A stretch of 20,121 bases of DNA. It comes from a virus (taxonomy: Duplodnaviria > Heunggongvirae > Uroviricota > Caudoviricetes). Under the pieces are notes generated by a model. The model had not been told where the DNA came from. It searched no databases and saw only the letters and a list, made by a program, of their open reading frames with translations. The position numbers and the translations under genes were made by a program. The stretch is from IMG/VR virus record IMGVR_UViG_2778261674_000018, positions 1 through 20,121 of that record; one strand, written 5' to 3'. Numbering within the stretch: position 1 is the stretch's first letter; the number at the start of each line of letters is the position of its first letter. This document shows positions 1 to 20,121 of this stretch, in pieces.

Positions 1-210
1 ATGAAATTTGATGACTATCTGGATAAAATGTCACTTCTGGTGAATGAAGGAAAGCTCGAACCTGATATTTTAAGCAAAATGCGAGATGCTGCACCGAAAT
101 TAATTGACTTTGCTAAGTCGTTTGACCCAAACTCAAAGGAAAAGATTAAAATACTTACAGATACTTCTAATTTAATTTATGATTTGTTCGGGGTTAAATC
201 GGCGAAATAA
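1..210 (+). CDS. Hypothetical protein; may be the 3' part of a gene starting left of the window
   Basis: Open frame ending at 210 and followed by a hairpin terminator. The ATG at position 1 may be coincidental. AT-rich; no recognisable motif. Confidence 0.35.
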   Translation: MKFDDYLDKMSLLVNEGKLEPDILSKMRDAAPKLIDFAKSFDPNSKEKIKILTDTSNLIYDLFGVKSAK

Positions 211-247
211 TATGTGAAGTTCTTCGATGGTATGGAAGGCATTACAT

Positions 248-280
248 AAAAGAACCTAATACTTATTGGGTTCTTTTTTC
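248..280 (+). terminator. Rho-independent terminator
   Basis: Stem aaagaacc / ggttcttt with an 11-nt loop, followed by a T-run (gggttcttttttc). Confidence 0.5.
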
Positions 281-931
281 TTCTATCAGTGCCATTAGCA
301 GGAAGAGATATCACCGGAGTTTAATGTGTGATTTTTTATTTATCGTCGAACCTGGATTGTTTATCATTGTCCTTAACAAGGCTAACGGCTAATAAGATTA
401 TTTCCATCACTTCGTGAGAGCTTCATGCCTTGATTTGATCTCAATTTTCTTTTGCAATGAGACAGGCGCTTCCTGTTGTTATGGTATAGTACCCCGCTAT
501 TGAGCCTCCTGAACAGTGATGCTGAATAACATAACCCAATGATATATCGATAAAATAATCTCTACATTTGAAAATGCACGGTAATTCTGAAATGCAAAAA
601 ATCAACCAAACCAGCGCAATGCCTGAAAAAACTGACGTTCACTGGAGTGGTCGGTTTAGCGTTGCACCAATGCTCGATAGGATGTATCGTTGTTGAAAAA
701 CAAGTAGTTATATACTCTGTGGGAGCCTATTGGGAACCTGTTATTCTTAGAAAGCATCATTTGCTCATCACTTCAATTGACCATGATTAAAGCCAGCTAT
801 AAACTTGACAAACAAGGTAACTGGTTGCTTAGGCCTAAGTGGGCAAACCATAAGAAGCTCATGTTGGTGATGAAGCAACCCATGAAGTATCGAGAATAAT
901 TACAAAGTTCACTATCTTTGAGGTTTCTTAT

Positions 932-1504
932 ATGTTTTGCGAAGAAAAAGTAGCTCAAATGGCTGCATACCTACTTCTTAAGCGAGGTGGGCGCATGGCA
1001 TATCTGAAATTGATGAAGCTGCTCTATCTGTCTAACCGCAAGTCGATTTTGAAGCATGGCAGGATGATCGGCGAAGATAGCCTTTACTCTATGAAATTTG
1101 GTCCGGTCATGTCGAATACGCTGAACTTGATTCGTGGTAAGGCTGAAGGCATTGGTGACTACTGGTACAACTTGATAGAGACGAACGGGCATGATGTGTT
1201 GTTGCGTTCAGATCCGAGGGAAATGGATGCAGACGAGGTCTTTGATGAGTTGAGCCGTGCAGATATCCGGATTTTAGATGAAATCTATTCTCTGTATGGG
1301 CATATGAACCGATTTGATCTCGCAAACATGACGCATTTAGAAAGCGTTTGTCCAGAGTGGCACAATCCTGGCAATTCTCGTAAGCCTATAGACCTGAAAG
1401 AAATGCTGATCAGTGAGGGTAAAAGCGAGGATGAGGCTAATCGTATAATTGGCAAAATGGAAGAATCTCAGAAACTTAAGGAATTTTCTTTGCAATTATC
1501 ATGA
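932..1504 (+). CDS. Panacea/DUF4065-like (SocA/GepA-type) putative antitoxin
   Basis: 190 aa. The N-terminus (AQMAAYLL...YLKLMKLLYL...KFGPVMSN) matches my recollection of the DUF4065 pattern (KLxKLLYxx ... GPV). GAGG sits 8 nt upstream of the ATG. The stop overlaps the next start (ATGA at 1501-1504). AT-rich relative to the phage backbone. Confidence 0.55.
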   Translation: MFCEEKVAQMAAYLLLKRGGRMAYLKLMKLLYLSNRKSILKHGRMIGEDSLYSMKFGPVMSNTLNLIRGKAEGIGDYWYNLIETNGHDVLLRSDPREMDADEVFDELSRADIRILDEIYSLYGHMNRFDLANMTHLESVCPEWHNPGNSRKPIDLKEMLISEGKSEDEANRIIGKMEESQKLKEFSLQLS

Positions 1505-1920
1505 CGGATTATCAGCCATACAGGAAAGGAACTGTGCTTGCCCCAACTGGGCCATGCAATCATCTTCATGTGATTTGTAATGATCCTGTTTATTACCCCG
1601 TTAACGATTGTTATTGTGTTTTAGTTGTTAATATTTCTAGTATCAAGGATGGTGTCCCCCACGATCCGTCTTGCGTCTTGAATTCTGGTGATCATCGCTT
1701 TATCAAGCATCCAAGTTATGTTGTTTACGCTGAAGCTATAATTTGGCGAGTGGATAACATGGTTAGAAAGCAGCGATCGGGTGAGATTTCTGTTCATGAT
1801 GATATGCCAGAAGCTACATTCAATAGAATTCTGGACGGTTTTGATATATCTGATGAAGTTACGCCAAAGAACCTTAAATTTAAAAATAAATATTGCGTAT
1901 CATCTATTGATGATGAGTAA
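1501..1920 (+). CDS. Unknown 139-aa protein, translationally coupled to the Panacea-like gene; putative toxin/effector partner
   Basis: ATGA start/stop overlap with the upstream gene. Very AT-rich. Cys/His-containing N-terminus (PTGPCNHLHVICND); I do not recognise a family. Confidence 0.5.
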   Translation: MTDYQPYRKGTVLAPTGPCNHLHVICNDPVYYPVNDCYCVLVVNISSIKDGVPHDPSCVLNSGDHRFIKHPSYVVYAEAIIWRVDNMVRKQRSGEISVHDDMPEATFNRILDGFDISDEVTPKNLKFKNKYCVSSIDDE

Positions 1921-1959
1921 ACAACAGGAATTTTTTCGGTATAGCTTCTGGAGTTTTCT

Positions 1960-2133
1960 ATGGAAGATCAAAAAGCAACCAAGCCACAGGTTAAGTTCGA
2001 CACAATGAAAGCATTCGCAGGTATGGGGGCTGCTGTTGAAGTTCTGATGAAGGCTGTTCCTAATGCGTTCACTCACGCTACTGTCTCTGGTAAAGAGCAG
2101 CAGGGTAAGCTTCGTCGTCGCAAAGCAGCATGA
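1960..2133 (+). CDS. Small 57-aa hypothetical protein
   Basis: Below the 60-aa cut-off of the ORF track; I translated it by hand (MEDQKATKPQVKFDTMKAFAGMGAAVEVLMKAVPNAFTHATVSGKEQQGKLRRRKAA). GGAG lies 6 nt upstream of the ATG and a strong terminator follows directly. Confidence 0.4.
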   Translation: MEDQKATKPQVKFDTMKAFAGMGAAVEVLMKAVPNAFTHATVSGKEQQGKLRRRKAA

Positions 2134-2152
2134 TCATAGCTGGTGCTTTTTG

Positions 2153-2180
2153 AAAACCCGCCTTCAGGCGGGTTTTTTCT
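2153..2180. terminator. Bidirectional rho-independent terminator between convergent units
   Basis: aaaacccgcc-ttcag-ggcgggtttttt: 6-bp GC stem flanked by an A-run and a T-run, so it is functional in either orientation. It sits between the stop at 2133 (+) and the stop at 2181 (-). Confidence 0.65.
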
Positions 2181-2462
2181 TTAGTGATGTTCTTTGCCCT
2201 TCTGTTTGACTGTTCTGACCTGTTCCCACTCGATACGTCCTTCTTCTCGCCTTTTGTCTATGTATTCCGCAAGATCCTGAATATTGATGCAACGTTTTGC
2301 TTTTTGTGATGTGCCGATGCGATATGTTGGAACGGGCAACTTACAAGCGTTTGCTTTTGCTTCTGCCGTGGCTGGACTCATACCAAAGTACTTTTGGCTA
2401 ACTGCTGAGAGTTCAATGTTTGGGGTATTGAATTCAGCCATCAGTAAAAACAAGGTGTTCAT
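2181..2462 (-). CDS. PrtN-family DNA-binding protein (pyocin-activator-like / excisionase-like)
   Basis: MNTLFLLMAEF...YFGMSPATAEAKANACKLPVPTYRIGTSQKAKRCINIQDLAEYID resembles PrtN-family prophage proteins. Start chosen at the internal ATG preceded by GGAG with a 6-nt spacer; the ORF track starts 9 codons earlier. Confidence 0.6.
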   Translation of the reverse strand: MNTLFLLMAEFNTPNIELSAVSQKYFGMSPATAEAKANACKLPVPTYRIGTSQKAKRCINIQDLAEYIDKRREEGRIEWEQVRTVKQKGKEHH

Positions 2463-2498
2463 AATTTTCTCCATCAAAACCGGCTGCACCCGGGAAAA

Positions 2499-3071
2499 TT
2501 ATAATTCTGTGCTGGTGGCAGGAATTAATTTCTGCCAGATAGCGGAAACATATTTTGCCTGATGACGGGCATCGGCCAGGGCGTTGTGCCGTTCGCCATC
2601 GAAAGGCATGTCCATTTTTGGGTCGAATCCGATGGAACGCCCAAGCGTAACGATCGTGCGCGCATCGTGATCATTCCAGTACGCCCATGGGCAGATTTGT
2701 CCTGCTCGCTCATAAGCTCCGCGTAAAATTACGTTGTCGAAGTTGGCTCCGTTACCCCAGACTTTTAAATATTTCGTATTGTCTGCGTGCCGATTAATGA
2801 AATGGCTCAGTTCAGAGAGTGCATCGCTGATCGACAAAGTATCATCAATACAGATTGCAGCTCGTGCTTCAGGGCTTTGTTTCAACCACCACAGGATGGT
2901 GTCGCCGTCAGGTGTGGCCCCTTGCTCCATAGCACTGTCCAAGCTGACAGCCGCATAGAATTCTTGTCCGATGTCTCCGGTTTCTGGGGTGAAGAACACT
3001 GCGCCAATAGAAACGATCGGCGCATCCTTATTTTTCCCCATCGTCTCAAGGTCGATCATTAAGTTGTTCAT
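2499..3071 (-). CDS. DEDD-type 3'-5' exonuclease (DnaQ-like fold)
   Basis: Motifs MIDLETMG (Exo I D/E), WGNGANFD (Exo II), H...D (Exo III). Start at MNNLMIDLE is preceded by AGGAGG; the track ORF extends 28 codons upstream without support. The start overlaps the stop of the upstream gene (TGATG). Confidence 0.7.
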   Translation of the reverse strand: MNNLMIDLETMGKNKDAPIVSIGAVFFTPETGDIGQEFYAAVSLDSAMEQGATPDGDTILWWLKQSPEARAAICIDDTLSISDALSELSHFINRHADNTKYLKVWGNGANFDNVILRGAYERAGQICPWAYWNDHDARTIVTLGRSIGFDPKMDMPFDGERHNALADARHQAKYVSAIWQKLIPATSTEL

Positions 3072-3352
3072 CACTTTACCTCCTGCGGCGGTTCTTGTAT
3101 TGGCATCGGCTGAGCTATATATAGCGGCTGAACATACCAGCCCTTTGATAACCAACTGTCAGCAACGTTTTTACTTCTGGTTATTGCCGGAATACCTAAG
3201 CCATTGTCTGAATGCAGCCATGCCACCGGATCCTCTTCCAGCGATGCCAGAGCAATTTCATAAGCACGGCGCTCAACATTGTCTCGCACGTCCATGCTGC
3301 TGATTCGTTCTTTGATTTCTTTAATCAGTTCTTTATCGGTAAATGTGGTCAT
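3071..3352 (-). CDS. Hypothetical phage protein (93 aa)
   Basis: Translationally coupled at both ends within the leftward operon; no recognisable motif. Confidence 0.45.
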   Translation of the reverse strand: MTTFTDKELIKEIKERISSMDVRDNVERRAYEIALASLEEDPVAWLHSDNGLGIPAITRSKNVADSWLSKGWYVQPLYIAQPMPIQEPPQEVK

Positions 3353-3714
3353 TATGCTCCAGCCTCCGGTGCTTTTGGCATTACAGCCCAGTGAGTGATA
3401 TTGACGTTTTCAAGGTCCCCGACCTGAAATGTCCACTGCCATTCTCCGGTTTCTTTTTGCCCCCATGTATACCAGAGAGAACGCCAGCCAATCAGCCAGC
3501 CTTCTCCATTAGCATCAAATAACAGAATACTTTCGTTCGCTGGCGGCAGTTCAGCTGACACTGGTATTACTTTGTTTTCCAGTGCTGCACATTTAGCTTC
3601 AAGCGCATCAAATTTACGCACCAGGTACTCAGCATTTGTTTCGTTCACTTTCAGATCTCGCGGTACACATTTCCCGCGAAGAAACCCTTCCATTTCGAAA
3701 ACATTCATGCGCAT
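3352..3714 (-). CDS. DUF551-like phage protein
   Basis: The C-terminal Trp-rich segment ending ...ITHWAVMPKAPEA matches the DUF551 C-terminal signature (THW-MPLPEPP) as I recall it. GGAG lies 8 nt upstream of the ATG. Confidence 0.5.
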   Translation of the reverse strand: MRMNVFEMEGFLRGKCVPRDLKVNETNAEYLVRKFDALEAKCAALENKVIPVSAELPPANESILLFDANGEGWLIGWRSLWYTWGQKETGEWQWTFQVGDLENVNITHWAVMPKAPEAGA

Positions 3715-4241
3715 TTGCGTAACTCCGATAACTCGTTAAAACGTTCCATAAACATCCCATAGGCATGGCCTGGCGACAGTGGAATAACTTTGAACATCTC
3801 TGTTGCCGGGATACCTTCCAGTACAGGCCAGAAAGAGCCATCATCAAGCCCGAGATCGCGGCGTTCGGTTGCCAGCATGATGAGATCGGCATATTTCACG
3901 GGCGTACTCATAACCGGGGGTAACCCGTATTTCTCACGGATTACGGCGTCTATTTTTTCTTCCATCCGTTTATAGTCAGGAAGAAGGCGTTTCAGTGGTG
4001 CGGGAATGTCCTGGCAATACGCTTCTGTTGCATCATGCATTAACGCTTCAAAAGCAAATTCGTGCGGTACCAGCTGGCTGCAAAGCACCGCATGTTGGGC
4101 GACGCTGTAGAAGTGTGAAAGATGTCCTGCAAAGCGACAGATATTTGAAAGGGAAACCGCGATATCGTTAATAACGATGTCATCTTTATTTATCCTGTCA
4201 TAATAAAAATGCTTCCCGGAAAAAGTTTTAATAAATGACAT
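3705..4241 (-). CDS. HD-domain phosphohydrolase (YfbR/YfdR-like nucleotidase family)
   Basis: H...H and MHDATEAY motifs (HD-domain metal ligands). Start at MSFIKTF is preceded by GGAG; the track ORF extends 28 codons further upstream. Confidence 0.6.
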   Translation of the reverse strand: MSFIKTFSGKHFYYDRINKDDIVINDIAVSLSNICRFAGHLSHFYSVAQHAVLCSQLVPHEFAFEALMHDATEAYCQDIPAPLKRLLPDYKRMEEKIDAVIREKYGLPPVMSTPVKYADLIMLATERRDLGLDDGSFWPVLEGIPATEMFKVIPLSPGHAYGMFMERFNELSELRKCA

Positions 4242-4330
4242 TTTGTTCTCCACGTATATGCGCTGCACCGCGCTGAATTTTGATTGCAGCAATCCAGCCC
4301 ATTTGACATGGGATGATTGCTGCAATTTTT

Positions 4331-5248
4331 TTAAGTTGTTGGATTTTGGCTTTTATCTTCTTTGTAAGAAAGAAGGTCACACATCAAATTAACTACCTTG
4401 CTGAATTGGAAAAGGTCAGTGCCAGTCTGATGACGCCACTGGAATGCTTTATCATCTTCATCATTAAATGTCTGAGATTGAGTATTGATGCGCGAAAAAT
4501 GGAAATTTTCGGTAAGAATGAAGGTCACACCGCAACCGGATAACTCCATTTTATCAGCAGTGAAACTACTACTAAGGCTATCGGCCAGTTCGCTTTGAAT
4601 TGACTCATGCTCAGCTGAGTAGCGAATAATTTCCTTTTGATCTGCGTAGCGTGATAGCTGAATATAATTCCCGACAGTGAATCCTTCAAATGCATTGGCT
4701 GCACCATTGATGTAGTTCTTCAGGCGTGTAGTCAGTCCATTCTTGATATCACTGATGTTGATTGTTTCTGTTTTCACTGAACCGACAACCTTAATCAGCA
4801 TTGCGCATACCATACCGGCTATTATTTTATTGGTTGTGTTGATTACCAATAATTTCTCATCAGTGCTGTACAATGCAAGAATCAGCGTAGACTTAACAAA
4901 TGCCTGTTTGCATAGATCTACTCGTACGTTATCAATAATGGCCAGTCGTTCGGCACGCTTTAATTTATTCCCGGACATATTTTCGATTGTTTGGATTCGA
5001 GAATTAGCTTCTTTCATGACGACATGTCGGGGAATTATTTTCTGATCATGACGGATTACCATTGCGTACCCACCAGATATCGGAGTTACCAGTTCACCAG
5101 TGACAGGATTCTCTACAAAAGAGGACCGTGAAAATTCTGTTTCCCCGATTTCAGAATAAGGGAGTTCGAGAAGATGCCCTTCAATAGCCTGTATACTAGG
5201 TAATGTTGCTCGGTACACAATTGCGTTACGAAATTTTGGTAATTTCAT
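4331..5248 (-). CDS. rdgC: RdgC-like recombination-associated protein
   Basis: MKLPKFRNAIVYRATLP... aligns with the RdgC N-terminus (MLWFKNLMVYRL...); about 306 aa, typical RdgC length. Start at the internal ATG with a GAGGAAAA RBS; the upstream 50 codons of the track ORF are probably not translated. Confidence 0.65.
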   Translation of the reverse strand: MKLPKFRNAIVYRATLPSIQAIEGHLLELPYSEIGETEFSRSSFVENPVTGELVTPISGGYAMVIRHDQKIIPRHVVMKEANSRIQTIENMSGNKLKRAERLAIIDNVRVDLCKQAFVKSTLILALYSTDEKLLVINTTNKIIAGMVCAMLIKVVGSVKTETINISDIKNGLTTRLKNYINGAANAFEGFTVGNYIQLSRYADQKEIIRYSAEHESIQSELADSLSSSFTADKMELSGCGVTFILTENFHFSRINTQSQTFNDEDDKAFQWRHQTGTDLFQFSKVVNLMCDLLSYKEDKSQNPTT

Positions 5249-5569
5249 TCTATTTTCCTCTGCACAAGATATTAGTTTCTCCACAAAACAGAGAAGAACA
5301 CCTGCGGTGGCAGCCGCCCGGATGGATTGGGTTATGAGCCCGTCGTCCGGTGATGCTCTTCTCTGTTTTGTAAAAAGAGCGGTACCAGCCGGAAGCAAGT
5401 GTACAAACTGGTACCGCCAAAGCAGTGGCTGTTGTGGTGACCGGTGCTGATCTCCGGCTTGCGGTTATTTCAGACTCTCACGGGCATTTAATTGCCCCGC
5501 CGAACAGCTCTTTTCCGCAATAGCTGCAATGTCTTTCGCGCATCAGCCTGCGCATTCACCACAACTCTA

Positions 5570-5640
5570 AAAACAAATGTAGGATATCCAACATGTGAGT
5601 GTCAAGAGTTTATGTTGGTTATCCTACATAAAAAGATAGG
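5570..5640 (-). promoter_or_regulatory. Leftward early promoter (PL-like) with two operator palindromes (OL)
   Basis: On the - strand: TTGACA, 18-nt spacer, TACATT. Near-palindromes ATGTAGGATATCCAACAT and ATGTTGGTTATCCTACAT; the one between -35 and -10 covers the -10 element. A near-identical block occurs at OR. Confidence 0.6.
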
Positions 5641-5645
5641 CTCAT

Positions 5646-5676
5646 AAAAAAACCGGGGATACCCCGGTTTTGCGAT
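5646..5676 (-). terminator. Rho-independent terminator downstream of the repressor gene
   Basis: aaaaaaaccgggg-at-accccggtttt; on the - strand a GC stem followed by a 7-nt U-run immediately after the repressor stop. Confidence 0.6.
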
Positions 5677-5691
5677 AGTGAGGAAGATGTG

Positions 5692-6345
5692 TCAAAAATC
5701 CATTATTACTTGTTTGACAAGACCAACTATTCTGCAGTTCTCACCGCATTCAATAGTTTTATAGTTAGGATTTAGTGGGACGAGATACCTGTTCGGCCAG
5801 TCCTCAACAAATTTTTTGAGTGTCGCTTCTTGCCCACCATTGATATGGGCAACAACGATTTTTCCGTTAATACACTCTGTATCAATAATATCTGGCTCTA
5901 CGATAACGATAGAACCTTCTGGTATCGATGGTGAGCCGAGGGGATTGGTCATTGAATCACCACGGACCCGTAGTGCAAATGCCATTTCTGATACAAGGGC
6001 GGTAGTATAAACCCACTCTTCAGCATCTTCTTTCCTGACACCAGGCTCCGTCATTGTCCATGAACCCGCCTGAACCCACGAGATGAGGGGGACTTTTTTA
6101 ACTGCGAATATTTCAGGTTTTAGATTTATCTTTGGTTCAGGCGAGCCTTTTCCGCTAACAAGCCACAGAGGATCGCATTTAAGTGCGTTGGCTAGGGCTT
6201 GAAGGTTGGCTCCATTTGGTTGGTAGTCGTCCTTTTCCCATCCAGTAACCGTGACACGGTTCACACCAGTCAAATCAGCCAGTGCTTGTTGTGTCAGGTT
6301 CAGTTCTTTTCGCCTTTGGCGAATACGATCACTCATGTTCATCAT
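5692..6345 (-). CDS. cI: CI-like prophage repressor (HTH plus S24/LexA-type autopeptidase domain)
   Basis: N-terminal HTH (LTQQALADLTGVNRVTVTGWE), Ala-Gly cleavage site (VQAGSW), catalytic Ser in GDSM and a downstream Lys (LKKF). Sits between two operator clusters. The exact start among the MMNM codons is uncertain. Confidence 0.8.
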   Translation of the reverse strand: MMNMSDRIRQRRKELNLTQQALADLTGVNRVTVTGWEKDDYQPNGANLQALANALKCDPLWLVSGKGSPEPKINLKPEIFAVKKVPLISWVQAGSWTMTEPGVRKEDAEEWVYTTALVSEMAFALRVRGDSMTNPLGSPSIPEGSIVIVEPDIIDTECINGKIVVAHINGGQEATLKKFVEDWPNRYLVPLNPNYKTIECGENCRIVGLVKQVIMDF

Positions 6346-6349
6346 GTAG

Positions 6350-6420
6350 GCAATCCTACCACATGCCAATGTAGGATTCTTGACATTGGCATGTTGGATA
6401 TCCTACATTTCTGCTTAACG
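6350..6420 (+). promoter_or_regulatory. OR operator cluster with rightward PR-like promoter (and presumed divergent PRM)
   Basis: TTGACA (6390-6395), 18-nt spacer, TACATT (6414-6419). Three palindromes around a GTAGGAT/ATCCTAC core. The block mirrors the PL block almost base for base. Confidence 0.6.
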
Positions 6421-6440
6421 TAATTTAACGGGAGACAGAA

Positions 6441-6638
6441 ATGCGGAAATCCGACGTGATTAATTATTTCGGCGGAGTTTGTAAAACCGCCGAAGCCCTA
6501 GGTATTAAGCATCCGTCTGTTTCAGAGTGGCCTGAGATTATTCCTGAAGGCCGAGCGTACCAGTTAGAAAAAATTACTAACGGGAAACTGAAAGTTGACG
6601 TGTCTTTATATCAAAAGACTAACAGTGCTGCGGCATAA
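6441..6638 (+). CDS. cro: Cro-like / YdaS-family HTH regulator
   Basis: 65 aa, immediately downstream of PR/OR and divergent from the repressor. INYFGG..KTAEALGIKHPSVSEW pattern typical of Cro/YdaS-type HTH. RBS GGGAGA. Confidence 0.65.
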   Translation: MRKSDVINYFGGVCKTAEALGIKHPSVSEWPEIIPEGRAYQLEKITNGKLKVDVSLYQKTNSAAA

Positions 6639-6665
6639 AAACACCACAGAAATGAGGAATTAACC

Positions 6666-7250
6666 GTGGGTAAAGAACCTGAATGGAAAGTTGATAAACA
6701 ACCAGCATGGCTGGTGGCAGCAATACGAAGAACGATTGCTGATTTACCTCATGGCTATGAGGAAGCAGCAGAAATTCTTGGTTTGTATAAATCTGATGAT
6801 ATCACCCCAGCAAAAGATCAATTGCATAACAGACTACGTAGCGGTGGGGATCAAATTTTTCCACTTGAGTGGGCCATGGTTTTACAGGATGCCAGTGGTA
6901 CCAGGCATGTAACGGATGCAATAGCCCGTCGTAGTAATGGGGTGTTTGTGCCGCTGGTGGTCATTGATGACATTGACAATGGTGACATTAATCAGCGGCT
7001 GATGGAGTCAATAGAATGGATTGGCAAGCATTCCCAGTACTTACGCAAGGCAACTGCTGATGGAGTTATTGACCAAGCTGAGCGTGAGCAAATCGAAGAG
7101 AACAGCTACCAAGTAATGGCGAAGTGGCAGGAGCATTTAACACTGTTATTTCGTGTTTTTTGTGCGCCGGAAAAGAGTAACGCCCGCGAGTGTGCAGCTC
7201 CGGGCGTCGTGGCGTCGATTGCTTCTGTCTGTGGAGAAACTAACGCATGA
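6666..7250 (+). CDS. CII-like / YdaT-like early regulatory protein
   Basis: Position directly after cro, as for lambdoid cII analogues. The family assignment is from memory of YdaT/CII-type proteins and is weak. Confidence 0.4.
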   Translation: MGKEPEWKVDKQPAWLVAAIRRTIADLPHGYEEAAEILGLYKSDDITPAKDQLHNRLRSGGDQIFPLEWAMVLQDASGTRHVTDAIARRSNGVFVPLVVIDDIDNGDINQRLMESIEWIGKHSQYLRKATADGVIDQAEREQIEENSYQVMAKWQEHLTLLFRVFCAPEKSNARECAAPGVVASIASVCGETNA

Positions 7251-7395
7251 ACAGTTTAACGGCAAATAACCGTTTGTCGCAACAGCTGGTGGTCAGTGTC
7301 ACTGAACACCTGTTGTTACGGCATGAATGCAGATTACCAAATCACCTGGCTGTAAGTAACCACAGAGAACTTTACCTGACTGTGGGGGGCGAGTT

Positions 7396-7575
7396 GTGCA
7401 GGAACTTAACCGCTGGTTTCGTGACGGAAGAGGGCTTTATGTCCATGTTATTCGTTGGGAGCCAGAAACACAGCGCGTTATCTATCTTCGCAAAGACTAC
7501 CCGCATGAGTGCTTTAGTCCTTTGTGGAAATTCAGGCGTGATTTTGTTGAGTGTGAAGGACCACCAGCACATTGA
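7396..7575 (+). CDS. Small 59-aa hypothetical protein (GTG start)
   Basis: Hand-translated: VQELNRWFRDGRGLYVHVIRWEPETQRVIYLRKDYPHECFSPLWKFRRDFVECEGPPAH, a protein-like composition. A G-rich RBS lies 6 nt upstream. It lies out of frame inside the implausible N-terminal extension of track ORF 7247..8395. Confidence 0.35.
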   Translation: MQELNRWFRDGRGLYVHVIRWEPETQRVIYLRKDYPHECFSPLWKFRRDFVECEGPPAH

Positions 7576-7654
7576 TTCTGCCATTCCGGGACGTTACACT
7601 GTTCAGGCACCTTATAAAGCGGGTGCCGGGATTGGCGTCCTGGAGAAGGCTACC

Positions 7655-7690
7655 GCGTACAACCGCGTAGATGCGGTTTTTTTGTACGCA
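7655..7690 (+). terminator. Rho-independent terminator-like structure in the early-right operon (tR-like)
   Basis: ccgc-gtagat-gcgg followed by TTTTTTT, nested inside an outer inverted repeat gcgtacaa / ttgtacgc. Confidence 0.4.
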
Positions 7691-7849
7691 TTATTTTGTC
7701 ACGCCCAAATTATGGTGGGGCGTACAGGGGCATCGCAAGATGCGCCGGTAAGGGTAGCCGCCGGTAACGCCAACTCTGTACGTCTCACCACCTCTATGAT
7801 TGGCGTCTTATGTGGTGAGTTTTTTAAGCTTGCTACCGAGGCTGCCATT

Positions 7850-8395
7850 ATGGCTACGATCCCAACCTTTGTTCACCCTGAAATCACGATCATCAATGGT
7901 CGTGCTGTCACTACATCTCTTGCAGTTGCTAACTACTTTACTAAACGGCACGAGCGGGTTTTAGATAGAATTCGAAACCTTGAATGCTCCGCTGAATTTG
8001 CTGAACACAATTTTGTGTTAAGTGGTTATACCGACGCTTCAGGCCGCAAACTACCTTGCTATCAAATAACCCGCGATGGCTTTGCGTTTCTTGCTATGGG
8101 TTTCACGGGTAAACGTGCTGCCCAGTTCAAAGAGGCATACATCAATGCCTTTAACCAGATGGAGAAACAGCTTTCAAAGCCCGCTGTACCGAGCGACGTT
8201 GCACATAACGCCAGCGTTCTCTATTCCTACATTTCATCAATTCATCAGGTCTGGTTGCAGCAGCTTTATCCCATGCTGGAAAAAGCTGAATCACCTCTGG
8301 CTGTAAGTCTGTATGACCGAATTAACGATGCGGCATTTCTTGCCCGTCTTATTCATTCGTCTCTGAACTCTTCAGAGGTAAGGGGGCGCAAATGA
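7850..8395 (+). CDS. Rha-family phage regulatory protein
   Basis: MATIPTFVHPEITIINGRAVTTSLAVANYFTKRHERVLDRIRNL...YQITRDGFAFLAMGFTGKRAAQFKEAYINAF matches the Phage_pRha domain pattern. GAGG upstream of this internal ATG. The 7247 start of the track ORF is rejected. Confidence 0.7.
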   Translation: MATIPTFVHPEITIINGRAVTTSLAVANYFTKRHERVLDRIRNLECSAEFAEHNFVLSGYTDASGRKLPCYQITRDGFAFLAMGFTGKRAAQFKEAYINAFNQMEKQLSKPAVPSDVAHNASVLYSYISSIHQVWLQQLYPMLEKAESPLAVSLYDRINDAAFLARLIHSSLNSSEVRGRK

Positions 8396-8616
8396 TCCGG
8401 AATATTTTCAAACGATTTACCAATCAGACTTTCCGTTGTCCTCGCCCCGGTCAGTGGTACACCACGCCTGCAGGGCATGTTCTACGTGTTAGCCTGGTTG
8501 ACCGTGAATGTCAGAAGGTGGTTTGTGAACCGCTGGGCCGTAATTACCGCGTCAGTATGCCGCTTATAGCCTTTCGCTCCGGAAAAAACATGAAGCATCT
8601 CGGAGGTGCAGCATGA
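8392..8616 (+). CDS. Hypothetical 74-aa protein
   Basis: ATGA overlaps at both ends (coupled to Rha upstream and to the replication gene downstream). Confidence 0.45.
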   Translation: MIRNIFKRFTNQTFRCPRPGQWYTTPAGHVLRVSLVDRECQKVVCEPLGRNYRVSMPLIAFRSGKNMKHLGGAA

Positions 8617-9431
8617 GTATGGAGCTGATGGTTAAAGCGATGAAAATTCGAGTGGGTAATCCATTGCGAAAACTGGTTCTGATCAAGCTGGCTGATAATG
8701 CCAGCGATCAGGGTGAGTGCTGGCCCAGCTATCAGCATATTGCTGACCAGTGCGAGATTAGCAAACGTTCTGTGATGAATCATATTGCGGCCCTTTGTGA
8801 GTCCGGGCTGGTAAAAAAAGTCACCCGGAAAGGTGAAAAAGGTAACTCAAGTAATATCTATCTCCTTCATCTGGATGGTGCAGGAGATTCACTAGGGGGT
8901 AGTGCAAATAATTCACTATCTGGTGCAGCAAATTCACCAGGTAGTGCAGGAGTTGCACCAGGGGGTAGTGCAGGAGATTCACCCAGAACCAGTCACTCTT
9001 TTGAACCAGTCAAAGAACCAGTCAATGAACCAATAGCTGTTGGTGCATCAGTTGATGAGTCCGTGCGAGTTCGTTCAAACCGACCGGAATACTCTCCGGA
9101 GTTTGAGCAGGCATGGCTGGTATATCCCAAACGTGCTGGTGGCAATTCAAAATCTGCAGCCTTCAAAGCCTGGAAAGCCCGTTTGAATGAGGGAGTAAAC
9201 CCCGAAACCATGCTGGAAGGTGTGAAACGCTACGCGGGATGGGTATCTGCGATGGGTAACAGCGGCACACAATTTGTGAAACAGGCTGTCACGTTCTTTG
9301 GTCCGGATCGTCATTTCGAAGAATTCTGGGAAGTTCCTGCGGTATCTGCAGCCAGACGCGAGGACCCGTACTTCAAAGCCAGTTACGACAACGTGGACTA
9401 CAGCCAGATCCCGGCAGGATTCAGGGGGTGA
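8613..9431 (+). CDS. Replication initiation protein (N-terminal winged-HTH, lambda O-like organisation) containing an internal iteron array
   Basis: N-terminal HTH (LVLIKLADNASDQGECWPSYQHIADQCEISKRSVMNHIAALCESGLV). A central Gly/Ser-rich linker is encoded by directly repeated DNA. Position matches the replication module of lambdoid phages. Confidence 0.6.
   Translation: MSMELMVKAMKIRVGNPLRKLVLIKLADNASDQGECWPSYQHIADQCEISKRSVMNHIAALCESGLVKKVTRKGEKGNSSNIYLLHLDGAGDSLGGSANNSLSGAANSPGSAGVAPGGSAGDSPRTSHSFEPVKEPVNEPIAVGASVDESVRVRSNRPEYSPEFEQAWLVYPKRAGGNSKSAAFKAWKARLNEGVNPETMLEGVKRYAGWVSAMGNSGTQFVKQAVTFFGPDRHFEEFWEVPAVSAARREDPYFKASYDNVDYSQIPAGFRG
8880..9045 (+). repeat. Direct-repeat (iteron-like) array inside the replication gene; candidate origin
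   Basis: GAACCAGTCA three times (8987, 9003, 9016); caggagattcac twice (8881, 8971); gggggtagtgca twice (8895, 8960). Confidence 0.5.
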
Positions 9432-9433
9432 TC

Positions 9434-9799
9434 ATGAGTCTTTTGAATGACGTTCAGAAATTCATTGAAGCCCATCCGGGGTGTACTTCCGGAGACATTG
9501 CGGATGCTTTTGCAGGTTACTCACGGCAGCGCGTTCTGCAGTCAGCAAGCAAGTTACGTCAGAGTGGGCGTGTGGCTCACCGTTGTGAAGGAGATACACG
9601 CAGACATTTCTCGCGCCTGACTGAGAGAGCGCAGGAGCCGGAACCACAACCAGTTCGTGAAACCAGACCTGTGCGCAAGTTCTATGTCGGCACTAACGAC
9701 CCCCGGGTGATTTTGTGCCTGACCCGCCAGGCTGAAGAACTGGAGTCGAGGGGGCTTATACCGTCGTGCTGCAACGGTGTGGATGGCGGCATTCCGTGA
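9434..9799 (+). CDS. Hypothetical protein (about 121 aa)
   Basis: ATG preceded by GGGGG with a 5-nt spacer (the track starts at GTG 9428, overlapping the upstream stop). No confident family. Confidence 0.45.
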   Translation: MSLLNDVQKFIEAHPGCTSGDIADAFAGYSRQRVLQSASKLRQSGRVAHRCEGDTRRHFSRLTERAQEPEPQPVRETRPVRKFYVGTNDPRVILCLTRQAEELESRGLIPSCCNGVDGGIP

Positions 9800-9922
9800 A
9801 AGCCACTCCCAGCCAGAACGAAACAATTTTCTGGCGCGTCGTGAACGGTGTTTACGGAAAAGCAGTAAGCGGGCTGCATCAGGTGAAGAGTGGTATCTCT
9901 CAGGGAATTACGTGGGGGCTTA

Positions 9923-10576
9923 ATGAGTAATAAATATTGCCAGGCGCTGGCGGAACTGCGGAACAAACCAGCCCATGAACTGAAGGAAGTGGGCGATCAG
10001 TGGCGCACGCCGGACAACATTTTCTGGGGAATTAACACCCTGTTTGGCCCGTTTGTTCTGGATCTGTTCACTGACGGTGATAACGCCAAATGTGCTGCGT
10101 ATTACACGGCGGAAGACAACGCGCTGGCGCATGACTGGTCAGAACGCCTTGCGGAGCTTAAAGGTGCTGCCTTTGGTAATCCCCCATACAGCCGCGCCAG
10201 TCAGCATGAGGGGCAATACATCACCGGCATGCGTTACATCATGAAGCATGCCAGTGCCATGCGTGATAAAGGCGGGCGCTATGTTTTCCTGATCAAAGCT
10301 GCCACCAGCGAAGTGTGGTGGCCGGAAGATGCGGACCATATTGCTTTTATTCGCGGGCGTATTGGTTTTGAACTGCCTGCCTGGTTTATCCCGAAGGATG
10401 AGAAGCAGGTGCCGACAGGCGCTTTCTTCGCTGGTGCTATTGCTGTTTTCGACAAGACCTGGAAGGGACCGGCAATCAGCTACATCGGGCGCGATGAACT
10501 TGAGGCATGTGGTGAGGCGTTTCTGGCGCAGGTTCGCCAGCAGGCGGAAAAACTGGTCAGGGAGATGGCGGCATGA
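9923..10576 (+). CDS. Phage Dam-like N6-adenine DNA methyltransferase
   Basis: Catalytic NPPY motif (FGNPPYS) and overall resemblance to the phage N6-adenine-methyltransferase family. Start chosen at MSNKYCQ (RBS GGGGG); the track begins 11 codons earlier. Confidence 0.65.
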   Translation: MSNKYCQALAELRNKPAHELKEVGDQWRTPDNIFWGINTLFGPFVLDLFTDGDNAKCAAYYTAEDNALAHDWSERLAELKGAAFGNPPYSRASQHEGQYITGMRYIMKHASAMRDKGGRYVFLIKAATSEVWWPEDADHIAFIRGRIGFELPAWFIPKDEKQVPTGAFFAGAIAVFDKTWKGPAISYIGRDELEACGEAFLAQVRQQAEKLVREMAA

Positions 10577-10899
10577 CGACGTTAACTCAATGCCAGCAGC
10601 AGGTGCTGGATATGCTGATTTCTTACCAGCAAGAACGTGGCTTCCCGCCAACCAATCAGGAGGTGGCAACCATGCTGGGATACCGTTCAGTGAATGCAGC
10701 GGTGGAGCATCTTCGCGCACTGGAGAAAAAAGGCGTCATCACGATAAAGCGTGGCGTGGCACGGGGGATAACGCTTCATACCGCGGTGAAGGACGACGAC
10801 AGCGAGGCAGCCGGGATTATCCGCGCACTGCTTGCCGGTGAGGAAAACGCCAGACTGCGTGCAACCCACTGGTTACATGAGAGAGGCCTGAAAGTATGA
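10573..10899 (+). CDS. LexA N-terminal DNA-binding-domain-only protein (no S24 peptidase domain)
   Basis: MTTLTQCQQQVLDMLISYQQERGFPPTNQEVATMLGYRSVNAAVEHLRALEKKGVITIKRGVARGITL aligns closely with E. coli LexA residues 1-70 ([58 protein letters not shown]). Only 108 aa. ATGA coupling to the Dam gene. Confidence 0.6.
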   Translation: MTTLTQCQQQVLDMLISYQQERGFPPTNQEVATMLGYRSVNAAVEHLRALEKKGVITIKRGVARGITLHTAVKDDDSEAAGIIRALLAGEENARLRATHWLHERGLKV

Positions 10900-11285
10900 A
10901 GCTGATCCTGCCTTTCCCGCCCAGCGTGAACACGTACTGGCGACACCCCAACAAAGGGGCATTTGCTGGTAAGAGCCTGATAAGCGCGGCGGGGCGAAAA
11001 TTTCAGAGCGCGGCGTGCGCAGCAATAGTTGAGCAGTTACGTCGTCTGCCGAAACCAACGTCGGCACCTGCTTCAGTGGAGATCGTGTTGTTTCCTCCGG
11101 ATAACCGGATCCGCGATCTGGACAACTATAACAAGGCGCTGTTTGACGCCCTGACCCACGCGGGTGTGTGGGAAGACGACAGTCAGGTGAAAAGAATGCT
11201 GGTGGAGTGGGGACCGGTTATCCCGGAAGGGAAGGTCGAGATCACTATCAGTAAGTACGAGAAAACGGCGGGTGCAGCCGCCTGA
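10896..11285 (+). CDS. rusA: RusA Holliday-junction resolvase
   Basis: LPFPPSVNTYWRH...RDLDNYNKALFDALTHAGVWEDDSQV matches the RusA signature (PWPPSNNRYY...RDLDN...DALT). 129 aa. ATGA coupling upstream. Confidence 0.85.
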   Translation: MKLILPFPPSVNTYWRHPNKGAFAGKSLISAAGRKFQSAACAAIVEQLRRLPKPTSAPASVEIVLFPPDNRIRDLDNYNKALFDALTHAGVWEDDSQVKRMLVEWGPVIPEGKVEITISKYEKTAGAAA

Positions 11286-11304
11286 TTAAGAGGAGAAACG
11301 AAGT

Positions 11305-12114
11305 ATGAATAATCTGATGGTCATTGATGGTATTGAAGTTCGTCGTGATGCTTATGGGCGTTACAGCCTGAACGATCTGCATCGCGCAGCAGTAGCATCT
11401 GGTGCAAATGCCAGAACCAAGGAGCCGGGAAAGTTTCTTTCCAGCCAACAAACTGTTGAGCTTGTTCATGAATTGACCAACACCCAGAATTTGGGTGTTG
11501 ACCCGGTGAGTGTGATTCATGGGGGAAATGAACGGGGAACGTATGTCTGCAAGGAACTGGTGTATGCCTATGCAATGTGGATCAGCCCGTCATTCCATCT
11601 GAAGGTGATCCGTACTTTCGATATGGTAACCAGCGCACCGGAAAAATTATCCGGGCAGGCTGCTGACAAGATGCAGGCTGGTGTGATTCTGCTGGACTTT
11701 ATGCGTCGGGAATTAAACCTGTCTAACTCATCTGTGCTTGGTGCCTGTCAGAAACTCCAGGAGGCTGTTGGCTTACCGAATCTGGCACCGCGCTATGCCA
11801 TTGATGCTCCTGCTGACGCGTCTGATGGCTCAAGCCGCCCCACGCTATCATTGAGTGCACTGCTGAAGCAGTATGGTATCCGCCTGACAGCTAATCAGGC
11901 ATATCACCAGATGGCGAAGCTGGGGATCGTTGAACAACGTGAACGATACAGCCGCACTGCGATTAACAACATCAAAAAATTCTGGTCGCTGACAGCGAAA
12001 GGCTGCATGTTCGGCAAGAACATCACCAGTCCTGCAAATCCGCGCGAGACGCAGCCGCATTTCTTCGAATCCCGATTCCCTGAGCTGTTAAAGCTGCTCG
12101 ATACCGTTCATTGA
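11305..12114 (+). CDS. KilA-N domain protein (antirepressor-like)
   Basis: N-terminal KilA-N pattern ([13 protein letters not shown]...[26 protein letters not shown]). Strong RBS AAGAGGAGA. Confidence 0.65.
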   Translation: [269 protein letters not shown]

Positions 12115-12115
12115 G

Positions 12116-13111
12116 GTGACCGTGAGAGCACTACTGACCCCTGAAATTGCCCCGCGTATGGGGATCGTATTGTTCAGACCAGGTTCAGAGCTGATGCCCC
12201 TGTTTATGCAGGGGCGTGTCCTGCTGGAGCCTGAGCCGGAACGTTATTCATCTTTTGCCAGTGGTGCCGTTCCGGCGGCATCACAACCACTGGCGGATGA
12301 TCCTGCCGTTCGGGCCGTGTTCCGTAATGAGGCAGTGATCCGTCGTGCTGGTGGCGTGGAATGTCTTGAAAGCTGGTTACTTCGTGAAAAAGGCTGTCAG
12401 TGGCCTCATTCCGGCTGGCACAGCGAGAACATGACCACAATGCGGCATGCTCCGGGCGCAATCCGTCTGTGCTGGCACTGCGATAACCAGCTGCGCGATC
12501 AATTCACGGAACGGCTGGAATCAATGGCAACGGATAACTGTGCCCGCTGGGTGTTGTCTGTCGTGCGTCGGGATCTCGGTTTTGATGACAGTCACGTTGT
12601 GACAATGCCGGAACTGTGCTGGTGGCTGGTTCGTAATGACCTGGCGGATGCCTTACCGGAAAGCGCAGCCCGTAAGGCACTGAGATTACCGAAGCCTGTT
12701 GTGCCGTCTGTCACCCGGGAAAGTGACCTTGTGCCTTCGGTTCCTGCCACCAGCATCATCCAGGATAAAGCGAAAAAGGTGCTGGCGCTGAAAGTGGATC
12801 CGGAGTCGCCGGAGTCTTTTATGTTACGTCCCAAACGTCGCCGCTGGGTTAACGAAAAGTACACGCGCTGGGTTAAGACGCAGCCGTGTGCATGTTGTGG
12901 AAAGCCTGCAGATGATCCCCACCACCTGATAGGCCACGGTCAGGGTGGAATGGGTACAAAAGCGCATGACCTCTTCGTGCTGCCTTTGTGCAGAAAGCAT
13001 CACGACGAGCTGCATGCGGATACCGTGGTATTTGAAGAAAAGTATGGCTCTCAGTTGGAGCTGATATTTCGTTTTATCGATCGTGCGCTGGCAATTGGCG
13101 TGCTGGCCTGA
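12116..13111 (+). CDS. DUF968-like protein with C-terminal Cys/His (HNH-like) motif
   Basis: C-terminal CACCGKPADDPHHLIGHGQG...LCRKHHDELH. Similar in size and position to DUF968 proteins of enterobacterial prophages. The start may be the GTG at 12116 or 12122. Confidence 0.5.
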   Translation: MTVRALLTPEIAPRMGIVLFRPGSELMPLFMQGRVLLEPEPERYSSFASGAVPAASQPLADDPAVRAVFRNEAVIRRAGGVECLESWLLREKGCQWPHSGWHSENMTTMRHAPGAIRLCWHCDNQLRDQFTERLESMATDNCARWVLSVVRRDLGFDDSHVVTMPELCWWLVRNDLADALPESAARKALRLPKPVVPSVTRESDLVPSVPATSIIQDKAKKVLALKVDPESPESFMLRPKRRRWVNEKYTRWVKTQPCACCGKPADDPHHLIGHGQGGMGTKAHDLFVLPLCRKHHDELHADTVVFEEKYGSQLELIFRFIDRALAIGVLA

Positions 13112-13128
13112 TTTTGTGGAGAAAGTTG

Positions 13129-13506
13129 ATGCGTGATATTCAAATGGTTCTGGATCGTTGGGGAGCATGGGCGGCGAGTGATAGTTCAGGAGTAGACTAT
13201 TCTCCTATAGCTGCTGGGTTTAAAGGGCTTCTTCCCTATACAAGCAAAACACGTCAGGCATGTTCAGATAGTGATGCATTAATTATTGAAGGTTGTCTTG
13301 CTCGTCTAAGGCAAAAAAGGCCGGACGAACATTCGCTTCTTGTTGCCCATTACCTATACGGTATCTCTAAAAGAAAGCTCGCCAAGGCTCGTAAAAAGGA
13401 TGAGAAACTAATACGCATTGAGATACAGATGGCTGAGGGGTTTATTGATGGCTGCCTATCGATGCTGGAAATTAGTCTAGAGATGGACCCCGAAATTAAA
13501 GATTGA
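13129..13506 (+). CDS. Q-like late-gene antiterminator (small Phage_antitermQ type)
   Basis: MRDIQMVLDRWGAWAASD...IAAGFKGLLP resembles the short Q proteins of Salmonella/E. coli lambdoid prophages. It is the last early-right gene before the late region. RBS GTGGAGA. Confidence 0.6.
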   Translation: MRDIQMVLDRWGAWAASDSSGVDYSPIAAGFKGLLPYTSKTRQACSDSDALIIEGCLARLRQKRPDEHSLLVAHYLYGISKRKLAKARKKDEKLIRIEIQMAEGFIDGCLSMLEISLEMDPEIKD

Positions 13507-13512
13507 TTATTG

Positions 13513-13537
13513 AAGCCCGATTACTCGGGCTTTTGTT
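13513..13537 (+). terminator. Rho-independent terminator after Q
   Basis: aagcccga-ttac-tcgggctttt; overlaps the stop codon of the convergent gene on the - strand. Confidence 0.55.
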
Positions 13538-14540
13538 CCACATCTCGAACATAGAGAATTACTGCTGACTTAATGTCACCATCGACGTGTTTTGCGTTAA
13601 TGCTCAAATGTACAGGCTTTCTTTCCCACTCAGCTCGCTGCAATGCTTCTTTGTTTCCGGATTCATCAAGGAAAACATCCTGAACTACGCAGGTTAGACG
13701 TTGGTCGGTATCTACGCGTCGGACCTTAACTTTGAAACTCTCTGGGTCAGTATTATTGACTTCTTCAATTCGGTAAATACCATCAATCCTCATTTCTGAT
13801 GAACGTCTACGAGCATTCGTAACCAACTCTTTCGCCATTTCAGAATCAATAGTAACGCCATCAATTTGAGCGTTATCTGAACGCACAAAGGATTTGACCA
13901 TTTGGGTTTTAGCGTCATACGACATACGGTCCATGTTATCGAGAAGTGGTTTTTCCGCAATCATTTCTGAAATAACCCGCAGGCGTTTAGTTTCTTGCTC
14001 ACTCATGATCTGCATAGTCCGGAGATGTTCTTTCTCTCCATCCTTAGCAATTTCTGCAAGGCGAATATCTTTACGGTTGTCCAAGAACCGTTTAAATACT
14101 GTTACTCCGCCCCAGATGACTGCTGCGCCGAGAACAGTAAACATGATCTCAGTTGCGTTCATTTTACCAACAAGTTCCTGTGTGAGTTTGGTTAAAAAGC
14201 CATCAATGTTGATTTCTACTATTGAAGAACCCTGTTCTACCGTAACTTCTATTTCTAGGGCATCAAGTTCTTCTTTGGTCAGTTTGCGGACGTCAGGGAC
14301 ACCGTACTTGGCAAGGGCATATGATTTGTTGATTTGAGCTTGCATTTCAACAAATCCCTTCATAACTGAAGGTGTTAGCGATCTGTTGAATTTTTCACCG
14401 GTTAATCTGATGGTAAGGTTTGGCCATCCGTTGAAACTTAAACTGTCAGGTAAACCATAACCATCAAGATAGCTTTCAAGCAAATCGAAGGCTTGCTGCT
14501 CAGATTCAATGTCTACATGAATCTCATCAAACTTATCCAA
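13521..14540 (-). CDS. Membrane-anchored protein of unknown function (339 aa, one central TM helix)
   Basis: Long ORF, AT-rich, convergent to Q. Hydrophobic segment IMFTVLGAAVIWGGVTVF flanked by charged residues (KMNATE ... KRFLDNRKD). No family recognised. Confidence 0.6.
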   Translation of the reverse strand: MDKFDEIHVDIESEQQAFDLLESYLDGYGLPDSLSFNGWPNLTIRLTGEKFNRSLTPSVMKGFVEMQAQINKSYALAKYGVPDVRKLTKEELDALEIEVTVEQGSSIVEINIDGFLTKLTQELVGKMNATEIMFTVLGAAVIWGGVTVFKRFLDNRKDIRLAEIAKDGEKEHLRTMQIMSEQETKRLRVISEMIAEKPLLDNMDRMSYDAKTQMVKSFVRSDNAQIDGVTIDSEMAKELVTNARRRSSEMRIDGIYRIEEVNNTDPESFKVKVRRVDTDQRLTCVVQDVFLDESGNKEALQRAEWERKPVHLSINAKHVDGDIKSAVILYVRDVEQKPE

Positions 14541-14712
14541 AAATATGTCCTCATTCTAAGCCAATTGTCACCGTGAGGTTTGGCAACGCCTGCTTTATTT
14601 TTCGTTTTAAGCTGTGTGGCAAAAAAATAATGGAAAAACAGATAAAAATCACTAACGCGGTCCGCATTTTCTAGATTACTGTGTTAAGAGTGGTTACTTC
14701 GCCACACAACTT

Positions 14713-14740
14713 AAACCCGCCGCTGAGCGGTTTTTTTGTA
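14713..14740 (+). terminator. Candidate tR'-like terminator preceding the late genes
   Basis: Short GC stem (ccgc-tga-gcgg) followed by TTTTTTT. An upstream inverted repeat tgtgtggc (14614) / gccacaca (14701) could fold the intervening segment. Confidence 0.4.
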
Positions 14741-14835
14741 CCTGTAAACTTGGTGCAGCACAGTAAACACGCTGGTGGTCGTGAATACTGACTTTTTATC
14801 TTGCTGGCTTTTTATACAAGAGTTATTGGTATGTC

Positions 14836-15063
14836 ATGTTAACCAGAAGGGAAAAAGACATGCTAAAACAGCAAGATATGACAGAAACCGCCGCCGCAGT
14901 CCTTCATTTCTTACCTGCTGACAAGTGGGTAACGCCACGCATGATGACGAGAACTACCGGAGTAAGCGAAGCCCGGTGCCAGTTAATACTGACTCAGTTA
15001 GTTCTGGCGGGTCTGGCGAAGGATAACGGCGGGTACGGGAATAAATTCAGACGCTGCCAGTAA
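14836..15063 (+). CDS. Hypothetical 75-aa protein (alternative start at 14860)
   Basis: First ORF after the candidate tR'; no recognisable family. Confidence 0.4.
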   Translation: MLTRREKDMLKQQDMTETAAAVLHFLPADKWVTPRMMTRTTGVSEARCQLILTQLVLAGLAKDNGGYGNKFRRCQ

Positions 15064-15213
15064 TGGCGGTTTCCTGCTGTGAAAATGGGCGGCTGGTGGG
15101 TGTTGGTAGCACCTGCCAGCCATTCGCTCATGCTTACTGGTCACAAGCGAACCACGGCCCACTGCTTTAGCGCAAAAGCAGAGTGAGCCTACCAGAGTTA
15201 CGCTTACTGATCC

Positions 15214-16266
15214 ATGAAAAATACTGTAAAAATAAACAGTGTTGATTTAATCAACGCTGATTGCCTGCATTTTATTCAGTCCCTGCCTGATGATTCCATT
15301 GACCTGATTGTTACCGATCCGCCGTACTTCAAGGTGAAACCCAACGGTTGGGACAATCAGTGGAAAGGGGACGAAGATTACCTTAAGTGGCTGGACCACT
15401 GTCTGGCCCAGTTCTGGCGGGTGTTAAAACCTGCCGGAAGCCTTTACCTGTTCTGTGGGCATCGCCTGGCATCTGATATTGAGATCATGATGCGTGAACG
15501 TTTCAACGTGCTTAACCATATCATCTGGGCGAAGCCGTCCGGACGTTGGAATGGGTGTAATAAAGAAAGTCTGCGCGCATATTTTCCTGCCACAGAGCGC
15601 GTTCTGTTTGCTGAACATTACCAGGGGCCATATCGTGGCAAAAGTGACGGCTATGCGGCAAAAGAAAGGGAACTCAAACAGCACATAATGGCACCGCTGA
15701 TATCGTATTTCAGGGATGCTCGTGCCGAACTGGGTATAACGGCAAAACAAATTGCCGAAGCCACAGGTAAGAAAAATATGGTTTCCCACTGGTTTGGTGC
15801 CAGTCAGTGGCAGTTGCCGAATGAGGCTGACTATCGGAAGTTACAGGCACTGTTTTCCCGTATAGCGGCAGAGAAGTTTCAGGAACAACAACTGGAACAA
15901 CCACACCACCAGCTGGTGGCATCTTATGATTCACTAAATCGCAAATATTCTGAATTGCTGGATGAGTTTAAATCTCTCCGGCGCTATTTCTCCGTATCAG
16001 TCTCCGTGCCTTATACCGATGTCTGGATGCATAAACCCGTTCAGTTCTACCCGGGTAAACATCCGTGTGAGAAACCTGCGGATATGCTCCGGCAAATAAT
16101 CAATGCCAGTAGTCGACCTGGTGATCTGGTTGCTGATTTTTTTATGGGATCCGGTTCCACAATAAAAGCAGCAATGGCGCTGGGGCGTCGGGCCTTAGGT
16201 GTTGAGCTTGAGTCAGAGCGGTTTAACCAGACAGTGAAAGAGATAAACGAGCTGGTGGGGAAATAA
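15214..16266 (+). CDS. DNA methyltransferase, beta-class amino-MTase (N6-A or N4-C)
   Basis: Motif IV DPPY (VTDPPYF) lies N-terminal to motif I FxGxGS (FFMGSGST), the circular permutation typical of beta-class MTases. Confidence 0.75.
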   Translation: MKNTVKINSVDLINADCLHFIQSLPDDSIDLIVTDPPYFKVKPNGWDNQWKGDEDYLKWLDHCLAQFWRVLKPAGSLYLFCGHRLASDIEIMMRERFNVLNHIIWAKPSGRWNGCNKESLRAYFPATERVLFAEHYQGPYRGKSDGYAAKERELKQHIMAPLISYFRDARAELGITAKQIAEATGKKNMVSHWFGASQWQLPNEADYRKLQALFSRIAAEKFQEQQLEQPHHQLVASYDSLNRKYSELLDEFKSLRRYFSVSVSVPYTDVWMHKPVQFYPGKHPCEKPADMLRQIINASSRPGDLVADFFMGSGSTIKAAMALGRRALGVELESERFNQTVKEINELVGK

Positions 16267-16270
16267 TCTG

Positions 16271-16294
16271 GTGGCCACGTAGGTGGCCTTTTTA
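16271..16294 (+). terminator. Rho-independent terminator between the MTase and the lysis cassette
   Basis: ggccac-gtag-gtggcc followed by TTTTT. Confidence 0.5.
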
Positions 16295-16332
16295 TTTCCA
16301 TTACACAGCACCCGCATCTGCGAGGTGGGGTT

Positions 16333-16548
16333 ATGAAATCCATGGATAAGTTAACAACGGGTGTCGCCTATGGCACCTCAGCAGGTAGTGCCGGGTACTG
16401 GTTTTTACAGTTGCTCGATAAAGTCACGCCCTCACAGTGGGCGGCAATAGGTGTGCTAGGTAGTCTGGTATTTGGCTTGCTGACGTATCTGACAAACCTT
16501 TATTTCAAGATTAAAGAAGATAAGCGTAAGGCTGCGAGAGGTGAATAA
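16333..16548 (+). CDS. S: Class II holin, phage-21 S-type pinholin
   Basis: 71 aa with near-identity to S21 as I recall it ([62 protein letters not shown]). Dual-start motif MKSM. Confidence 0.85.
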
Positions 16549-17045
16549 TGTCGCCATCATTACGCAAGGCTGTTGCTGCTGCTATTGGTGGTGGGGCTGT
16601 TGCCATAGCGTCTGTGCTCATCACTGGTCCGAGTGGTGACGATGGCCTGGAAGGTGTCAGCTACATACCATACAAAGATATCGTTGGCGTATGGACTGTA
16701 TGTCACGGACACACCGGAAAAGACATCATGCTAGGTAAAACGTATACCGAAGCAGAATGCAAAGCCCTCCTGAATAAAGACCTTGCCACGGTCGCCAGAC
16801 AAATTAACCCGTACATCAAAGTCGATATACCGGAAACAACGCGCGGCGCTCTTTACTCGTTCGTCTACAACGTGGGTGCTGGCAATTTCAGAACATCGAC
16901 GCTTCTTCGCAAAATCAACCAGGGCGATATCAAAGGCGCATGTGACCAGCTACGTCGCTGGACATACGCTGGCGGTAAGCAATGGAAAGGCCTGATGACT
17001 CGTCGTGAGATTGAGCGTGAAGTCTGTTTGTGGGGGCAACAATGA
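16548..17045 (+). CDS. R: SAR endolysin (phage-21 R-type lysozyme with N-terminal signal-anchor-release helix)
   Basis: Gly/Ala-rich weakly hydrophobic N-terminus ([20 protein letters not shown]) followed by a lysozyme catalytic region ([24 protein letters not shown]). ATGA-type coupling to the holin and to Rz. Confidence 0.8.
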
Positions 17046-17509
17046 GCAGAGTAACCGCGATTATCTCCGCTCTGGTTATCTGCATCATCGTCTGCCTGTC
17101 GTGGGCGGTCAATCATTACCGTGATAACGCCATCGCCTACAAAGAACAGCGTGATAAAAAAGTCAGTGAGCTGAAGCAGGCGACCGCCACCATCGCTGAC
17201 ATGCAGCAGCGTCAGCGTGATGTTGCTGCGATCGATGCAAAATACACGAAGGAGTTAGCCGATGCGAAAACTGAAAATGAAACTCTGCGCGCTGATGTTG
17301 CCGCTGGTCGTAAGCGCCTGCGGGTCAATGCCAGTTGCTCCGCAGCCGTGCGTGAAGCCACCGGACCCACCAGCATGGATAATGCAACCAGCCCCCGACT
17401 GGCAGACACCGCTGAACGGGATTATTTCACCCTCAGAGAACGGTTGATGACGATGCAGAAGCAACTGGAAGGGGCGCAGGAATATATCCGCACCCAGCGC
17501 ATTAAGTAG
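17042..17509 (+). CDS. Rz: Rz inner-membrane spanin (i-spanin)
   Basis: [37 protein letters not shown] and ...[28 protein letters not shown] are nearly identical to lambda Rz. Confidence 0.9.
17262..17447 (+). CDS. Rz1: Rz1 outer-membrane lipoprotein spanin (o-spanin), embedded in Rz in the +1 frame
   Basis: [22 protein letters not shown]...[30 protein letters not shown] matches lambda Rz1 (lipobox, Pro-rich); wholly contained within Rz. Confidence 0.85.
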
Positions 17510-17530
17510 CTGGAGAAAAAACACGAATCT

Positions 17531-17893
17531 GTGGTTTTTACTGAGCGCGGTGTACACGGTGGAACATATGGCGGGAAGTTTGTTGCTTATGATTATGCAG
17601 CATGGCTAAACCCCGGATTTAAATATGCAGCCTATAAAGTCCTGGATGACTACTTCACCGGAGAACTTCAGCATCGCAACAGCTTAAGTGCGCAGCTCAA
17701 TATGAAGTGTCATGAGTTTGATCAGAAAAAAGATATGGCGAGCTTCTGTGGACAAGGGCTGGCGGCATGGCGCTATACGAAGCCAGTGTTGGTCGCTGAG
17801 ATTAACTCCCTGGCTAACCAGCTGCAGATAACGATCCCCGGGCTGTCCGGTATTTGCCGGTATGAAATTACCGGAAGGCGCGGTCGTTACTGA
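17531..17893 (+). pseudogene. 5'-truncated KilA-N/Bro-N-like remnant (GTG start; possibly a functional truncated ORF)
   Basis: ERGVHGGTYGGKFVAYDYAAWLNPGFKYAAYKVL parallels the C-terminal half of the KilA-N domain in the intact gene at 11305 ([26 protein letters not shown]), but the N-terminal half is absent. The ORF is in the same frame as Rz and begins 7 codons after the Rz stop. Confidence 0.4.
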
Positions 17894-18346
17894 GTAAGAG
17901 CAGGCATTACAGCAGCCCTTCACTGAGGGGCTGCGATAATGTGAGGAATAAAAAACCGGCAGGGGAAATCCATTGAAGATTTGCCGGTGGCAAAAGATGG
18001 CCATGCTTTTAACCTTAGTAGCAGAGCTACGGAGTTCAACAACGACCGTCGCCGTTATCTTGCTGAAAGGCGTTTCAATGATTTTCATCAATTTATTCAT
18101 CAGCAATGGTGATAATCACTCTCATTTTGGCGGGTCCTTCCGGTGGGGTGGCCTGCCACGGGGCGGGAGCGTCGCGGAAAAAGGCTAGTTTTTGAAATTT
18201 CATTCGTCATCACCACTGCTGTAATTGATTGATATTACAGTAGTTTTATTTTTGCAGTGTCGATTTTGATTGTTTTTTGTTCATCACTAACACCGTTTGC
18301 CTAAAGTTGTTCGCAAGATGCATGTTTAAAACATTCTGGAGCGGGT

Positions 18347-18841
18347 ATGGATCGAGAGTTAAAAAATCTGACGCTGAATATCAGTCAACTGGCGGCACTG
18401 TCAGGTGTACATCGCCAGACTGCTGCGGCAAGGCTGCAAAATCTACCCGTTGCAGGGGGGCATGAAAGCAACCTCAAGCTTTATCGGGTGGTTGATATTG
18501 TGTCGGCATTTCTGGCATTGCCACCGCCGGTTGCAGAAGGCGAAATGGACGCGCATGAGCGCAAAGCCTGGTATCAGTCTGAACGTGAGCGTCTTAAGTT
18601 CGAACAGGAAACGGCACAACTCATTCCGGCCAGTGATGTCAGACGGGAGTTTGCCATCTGGGCAAAAGCGGTCGTGCAGGTGCTGGAGACATTACCGGAT
18701 ATTCTGGAACGTGACTGCGGTCTGCAGCCTGCCGCTGTGAGCCGTGTTCAGTCCATTATTGATGATCTGCGCGATCAGATAGCCCTGCGGGTGACTGAAG
18801 CAGGTGCGGATGATGAGGAGGAATTACAGCAGGAGGAGTAA
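18347..18841 (+). CDS. Terminase small subunit
   Basis: N-terminal HTH-like segment (LTLNISQLAALSGVHRQTAAARL), acidic C-terminus, and the stop overlaps the large-terminase start (TAATG). Confidence 0.65.
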   Translation: MDRELKNLTLNISQLAALSGVHRQTAAARLQNLPVAGGHESNLKLYRVVDIVSAFLALPPPVAEGEMDAHERKAWYQSERERLKFEQETAQLIPASDVRREFAIWAKAVVQVLETLPDILERDCGLQPAAVSRVQSIIDDLRDQIALRVTEAGADDEEELQQEE

Positions 18842-20121
18842 TGCTGAATCAGGAAACCGCAAAGGCAGCACGAACCGATTCAGGTTATATCCTTCGCGCA
18901 CCGAGACGAATGCGGGTTGCTGATGCCGTTGCTCAGTATATGCGGGTGCCCATGGGGGCAGGGAACTCAGTCCCGTGGGATCCGCTGGTGGCACCGTATG
19001 TTATTGAGCCGATGAACTGCCTGGCCTCGCGTGAATACGACGCAGTGATATTTGTTGGCCCGGCACGAACCGGCAAGACTATCGGCCTGATTGACGGCTG
19101 GGTGATTTACAACGTGATTTGCGATCCTGCTGATATGCTGATCATTCAGATGACGGAGGAAAAAGCCCGCGAACACTCCAAAAAACGACTCGCCAGAACG
19201 TTTCGCGTCAGCCCGGAAGTGGTCAGTCGCCTGAGTCCGAACAAAAATGACAACAACGTTTATGACAGAACATTCCTTGCTGGCAACTACCTGAAAATCG
19301 GCTGGCCGTCAGTCAATATCATGTCCTCATCAGATTATAAATGCGTCGCGCTGACGGATTATGACCGTTTTCCGGAAGATATTGATGGCGAGGGGGATGC
19401 CTTCTCTCTTGCCTCAAAACGTACCACCACATTTATGTCCAGCGGTATGACGTTGGTGGAGAGTTCCCCCGGCAGGGATGTGAAGGATGTGAAATGGCGA
19501 CGGACTTCACCGCATGAGGCTCCACCAACCACGGGGATCCTGTCGCTCTATAACCGTGGTGATCGCCGTCGCTGGTACTGGCCCTGTCCACACTGTGGTG
19601 AGTATTTTCAGCCCTGCGGCGATGTGGTTGCTGGTTTCCGTGATATTACCGATCCCGTGCTGGCAAGTGAGGCGGCTTATATTCAGTGTCCTTCCTGTTC
19701 AGGACGGATTATGCCTGAACACAAACGTGAGCTGAACGGACGTGGGGTCTGGTTGCGGGATGGTGAATCCATCAATGCGGATGGCAGTCGTTATGGTGAT
19801 CCCCGACGCTCACGTATTGCGTCATTCTGGATGGAGGGTCCGGCAGCTGCTTACCAGACACTCTCGCAACTCGTTTACAAACTGCTTACTGCAGAACAGG
19901 AATACGAGACAACCGGAAGTGAAGAAACACTCAGGGCGGTTATCAATACCGACTGGGGATTACCTTATCTTCCCCGTGCCAGCATGGAGCAACGAAAAAG
20001 TGAACTGCTTGAGCAGCGGGCAGAGCCAGTTCCTTCCCGCAGTGTGCCGGATGGCGTTAATTTCCTTGTGGCGACAGTGGATGTGCAGGCGGGACGTCAT
20101 CGCCGTTTTGTGGTTCAGGTA
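18841..20121 (+). CDS. Terminase large subunit, lambda gpA-like (3' end beyond the window)
   Basis: Hand-translated; not in the ORF track because no stop falls inside the window. Walker A-like VFVGPARTGKT, Cys motif WPCPHCGEY...CPSCSG, open to the window end. Confidence 0.8.
   Translation, partial: MLNQETAKAARTDSGYILRAPRRMRVADAVAQYMRVPMGAGNSVPWDPLVAPYVIEPMNCLASREYDAVIFVGPARTGKTIGLIDGWVIYNVICDPADMLIIQMTEEKAREHSKKRLARTFRVSPEVVSRLSPNKNDNNVYDRTFLAGNYLKIGWPSVNIMSSSDYKCVALTDYDRFPEDIDGEGDAFSLASKRTTTFMSSGMTLVESSPGRDVKDVKWRRTSPHEAPPTTGILSLYNRGDRRRWYWPCPHCGEYFQPCGDVVAGFRDITDPVLASEAAYIQCPSCSGRIMPEHKRELNGRGVWLRDGESINADGSRYGDPRRSRIASFWMEGPAAAYQTLSQLVYKLLTAEQEYETTGSEETLRAVINTDWGLPYLPRASMEQRKSELLEQRAEPVPSRSVPDGVNFLVATVDVQAGRHRRFVVQV

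Follow-up and report, generated by a model that had tools for sequence, protein, structure and literature searches.

Two overlapping genes near the left end of the window (the whole 20,121-nucleotide stretch of DNA analyzed here) probably constitute a type II toxin–antitoxin module of the PanA–PanT kind, for which we propose a mode of action below. The toxin partner is a new member of a PanT cluster that has already been catalogued rather than an undescribed toxin, and the pair opens no new category. Of 5,426 complete E. coli genomes, 205 (about 4%) carry the full region, and the assignment names two genes in these genomes and gives them a function that can be tested. The features of the pair are as follows.

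932..1504, plus strand: panA, 190 aa, putative Panacea/DUF4065 antitoxin; residues 27-137 are the domain, with a C-terminal extension of ~50 residues.
1501..1920, plus strand: panT, 139 aa, predicted barrel of MazF/PemK type, extended at the C-terminus by two additional helices.
1501..1504, plus strand: ATGA stop/start overlap, read from the sequence; likely site of translational coupling from panA to panT.

The first-pass annotation of this DNA had described two open reading frames with a 4-nt ATGA overlap, and their coordinates, strands and lengths are exactly as it gave them. Codon-level comparison indicates that panA and panT are real genes under purifying selection, because the differences fall mainly on third codon positions. 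The comparison used orthologues from Kosakonia and Pluralibacter (L003 and L004), which have ~77% DNA identity to the window pair. Relative to L003 and L004, the substitutions at codon positions 1/2/3 number 32/13/94 and 25/12/87 in panA, and 15/8/76 and 16/10/68 in panT; for the pair, dN is 0.08-0.11 and dS is saturated. It should be noted that the AT-rich island on which the genes were said to lie is real in direction, with a GC content for the pair of 0.413 (panA 0.433, panT 0.383) versus 0.489 elsewhere in the prophage part of the window, but the difference is only moderate and not marked. By GC, the pair is among the lowest 7% of 989-bp windows.

A GAGG motif is located 8 nt 5' of the panA ATG. 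No Shine-Dalgarno sequence occurs at normal spacing before 1501, the nearest feature of this type being an AAGGA that sits 18 nt upstream, and translation of panT would be coupled to that of panA via the ATGA overlap. Sequence conservation argues that the ATG at 1501 is the true panT start, because 30 homologues of PanT share the conserved N-terminus MTxYxPYRKGT and because 11 of 22 related loci show the stop/start overlap as well. RefSeq/PGAP annotation places the panT start at GTG 1534, giving a product of 128 aa (WP_014640052.1) that is annotated as "hypothetical protein". We rejected this start, which drops 11 residues conserved in the PanT family. The Shine-Dalgarno-like AGGAAAGGA found 5' of 1534 falls inside the codons of the conserved YRKGT.

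The identity of the first protein, previously called Panacea/DUF4065-like from its N-terminal pattern, is confirmed by a search with PF13274 (SocA_Panacea), which matched residues 27-137 of the 190-aa product with 67.9 bits (cut-off 25.7) and an E-value of 1.8e-18. PanA also matches phrog_1281 (E 3.5e-26), and its RefSeq name is "Panacea domain-containing protein" (WP_000458583.1). It is a stand-alone Panacea domain, without an N-terminal accessory domain. A single-sequence structure model of PanA had a pLDDT of 42 and was unusable.

The two genes travel as a unit. In a locus scan that took one genome per species, we recovered 26 loci from Gamma-, Alpha- and Betaproteobacteria, and a PanA homologue lies directly upstream of PanT, on the same strand, in every one of the 24 loci that have upstream DNA. 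The spacing between panA and panT, available for 22 loci, is −4 in 11, −1 or 0 in two, and +3 to +27 in the rest. Pairwise identities of PanA and PanT are correlated across loci (r = 0.91 over 253 pairs, uncorrected for phylogeny), which suggests that the two proteins diverge together and are not shuffled. The earlier reading of the genes as a PanA/PanT-type pair is thus borne out, both by the invariable upstream position of PanA and by the correlation. The PanT family, which has no Pfam model, is large: 2,735 representatives of 50%-identity clusters were found at E ≤ 1e-3, a number that falls to 947 at E ≤ 1e-10. Relatives also occur in nine phage records, among which are phages of Yersinia, Vibrio, Klebsiella and Pseudomonas. 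Within E. coli there are at least two further PanT variants, with lengths of 150 aa (73% identity) and 133 aa (about 52%).

The module can be linked to systems that were described previously. The system was named PanA/PanT in a survey of DUF4065 gene neighborhoods whose Dataset S1 lists a toxin cluster T6; in that cluster the antitoxin gene comes first and most overlaps are −4 or −1 (Kurata et al. 2022, PNAS, PMC8832971). The T6 rows include Pantoea septica LMG 5345 (−4) and Yersiniaceae bacterium 2016Iso4 (−1) (PMC8832971). Two of the loci recovered here, L008 (P. septica LMG 5345, −4) and L007 (2016-Iso4, −1), equal these rows in both genome and spacing, and their PanT relatives are 55-56% identical to the window PanT. 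Cluster T6 also contains the PanT of P. moraviensis (WP_083201923.1), which has no CDD match and is MazF-like by HHpred (PMC8832971). This protein is toxic, is neutralized by PanA and co-purifies with it, and selectively blocks 35S-methionine incorporation, indicating translation inhibition (PMC8832971).

An intermediate between the window pair and the P. moraviensis pair is provided by Pseudomonas phage Sirocco (L030, OR683410), in which the relevant genes are as follows.

929-1486 of Sirocco: PanA gene, annotated as hypothetical only.
1486-1884 of Sirocco: PanT, 132 aa, left unannotated in the deposited record.

Identity to the window proteins is 46% for Sirocco PanA (E 1e-41) and 48% for Sirocco PanT (E 3e-39), and the Sirocco genes share the −1 overlap of the P. 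moraviensis pair. Sirocco PanA starts with (V)IFSEQKVAQ, and the same ten N-terminal residues were restored to P. moraviensis PanA by Kurata et al. (PMC8832971). Incidentally, the Sirocco record lists a 44-aa antisense CDS (1741-1875) across the PanT region. We place the window pair in the T6 subclass; it is connected to P. moraviensis PanT indirectly, through the clustering by Kurata et al. and with the Sirocco pair as a bridge. The earlier suggestion of an undescribed toxin does not hold for the partner, given that its family is already catalogued as T6, with one validated member, and that its predicted fold is that of MazF. The window and P. moraviensis pairs share a stand-alone Panacea antitoxin, the antitoxin-then-toxin order and a stop/start overlap. 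They differ in setting: Dataset S1 lists the P. moraviensis pair as "NotPhage" (PMC8832971), whereas the window pair belongs to a lambdoid prophage inserted into dusA of E. coli.

Sequence comparison alone says little about what PanT is. There was no match for it in Pfam, NCBIfam or PADLOC, and the only family to which it belongs is phrog_19071 (function not assigned). Neither single-sequence nor profile searches of the PDB found a MazF chain, PF02452 (MazF/PemK) gave no match to PanT at E ≤ 1, and alignment of the PanT family profile with E. coli MazF using hhalign returned a probability of 0.2%. Because the sequence and profile searches found nothing, the MazF assignment is drawn entirely from the predicted structure. 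The AlphaFold2 model, built from 30 homologues, has a pLDDT of 93 and a pTM of 0.86. When it was compared with the PDB using Foldseek, the best 50 matches were all MazF, 49 of them with probability ≥0.98, at TM scores of 0.50-0.66 (target-normalized). Against phage protein models, the best named matches were PemK-like or endoribonuclease, and 8 of the 9 best structural matches bore one of these names or none. The model points to a MazF/CcdB-type SH3-like barrel, that is, to the MazF/PemK fold. The first-pass statement that the partner matches no known toxin family remains correct for the sequence libraries, but the structure prediction does supply such a family.

The catalytic pair of E. coli MazF is R29/T52. 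In PanT, the residues that are invariant in all 34 sequences aligned are L13, G17, H21, L22, H23, D28, P29, H65, S72, Y76 and S117, with C26, D55 and C58 nearly so, and the family alignment of these 34 sequences contains no conserved Arg. A non-significant local alignment of PanT and MazF (score 27) pairs H21 with H28, L22 with R29, and S46/S47 with T52/T53. The chemistry of PanT may differ from that of MazF, because a conserved Arg is lacking and because this tentative, non-significant register puts L22 at the position of MazF R29. The active site is apparently noncanonical. As a candidate, a structural zinc site involving H21/H23/C26/C58/H65 was weakened by the finding that C26 is Met in Sirocco and C58 is Val in one homologue.

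Comparison with established systems helps to define the pair. Relative to MazE–MazF and PemI–PemK (Kid–Kis), PanT lacks sequence or profile similarity to the toxins, and the window antitoxin is a Panacea protein rather than an AbrB/RHH-type protein such as MazE or PemI. Compared with MazF, the PanT model has a long loop (residues 48-71) and, at the C-terminus, two additional helices (residues 104-131); the family also has a different invariant set, HLHxxCxDP...H65, and lacks a conserved Arg. The antitoxin shares PF13274 (SocA_Panacea) with SocA of the type VI SocA–SocB system of Caulobacter; however, the NCBIfam SocA equivalog NF047745 scores only 13.5 bits on PanA, for a cut-off of 190, and the window partner has a predicted MazF fold, not that of SocB. 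In addition, the PanAs that have been assayed act by direct binding, and not by ClpXP-mediated toxin degradation (PMC8832971). For the type III toxins ToxN, AbiQ and CptN, the structural scores of PanT are much weaker than for MazF. These toxins are neutralized by RNA repeats, whereas the window toxin adjoins the gene for a protein antitoxin.

The mode of action that we propose is as follows. PanT would stop growth, most likely by inhibiting translation, with RNA cleavage as the probable means. PanA would most likely bind PanT directly and keep it inactive, and through the ATGA overlap the synthesis of PanT would be tied to that of PanA, such that no toxin is made without antitoxin. In the lysogen, expression of the pair would not depend on the lytic genes. 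If PanA were lost or displaced, for example through infection with another phage or when the prophage is lost, PanT would be free to arrest the cell, and the outcome of the arrest could be abortive-infection defense or prophage stabilization. In this proposal we infer the RNase chemistry, the catalytic residues, the translational coupling and the biological role; for the window pair, toxicity, neutralization, complex formation and translation inhibition would carry over from the P. moraviensis homologue.

The choice between these roles has to be considered together with the location of the pair. The features that define its setting are listed here.

1-210: C-terminus of a DUF2713 protein, by profile match.
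568..677, plus strand: 5' end of the host dusA (MHGNSEMQKINQTS...SVAPMLD), cut by prophage integration and pointing towards panA-panT.
678..931, plus strand: leader between the host junction and panA, prophage-specific, GC 0.37; presumed promoter/operator region.
1960..2133, plus strand: orf57, 57 aa, phrog_2741 (E 5.8e-35); backbone gene between panT and the terminator.
2152..2177, unstranded: GC-rich hairpin with an 11-pair stem, 6 GC pairs and A-run/T-run flanks (terminator scan).
2181..2489, minus strand: xis (PrtN family).

The window is matched up to position 677 by 4,348 E. coli genomes, mostly annotated as dusA there, and in E. coli genomes without the insertion the homology ends at window position 677. 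From 678 on, the sequence belongs to a lambdoid prophage that has inserted into dusA of E. coli. Because host homology ends at 677, no prophage gene precedes panA, which begins 254 bp past the junction. The prophage genes in the window include those for an exonuclease, an RdgC-like protein, a cI-type repressor, Rha, a replication-initiation protein (DnaD/HTH_36-type), KilA-N, DUF968, antiterminator Q and a DNA methylase.

The leader contains one weak sigma-70-like site (TTGACC-17-TAAACT, at 777-805). In a promoter scan, hits in the leader were no more numerous than expected by chance from shuffled sequence, and no convincing promoter was found in it. Host transcription from the dusA promoter may possibly read through into panA-panT, because the terminator scan revealed no terminator-like site between 600 and 932. 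Downstream from panT, orf57 has no Pfam or PADLOC match and accompanies xis in 614 records from E. coli as well as in phage mEp460, independently of panAT; it is not part of the toxin–antitoxin pair. The hairpin at 2152-2177 likely terminates transcription in both directions, separating panA-panT-orf57, which is read rightward, from the leftward xis. As the first-pass annotation had it, the pair is opposite in orientation to the leftward early operon and at its distal end. The pair converges on xis and this operon.

The same arrangement is seen in phages. The pair is also carried by phages Lys8385Vzw and SKA5, and in the circular Lys8385Vzw the gene order is int (minus), the attachment site, panA (plus), panT (plus), orf57 (plus) and xis (minus). 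Phage mEp460 has the same int/att...orf57-xis backbone with a different gene in the panA-panT slot:

2284-2817 of mEp460 (L029, NC_019716): slot gene F853_gp23, 177 aa, equivalent to window ~932-1920.

The product of F853_gp23 had no Pfam or PADLOC match. Because the mEp460 backbone is alike and the slot gene differs, the panA-panT slot between the junction and xis is a variable cargo position.

It is possible that the role of the pair is mainly addiction and not abortive infection: cells from which the prophage had been lost or excised would be killed, which would stabilize it. Since the genes adjoin the attachment site and the int/xis region, they are lost together with the prophage, which speaks for this role. 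Two negative results point the same way: neither protein matches a defense-system model in PADLOC-DB 2.0 at E ≤ 1, and our search found no paper in which phage defense by this family was assayed. However, variable cargo slots such as this one typically house accessory genes of prophages, several type II toxin–antitoxin systems defend against phages, and Panacea has been proposed as a trigger sensor (PMC10440598), all of which weigh against a role limited to stabilization. Addiction and defense are not mutually exclusive in any case, and we would call a demonstrated defense role, at best, a possibility.

A more specific version of the defense role can be formulated. PanT could be a distinct enzyme on a MazF scaffold, with the family-invariant His21/His23/His65 (together with D28, S72 and Y76) replacing Arg/Thr and with an RNA target of its own, and the pair could act in abortive infection, the Panacea domain sensing a trigger from the invading phage and releasing PanT. 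We regard this combination as rather doubtful. As a coliphage-borne member in a native E. coli host, the pair would be a convenient system for asking whether Panacea antitoxins sense phage infection, and it would equally suit the study of a MazF-shaped toxin that would act without the MazF catalytic residues.

A reading that does without a toxin altogether is that the pair is not a functional toxin–antitoxin system in E. coli, the partner being nontoxic and the pairing serving some other phage function. We consider this unlikely. The toxicity of the T6 cluster-mate and its neutralization argue against it, as do the strict antitoxin-then-toxin order with stop/start overlap over three proteobacterial classes, the strong purifying selection on both genes, and the predicted fold of PanT, which is that of a classical toxin. 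On the other side, only 9 of 25 candidate PanAT pairs were validated by Kurata et al., and an E. coli phage-borne candidate from another cluster (T1) is recorded as "not Toxic" (PMC8832971). Ernits et al. (2023, PMC10440598) also suggest that Panacea may be a sensor and not the neutralizer: in other PanAs, appended elements neutralize the toxin and Panacea is the proposed sensor, although the same authors show that stand-alone Panacea domains can neutralize directly. Finally, it is very unlikely that PanT is a CcdB-like gyrase poison or other non-RNase effector on the same barrel, and not a translation inhibitor that cleaves RNA.

As a variable cargo position, the att-proximal slot may hold other unrecognized accessory genes. 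Elsewhere in the window, a 339-aa open reading frame (13521..14540, minus strand, GC about 0.42) lies antisense between Q (13114..13506) and the type II DNA methylase gene (15214..16266). It has no Pfam or PADLOC match and, being in a classic moron position, is a candidate for a second orphan cargo gene. In the leftward early operon, the gene at 4331..5398 (minus strand) specifies an RdgC-family protein of 355 aa (PF04381, E 2.4e-30); its counterpart in a related prophage is annotated as "YfdQ family protein".

Follow-up and report, generated by a model that had tools for sequence, protein, structure and literature searches.

The open reading frame at 10573–10899 of the window, by which we mean the whole analysed stretch of 20,121 nucleotides, encodes a stand-alone LexA-type DNA-binding protein of 108 amino acids. 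The gene product is best explained as a small regulator that binds specific DNA sequences and derives from the N-terminal domain of a LexA of gammaproteobacterial origin, with DNA binding predicted from sequence and modelled fold. We tentatively propose that it acts as a RecA-insensitive LexA surrogate, which would dimerise through a tail of its own and occupy SOS-type boxes while the phage grows lytically. The gene is not new, being listed and named in databases already, a point that the first-pass annotation does not mention; the novelty is limited to a truncated phage LexA homologue that is enterobacterial and evolved independently. The window comes from a lambdoid E. coli prophage of mosaic make-up, and the best complete genome covers at most 79% of it at approximately 97% identity. 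The gene and its two parts are located as follows.

10573–10899, plus strand: gene of the stand-alone LexA-type DNA-binding protein, 108 aa (ORF, translation, PF01726, PHROG 362)
10573–10779, plus strand: residues 1–69, LexA-like winged helix-turn-helix (AlphaFold2 model, Foldseek)
10795–10881, plus strand: residues 75–103, amphipathic two-helix tail in place of an S24 domain (AlphaFold2 secondary structure, family conservation)

A LexA winged helix without the peptidase half

The full Pfam profile PF01726 (LexA_DNA_bind) matched residues 1–65 (E=2.6e-19; 69.2 bits, cut-off 23.7), while the Pfam scan of the 108-aa protein gave neither Peptidase_S24 nor any other domain above cut-off. A phmmer search of PDB sequences returned the N-terminal domain of E. 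coli LexA (1lea, E=7.8e-16) and full-length LexA (3jso) as best matches, and identity to E. coli LexA was about 50% over residues 2–69. The AlphaFold2 model, which was built on 43 family sequences and reached a pLDDT of 83, contains a winged helix-turn-helix with helices at residues 6–22 and 28–35, a recognition helix at 40–52 and a β-hairpin wing at 56–68. Its top Foldseek match was 3jso_B, LexA in complex with DNA, with an rmsd of 1.0 Å over 68 residues at 50% identity. The first-pass annotation had claimed that the first 70 residues or so match the domain by which LexA binds DNA, and that the S24 autopeptidase/dimerisation domain is missing; the profile and the structural match bear out the former, and the Pfam scan, together with the end of the protein at residue 108, the latter.

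The protein thus carries the N-terminal winged helix-turn-helix of the LexA SOS repressor. The C-terminal S24 domain of LexA, with its Ser119/Lys156 dyad and its dimerisation function, is absent from the phage protein, and the Ala84-Gly85 scissile bond of LexA is not conserved in the family. The NCBIfam lexA equivalog TIGR00498 scored 67.5 bits against a cut-off of 110.95, with only profile positions 1–91 of 203 aligned. Because three defining features of LexA, namely the S24 domain, a conserved scissile bond and a score at or above the cut-off, were looked for and not found, the 108-aa protein is not a LexA orthologue. It belongs instead to the family that includes SfV orf42 and mEp460 gp46, PHROG 362, whose profile positions 1–106 matched residues 1–108 (E=1.5e-58), that is, the full length of the protein. 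A search for defence systems with PADLOC gave only a marginal winged-HTH match for it.

A conserved helical tail replaces the C-terminal domain

In the model the wing is followed by a poorly predicted linker (residues 69–74) and two helices, 75–88 and 93–103. The family alignment yielded the tail consensus EAxxLLRALLAGEExARxRAIxxLHxRG, in which A97 and L101 never vary and A93 hardly does (at least 90%). The first-pass annotation makes no mention of this tail. The hydrophobic pattern of the tail is kept across genera down to approximately 40% identity, and Foldseek found no structural match for the tail in the PDB. We infer that the helical hairpin 75–103 is likely a replacement dimerisation module, because LexA dimerises via the C-terminal domain that is absent here.

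The HMMER alignment to LexA runs through the linker into the cleavage-site region (…IIRALLAGE versus …LVGRVAAGE), which fits descent from a truncated lexA, and aligns A88-G89 of the phage protein with the scissile bond A84-G85. We considered whether A88-G89 might be a substrate for cleavage in trans and rejected this, as the dipeptide varies within the family (AN, ER, DD and AE, in contexts such as LLANEE, VERESD and IDDQPG). Since Ala-Gly is not conserved, A88-G89 is a relic and not a cleavage site. The determinants of RecA*-stimulated cleavage have been located in the C-terminal domain of LexA (PMC11787620), and the phage protein should therefore be insensitive to RecA*. With the S24 half absent and A88-G89 not conserved, the non-cleavability assumed in the first-pass annotation is what the sequence leads one to expect.

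The main repressor of the same phage is of the cleavable kind, as had also been stated, and is encoded separately.

5692–6345, minus strand: main phage repressor, HTH_3 plus Peptidase_S24, cleavable CI type (Pfam, S24 E=3.7e-25)

Its sequence contains an AG site within VQAGSW, the serine motif GDSM and a downstream lysine. Three operators of this repressor, inverted repeats of the type ATGTWGGWTATCCWACAT, lie at 5577, 5612 and 6391.

Most LexA contacts of the recognition helix are retained

Helix 3 of LexA is reported to contact DNA through S39, N41, A42, E44 and E45 (PMC3091678, a secondary source). The recognition helix of the window protein reads SVNAAVEHLR, with S, N, A, V and E in the corresponding places, so that four of the five LexA contacts are retained in the E. 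coli clade. S39 and N41 were invariant in the 43-sequence family alignment and kept among the 131 family members examined, of which 114 have Glu or Asp at position 45. Glu44 was retained in none of the 131, being replaced by V, A, T, F, L or N, while true LexAs in the same protein set, full-length or fragments, mostly displayed EE, ED or EQ at positions 44–45. The helix differs by clade: SVNAAVEH in E. coli, SHNAAAEH in Salmonella, SPNAATDM in Cronobacter and SSNAVLLH, with both glutamates lost, in Klebsiella. Positions 40 and 42–45 vary among the clades from E. coli, Salmonella, Cronobacter, Klebsiella and Kosakonia, hosts which share the same SOS box, CTGT-N8-ACAG.

This pattern may be read in two ways. 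The base-reading residues may have been kept and the acidic residue dropped for higher affinity, or the specificity may have diversified. Binding of the phage protein to SOS boxes is plausible from the retained contacts.

The gene is part of the rightward early operon

The LexA-type gene is inserted between two phage genes with which its start and stop codons overlap.

9923–10576, plus strand: phage N6-adenine methyltransferase (Dam, PF05869; Pfam E=1.2e-45, RefSeq annotation of an identical stretch)
10896–11285, plus strand: RusA Holliday-junction resolvase (Pfam PF05866, E=6.1e-15)

Its ATG shares bases with the TGA that ends the dam gene upstream, and its own TGA overlaps the rusA ATG at 10896, in both cases as ATGA; a Shine-Dalgarno sequence, GGAG, is located approximately 8 nt 5′ of the start. 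On the PR strand, between the replication genes and Q, the gene forms part of the rightward early (nin) operon, in agreement with the early-operon assignment of the first-pass annotation. Since the window contains neither a sigma-70-like promoter nor a plus-strand terminator between the replication genes and the LexA-type gene, the latter is most likely expressed as a delayed-early gene from PR only.

In E. coli, Cronobacter and Salmonella the same order was found on the PR strand: a PerC-like gene, a methyltransferase, the LexA-type gene, rusA, KilA-N/Rha, DUF968 and Q or another antiterminator. A position 3′ of a methyltransferase and 5′ of rusA, DUF968 or Q on this strand is thus common to the family, with the Klebsiella clade as an exception with respect to methyltransferase and RusA. 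In Klebsiella prophage remnants a 130-aa homologue is situated 3′ of dinI and a small ORF, with neither a methyltransferase nor RusA adjoining; dinI in the Klebsiella prophages is preceded by a 27-bit SOS box. The methyltransferase position is occupied by unrelated families (PF05869 Dam, PF02086 D12, PF00145 C5 and fusions that reach 1044 aa), and this variety points to a positional slot and not to a physical partnership. Predicted Dam-LexA and RusA-LexA fusions (P0025, P0121, P0252 and P0253) were also encountered. They are singleton clusters at the overlapping ATGA junctions and were dismissed as frameshift artefacts, not Rosetta-stone evidence.

SOS-type boxes in the window and in related phages

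Three exact CTGT-N8-ACAG boxes were found in the window. Their scores are approximate and come from a matrix of 28 E. coli boxes (training median 20.4 bits).

15222–15241, no strand assigned: strong canonical SOS (LexA) box TACTGTAAAAATAAACAGTG, candidate operator to which host LexA, the phage protein or both might bind (exact CTGT-N8-ACAG, about 22.8 bits)
7350–7365, no strand assigned: CTGT-N8-ACAG box with a non-canonical spacer, candidate site only (about 6.4 bits)
2935–2950, no strand assigned: third exact CTGT-N8-ACAG box, likewise with a poor spacer, within a 3′-5′ exonuclease gene, probably there by chance (about 4.3 bits)

The strong box lies at codons 3–9 of a late-region N6/N4 methyltransferase gene (15214–16266) and is conserved in the homologues of Salmonella, Citrobacter and Klebsiella phages. 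The box at 7350–7365 is located upstream of an isrK/C4-RNA/ash-rha antirepressor-like module, with the isrK and C4 RNAs at 7607–7795, and is conserved in the carrier loci L001 and L002 and in mEp460. Three exact boxes compare with 0.23–0.27 expected, and one of 100 shuffles reached three. When the spacer of CTGT-Nn-ACAG was varied from n=0 to n=20, only n=8 was enriched in the window, with zero occurrences for n=0–7 and n=9–13.

Phage mEp460, a functional phage organised in the same way, contains five exact boxes, four of them above 21 bits on this approximate scale. Two precede dinI, a third is within the gene of the cI-type repressor, a fourth lies upstream of isrK/rha and the last is at the methyltransferase. 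Every one of the 27 E. coli phage records that have an SOS-boxed late methyltransferase (27/27) also carries the LexA-type gene, a co-occurrence that linkage alone can explain because only 4.5 kb separate the two genes within a single lineage. No strong SOS box was found in the 9–14 kb examined at each of the carrier loci L001, L009–L011 and L014. As its SOS-type boxes show, this group of phages is linked to SOS control. The boxes do not tell which protein reads them, and host LexA alone explains them equally well as the phage protein.

Inverted-repeat scans around the gene and in the early and late regions gave only the CI operators, ori iterons and the SOS-type boxes as sites, and thus no private operator for the phage protein. 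A CTGT-N8-ACAG match over the stop/Shine-Dalgarno/start junction of Salmonella homologues (L009–L011, L015–L017) was considered as an autoregulatory site and discarded. It represents one shared junction, scores about 1.7 bits and is probably due to chance; L014 has a 1-nt deletion in this junction.

A proposed RecA-proof LexA surrogate and its alternatives

We put the chance that the protein is a RecA-insensitive, tail-dimerised LexA surrogate somewhat short of even. On this model it would be made only when PR is open, after infection or induction, when host LexA has already been cleaved. It would dimerise through the helical hairpin, and RecA* would be unable to inactivate it. The E. coli-clade protein would recognise LexA-like CTGT half-sites, which we infer from the retention of S39, N41, A42 and E45. 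The family-wide loss of Glu44 would remove a negative charge beside the DNA and may compensate for weaker dimerisation. First targets would be the boxes of the phage itself, at the late methyltransferase (15222) and in the region upstream of the isrK/C4/rha module, and host SOS operators are possible further targets. The LexA-like fold, the retained contacts, the near invariance of the winged helix-turn-helix in close alleles, the conserved tail, the overlap with both neighbours and lack of an upstream promoter-like site or plus-strand terminator, the enrichment of n=8 boxes, the mEp460 boxes, the co-occurrence with the boxed methyltransferase and the Klebsiella dinI box are counted in favour of this role. 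An 8-bp spacing need not hold, however, because the presumed dimerisation module differs from that of LexA. A recognition helix that varies between clades and lacks Glu44 throughout would also not be expected if binding to the canonical box were the common function.

These last observations would suit a dedicated phage regulator with a specificity of its own, whose drifted winged helix-turn-helix recognises a phage palindrome and turns one phage promoter up or down without any action at SOS boxes. There is a precedent in gp6 of the Bacillus phage GIL01, which uses a non-LexA site and activates a late promoter (PMC6182141), and the variation of helix positions 40 and 42–45 by clade, with Glu44 never kept, resembles the diversification of immunity specificity. 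We nevertheless consider this reading rather unlikely. The inverted-repeat scans offered no candidate site beyond those listed above, genes lie close together in the nin operon, without a promoter in the vicinity, and S39, N41, A/S42 and E/D45 are mostly kept, which favours a LexA-like half-site. A wider version of the surrogate model, in which the protein re-represses host SOS genes (sulA, tisB, umuDC) and the LexA-controlled antirepressors or dinI-type genes of co-resident prophages, would allow the phage that fires first to silence its rivals and to tune the dying cell; it strikes us as distinctly doubtful.

The constant neighbourhood might also suggest a non-transcriptional role as a DNA-binding accessory that targets or modulates the methyltransferase or RusA, or a controller-like protein for the methyltransferase. 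The order methyltransferase, LexA-type gene, rusA is indeed shared by E. coli, Salmonella and Cronobacter, where start and stop codons overlap or lie close together. Yet the unrelated methyltransferase families in the slot make a specific physical partnership unlikely, the Klebsiella homologues have no adjoining methyltransferase or RusA, and a conserved succession of genes in lambdoid mosaics is often a matter of where modules sit and not of interaction. RusA also occurs in many phages, such as phage 82 and DLP12, that are not known to carry a LexA-type gene. An accessory function is therefore improbable in our view. That the gene is a functionless relic of a captured, truncated lexA would account for the LexA similarity that reaches the cleavage-site region (…LLAGE versus …VAAGE), as expected for a truncated capture, and for the many frameshifted or shortened alleles in cryptic prophages. 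It can hardly account for a length and a distinct tail that are conserved in at least eight genera down to approximately 40% identity, for a winged helix-turn-helix that stays nearly invariant in close alleles while synonymous changes accumulate, or for the retention of the gene in the functional phages mEp460, SfV, SfII and Stx2c phages, and we give this explanation very little credence.

If the surrogate does bind SOS-type operators, induced prophages in many E. coli strains, including Stx2-converting phages, would carry an uncleavable version of LexA, and the timing of SOS shut-off, the cross-talk among prophages that share a cell and perhaps the output of toxin would be affected. Should it also silence rivals, a widespread and unrecognised layer of SOS control and of competition between Shiga-toxin phages would be present in 41% of complete E. 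coli genomes and in Stx2c and Stx2a phages. If the protein has its own target, as gp6 of GIL01 does, it would be a second, independent case in which a phage has converted the LexA DNA-binding domain into a private regulator.

Comparison with known systems

With host LexA (1lea, 3jso, TIGR00498) the phage protein has the winged-HTH fold in common, and S39, N41, A42 and E45 are kept. It differs from host LexA in the absence of the S24 domain, in the 35-residue helical tail present instead and in the replacement of Glu44. Moreover, host LexA is autoregulated from an SOS promoter, whereas the phage gene belongs to a phage operon without such autoregulation.

The only experimentally characterised analogue found in the literature search was GIL01 gp6. 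This truncated LexA homologue recognises GaCACAC-GTGTGaC, a site other than the LexA box, and switches on the late promoter P3 (PMC6182141); the non-LexA palindrome lies at -43.5 of the late promoter, a trait of the gp6-type activator (PMC6182141). Like gp6 of this Bacillus tectivirus, the protein described here is phage-encoded and consists essentially of a LexA DNA-binding domain, so that it can be placed among the truncated phage homologues, and the GIL01 promoters carry host LexA boxes as the phage group here has SOS-type boxes. In contrast, gp6 as described is essentially the DNA-binding domain alone, while the present protein adds a helical hairpin, and GIL01 has no repressor of its own, while the present phage has a cleavable CI-type repressor. 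A tblastn search of 50,697 phage records (E≤1e-3) matched only Enterobacterales phages and two metagenomic records, with no Bacillus tectivirus among them. The truncation in GIL01 gp6 is therefore regarded as independent, as no sequence link to the phage protein is detectable at this threshold. By analogy, gp6 illustrates that a truncated LexA homologue can gain a new site and become an activator, which counts against the surrogate model.

The cleavage fragment LexA(1–84) comprises roughly the same part of LexA as the phage protein. This fragment reportedly retains a specific but weak affinity for operators and forms dimers on DNA, and the natural N-terminal fragment is said to be a short-lived ClpXP substrate. 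The phage protein differs from the short-lived fragment in its conserved, structured extension and appears to be a stable, selected gene product. Lambda NinH, a Fis-like protein, is a small DNA-binding protein akin to a nucleoid or regulatory protein of the host and encoded between the replication genes and Q. Its likeness to the present protein, as that of other small DNA-binding proteins of the nin region, is confined to gene position and concept; fold and sequence are unrelated.

Selection, distribution and annotation of the gene

Among close alleles a single amino acid change, Q20K, was found in the winged helix-turn-helix, compared with four to five changes in linker and tail and six to eight synonymous differences. 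The near invariance of the winged helix-turn-helix, while linker, tail and synonymous positions accumulate changes, indicates that the DNA-binding part is under purifying selection.

The gene was detected at 95–100% nucleotide identity in 2233 of 5426 complete E. coli genomes (41%), four of which carry it 100% identical. Fifty phage records contain it in the same identity range, including SfV, SfII, mEp460, Ayreon, cdtI and Stx2c phages; the genes of SfV, SfII, mEp460 and the Stx2c phages are 95–98% identical to 10573–10899. Stx2a-converting phages were additionally matched by tblastn. By a profile search, relatives of full length that include the tail were traced to Citrobacter, Salmonella, Cronobacter, Klebsiella, Enterobacter, Kosakonia and Atlantibacter, and an 87%-identical allele was found in a Hafnia metagenome genome.

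A full-text literature search found no functional study of SfV orf42, mEp460 gp46, PHROG 362 or PF01726-only phage proteins, and a comparative study of Stx phages merely annotates the gene as "pham 237, pfam01726, 15 phages" (PMC8136144). At the DNA level the gene shows 100% identity to that of RefSeq WP_089527128.1, which is named "LexA family transcriptional regulator". RefSeq uses this name or "LexA family protein", PHROGs labels family 362 "transcriptional repressor" and SfV orf42 is labelled "unknown". Some GenBank records mislabel the gene as "SOS-response repressor and protease LexA" or "RecA-mediated autopeptidases". The practical value of the analysis is that it flags a very common gene and corrects the annotations as LexA protease or RecA-mediated autopeptidase.

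Predicted SOS boxes

Spacers of n=0-13 were compared across the whole window, and CTGT-Nn-ACAG occurred at n=8 only, with 3 observed against 0.23 expected sites. Two of the three CTGT-N8-ACAG boxes contain GC in the spacer and score poorly for the host LexA.

A near-consensus predicted LexA box was found at window positions 15222-15241, where it spans codons 3-9 of the gene for the late-region N6/N4 DNA methyltransferase. Counterparts are present in a Salmonella locus (L012, 9310-9329), in loci L018 and L019 and in phage mEp460 (L020, 41021-41040). The methyltransferase box is kept in phages of E. coli, Salmonella, Citrobacter and Klebsiella. The 110 bp located 5′ of it are likewise highly conserved, with a mean column identity of 91%.

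Near-perfect predicted SOS boxes, scoring 25-27 bits on our approximate matrix, also lie within the reading frames that encode cI-type HTH+S24 repressors:

L002 (near-identical to the window), 7318-7337: repressor-internal SOS box
L006 (Cronobacter), 2190-2209: repressor-internal SOS box
L020 (mEp460), 31970-31989: repressor-internal SOS box

In L002 and L006 the box is positioned at about codon 70-76, and it is common to E. coli and Cronobacter despite differing flanks. The repressor allele of the window itself has no such box. The repressor-internal box may mark a promoter under SOS control, either internal or antisense.

The Rha reading frame and its small RNAs

Rfam matches to two regulatory RNAs both fall inside the 5′ third of the 382-aa Rha ORF:

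7247-8395 (+): 'Rha family regulator' ORF, 382 aa, named from RefSeq relatives
7607-7683: isrK RNA, Rfam match of 60 bits
7708-7795: C4 antisense RNA, Rfam match of 68 bits

The recognizable domains of the encoded protein begin late, Ash from residue 117 and Rha from residue 222. It is probable that the 5′ part of this ORF does not encode protein and instead forms part of an immI-like antirepressor module under sRNA control; the annotated 382-aa frame is therefore probably too long. An imperfect palindrome of 49 bp, consisting of two 24-nt arms with 79% complementarity, was observed at 7275-7323. It comes directly after the CII-like gene and precedes both the candidate box at 7350 and isrK.

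Neighbours and relatives of the LexA-type gene

The slot directly 5′ of the LexA-type gene was always occupied by a DNA methyltransferase, in the Salmonella (L009-L017) and Cronobacter (L006-L008) loci as well as in the window (9923-10576). The occupants come from unrelated families: PF05869 Dam, PF02086 D12 and PF00145 C5 all occur, as do multi-domain fusions 696-1044 aa long, and a faint PAPS_reduct match was seen in one of the fusions. In RefSeq phage records the Dam gene has been carried through as 'phosphoadenosine phosphosulfate reductase'. Misleading names are likewise attached to the 108-aa LexA-type gene in GenBank AB285204 (cdtI), KF030445 (1720a-02), LR595868 and MT225100, where it is called 'RecA-mediated autopeptidases', 'SOS-response repressor and protease LexA' or 'LexA repressor' despite a product without protease domain.

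The 130-aa homologue of Klebsiella (L003-L005) resides in a prophage remnant and adjoins dinI, which has a predicted SOS box of 27 bits. About 4.5 kb away lies a gene pair encoding an AAA_15 ATPase and a DUF4435 protein, the two domains that characterise the PARIS defence system. The Klebsiella stretches concerned are:

L003-L005, 1-1542
L003-L005, 5385-6393

Among the representative proteins searched, P0127, P0134, P0153 and P0160 (141-222 aa) are made up of two LexA DNA-binding domains in tandem, without S24 ('single-chain dimers'). P0161 appears to be a duplication introduced by assembly.

Other genes of the window

At the prophage end, a Panacea-domain protein (932-1504, +; named from the RefSeq annotation of L002) is overlapped at its gene end by a 139-aa ORF (1501-1920, +), and the two likely form a toxin-antitoxin pair. 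On the opposite strand, a 339-aa ORF (13521-14540, -) occupies the interval from Q to the late promoter/terminator region, where a terminator-like site was seen at 14719-14740. This ORF had no family match and its place is occupied by other genes in relatives; it is therefore a moron-like insertion.

Follow-up and report, generated by a model that had tools for sequence, protein, structure and literature searches.

The minus-strand gene for a 339-aa protein lying between the Q antiterminator and the late operon belongs to a family that is mobile among three of the classical cargo slots of prophages, including that of rexAB. Its position, the positions of its relatives and the build of its product make it a good candidate for a lysogen-protecting protein. 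Tentatively, we read it as a prophage accessory gene ('moron') whose product would be made by the lysogen and may well serve to protect the host against other phages, as a single-chain abortive-infection or exclusion candidate. Coordinates refer to the window, the whole stretch of 20,121 nt that was analysed (Table 1).

Table 1. Features of the 339-aa gene, its product and its surroundings.
Feature	Position	Strand	Basis
339-aa CDS	13521..14540	-	ORF list, RefSeq T16R locus, dN/dS, PHROG 6191
Shine-Dalgarno GAGGA, 7 nt upstream of TTG start	14548..14552	-	sequence; arrangement kept across lineages
N-terminal alpha/beta domain, residues 1-126	14163..14540	-	
Hydrophobic helix IMFTVLGAAVIWGGVTVF, residues 132-149, putative single membrane span	14094..14147	-	hydropathy of 37 + 142 homologues; AF2 model
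Helical linker, residues 150-244	13809..14093	-	DSSP of AF2 model; alignment
C-terminal OB-fold domain, residues 245-335	13536..13808	-	
Q antiterminator (PF06530)	13114..13506	+	Pfam E 2e-52; convergent, 14 nt from the gene's stop
Hairpin of 9-bp stem and -13.8 kcal/mol, shared by Q and the 339-aa gene (convergent)	13513..13532	.	folding, z -4.3 and -4.45; sequence
Pair of non-coding blocks, strongly conserved, upstream of the 339-aa gene	14644..14714	+	alignments (40 and 14 distinct upstream regions) reaching down to proteins 69% identical
Terminator-like hairpin with T7 run, candidate tR'	14719..14737	+	terminator scan

The reading frame, strand and flanks described in the original prediction agree with the ORF list, RefSeq and Pfam. 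The protein has a RefSeq entry (WP_000357056.1) and is labelled 'hypothetical protein' where RefSeq annotates the T16R locus, which is 100% identical. Translation begins at a TTG (14540-14538) and ends at a TAA (13523-13521), and no ATG occurs in the frame before residue 60. The pairing of TTG with GAGG is retained in lineages ranging from 100% to 61% protein identity; a TTG start kept over such deep divergence is expected for a product that needs to stay scarce. Compared with homologues of 85-98% identity, the gene has a dN/dS of 0.014-0.041, which shows it to be real and subject to strong purifying selection. Together with the 1,522 clusters at 50% identity that an exhaustive profile search of a 1.84-billion-protein library assigned to the family, these values place the frame far beyond chance.

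It had also been described as the only gene of the right arm to run against the flow of transcription, and RefSeq annotation of identical and near-identical prophages shows no other minus-strand gene to the right of cro. A minus-strand ORF at 17684-18106 (140 aa) was considered as a second antisense gene and rejected, having neither a RefSeq annotation nor a family match. The further description as distinctly AT-rich holds in part. The gene is low in G+C (fraction 0.419) next to the upstream DUF968 gene (0.557) and the window as a whole (0.48), but much the same low values are seen in the intergenic region 14541-14835 (0.403) and in Q (0.438); because this is common to all three, the AT-rich block comprises Q, the 339-aa gene and the intergenic region, and not the gene alone.

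The hairpin shared with Q overlaps the stop codon of the 339-aa gene. On the plus strand it is followed by UUUUGUU, which makes it terminator-like for transcripts from the Q side; the U tract on the minus strand is poor. A convergent Q of this family lies 5-23 nt from the homologue in 51 of 103 homologous loci, and the identities of Q and the 339-aa gene are correlated (r 0.83). This co-divergence with the Q family indicates a long-standing passenger of the Q module, not a recent insertion. Very strong purifying selection combined with Q co-divergence is atypical for a gene in a fast arms race, and counts against a defence reading. The far side of the gene holds a 75-aa ORF, a DNA methylase, lysozyme and Rz, and the downstream lysis cassette (holin, lysozyme, Rz/Rz1) is complete without the gene. 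A lysis function for the product (holin, antiholin or spanin) was rejected: there is no Pfam or PHROG lysis match, the cassette has all its parts, and homologues elsewhere are not near lysis genes.

The first of the conserved upstream blocks is AAAAATCACTAACGCGGTCCGCA, with the palindrome GCGGTCCGC at 14656-14664, and the second is GTGTTAAGAGTGGTTAC...CTTAA (14681-14714); TAnnGT is conserved at 14677-14682. The GCGGTCCGC/GTGTTAAGAGTGG blocks mark the upstream side of the cargo slot, opposite Q. The conserved blocks are probably a Q-responsive late promoter or a Q-binding region, with a short leader. The hairpin that follows (the candidate tR') is variable in sequence and retains its structure in the alignment. 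Homology to the late regions of the Stx2c, mEp460 and cdtI phages begins at this hairpin, and the boundaries of megablast hits fall at window positions 14644, 14682 and 14714. Rfam gave no significant match in 13400-15300. Upstream of the 339-aa gene, the window contains no convincing sigma-70 promoter: the one match to the consensus lies across the ribosome-binding site, and TTGCCA and TAGAAT, at 22 nt apart, form no credible -35/-10 pair.

Outside E. coli, the commonest position of the family is the rexAB slot. About 26 of the 103 homologous loci show placement after cI, including the exact cI-N interval. Homologues on the same strand as a repressor of the HTH+S24 or Gifsy type, and 25-147 nt downstream of it, occur in Salmonella, Morganella/Providencia, Pseudomonas, Moraxella phage Mcat17 and E. 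coli phage phi458. The L074-type loci have the homologue between a 237-aa HTH+S24 repressor, which we take to be lambda-CI-like, and the N antiterminator, as rexA-rexB are placed in lambda. In the window, cI is at 5692-6369, and the 339-aa gene is outside the immunity region. The P. aeruginosa homologue sits between tail genes I and J. No conserved same-strand partner gene was found across the 103 loci.

The interval between Q and the lysis genes had been proposed as a moron hotspot, and this is borne out by sister prophages with the same Q type, which hold different antisense genes, or none, at the exact place. Where Q is 85-96% identical at the nucleotide level, the slot in sister E. coli prophages carries other antisense cargo: an NYN-domain protein in one; a DUF6731 protein with a 147-aa partner of four hydrophobic segments in another; two hypothetical proteins and IS2 in one more. 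A more distant sister (Q 74%) has the slot without an antisense gene. DUF6731 is entered under 'RexAB~RexA' in a published list (Table S5, PMC13092281). BLASTP found no similarity between the DUF6731 pair and lambda RexA or RexB, and because lambda RexA is PF15969, not DUF6731, the Rex-likeness of this cargo rests only on the Table S5 label.

The domain build, at ~335 aa, is constant across the family, which spans Enterobacterales, Pseudomonas, Acinetobacter, Moraxella, Pasteurella, Burkholderiales, Halomonadaceae and metagenomes. A scan of genome contigs yielded only six loci, and the very divergent members whose surroundings were looked up lay on contigs too short to be informative. The protein matches PHROG 6191 (unknown function) over its full length (E 1.6e-152). 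The original prediction could not place it in any known family, and the searches agree: nothing rose above threshold in Pfam, NCBIfam or PDB, with the single sequence or the family profile, and the 5,027 defence-protein models of PADLOC-DB v2.0.0 gave zero matches at E values up to 10. Matches below cutoff were set aside, namely those to GpJ FNIII-A (E 0.002, 5 of 37 members), to DUF7947 over the OB region (9 of 37 members) and the MetS-like ones on the hydrophobic helix. A search with the OB-domain profile for other architectures returned only fragments of the same family.

In the literature, no paper was found on WP_000357056.1, PHROG 6191 or DUF7947, the sole mention being a DefensePredictor table. 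There the protein is listed, unvalidated, as a 'Predicted novel defense gene' and represents a cluster termed 'uncharacterised', with log-odds of 6.55 (mean) and 4.51 (minimum) at a cutoff of 4 (DefensePredictor 2026, Table S10, PMC13092281). It is not among the 42 validated systems with sequences in Table S8 of that work (PMC13092281), and just 45% of the predictions tested were validated. The score leans partly on the same context and low-GC features. PHROG 6191 and the DefensePredictor cluster are the same family as the 339-aa protein, and neither assigns a function, structure or mechanism.

The product had been described as two soluble domains split by a single hydrophobic helix. There is such a central helix between folded parts, but in the predicted structure the C-terminal part consists of a helical linker and an OB fold and is not one domain. 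The N-terminal domain is acidic (net charge -10; family mean -7), contains the conserved motifs GEKFxxSxTPSVMKGF and GSS, and has no signal peptide. The Gly/Ala/Thr-rich helix is followed by a basic stretch, KRFLDNRKDIR, and the linker has a small beta hairpin besides its four to five helices; MSxQET is conserved in it at about 179-184. In the OB fold the order is b1-b3, helix 296-306, b4-b5, with the conserved motifs RIDGxY and AEW. This domain is near-neutral (mean net charge -0.2) and, not being basic, provides no support for nucleic-acid binding. A fold search with the full AF2 model matched only generic OB folds, a BFVD search matched only uncharacterised phage proteins at low TM-score, and for the N-terminal domain a known fold neighbour was not found.

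Among known exclusion systems, lambda RexA/RexB is matched in place by the relatives, which hold the same position in the immunity region (after cI on the same strand, and before N in L074-type loci), and in both systems a soluble part goes together with a membrane part, here putative. They differ in that the present system is one gene instead of two and has one marginal span instead of four, and in that the gene of this window is outside the immunity region. In sequence, the family profile aligned with lambda RexA gave an hhalign probability of 0.12%. PF15969 (RexA) and PF15968 (RexB) do not match the 339-aa protein, the 37 relatives have no Pfam match, and lambda RexA as a control matched PF15969 at E 1e-97. 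No four-span partner of the RexB type adjoins the gene, its neighbours being Q and ORFs of the late operon.

PdpSau of S. aureus prophages and AbiP of Lactococcus are membrane-anchored abortive-infection proteins, of which AbiP binds nucleic acids; PdpSau has a predicted OB-fold-like region and alters the membrane potential and permeability of infected cells (PMC10127798). Like the 339-aa gene, each is a single accessory gene on a mobile element whose product joins one membrane helix to a domain of OB or nucleic-acid-binding type (in the 339-aa protein, a putative span and a predicted OB fold), and the PdpSau gene too is beside the lysis module. Their helix, however, is N-terminal, whereas here it is central and follows a 126-residue acidic domain; the N-terminus of the 339-aa protein has no membrane helix and no hydrophobic stretch, and its C-terminal domain is not positively charged. 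The hhalign probability against PdpSau (phage 53 ORF016) was 0.07%, and AbiP was compared by description only. P22 SieA, HK97 gp15, T4 Imm/Sp and lactococcal Sie2009 are small-to-medium inner-membrane proteins, carried as cargo and expressed from the prophage, as the 339-aa protein may be. The gene for HK97 gp15 is located in the tail gene cluster, as are the Pseudomonas homologues of the 339-aa gene. These entry-blocking proteins differ in domain build, and the 339-aa protein matched no named family in PHROGs or Pfam.

Membrane insertion is a putative property of this protein, as is its topology. Strong hydrophobicity is confined to IMFTVLGAAVIWGGVTVF (a 19-residue Kyte-Doolittle mean of 1.77, next best 0.66), which is helical in the AF2 model (pLDDT about 90). 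As a span this helix is marginal: many relatives have only 15-18 uncharged residues here, a crude Hessa calculation sums to +0.5 to +6 kcal/mol, and the Kyte-Doolittle value is below the 1.6 threshold in 35% of divergent members. These properties, the confident AF2 placement of the stretch within one long continuous helix (129-163), and a long N-terminal domain ahead of a lone span, which is unusual among bacterial membrane proteins, would suit a soluble oligomer with the hydrophobic helix as its core, acting in the cytoplasm through the OB fold on nucleic acid or another protein. Such an oligomer is nevertheless unlikely, since a hydropathy peak near residue 130 is retained in all 179 members examined (37 + 142), about two thirds of these reach a Kyte-Doolittle value of at least 1.6, and all 37 aligned members have a favourable Wimley-White octanol sum. 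The conserved basic stretch after the helix is also as found at membrane interfaces. The positive-inside bias across the family is modest (3.5 vs 2.2 K+R), which leaves the topology ambiguous, and with the N-terminus outside, a tail of 130 residues would have to be exported with no signal peptide.

The three contexts taken together (the rexAB slot after cI, the slot between tail genes I and J, and the exchanged cargo beside Q) point to a putative exclusion function expressed in the lysogen. In the mechanism envisaged, the Gly/Ala-rich helix would anchor the protein in the inner membrane, with the basic juxtamembrane stretch, linker and OB fold in the cytoplasm and the acidic N-terminal domain on the opposite side. 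As the presumed trigger, one of the soluble domains would sense a product of the infecting phage, whether nucleic acid or protein, and this would alter the packing of the weakly hydrophobic helices. The membrane might then be de-energised, or genome entry blocked, and the infection would fail; the conserved TTG start would hold output low. A bolder version is improbable: that the family is a widespread new class of single-polypeptide transmembrane phage sensor-effector and a one-gene functional replacement of RexA plus RexB, in which the novel-fold acidic domain and the OB fold, on opposite sides, would link the sensing of an infecting phage to the Gly/Ala-rich helix, which would form a lesion or plug entry.

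A narrower form of exclusion would act at entry, with one periplasmic domain of an inner-membrane protein blocking genome injection so that the cell survives. This has some chance of being right, if a small one; the block might come, for instance, from binding to the entry channel of the inner membrane, or to tape-measure or ejection proteins. Homology to known Sie proteins is absent, the ambiguous topology and the N domain without a signal peptide do not favour a periplasmic domain, the sub-threshold GpJ match is limited to 5 of 37 members, and the rexAB slot, commonest outside E. coli, is tied to abortive infection instead. Placement as a moron with a shared terminator-like hairpin at the 3' end would befit a lysogenic-conversion factor, that is, a membrane protein altering the physiology or fitness of the host (in biofilm, colonisation, envelope stress or host-factor resistance) and having nothing to do with defence; bor and lom are examples of conversion genes that alter the host. 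The 339-aa gene is widespread in animal pathogens and commensals, and the phi458 prophage, with a distant member of the family, is reported to affect biofilm formation and virulence (PMC9701743). We regard conversion as distinctly unlikely, because the protein has no signal peptide, lipobox or similarity to known conversion factors, and its occurrence in Acinetobacter, Moraxella, Burkholderiales, Halomonadaceae and metagenomes is not bound to one host niche. The recurrent place after cI, alternating with Rex-like cargo, better suits conflict between phages.

The association with Q raises the thought that the gene serves the phage's own lytic programme, as a modulator of late transcription or lysis timing, or as an antisense or roadblock element between Q and the late promoter. 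In Enterobacterales it stays beside this Q family and has diverged with it, it lies between Q and conserved blocks resembling a Q-responsive promoter, and purifying selection on it is very strong. Sisters with a closely related Q nevertheless carry unrelated cargo in its place, the more distant one carries none, homologues in other lineages are beside cI or amid tail genes with no Q nearby, and lysis is fully provided for without it, all of which makes a lytic role highly improbable.

Should protection of the lysogen prove to be its function, the 339-aa protein would add to the known defences a large family of broad taxonomic range, whose domain build is new and whose N-terminal fold lacks a solved relative. 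Single-gene exclusion systems that act at the membrane are few, and it would be one more. A natural experiment would then also be at hand, the same protein being carried in three slots (the tail cluster, the position after cI, and the interval from Q to the late promoter) and alternating with Rex-like cargo. The interval between Q and the late promoter in this Q family is itself a hotspot for antisense cargo, and its other occupants, namely the NYN protein, the DUF6731 pair and the unnamed pairs, are candidates in their own right.

The window represents a lambdoid prophage of E. coli, and its positions 13400–14900 are 100% identical to strain T16R, in which the prophage carrying the identical segment adjoins tRNA-Thr near proA. 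The stop codons of Q, the late-gene antiterminator, and of the 339-aa gene are separated by only 14 nt. At the far end of the gene come 295 nt of intergenic DNA and then a 75-aa ORF (PHROG 331), a DNA methylase, lysozyme and Rz. Pfam and PHROG matches bear out the position assigned to the gene in the original prediction, with Q on one side and the late operon on the other. It is also, as had been claimed, the sole gene against the flow in the right arm, since the RefSeq annotation of matching prophages has no further minus-strand genes to the right of cro. The description of the gene as AT-rich holds in part. Its GC content is 0.419 (window 0.48), but Q (0.438) and the intergenic region (0.403) are similarly low, so that the AT-rich unit consists of all three; the DUF968 gene preceding Q is at 0.557. 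Gene order in T16R, compared by setting its annotation against the window ORFs rather than by alignment, is different elsewhere. The left arm has an integrase where the window (2400–5400) has exonuclease genes, and the lysis genes are followed by two antisense genes, HNH and a P27-type terminase, compared with a DUF1441 small terminase in the window (17500–20121). The module of Q and the 339-aa gene is thus common to mosaic prophages.

Features of the 339-aa gene, its surroundings, its predicted product and the equivalent slot in sister prophages
Feature	Location	Strand	Details
Q antiterminator	13114–13506	+	convergent with 339-aa gene; PF06530, E 2e-52
339-aa CDS	13521–14540	-	ORF list; RefSeq 'hypothetical protein' WP_000357056.1
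9-bp hairpin, -13.8 kcal/mol			overlaps stop codon of 339-aa gene; UUUUGUU next on Q strand
Start codon TTG	14540–14538	-	GAGGA Shine-Dalgarno 7 nt upstream
Conserved non-coding block 1	14644–14666	+	AAAAATCACTAACGCGGTCCGCA; contains palindrome GCGGTCCGC
Conserved non-coding block 2	14681–14714	+	GTGTTAAGAGTGGTTAC...CTTAA
Terminator-like hairpin and T7 run	14719–14737	+	downstream of block 2
Alpha/beta domain	residues 1–126		AlphaFold2 model
Long helix	residues 129–163		AlphaFold2 model; first part is the hydrophobic segment
Helical region	residues 150–244		AlphaFold2 model
Five-stranded OB fold	residues 245–335		AlphaFold2 model; usual helix between strands 3 and 4
NYN-domain protein	L107 3891–4754	antisense	strain cS100a; equivalent to window 13521–14540
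DUF6731 protein and 147-aa protein	L108 3922–5321	antisense	NJS001; 147-aa protein has four hydrophobic segments
Two unnamed proteins and IS2	L109 3915–4964	antisense	NDM2

The ORF is a real gene of a large family. Against homologues of 85–98% protein identity its dN/dS is 0.014–0.041, and one homologue combines a 98.5% identical protein with a dS of 0.30. It is present in 86 of 5,426 complete E. coli genomes, always chromosomal, in single copy and at least 99% identical. A word-indexed search gave full-length relatives in Enterobacterales, Pseudomonas, Acinetobacter and Burkholderiales, with identities as low as 26%; all are 'hypothetical' and none has a precomputed Pfam domain. Tblastn of a phage collection added a relative in Moraxella phage Mcat17. 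With an E limit of 0.001, an exhaustive profile search extended the family to 1,522 clusters at 50% identity, and for 591 clusters E was below 1e-30; among the 150 clusters listed, nearly all are 320–350 aa. Searches of Pfam, NCBIfam, PADLOC and PDB gave no family assignment, and the only one obtained was PHROG 6191, of unknown function, in keeping with the earlier remark that the protein could be placed in no known family. A 203-aa protein in a MAG of an uncultured Treponema (L022, 5884–6495) matches family residues 42–179 only, corresponding to the N-terminal domain and hydrophobic helix, so the front half may occur without the OB fold.

The slot between Q and the late genes was predicted to be a cargo hotspot, and sister prophages agree with this. 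Where Q is 85–96% identical in nucleotide sequence, other antisense cargo occupies the same slot before the same late genes (see table), whereas the slot of Eco_23-2678, a sister further removed (Q 74% identical), has no antisense gene. A late-operon DNA methyltransferase (PF01555; 15214–16266), with the putative late promoter region on one side and the holin on the other, is kept in the sister prophages whatever their antisense cargo. PADLOC gave no convincing match for the alternative cargo of cS100a, NJS001 and NDM2, all of which are candidates for putative defence genes. A known-defence cluster with the label RexAB~RexA has DUF6731 as its Pfam domain (Table S5; PMC13092281). BLASTP between the DUF6731 cargo protein and lambda RexA was negative, and RexA carries PF15969, not DUF6731.

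Neighbours were compared over 103 collected loci. In 51, the gene converges on a same-family Q across a gap of 5–23 nt, DUF968 precedes Q, and the far side of the gene is variable; across these 51 loci, which are not independent, Q and the 339-aa gene co-diverge (r 0.83). In about 26 loci the gene lies directly downstream of a repressor (cI context), on the same strand, with gaps of 31–147 nt. S24-peptidase repressors were confirmed for six different upstream proteins, and an HTH domain is also recognisable in four of these; at further loci the upstream protein is a 155-aa Gifsy-type repressor. In loci of the L074 type, a 237-aa HTH+S24 repressor, which we take to be lambda-CI-like, precedes the gene and an N antiterminator (PF25694) follows it, so that the homologue fills exactly the cI–N interval occupied in lambda by rexA and rexB. 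Despite the negative comparison with RexA, the picture is reciprocal: after cI the family takes the place of rexAB, and after Q its own place is taken by a Rex-labelled pair. E. coli phage phi458 has a distant full-length member (hhalign 98%) 25 nt after cI, and P. aeruginosa prophages carry the homologue between tail genes I and J, in the same orientation as these. The positions after cI, in the Q slot and in the tail cluster are three classical prophage cargo places, and in the model phage the first of these shares a transcript with the repressor. At an Acinetobacter locus (L010, 5308–9193) the repressor is followed on one strand by an HSDR_N-domain protein, a 100-aa ORF, the homologue and a GGDEF protein, a string that may represent a larger immunity-region cargo cluster.

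The hairpin at the end of the gene, with its U-rich run on the Q strand, should halt Q-side transcripts running antisense into the gene. Both upstream blocks are kept across lineages down to 69% protein identity, with a conserved TAnnGT between them, and their pentamers NTAAG and CTTAN' covary between lineages (T/A, A/T, G/C). Homology to late regions of other phages starts at the terminator-like hairpin that follows, and Rfam has no match to the blocks (14644–14737). They are probably a Q-responsive late promoter, or a Q-binding site with a short leader; as a Q target, they would leave the antisense gene lodged between Q and the site on which Q acts. The upstream region yielded no credible promoter for the gene itself. 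With no in-frame ATG ahead of residue 60, TTG is its obligatory start. Comparison of window 14538–14552 with the start regions of L009, L019, L046, L066, L070 and L083 shows that TTG and a strong GAGG Shine-Dalgarno are kept from 100% to 61% identity, in Q-context and cI-context lineages alike; Pseudomonas members start with GTG. Retention of this rare start over such deep divergence suggests selection for low translation output.

The AlphaFold2 model, built on a 37-sequence alignment (pLDDT 83, pTM 0.65), has four parts. The first contains the motifs that are best conserved within the family (GEKFxxSxTPSVMKGF, Q67, Y74-A75 and G104-S105) and is acidic throughout the family, with a net charge of -3 to -12 (mean -7). 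The OB domain has conserved RIDGxY and AEW motifs and a charge close to neutral. The central hydrophobic helix of the original prediction corresponds to residues 132–149, the sole hydrophobic peak of the protein, and hydropathy peaks near residue 130 in each of the 37 aligned members as well as in 142 additional divergent representatives (23–44% identity). The segment is weak, with 15–22 uncharged residues and a median Kyte-Doolittle 19-residue mean of 1.7, and in the protein of the window Gly, Ala and Thr make up 7 of the 18 residues. By the Wimley-White octanol scale the sum is favourable in 37/37 aligned members; the crude Hessa sum is slightly unfavourable. The basic stretch KRFLDNRKDIR follows the segment. 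From this anatomy, the product is probably a membrane protein of the bitopic kind. A cytoplasmic C-terminal half is mildly favoured by the positive-inside rule, but in that orientation an acidic N-tail of 130 residues would have to be exported with no signal peptide, which is unusual.

WP_000357056.1 appears as a 'Predicted novel defense gene' among 1,041 uncharacterised E. coli clusters in Table S10 of DefensePredictor, a machine-learning screen, with a mean log-odds of 6.55 (range 4.51–9.74; cutoff 4) (PMC13092281). Overall, 45% of its tested predictions were validated (PMC13092281). Four signature peptides of the protein were all absent from the searched supplementary tables, including the complete Table S8 of validated-system sequences. 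The inputs of the screen are embeddings of the gene and four neighbours, GC and orientation (PMC13092281), so the score and the context arguments are not independent lines of evidence. In architecture, the closest analogues are the membrane-anchored abortive-infection proteins PdpSau, which has a predicted OB-fold-like region and alters membrane potential and permeability in infected cells, and AbiP, a nucleic-acid binder (PMC10127798). In both, the helix position differs, and no similarity to PdpSau could be detected with the family profile.

The observation behind the original prediction is confirmed and its interpretation partly supported, being borne out as to cargo status, hotspot, central hydrophobic helix and lack of a known family. 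Genomic context makes a stronger case for a putative exclusion function expressed in the lysogen than the sequence alone could. Some anti-phage role for the protein is rather probable. An Abi-like membrane-anchored mechanism, the favoured one, is a more tentative prediction, and a block of phage entry by the protein is unlikely. With an anti-phage role as the favoured reading, the family is new and uncharacterised but of a known functional kind, and a published prediction has already flagged it.

The left end of the window (1–2000) is also low in GC (0.34–0.45). For two same-strand ORFs there (932–1504 and 1501–1920) the only matches are PHROGs 1281 and 19071, both of unknown function, and this stretch may be another cargo region.
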